A DNA stretch of 4,210 bases from a virus (taxonomy: Duplodnaviria > Heunggongvirae > Uroviricota > Caudoviricetes), in IMG/VR virus record IMGVR_UViG_2534681674_000013, positions 1 to 4,210 of that record. One strand, given 5' to 3'. The notes beneath the pieces are model-generated. The model ran no database searches, was not told where the DNA came from, and saw only the letters and a list, made by a program, of their open reading frames with translations. A program made the position numbers and the translations under genes. Positions 1 through 4,210 of the stretch are shown here, in pieces (the first letter of the stretch is position 1; each line of letters starts with the position of its first letter).

Positions 1-336
1 CGAAGTTATTACGTTCACGCGCACAGACGGCCCCGCCATTACGCTGAACCAGCGGTTACGCACGGAATCTTCATGCCAGCGGGTATCGCTGTAACGGGTA
101 ATCTGGCGATTCCTGTCTCCTGCATAGCTGAATGACGTCACCATCCCCAGTGTGTCCGTAAACTCATAACGGTATTTCACGTTAATCCCGTTCAGATCAT
201 CGCTGCCGGGAACGTTCGTCGAGGCATGAAGATACCCCGCGCTCAGCGTGGACTGATGTTCAGACGCCCATGCAGGCGCACCGGATACGGCCAGACAAAT
301 GGCTGCGGACAAAATGGCGGCATAAAGTTTACGCAT
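1..336 (-). CDS. lom: Lom/Ail/PagC/OmpX-family outer-membrane protein, N-terminal 112 codons (gene continues beyond window position 1)
   Basis: Minus-strand ATG at 336-334, preceded by GAGAGG Shine-Dalgarno (complement of 342-347) with 5-nt spacing. My translation reads [108 protein letters not shown]... This has a typical signal peptide with an AWA signal-peptidase-I site and alternating beta-strand residues, and closely resembles lambda Lom as I remember it. It sits immediately downstream of J, as in lambda. Not in the supplied ORF track because it runs off the window edge. Confidence 0.8.
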
Positions 337-356
337 AATTACCTCTCGCTTTTCTG

Positions 357-384
357 CAATAAAAAAGGCGTCATTTCTGACGCC
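357..384 (-). terminator. Intrinsic (rho-independent) terminator between J and lom
   Basis: Perfect 7-bp stem GGCGTCA (367-373) / TGACGCC (378-384) with a 4-nt loop. On the minus strand it is followed directly by UUUUUUAUUG (complement of 357-366). It begins 19 nt after the J stop codon (403-405). Confidence 0.6.
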
Positions 385-402
385 CGTTATGGGTTATAAA
401 AT

Positions 403-3858
<3,456 letters not shown>

Positions 3859-3882
3859 TCATGACTGAATAAAAATTCTGAA

Positions 3883-3900
3883 TATCTTCACATTTTCTGT
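3883..3900. repeat. Imperfect direct repeat, copy A (TATCTTCACATTTTCTGT)
   Basis: CATTTTCTGT at 3891-3900 is identical to 3981-3990. The flanking ATCTTCA (copy A) and ATCTT (copy B) extend the match with a 2-nt indel. The copies are 90 nt apart. Confidence 0.6.
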
Positions 3901-3974
3901 ACGCCCCCGTGGCAGATATCATTCCCGGGCGTTACAGTTTTTTCGGGCCAATAAAAACAAAACTCCCTGTGGTT

Positions 3975-3990
3975 AATCTTCATTTTCTGT
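3975..3990. repeat. Imperfect direct repeat, copy B (AATCTTCATTTTCTGT)
   Basis: See copy A. Copy B lies immediately 5' (plus strand) of the 3992-4015 hairpin. Confidence 0.6.
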
Positions 3991-3991
3991 T

Positions 3992-4022
3992 CCCGCAGCC
4001 TTCGGTCACTGCGGGATTTTTT
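3992..4022 (+). terminator. Plus-strand intrinsic-terminator-like hairpin plus T-tract (orphan; antisense to the late operon)
   Basis: 7-bp stem CCCGCAG (3992-3998) / CTGCGGG (4009-4015) with a 10-nt loop. On the plus strand it is followed directly by ATTTTTTCGCTTTTA (4016-4030). On the minus strand the same hairpin is followed by AACAGAAAAUG, so it is not a good terminator for I. No plus-strand gene is evident upstream of it. Confidence 0.45.
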
Positions 4023-4027
4023 CGCTT

Positions 4028-4210
4028 TTATGCCTGCCGCCCGATAACCACCACCTTCCCGTCACCGCCTTCATCACGGGTACTGATGTCCTGGGAGATT
4101 CGCCGTGAGCCAACCAGCATTTCACCGTAAGGCACCGGCATCGGGTTCCCCTGTGCAATCATGTTATCCAGCGAGGAAAAGTACGTGTTCTGTCTGCCGT
4201 TATCCGTGCT
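4028..4210 (-). CDS. I: Tail assembly protein I (lambda gpI-like), C-terminal 60 codons plus stop (gene continues beyond window end)
   Basis: My translation of the minus strand from 4210 reads STDNGRQNTYFSSLDNMIAQGNPMPVPYGEMLVGSRRISQDISTRDEGGDGKVVVIGRQA*, with TAA stop at 4030-4028. This matches the C-terminal region of lambda gpI as I recall it (..DNGKQNTYFSSLDNM.AQGN...YGEM.VGSR...VVVIGR..), and the position directly upstream of J agrees with lambda gene order. Not in the supplied ORF track because it is truncated by the window edge. Confidence 0.75.
   Translation of the reverse strand, partial: STDNGRQNTYFSSLDNMIAQGNPMPVPYGEMLVGSRRISQDISTRDEGGDGKVVVIGRQA

Follow-up and report, generated by a model that had tools for sequence, protein, structure and literature searches.

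How is a gene expressed whose start codon lies directly behind a transcription terminator? The question is raised by lom in the stretch of prophage DNA analysed here (4,210 nt, hereafter the window), where the gene for an outer-membrane protein follows the tail gene J and is separated from it by a short spacer that holds a hairpin and a U-tract. The answer bears on what Lom is to its host: made in the lysogen it would be virulence cargo, made only at lysis it would be late-operon baggage. STEC genomes hold many copies of the lom cassette, and the related proteins Ail, Rck and PagC are tied to adhesion and serum resistance. A first-pass annotation had seen a puzzle in this arrangement, and had held that expression must come from a promoter within the 3′ end of J, from one overlapping the terminator, or from read-through.

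The late-operon locus and its lom gene

A search for exact matches to the J protein shows the window to be the entire draft contig AEZJ02000035.1 of assembly GCA_000194215.2, and the same protein is found in four further assemblies. The locus belongs to a lambdoid prophage of Shiga-toxigenic-type E. coli and makes up the tail end of its late operon: gene I, an insert, J and lom follow one another on the minus strand (the late strand; Table 1). J carries six GpJ-specific Pfam domains (1e-33 to 3e-41) and is annotated as gpJ in E. coli genomes. A 9.2-kb contig, L117, is 100% identical to positions 14..4210 of the window and extends further. In L117 the gene 5′ of the insert matches the Pfam family Lambda_tail_I (PF06805) and is annotated 'tail assembly protein' in matching genomes; downstream of lom follow a gene for a 425-aa tail fibre, a Phage_fiber_C gene and, finally, three nleG effector genes. 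Searched against Rfam at E ≤ 1, the complete window gave a single chance match to a snoRNA.

Table 1. Positions and strands of the features of the window
Feature	Positions	Strand	Details
Tail assembly gene I, 3′ end	4210..4028	-	stop TAA 4030..4028
I-J insert, non-coding	4027..3793	-	235 nt
Antisense terminator-like hairpin	3992..4022	+	CCCGCAG-N10-CTGCGGG, A, TTTTTT; read directly
Second late-strand terminator, before J	3857..3824	-	ACAGGCATCC-TCCG-GGATGCCTGT + TGTTTTTGTG; tail also given as TGTTTTTG
Gene J, tail-tip / host-specificity protein	3792..403	-	1129 aa; ATG 3792, TGA 405..403
J-lom spacer	402..337	-	66 nt
J stop-to-hairpin spacer	386..402	-	contains TTATAACCC; TATAAC 398..393
Intrinsic terminator between J and lom	358..385	-	hairpin GGGCGTCA-GAAA-TGACGCCT 385..366; stem 385..378 / 373..366, loop GAAA 377..374; U-tract TTTTTTATT 366..358
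lom leader	337..357	-	GCAGAAAAGC, then Shine-Dalgarno GAGAGGT 347..341, then AATT
lom, 5′ part	14..336	-	323 nt (~108 codons); ATG 336..334
Contig-end sequence (lom strand)	1..13	-	CGTAATAACTTCG; departs from all known lom

The 112-codon lom fragment (336..1) matches the Pfam family Ail_Lom (PF06316) at 5.9e-63 over profile positions 1-109 of 199, with 212.7 bits against a cut-off of 23, and the full-length Lom of the JNU prophage, which is 99% identical, reaches 403.4 bits. When PDB sequences are searched with the full-length protein, lambda Lom (9wso) comes first at 6.4e-49, followed by OmpX and Ail at 1e-17 to 1e-18. These matches bear out the first-pass annotation, which had recognized an Ail/Lom-family gene directly 3′ of J, as in lambda; PGAP labels the gene at such loci, beside gpJ, as 'Ail/Lom family outer membrane beta-barrel protein'. 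Read from the translation, the N-terminus is a Sec signal peptide with an AxA cleavage site (between ...SGAPAWA and SEHQ). In L117 the gene is intact: its product has 199 aa, ends in GVGYKF, the aromatic end expected of a complete barrel (~170-200 aa), and aligns end-to-end with lambda Lom and with OmpX and Ail chains. Because L117 is otherwise identical to the window, the truncation of lom reflects the contig end and not a disruption of the gene, and the supposition that the reading frame continues undisrupted beyond the window holds. The first 13 nt of the window match no lom; BLAST matches in 5,426 complete E. coli genomes end at nt 14, and 25-27-mers across the junction have no match in the fetched loci, the viral contigs or the metagenome contigs. 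This stretch is most likely an assembly artefact or contig-end noise at the boundary of a multi-copy repeat.

Lom is predicted to be a Sec-exported, 8-stranded outer-membrane β-barrel of the Ail/Lom/OmpX type. It shares Pfam family and fold class with Yersinia Ail, OmpX, Rck and PagC but is neither an Rck nor an OmpX equivalog, as it scores below both cut-offs (NF011777, Rck, 113.5 against 258; NF006917, OmpX, 98.1 against 176). Outer-membrane location and adhesion or serum-resistance activity are described in the literature on lambda Lom, Ail and Rck; a function in adhesion or serum resistance cannot be transferred to the present Lom from Ail, OmpX, Rck and PagC.

The arrangement is the ordinary J-lom-stf layout of lambda, common and already known. 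A 600-nt query made up of the 3′ end of J, the junction and the 5′ end of lom finds matches in 4,648 of 5,426 complete E. coli genomes and is covered to at least 80% in 1,529 of them, with up to 14 matches per genome in STEC. Gene order and strand are those of J-lom-stf-tfa in lambda (lom at 18965..19585 of NC_001416), where lom likewise begins ~60 nt after J with a hairpin and a U-tract in between, and where a second terminator stands between lom and stf; both sites flanking lambda lom are top matches of the terminator scan. The 3′ end of lom, the lom-stf terminator and the start of stf are nearly identical in lambda and at the present locus, whereas lambda Lom as a whole is only 47% identical to the Lom studied here. 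Lambda also differs in its J-lom hairpin (CGTCCG-GGAA-CGGGCG-TTTTATT), which has 6 pairs and lies three columns out of register, and it has neither the TTATAACCC motif nor the 235-nt insert between I and J. In HK97, HK022, N15 and phi80, extra genes stand between conserved late genes, as they do here, but these phages have neither lom nor a terminator after J.

Anatomy and conservation of the J-lom terminator

The J-lom stem consists of 8 pairs, 7 of them Watson-Crick and one G.U, with 5 G-C pairs in all, and is present in the MFE fold; the U-tract (U6AUU) follows directly 3′ of it. The hairpin has a ΔG of -13.0 kcal/mol and a clearly positive d-score of the d'Aubenton-Carafa type of ~+24, a value that is approximate as it was computed with present-day energy parameters. 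From the end of the U-tract to the ATG of lom there are 21 nt. A terminator ending ~20 nt before the start codon had been proposed previously, and the elements named there are all found at the proposed sites on the minus strand. In a scan of the window the hairpin ranks second among 8 terminator-like sites, where 3.6 ± 2.1 are expected.

Is the hairpin maintained where its sequence changes? We compared 80 loci on viral contigs with 97-100% identical Lom, 33 genome loci and lambda, which together contain 18 distinct J-lom spacers. Four versions of the stem were found, all of them paired (GGCGTCA/TGACGCC, GGCACCA/TGGTGCC, GGCGCCA/TGGCGCC and GGCACCT/AGGTGCC), and the loop reads GAAA, GGAA, TTTC or CAGG. 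In an alignment of 14 distinct junction sequences 93.8% of the stem cells are paired, and nearly all of the unpaired cells lie in the lambda row. Compensatory changes are found in three of the eight pairs (G-C/A-U, C-G/U-A and A-U/U-A). The observed pairing and covariation scores are matched in none of 500 column shuffles, and shifting the 3′ partner of the stem lowers pairing to 37-61%. The U-tract is invariant across window-type junctions. The compensatory changes, the rank in the scan and the shuffles argue that the hairpin is not a chance structure; together with its U-tract it shows the make-up of a rho-independent terminator that appears functional and is under selection.

Terminators of the late operon and the search for a lom promoter

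The J-lom terminator does not stand alone. The top-ranked terminator-like site of the window (ΔG -18.8 kcal/mol) ends ~31 nt ahead of the start codon of J, which is an essential late gene, and in 6 homologues it is 100% paired with one compensatory C-G/U-A pair. Behind lom, L117 has a further terminator, AGCCCGCC-GTTTCA-GGCGGGCT + TTTTTG, which at -17.6 kcal/mol is stronger than the one between J and lom. It ends 17 nt before the ATG of the fibre gene, with the same placement in lambda and the JNU prophage. In L117 the three terminator-like sites that rank highest on the late strand fall precisely into the gaps between the I-J insert and J, between J and lom, and between lom and the fibre gene, and each of them closely precedes the ribosome-binding site of the gene that follows. 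The genomes of HK97, N15 and phi80 also have annotated terminators ahead of J, L or fibre genes, at a distance of 11-20 nt. A terminator that abuts a start codon is therefore normal in these operons, and the hairpin by itself does not imply a separate promoter. Of the puzzle set out at the beginning, the position of the terminator stands, but the need for a special route of expression is weakened because J and the fibre gene are preceded in the same way. The label 'the J terminator' has to be given up insofar as it implies that the operon ends there, because side-tail-fibre genes lie 3′ of lom on the same strand in lambda, the JNU prophage and L117 and continue the late operon. To what is known of this layout our analysis adds two small points: the J-lom terminator is conserved in structure, and it forms a pair with the terminator after lom.

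None of the lom-less phages HK97, HK022, N15 and phi80 has a terminator after J. In HK022, N15 and phi80 the next gene begins at the J stop codon or within a few nucleotides of it, and in HK97 a 207-nt gap with IS5-like inverted ends contains no annotated terminator. It follows from this comparison that the hairpin travels with lom, as part of a terminator-lom-terminator cassette.

In lambdoid phages late transcripts begin at pR′ and require antitermination by Q, and the Q-modified polymerase reads through terminators. For Stx phages, too, antitermination of transcripts from the late promoter pR′ is described as the control of the late genes (PMC7547250). In an operon of this kind read-through is the default and not the exception. 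We therefore favour, with a probability of roughly 0.6 for the reading as a whole, that lom is expressed mainly from a Q-antiterminated late transcript, that the hairpin is one of several intra-operon terminators, and that Lom in the lysogen, if there is any, stems from a weak promoter that is not recognizable from its sequence. After induction, Q-modified RNA polymerase from pR′ would pass the terminators, J, lom and the fibre genes would be made from a single late transcript, and the strong Shine-Dalgarno site GAGAGGT would drive translation of Lom. In the repressed prophage, where Q is lacking, the same terminators would halt stray or read-in transcription and keep the tail genes silent, and those on either side of lom would bracket it as an insulated cassette; lysogenic synthesis of Lom would then be low and would come from a weak or factor-dependent promoter. 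Antiterminated late operons typically have a series of such terminators, and the one before lom, taken alone, gives no evidence for special regulation of lom. The co-occurrence of hairpin and lom also fits a lom-specific regulatory role, which counts against this reading.

Could the hairpin act mainly at the level of RNA, with termination incidental? It would then be a protective 3′-end stem-loop or a processing boundary that stabilizes the J segment of the long late mRNA, or it would set the ratio of J to Lom. Such a role is the only one left to the hairpin during lytic growth if the Q-modified polymerase does not terminate there, as expected; structure and not sequence is conserved, and other cistrons of the operon are closed by similar hairpins. 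However, the U-tract, which is needed for termination and not for protection from exonucleases, is invariant, and the equivalents in HK97, N15 and phi80 carry a terminator annotation from the respective genome authors. We regard this explanation as quite improbable, and it is compatible with the late-transcript reading and does not exclude it.

A second alternative assigns lom a transcript of its own. In this case lom would be an independently transcribed moron with a weak, activator-dependent or other-sigma promoter in the final few hundred nucleotides of J or in the spacer, for which TATAAC would be a candidate, and the hairpin would be an attenuator or a 5′ stabilizer, with transcripts that leak through the terminator or start within it and give low constitutive Lom in lysogens. 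A consensus scan of the late strand from gene I to the fibre gene found no promoter-like site at 9/12. With our own weight matrix for -35 and -10 elements we scanned 600 nt upstream of lom in the window, in lambda and in three other junction classes, and obtained maxima of 6-9 bits. These maxima are at background level, because across the 4,183 positions of the late strand of the window ten sites reach at least 6 and none at least 8 (top value, 7.7). None of the candidates is conserved in position across lambda and the three window-type classes. A PhoP box, by analogy to pagC, was sought with up to 2 mismatches, and none was found.

TATAAC is indeed, as had been noted before, the sole -10-like element in the spacer, and no -35 element accompanies it. 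It has a C at the critical position -7, is absent from lambda, lies outside the best matrix matches and is not reported by the consensus scan. Transcription driven by it would start ~7 nt downstream, 1-3 nt before the stem, which would place the entire terminator inside the transcript; with 8 pairs and U6AUU, this terminator looks strong. There is no space for a promoter downstream of the hairpin, where the window offers only the hexamers TTTATT and TATTGC as -10 candidates, and lambda TATTAT with no -35. On the other hand, TTATAACCC is conserved in window-type junctions with two different J C-termini, and one junction class reads TGTTATAAC, an extended -10-like form; the tie between hairpin and lom and the nearly invariant leader also speak for a transcript of its own. 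A credible σ70 promoter for lom appears to be absent from the spacer and the 3′ end of J, though a weak or factor-dependent one may be there. A literature search found no mapped promoter or terminator of lom.

The stretch between the J stop codon and the terminator might instead encode or yield a regulatory RNA of ~45-50 nt that ends at the terminator. Such an RNA would have its terminator hairpin and U-tail, and positions 411..381 resemble the 5′ end of CyaR (GCTGAA-N4-ATAACCCATAA) with a local score that 3 of 2000 shuffles reach, a p-value that is uncorrected for the choice of the comparator. The CyaR-like stretch overlaps the coding sequence of J and is not shared with lambda, and neither an Rfam match nor a promoter goes with it. 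We consider this explanation very improbable.

Expression, the lom leader and the partial moron character of lom

The published evidence on the expression of lom is mixed. Lambda lom is listed as transcribed in lysogens (reviews; Chen et al.), but Osterhout et al. did not detect it in a lambda lysogen. In phi24B, where the gene context differs, lom expression was the same in lysogens and after induction. If lambda lom is transcribed in the lysogen, a Q-independent promoter is needed somewhere, which counts against the late-transcript reading, as does the induction-independent expression in phi24B. In arrays of EDL933, a Lom gene, Z2146, has log2 values of 5.8-7.0 and tracks Z2144 (5.9-7.6), a gene for a tail component that lies close by in this prophage. 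A Bor gene, at 13-14.7, lies far above it. Lambda bor is, like lom, a gene for a prophage envelope protein in late-gene territory that is cited as lysogenic conversion cargo, but its product is a lipoprotein and not a barrel, and in EDL933 the Bor gene is highly expressed whereas the Lom gene stays near the level of a tail gene. The lysogen reports for lambda and phi24B thus favour independent transcription of lom, and the low EDL933 signal and the undetected lambda transcript oppose it; we hold it to be unlikely overall, though a serious contender. As a further proxy, for which transcript data are plentiful, we considered lomR of the K-12 Rac prophage and rejected it: J is deleted, and lomR itself is interrupted by IS5 and overlaps with ynaA. 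Its near-zero expression is uninformative because the J-lom junction is lost.

The part of the junction that varies least is the lom leader. Among 54 distinct window-type junctions the nucleotide diversity is 0.23 over the last 51 nt of J, 0.12-0.14 in the two arms of the J-lom stem and 0.08-0.10 over the first 120 nt of lom, and it falls to 0.009 in the 29 nt from the U-tract to the ATG, so that leader and U-tract are ~10x less variable than their flanks. The U-tract and the Shine-Dalgarno site account for only about two-thirds of this low variability. The near-invariant leader is the sole feature that the late-transcript reading does not fully account for, and we count it against that reading.

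Do terminator and leader together form a dedicated control gate for lom? In one version, a promoter may overlap the terminator, or transcription may start at the base of the hairpin, which would then serve as a 5′ stabilizer. In another, which draws on ompX and other porin mRNAs as analogues, control by Hfq and small RNAs may act on the A-rich stretch from GCAGAAAAGC to the Shine-Dalgarno site, within the leader GCAGAAAAGCGAGAGG. If either held, Lom would be a conditionally expressed lysogenic-conversion protein and not a passive passenger of the late transcript. We judge a control gate to be improbable.

To what extent does lom resemble a moron? It is an extra gene among conserved late genes, missing after J in HK97, HK022, N15 and phi80, and it has a downstream terminator of its own. 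Its base composition, unlike that of a typical moron, equals that of its neighbours (lom 56.0% GC, J 57.0%, fibre gene 59.2%), in contrast to the nleG genes (37-42%) and the I-J insert (44%). As to a promoter of its own, the spacer and the 600 nt upstream contain no σ70-like site that is above background or conserved. By the criteria of Juhala et al. 2000, lom is thus only partly moron-like.

The I-J insert is a separate observation. It occupies a moron slot, with 235 nt at 44% GC where lambda and the JNU prophage have ~60 nt, and it is carried, unannotated, by 766 of 5,426 E. coli genomes as well as by many Stx1 and Stx2 phages. In HK97 and HK022 the gap between I and J is likewise a moron slot, with annotated forward and reverse units, but these morons share no sequence with the insert, and we rejected the idea that it is a degraded form of them. 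No Rfam match and no conserved ORF were found in the insert, and it contains two conserved hairpins, the late-strand terminator before J and a plus-strand one, with a conserved 45-nt block between them. The insert looks like a small non-coding transcription unit. The plus-strand hairpin has an invariant stem and a variable loop in 6 homologues and is preceded by A7 on the late strand; judging by this make-up, it would terminate transcription that runs antisense to the late operon.

The J–lom junction and its leader

The short stretch running from the U-tract of the J–lom terminator to the lom start codon, TTTTTATTGCAGAAAAGCGAGAGGTAATT, is almost invariant, with a diversity of 0.009 over 54 distinct junctions, and its flanks are about ten times more variable. 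The A-rich GCAGAAAAGC part of this stretch is accounted for neither by termination nor by the Shine-Dalgarno site. The positions of this and several other features are collected in the table.

Positions of features in the window and in comparison loci (L117, contig identical to the window from nt 14 onwards and extending beyond it; L001 and L002, loci gathered for comparison)
Feature	Locus	Position	Strand	Detail
U-tract-to-ATG stretch	window	337-365	minus	TTTTTATTGCAGAAAAGCGAGAGGTAATT
Near-identical lom 3' end, terminator and fibre-gene start	L117	5026-5089		
	L002	5087-5150		
	L001	6865-6928		
I–J insert	window	3793-4027	both	235 nt, 44% GC
Late-strand terminator in the insert, directly before J	window	3857..3824	minus	
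Second hairpin in the insert	window	3992-4022	opposite to late strand	CCCGCAG..CTGCGGG, then T6

On the J side of the hairpin, the J stop codon and spacer (ATCAGTATCAGCTGAATTTTATAACCCATAA, window 381-411, minus strand) can be aligned to the region where cyaR of E. coli begins (L132 175-205, …GCTGAAAAACATAACCCATAA). The alignment score was reached in 3 of 2,000 shuffles, a figure that is uncorrected for the choice of comparator, and a scan of the window against Rfam gave no CyaR match. This likeness is probably due to chance.

The two ends of lom and its surroundings

No lom sequence matches the final 13 nt of the fragment (window 1-13). The window comprises the whole of the 4,210-nt draft contig AEZJ02000035.1, which breaks off inside a multi-copy gene; the identical contig L117 continues past this point and has lom intact. 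The prophage in L117 carries exactly the J–lom sequence of the window, and downstream of its tail-fibre genes it has nleG genes for type III effectors, three in tandem, with a GC content of 37-42% (L117 6751-8751).

The lambda and window-type cassettes are nearly identical from the final ~75 nt of lom through the terminator that follows and into the beginning of the fibre gene, whereas the remainder of the lambda Lom protein is only 47% identical to its window-type counterpart. The sharp mosaic boundary near the 3' end of lom is presumably a recombination joint. In two viral-contig loci, L005 and L011, lom is preceded by a different sequence (replacement at ~1900-2000 in each). The break falls in the middle of the 5' arm of the hairpin in L005 and at GAAAAGCGAGAGG in L011, with loss of the terminator; lom thus also exists without J and without the terminator.

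In HK97, IS5-type terminal inverted repeats (GGAAGGTGCGAATAAG … CTTATTCGCACCTTCC) lie about 100 nt apart within the 207-nt gap between J and stf (L123 7040-7170), and this gap resembles a miniature IS5 remnant where lambda has lom.

Lambda-type lom was also encountered on low-coverage (~1x) contigs from assemblies of unrelated organisms (L093-L104 and other short loci), among them Neobacillus, Kitasatospora, Bradyrhizobium, Shewanella and Pseudomonas. None of these matches differs from the others in identity, score or extent, and they look like contamination of the assemblies with phage-lambda DNA.

The insert between I and J

Lambda has only ~60 nt between I and J, compared to 235 nt in the window. 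Besides the late-strand terminator, the insert contains a second hairpin, which is a predicted antisense terminator, and a 45-nt block between the two hairpins is conserved among homologues. No conserved ORF was found in the insert (the ATG is changed to ACG in two of six homologues), and the Rfam scan of the window gave no match for it. Of 5,426 E. coli genomes, 766 contain the insert, as do many Stx phages, in every case without annotation. It is a candidate small-RNA or moron unit. The same slot is occupied by gp22/gp23 in HK97, to which a sequence comparison revealed no similarity. In Stx2 phage 1717 the heptamer CAGACAT is repeated in tandem upstream of J, between the terminator of the insert and the J start (L131 ~405-460), and its copy number is lower in other homologues.

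Follow-up and report, generated by a model that had tools for sequence, protein, structure and literature searches.

A terminator in the I-J spacer of a lambdoid prophage as the probable end of a PasB/EcOnc22-24-family small RNA

The hairpin and T-tract at 3991-4022 of the window were assigned as the Rho-independent terminator of a small RNA (sRNA). The window is the whole stretch of viral DNA that was analysed, 4,210 nucleotides of the IMG/VR record IMGVR_UViG_2534681674_000013. The sRNA would be an allele of the PasB/EcOnc22/23/24 family, located in the spacer between the tail genes I and J and directed against the late operon. We gave this reading a probability of about 0.87. A PasB/EcOnc-type sRNA at I-J is a known kind of element at a known locus of lambdoid prophages. 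The earlier note on this DNA had described the structure as an "orphan" terminator that no plus-strand gene precedes. That description was not retained, since the gene ahead of the terminator would be the sRNA itself.

Results

Genomic context of the I-J spacer

The window was the tail end of the late operon of a lambdoid prophage, and the operon was encoded on the minus strand. The flanking features were as follows.

1-336, minus strand: lom, partial (Pfam Ail_Lom, E = 6e-63)
403-3792, minus strand: tail tip attachment gene J, with its ATG at 3790-3792 and six GpJ/phage-tail Pfam domains (1e-33 to 1e-41)
3824-3857, minus strand: late-direction terminator-like hairpin ACAGGCATCC/GGATGCCTGT followed by TTGTTTTTG, just upstream of the J ribosome-binding site
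4028-4210, minus strand: 3' end of tail assembly gene I, with its stop codon at 4028-4030 and its last 60 codons at 4031-4210

Gene I was annotated from its translation and from the RefSeq annotation of the identical locus in O26:H11 11368. The spacer between I and J was 235 nt long (3793-4027), compared to 60 nt in phage lambda. The late-direction hairpin at 3824-3857 lay outside the sRNA. It had a folding energy of -19.3 kcal/mol (z = -5.0), and the sequence on its T side was UUGUUUUUG. This hairpin was kept in Sakai and EPEC with a compensatory change (GGCATCC/GGATGCC vs GGCACCC/GGGTGCC), and lambda had a hairpin and a T-tract at the equivalent place.

Several side observations were made around the spacer. 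The block at 3858-3896, TCATGACnGAATAAAAnTTCTGAAnnTCTTCACATTT, was located between the two hairpins. It was the most conserved block of the spacer and surpassed the sRNA body in this respect. It may serve the sRNA promoter as an UP element or -35 region, or it may belong to the 3' portion of a sense-strand RNA that ends at 3824. Between J and the PasB-like gene, a Cu/Zn superoxide dismutase gene (175 aa, Pfam Sod_Cu, E = 4e-32) was found in locus L007 and in at least 12 more IMG/VR loci. This sodC insert was on the antisense strand, had its own terminator and removed the hexamers of the candidate promoter P1 described below. The I-J spacer is thus a hot spot for cargo directed against the late operon. 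In locus L028, the promoter region of the sRNA contained an insertion sequence that carries a transposase ORF. The loci L036, L052, L063, L071, L075, L078 and L082 had an additional stretch of about 150 nt, with its own GC-rich hairpin, between J and the conserved block. Between the J stop and the lom start, the minus strand at 361-384 had a terminator-like GGCGTCA-GAAA-TGACGCC followed by T6.

The hairpin is oriented to stop a plus-strand transcript

The terminator consisted of two parts.

3991-4016, plus strand: terminator stem-loop, with an 8-bp stem TCCCGCAG/CTGCGGGA that includes six G-C pairs and a 10-nt loop CCTTCGGTCA
4017-4022, plus strand: T6 tract, predicted to form the 3' end of the sRNA and its tail for the proximal face of Hfq

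The two stem arms were at 3991-3998 and 4009-4016, and all 8 bp were matched. The plus strand continued 3' of the stem with TTTTTTCGCTTTTA, in which T6 occupied 4017-4022, and the gap between T6 and the I stop codon was 5 nt. On the minus strand, the stem was followed by ACAGAAAATGAAG, which was A-rich and had no U-tract. This confirmed the earlier proposal that the hairpin was oriented to stop a plus-strand transcript. A G+C-rich stem-loop directly 5' of a U-tract on the transcribed strand is the arrangement of an intrinsic terminator.

The folding of the plus-strand hairpin was calculated as RNA. The energy was -14.0 kcal/mol with z = -3.3, and none of 200 dinucleotide shuffles was as stable. 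The terminator scan of 3600-4210 gave three terminator-like sites, where 0.6 were expected from shuffles. Owing to its loop limit of 8, the scan reported a shifted, weaker stem at 4011-4025 and missed the main stem.

Published homologues: PasB and EcOnc22-24

RIL-seq in EPEC O127:H6 E2348/69 yielded five "pathogenicity-associated" sRNAs, among them PasB (Pearl Mizrahi et al. 2021, PMC8550237). PasB is an 83-nt RNA of prophage PP6 on the minus strand of NC_011601.1, from 1466343 to 1466261 (PMC8550237, Table S6). In the E2348/69 record, PasB was flanked by two plus-strand genes, gpJ and the tail assembly gene with its end at 1466255. PasB was convergent with I, and its end was 6 nt from the I stop. 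The published 3' end at 1466261 was the end of the homologous T7. According to the main text, the stability of PasB depends on Hfq (PMC8550237). Two expression tables of Table S2, which were taken as the hfq-mutant comparison, give log2 values of -6.8 and -2.4 for PasB (PMC8550237). The same study lists 37 RIL-seq interactions of PasB, mostly in the non-activating growth condition. PasB takes the second position in about 99-100% of its chimeras, which is typical of an sRNA.

EcOnc22, EcOnc23 and EcOnc24 are homologous Hfq-CRAC peaks in the prophages Sp15, Sp14 and Sp11 of O157:H7 Sakai, respectively (Tree et al. 2014, PMC4104026, Table S2). EcOnc22 gave a band of about 85 nt on a northern blot and was destabilised in an hfq deletion strain (PMC4104026). 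We placed the three peaks by their probe, because the coordinates in Table S2 of PMC4104026 refer to an older Sakai record. In each of Sp15, Sp14 and Sp11, the peak fell between I and J, on the strand that does not encode these two genes. If the coordinates were shifted by about +128 nt, which we take to reflect the length of the older Sakai record, the CRAC peak would lie on the sRNA body. The position of the EcOnc42 probe agreed with this shift only roughly.

The strand of these RNAs was read from the northern probes. The PasB probe was AATCCCGCAGTGATCGCGGAGCT (PMC8550237, Table S6), and in E2348/69 it was an exact match to the late-operon strand over the hairpin. Since a probe pairs with its RNA, the RNA itself corresponds to the plus strand of the window. 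The first 23 nt of the common probe for EcOnc22/23/24 matched the late-operon strand exactly at all three Sakai loci, just 5' of the hairpin. Since both probes were late-operon strand over or beside the hairpin, the RNA was on the plus strand and ended at the T-tract. Northern blot, Hfq CRAC and RIL-seq have thus detected, strand-specifically and in homologues, the kind of short antisense RNA against I and J that the earlier note had expected.

The window allele belongs to the same locus

We compared the window spacer with the spacers of PasB and EcOnc22-24. Two forms of the predicted sRNA were considered, which differed in the inferred start.

3945-4022, plus strand: predicted PasB/EcOnc22-family sRNA, short form from candidate promoter P2, 78 nt
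3929-4022, plus strand: predicted PasB/EcOnc22-family sRNA, long form from candidate promoter P1, 94 nt

The 235-nt I-J spacer gave a collinear end-to-end alignment with the spacers of PasB (E2348/69) and EcOnc22-24 (Sakai). The predicted gene was in the spacer at 3793-4027 between I and J, on the strand opposite to the late operon, as in PasB and EcOnc22-24. Homology to these founding members extended along the whole RNA. The 3' terminator CCCGCAG/CTGCGGG with at least six U was a few nt from the I stop, and an unpaired conserved motif, the predicted seed, was directly 5' of the terminator. In the sRNA segment, the identity of the window allele was 74.7% with PasB and 72.3% with EcOnc22, and PasB and EcOnc22 had 75.3% identity with each other. 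By sequence, the window allele would be a third type that is about 73-75% identical to PasB or EcOnc22. When PasB was used as the query in blastn, it retrieved window-type spacers of Stx phages with 80% identity over 88% of the query length (E = 2e-7).

The PasB and EcOnc22-24 genes were in the same I-J slot, were alignable and were on the same strand. Therefore, PasB in EPEC and EcOnc22-24 in EHEC are one locus as judged from sequence. This equivalence was based on the alignment and probe mapping made here. The link between the two names was absent from Table S6 of PMC8550237, which gives no EHEC homologue for PasB, and from the preprint 10.64898/2026.05.13.724894, in which EcOnc22-24 are not mentioned.

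The preprint predicted a PasB seed just upstream of the terminator and described PasB as usually single-copy (Zhu, Shabalina and Storz 2026, 10.64898/2026.05.13.724894). Its census of bacterial genomes used a word size of 28 (10.64898/2026.05.13.724894). PasB and the window had no exact word in common that was longer than 17 nt within the sRNA or 22 nt within the spacer. Both lengths are below 28, and for this reason the census would probably have missed the window allele. As a side observation, the single-copy statement of the survey may reflect a search at word size 28 that missed the diverged EHEC alleles. It is also possible that published censuses undercount a single large mosaic family made up of PasB, EcOnc22-24 and the window type.

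Conserved parts of the family

Spacers upstream of J were collected from 80 IMG/VR loci, EPEC and Sakai. They gave 28 distinct sRNA sequences, and 22 representatives were aligned. A G+C-rich stem followed directly by 6-8 T, with the I stop a few bases further on, was present on the plus strand of all 22 alleles. The T-tract of the window had six T, compared to 7-8 in most other alleles. The 7-bp core stem was kept in the 22 alleles except for one mismatch (L030) and one loop-deletion allele (L021), and the loop varied from 4 to 16 nt. Most stem pairs were invariant. The L037/L040 lineage had a longer, different stem, CTCCCGTAATA/TATTACGGGAG, in which two of the seven core pairs were changed on both sides (C-G to U-A and G-C to A-U). 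These two compensatory pairs were probably a single event, and the covariation was thin. Conservation was strand-specific: the T-tract of the plus strand was kept, and the minus-strand sequence past the stem was variable and had no U-tract.

Two sequence elements were identified in the RNA body.

3950-3961, plus strand: AAT AAA AAC AAA, four A-R-N triplets, a possible Hfq distal-face site
3973-3980, plus strand: putative seed TTAATCTT, the unpaired motif with the highest conservation in the family, directly 5' of the terminator

The columns of TTAATCTT were invariant or nearly so in the 22-allele alignment. RNAalifold on the alleles gave no conserved pairing in the RNA body and none over TTAATCTT. 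A-rich tracts were found at the matching place of the A-R-N triplets in the EPEC and Sakai alleles. An Hfq role of 3950-3961 is possible under the A-R-N rule cited in PMC4104026. The window allele had the sequence features of an Hfq-type RNA, namely a U-rich run before the stem, the hairpin, U6 and the A-R-N triplets. The fold of the whole window RNA was no better than that of shuffles (z = -0.6), which is usual for Hfq sRNAs and adds no support. Allele lengths, counted to the T-tract from the base before the P2 start, were 76-93 nt, and this agreed with the measured sizes.

Candidate promoters and the start of the RNA

Three pairs of hexamers on the plus strand were compared.

3861-3888, plus strand: ATGACT, 16 nt, TATCTT, the promoter of the earlier note, judged not to be the sRNA promoter
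3895-3922, plus strand: candidate promoter P1, TTCTGT (3895-3900), 16 nt, TATCAT (3917-3922), start at about 3929, RNA of 94 nt
3910-3938, plus strand: candidate promoter P2, TGGCAG (3910-3915), 17 nt, TACAGT (3933-3938), start at G3945, RNA of 78 nt

A promoter scan of 3600-4210 gave no promoter-like sites. P1 had 7 of 12 hexamer matches in the window, below the scan threshold, and its homologue in E2348/69 was TTCACA-16-TATAAT, with 11 of 12 matches. P1 would make the PasB of EPEC 98 nt long, compared to the published 83 nt. P2 had 6 of 12 matches in the window. Its -10 pattern TAnnnT was kept in every allele, and its predicted start was 1 nt from the published 5' end of PasB. The sodC-insertion alleles retained the -10 element of P2 and lost P1.

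The hexamers at 3861-3866 and 3883-3888 were present with their 16-nt spacing as the earlier note had described, but they were below the scan threshold and were not conserved. The expressed Sakai copies read ACTCTT in place of TATCTT, and L036-type alleles replaced ATGACT. P1 and P2 fit better than 3861-3888 as candidates on sequence grounds. Of these two overlapping candidates, P2 was favoured by several points. With a start at about 3929-3945, the RNA would not reach the minus-strand hairpin at 3834-3857. At the other end, the RNA was predicted to halt 5 nt before the I coding sequence, instead of overlapping the end of I as had been suggested.

Alternative explanations

The terminator could be a mere insulator against incidental antisense transcription from the AT-rich spacer, with a short RNA that has no function in the window allele. 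The promoter hexamers of the window were weak, and none of them passed the scan. The literature on PasB and EcOnc22-24 gives no target or phenotype, and the I-J spacer holds other antisense cargo with its own terminator, for example sodC in the L007 group. These points would suit an insulator. However, the homologues were abundant, Hfq-bound and Hfq-stabilised, and 37 RNA partners were found for PasB. The unpaired 8-nt motif was conserved among alleles that are about 25% apart, and the RNA body and the terminator were intact even in the sodC-insertion alleles. We therefore regarded a mere insulator as distinctly unlikely. It was also considered that the hairpin acts on the minus strand, in the late polycistronic mRNA past the I stop, as a 3' stabiliser or processing site, so that the T-tract of the plus strand would be incidental. 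The minus-strand fold of the inverted repeat was indeed the more stable one (-17.4 kcal/mol, z = -5.2), and the repeat stood immediately past the stop codon. Such a role was judged very unlikely, because T6-8 was on the plus side in 22 of 22 alleles, including L037/L040 with a different stem, whereas the minus-strand sequence past the stem was variable and without a U-tract. In addition, strand-specific probes detected the plus-strand RNA in homologues, and lambda, with an I-J gap of 60 bp, was without the whole module.

A longer RNA had been proposed in the earlier note, about 130 nt on the plus strand from a start near 3895, driven by ATGACT (3861-3866) and TATCTT (3883-3888). Both hexamers were inside the most conserved block of the spacer with a 16-nt spacer between them. 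The RNA from this promoter would be about 128 nt, whereas the homologues measured 83-85 nt. ACTCTT in the expressed Sakai copies lost the key A at position 2 of the -10 element, and L036-type alleles retained the sRNA with the -35 element replaced. The longer RNA was highly improbable on these grounds and was set aside. The plus-strand RNA might instead be the antitoxin of a type I toxin-antitoxin pair, over the start of a late-strand ORF that runs from 3983 to 3888 (MKINHREF..., 31 aa). The ATG and the first four codons of this ORF lay under the conserved motif, and the change between ATT AAC in the window and ATC AAT in EPEC was apparently synonymous. However, several alleles, among them the L011, L014, L055 and L058 types, read ACG or ACA in place of the ATG. 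The peptides varied in length and sequence and were not hydrophobic on inspection. A conserved small hydrophobic toxin ORF opposite the sRNA was not found across the alleles, and we gave a toxin-antitoxin pair next to no credence. The terminator of a PasB/EcOnc22-24-family sRNA was thus retained as the main reading.

Discussion

Proposed mechanism

Transcription of the window sRNA would start from a weak sigma-70 promoter within the spacer, at about 3929 or 3945. The polymerase would halt at the T-tract 5 nt before the I stop, which would give an RNA of 78-94 nt; this end was shown in the homologues. Termination at this place would keep antisense transcription out of gene I. The terminator hairpin, the U-tail and the preceding U-rich stretch would form the usual Hfq-binding module, as suggested by the sequence. 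The largely unpaired body with the conserved UUAAUCUU (3973-3980) as its predicted seed may pair with mRNAs in trans. Hfq dependence and RNA partners were shown for the homologues, and we infer by analogy that the window allele would behave as they do, as an Hfq-bound and Hfq-stabilised RNA of about 80-85 nt with multiple partners.

Another reading of the family function was considered. The alleles are perfectly complementary to their own late mRNA at I-J and partly complementary to the junctions of co-resident prophages, and for this reason the family could be a cis/trans antisense brake on the expression of the tail-tip gene J or a means of inter-prophage interference. We held this to be rather unlikely. 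If it were true, the mosaic 5' regions and the loops would set the specificity.

Distribution and significance

Blastn at word size 11 located the segment 3929-4027 in about a fifth of complete E. coli genomes (1151 of 5426), with 1 to 9 copies per genome. Copies at least 95% identical to the window type were found in 441 records. Identical DNA was present in E. coli O26:H11 11368, in O121 and in other cattle- or human-derived strains, and copies with 97-99% identity were in Stx1a and Stx2a phages. Strains of O157, O26 and O121 commonly carried the window type, as did Stx phages. An exact-pattern scan of GTDB species representatives gave three matches and was uninformative on host range. Two of the matches were unrelated terminators in Alistipes and Clostridia MAGs. 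The third, L088, was a 460-bp contig (NZ_FWPT01000051.1) of the Parendozoicomonas haliclonae assembly, with an I C-terminus that was 98% identical and a PasB-like spacer. It was most likely E. coli prophage contamination in the assembly of a marine bacterium.

No RefSeq feature was found under the sRNA matches among the matches listed. A scan of the window with Rfam 15 at E-values up to 1 gave only a chance snoRNA match in J (15 bits against a gathering threshold of 40). With no RefSeq feature under the listed matches and no matching Rfam 15 model, the RNA will go on being read as an "orphan" terminator. In practice, the result helps annotation and brings two published names together as one RNA, which would be useful for studies of PasB targets. 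The family has several alleles that are about 25% apart, the window type included, and the result does not open a new biological question.

Comparison with known systems

Three other identities were considered and rejected. HnrS (EcOnc10-12), a 66-nt RNA that represses hha and is present in up to nine copies, belongs to a lysis-region locus and not to I-J; EcOnc11 mapped beside the endopeptidase gene of Sp10 and not in an I-J spacer. EcOnc36 (Sp5) lay within a large ORF, and its phage had no I-J junction. The identity with AgvB/AsxR was rejected because these RNAs are at another locus, downstream of PR', and no Rfam match was obtained.

The OOP RNA of lambda is about 77 nt long, has an intrinsic terminator, and is convergent with and antisense to a phage gene. 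It acts in cis, via RNase III, on cII, whose 3' end it covers. In contrast, the window RNA would end before the I coding sequence, and its homologues work together with Hfq on RNAs that are unlinked.

AgvB and AsxR (Rfam RF02702 and RF02703) are prophage anti-sRNAs located downstream of PR'. They resemble the window RNA as short Hfq-binding sRNAs that are cargo of lambdoid prophages, with a conserved 3' terminator module and a variable 5' region, and they are multi-copy in EHEC. However, their place is downstream of PR' and not in the I-J spacer, and they had no match in sequence or structure. They are anti-sRNAs, whereas no sponge activity is known for PasB.

The closest comparison was with the founding members. 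PasB differed from the window allele in its 5' third and its terminator loop, and its promoter hexamers in EPEC were TTCACA/TATAAT, compared to the much weaker TTCTGT/TATCAT in the window. EcOnc22-24 had a 5' region that was 6 nt shorter and another loop. In contrast, the I-J spacer, the strand, the terminator stem and the T-tract of EcOnc22-24 were all as in the window. PasB likewise shared the I-J slot, the orientation, the stem CCCGCAG/CTGCGGG with a T-tract about 5-6 nt from the I stop, the conserved motif and a similar length.
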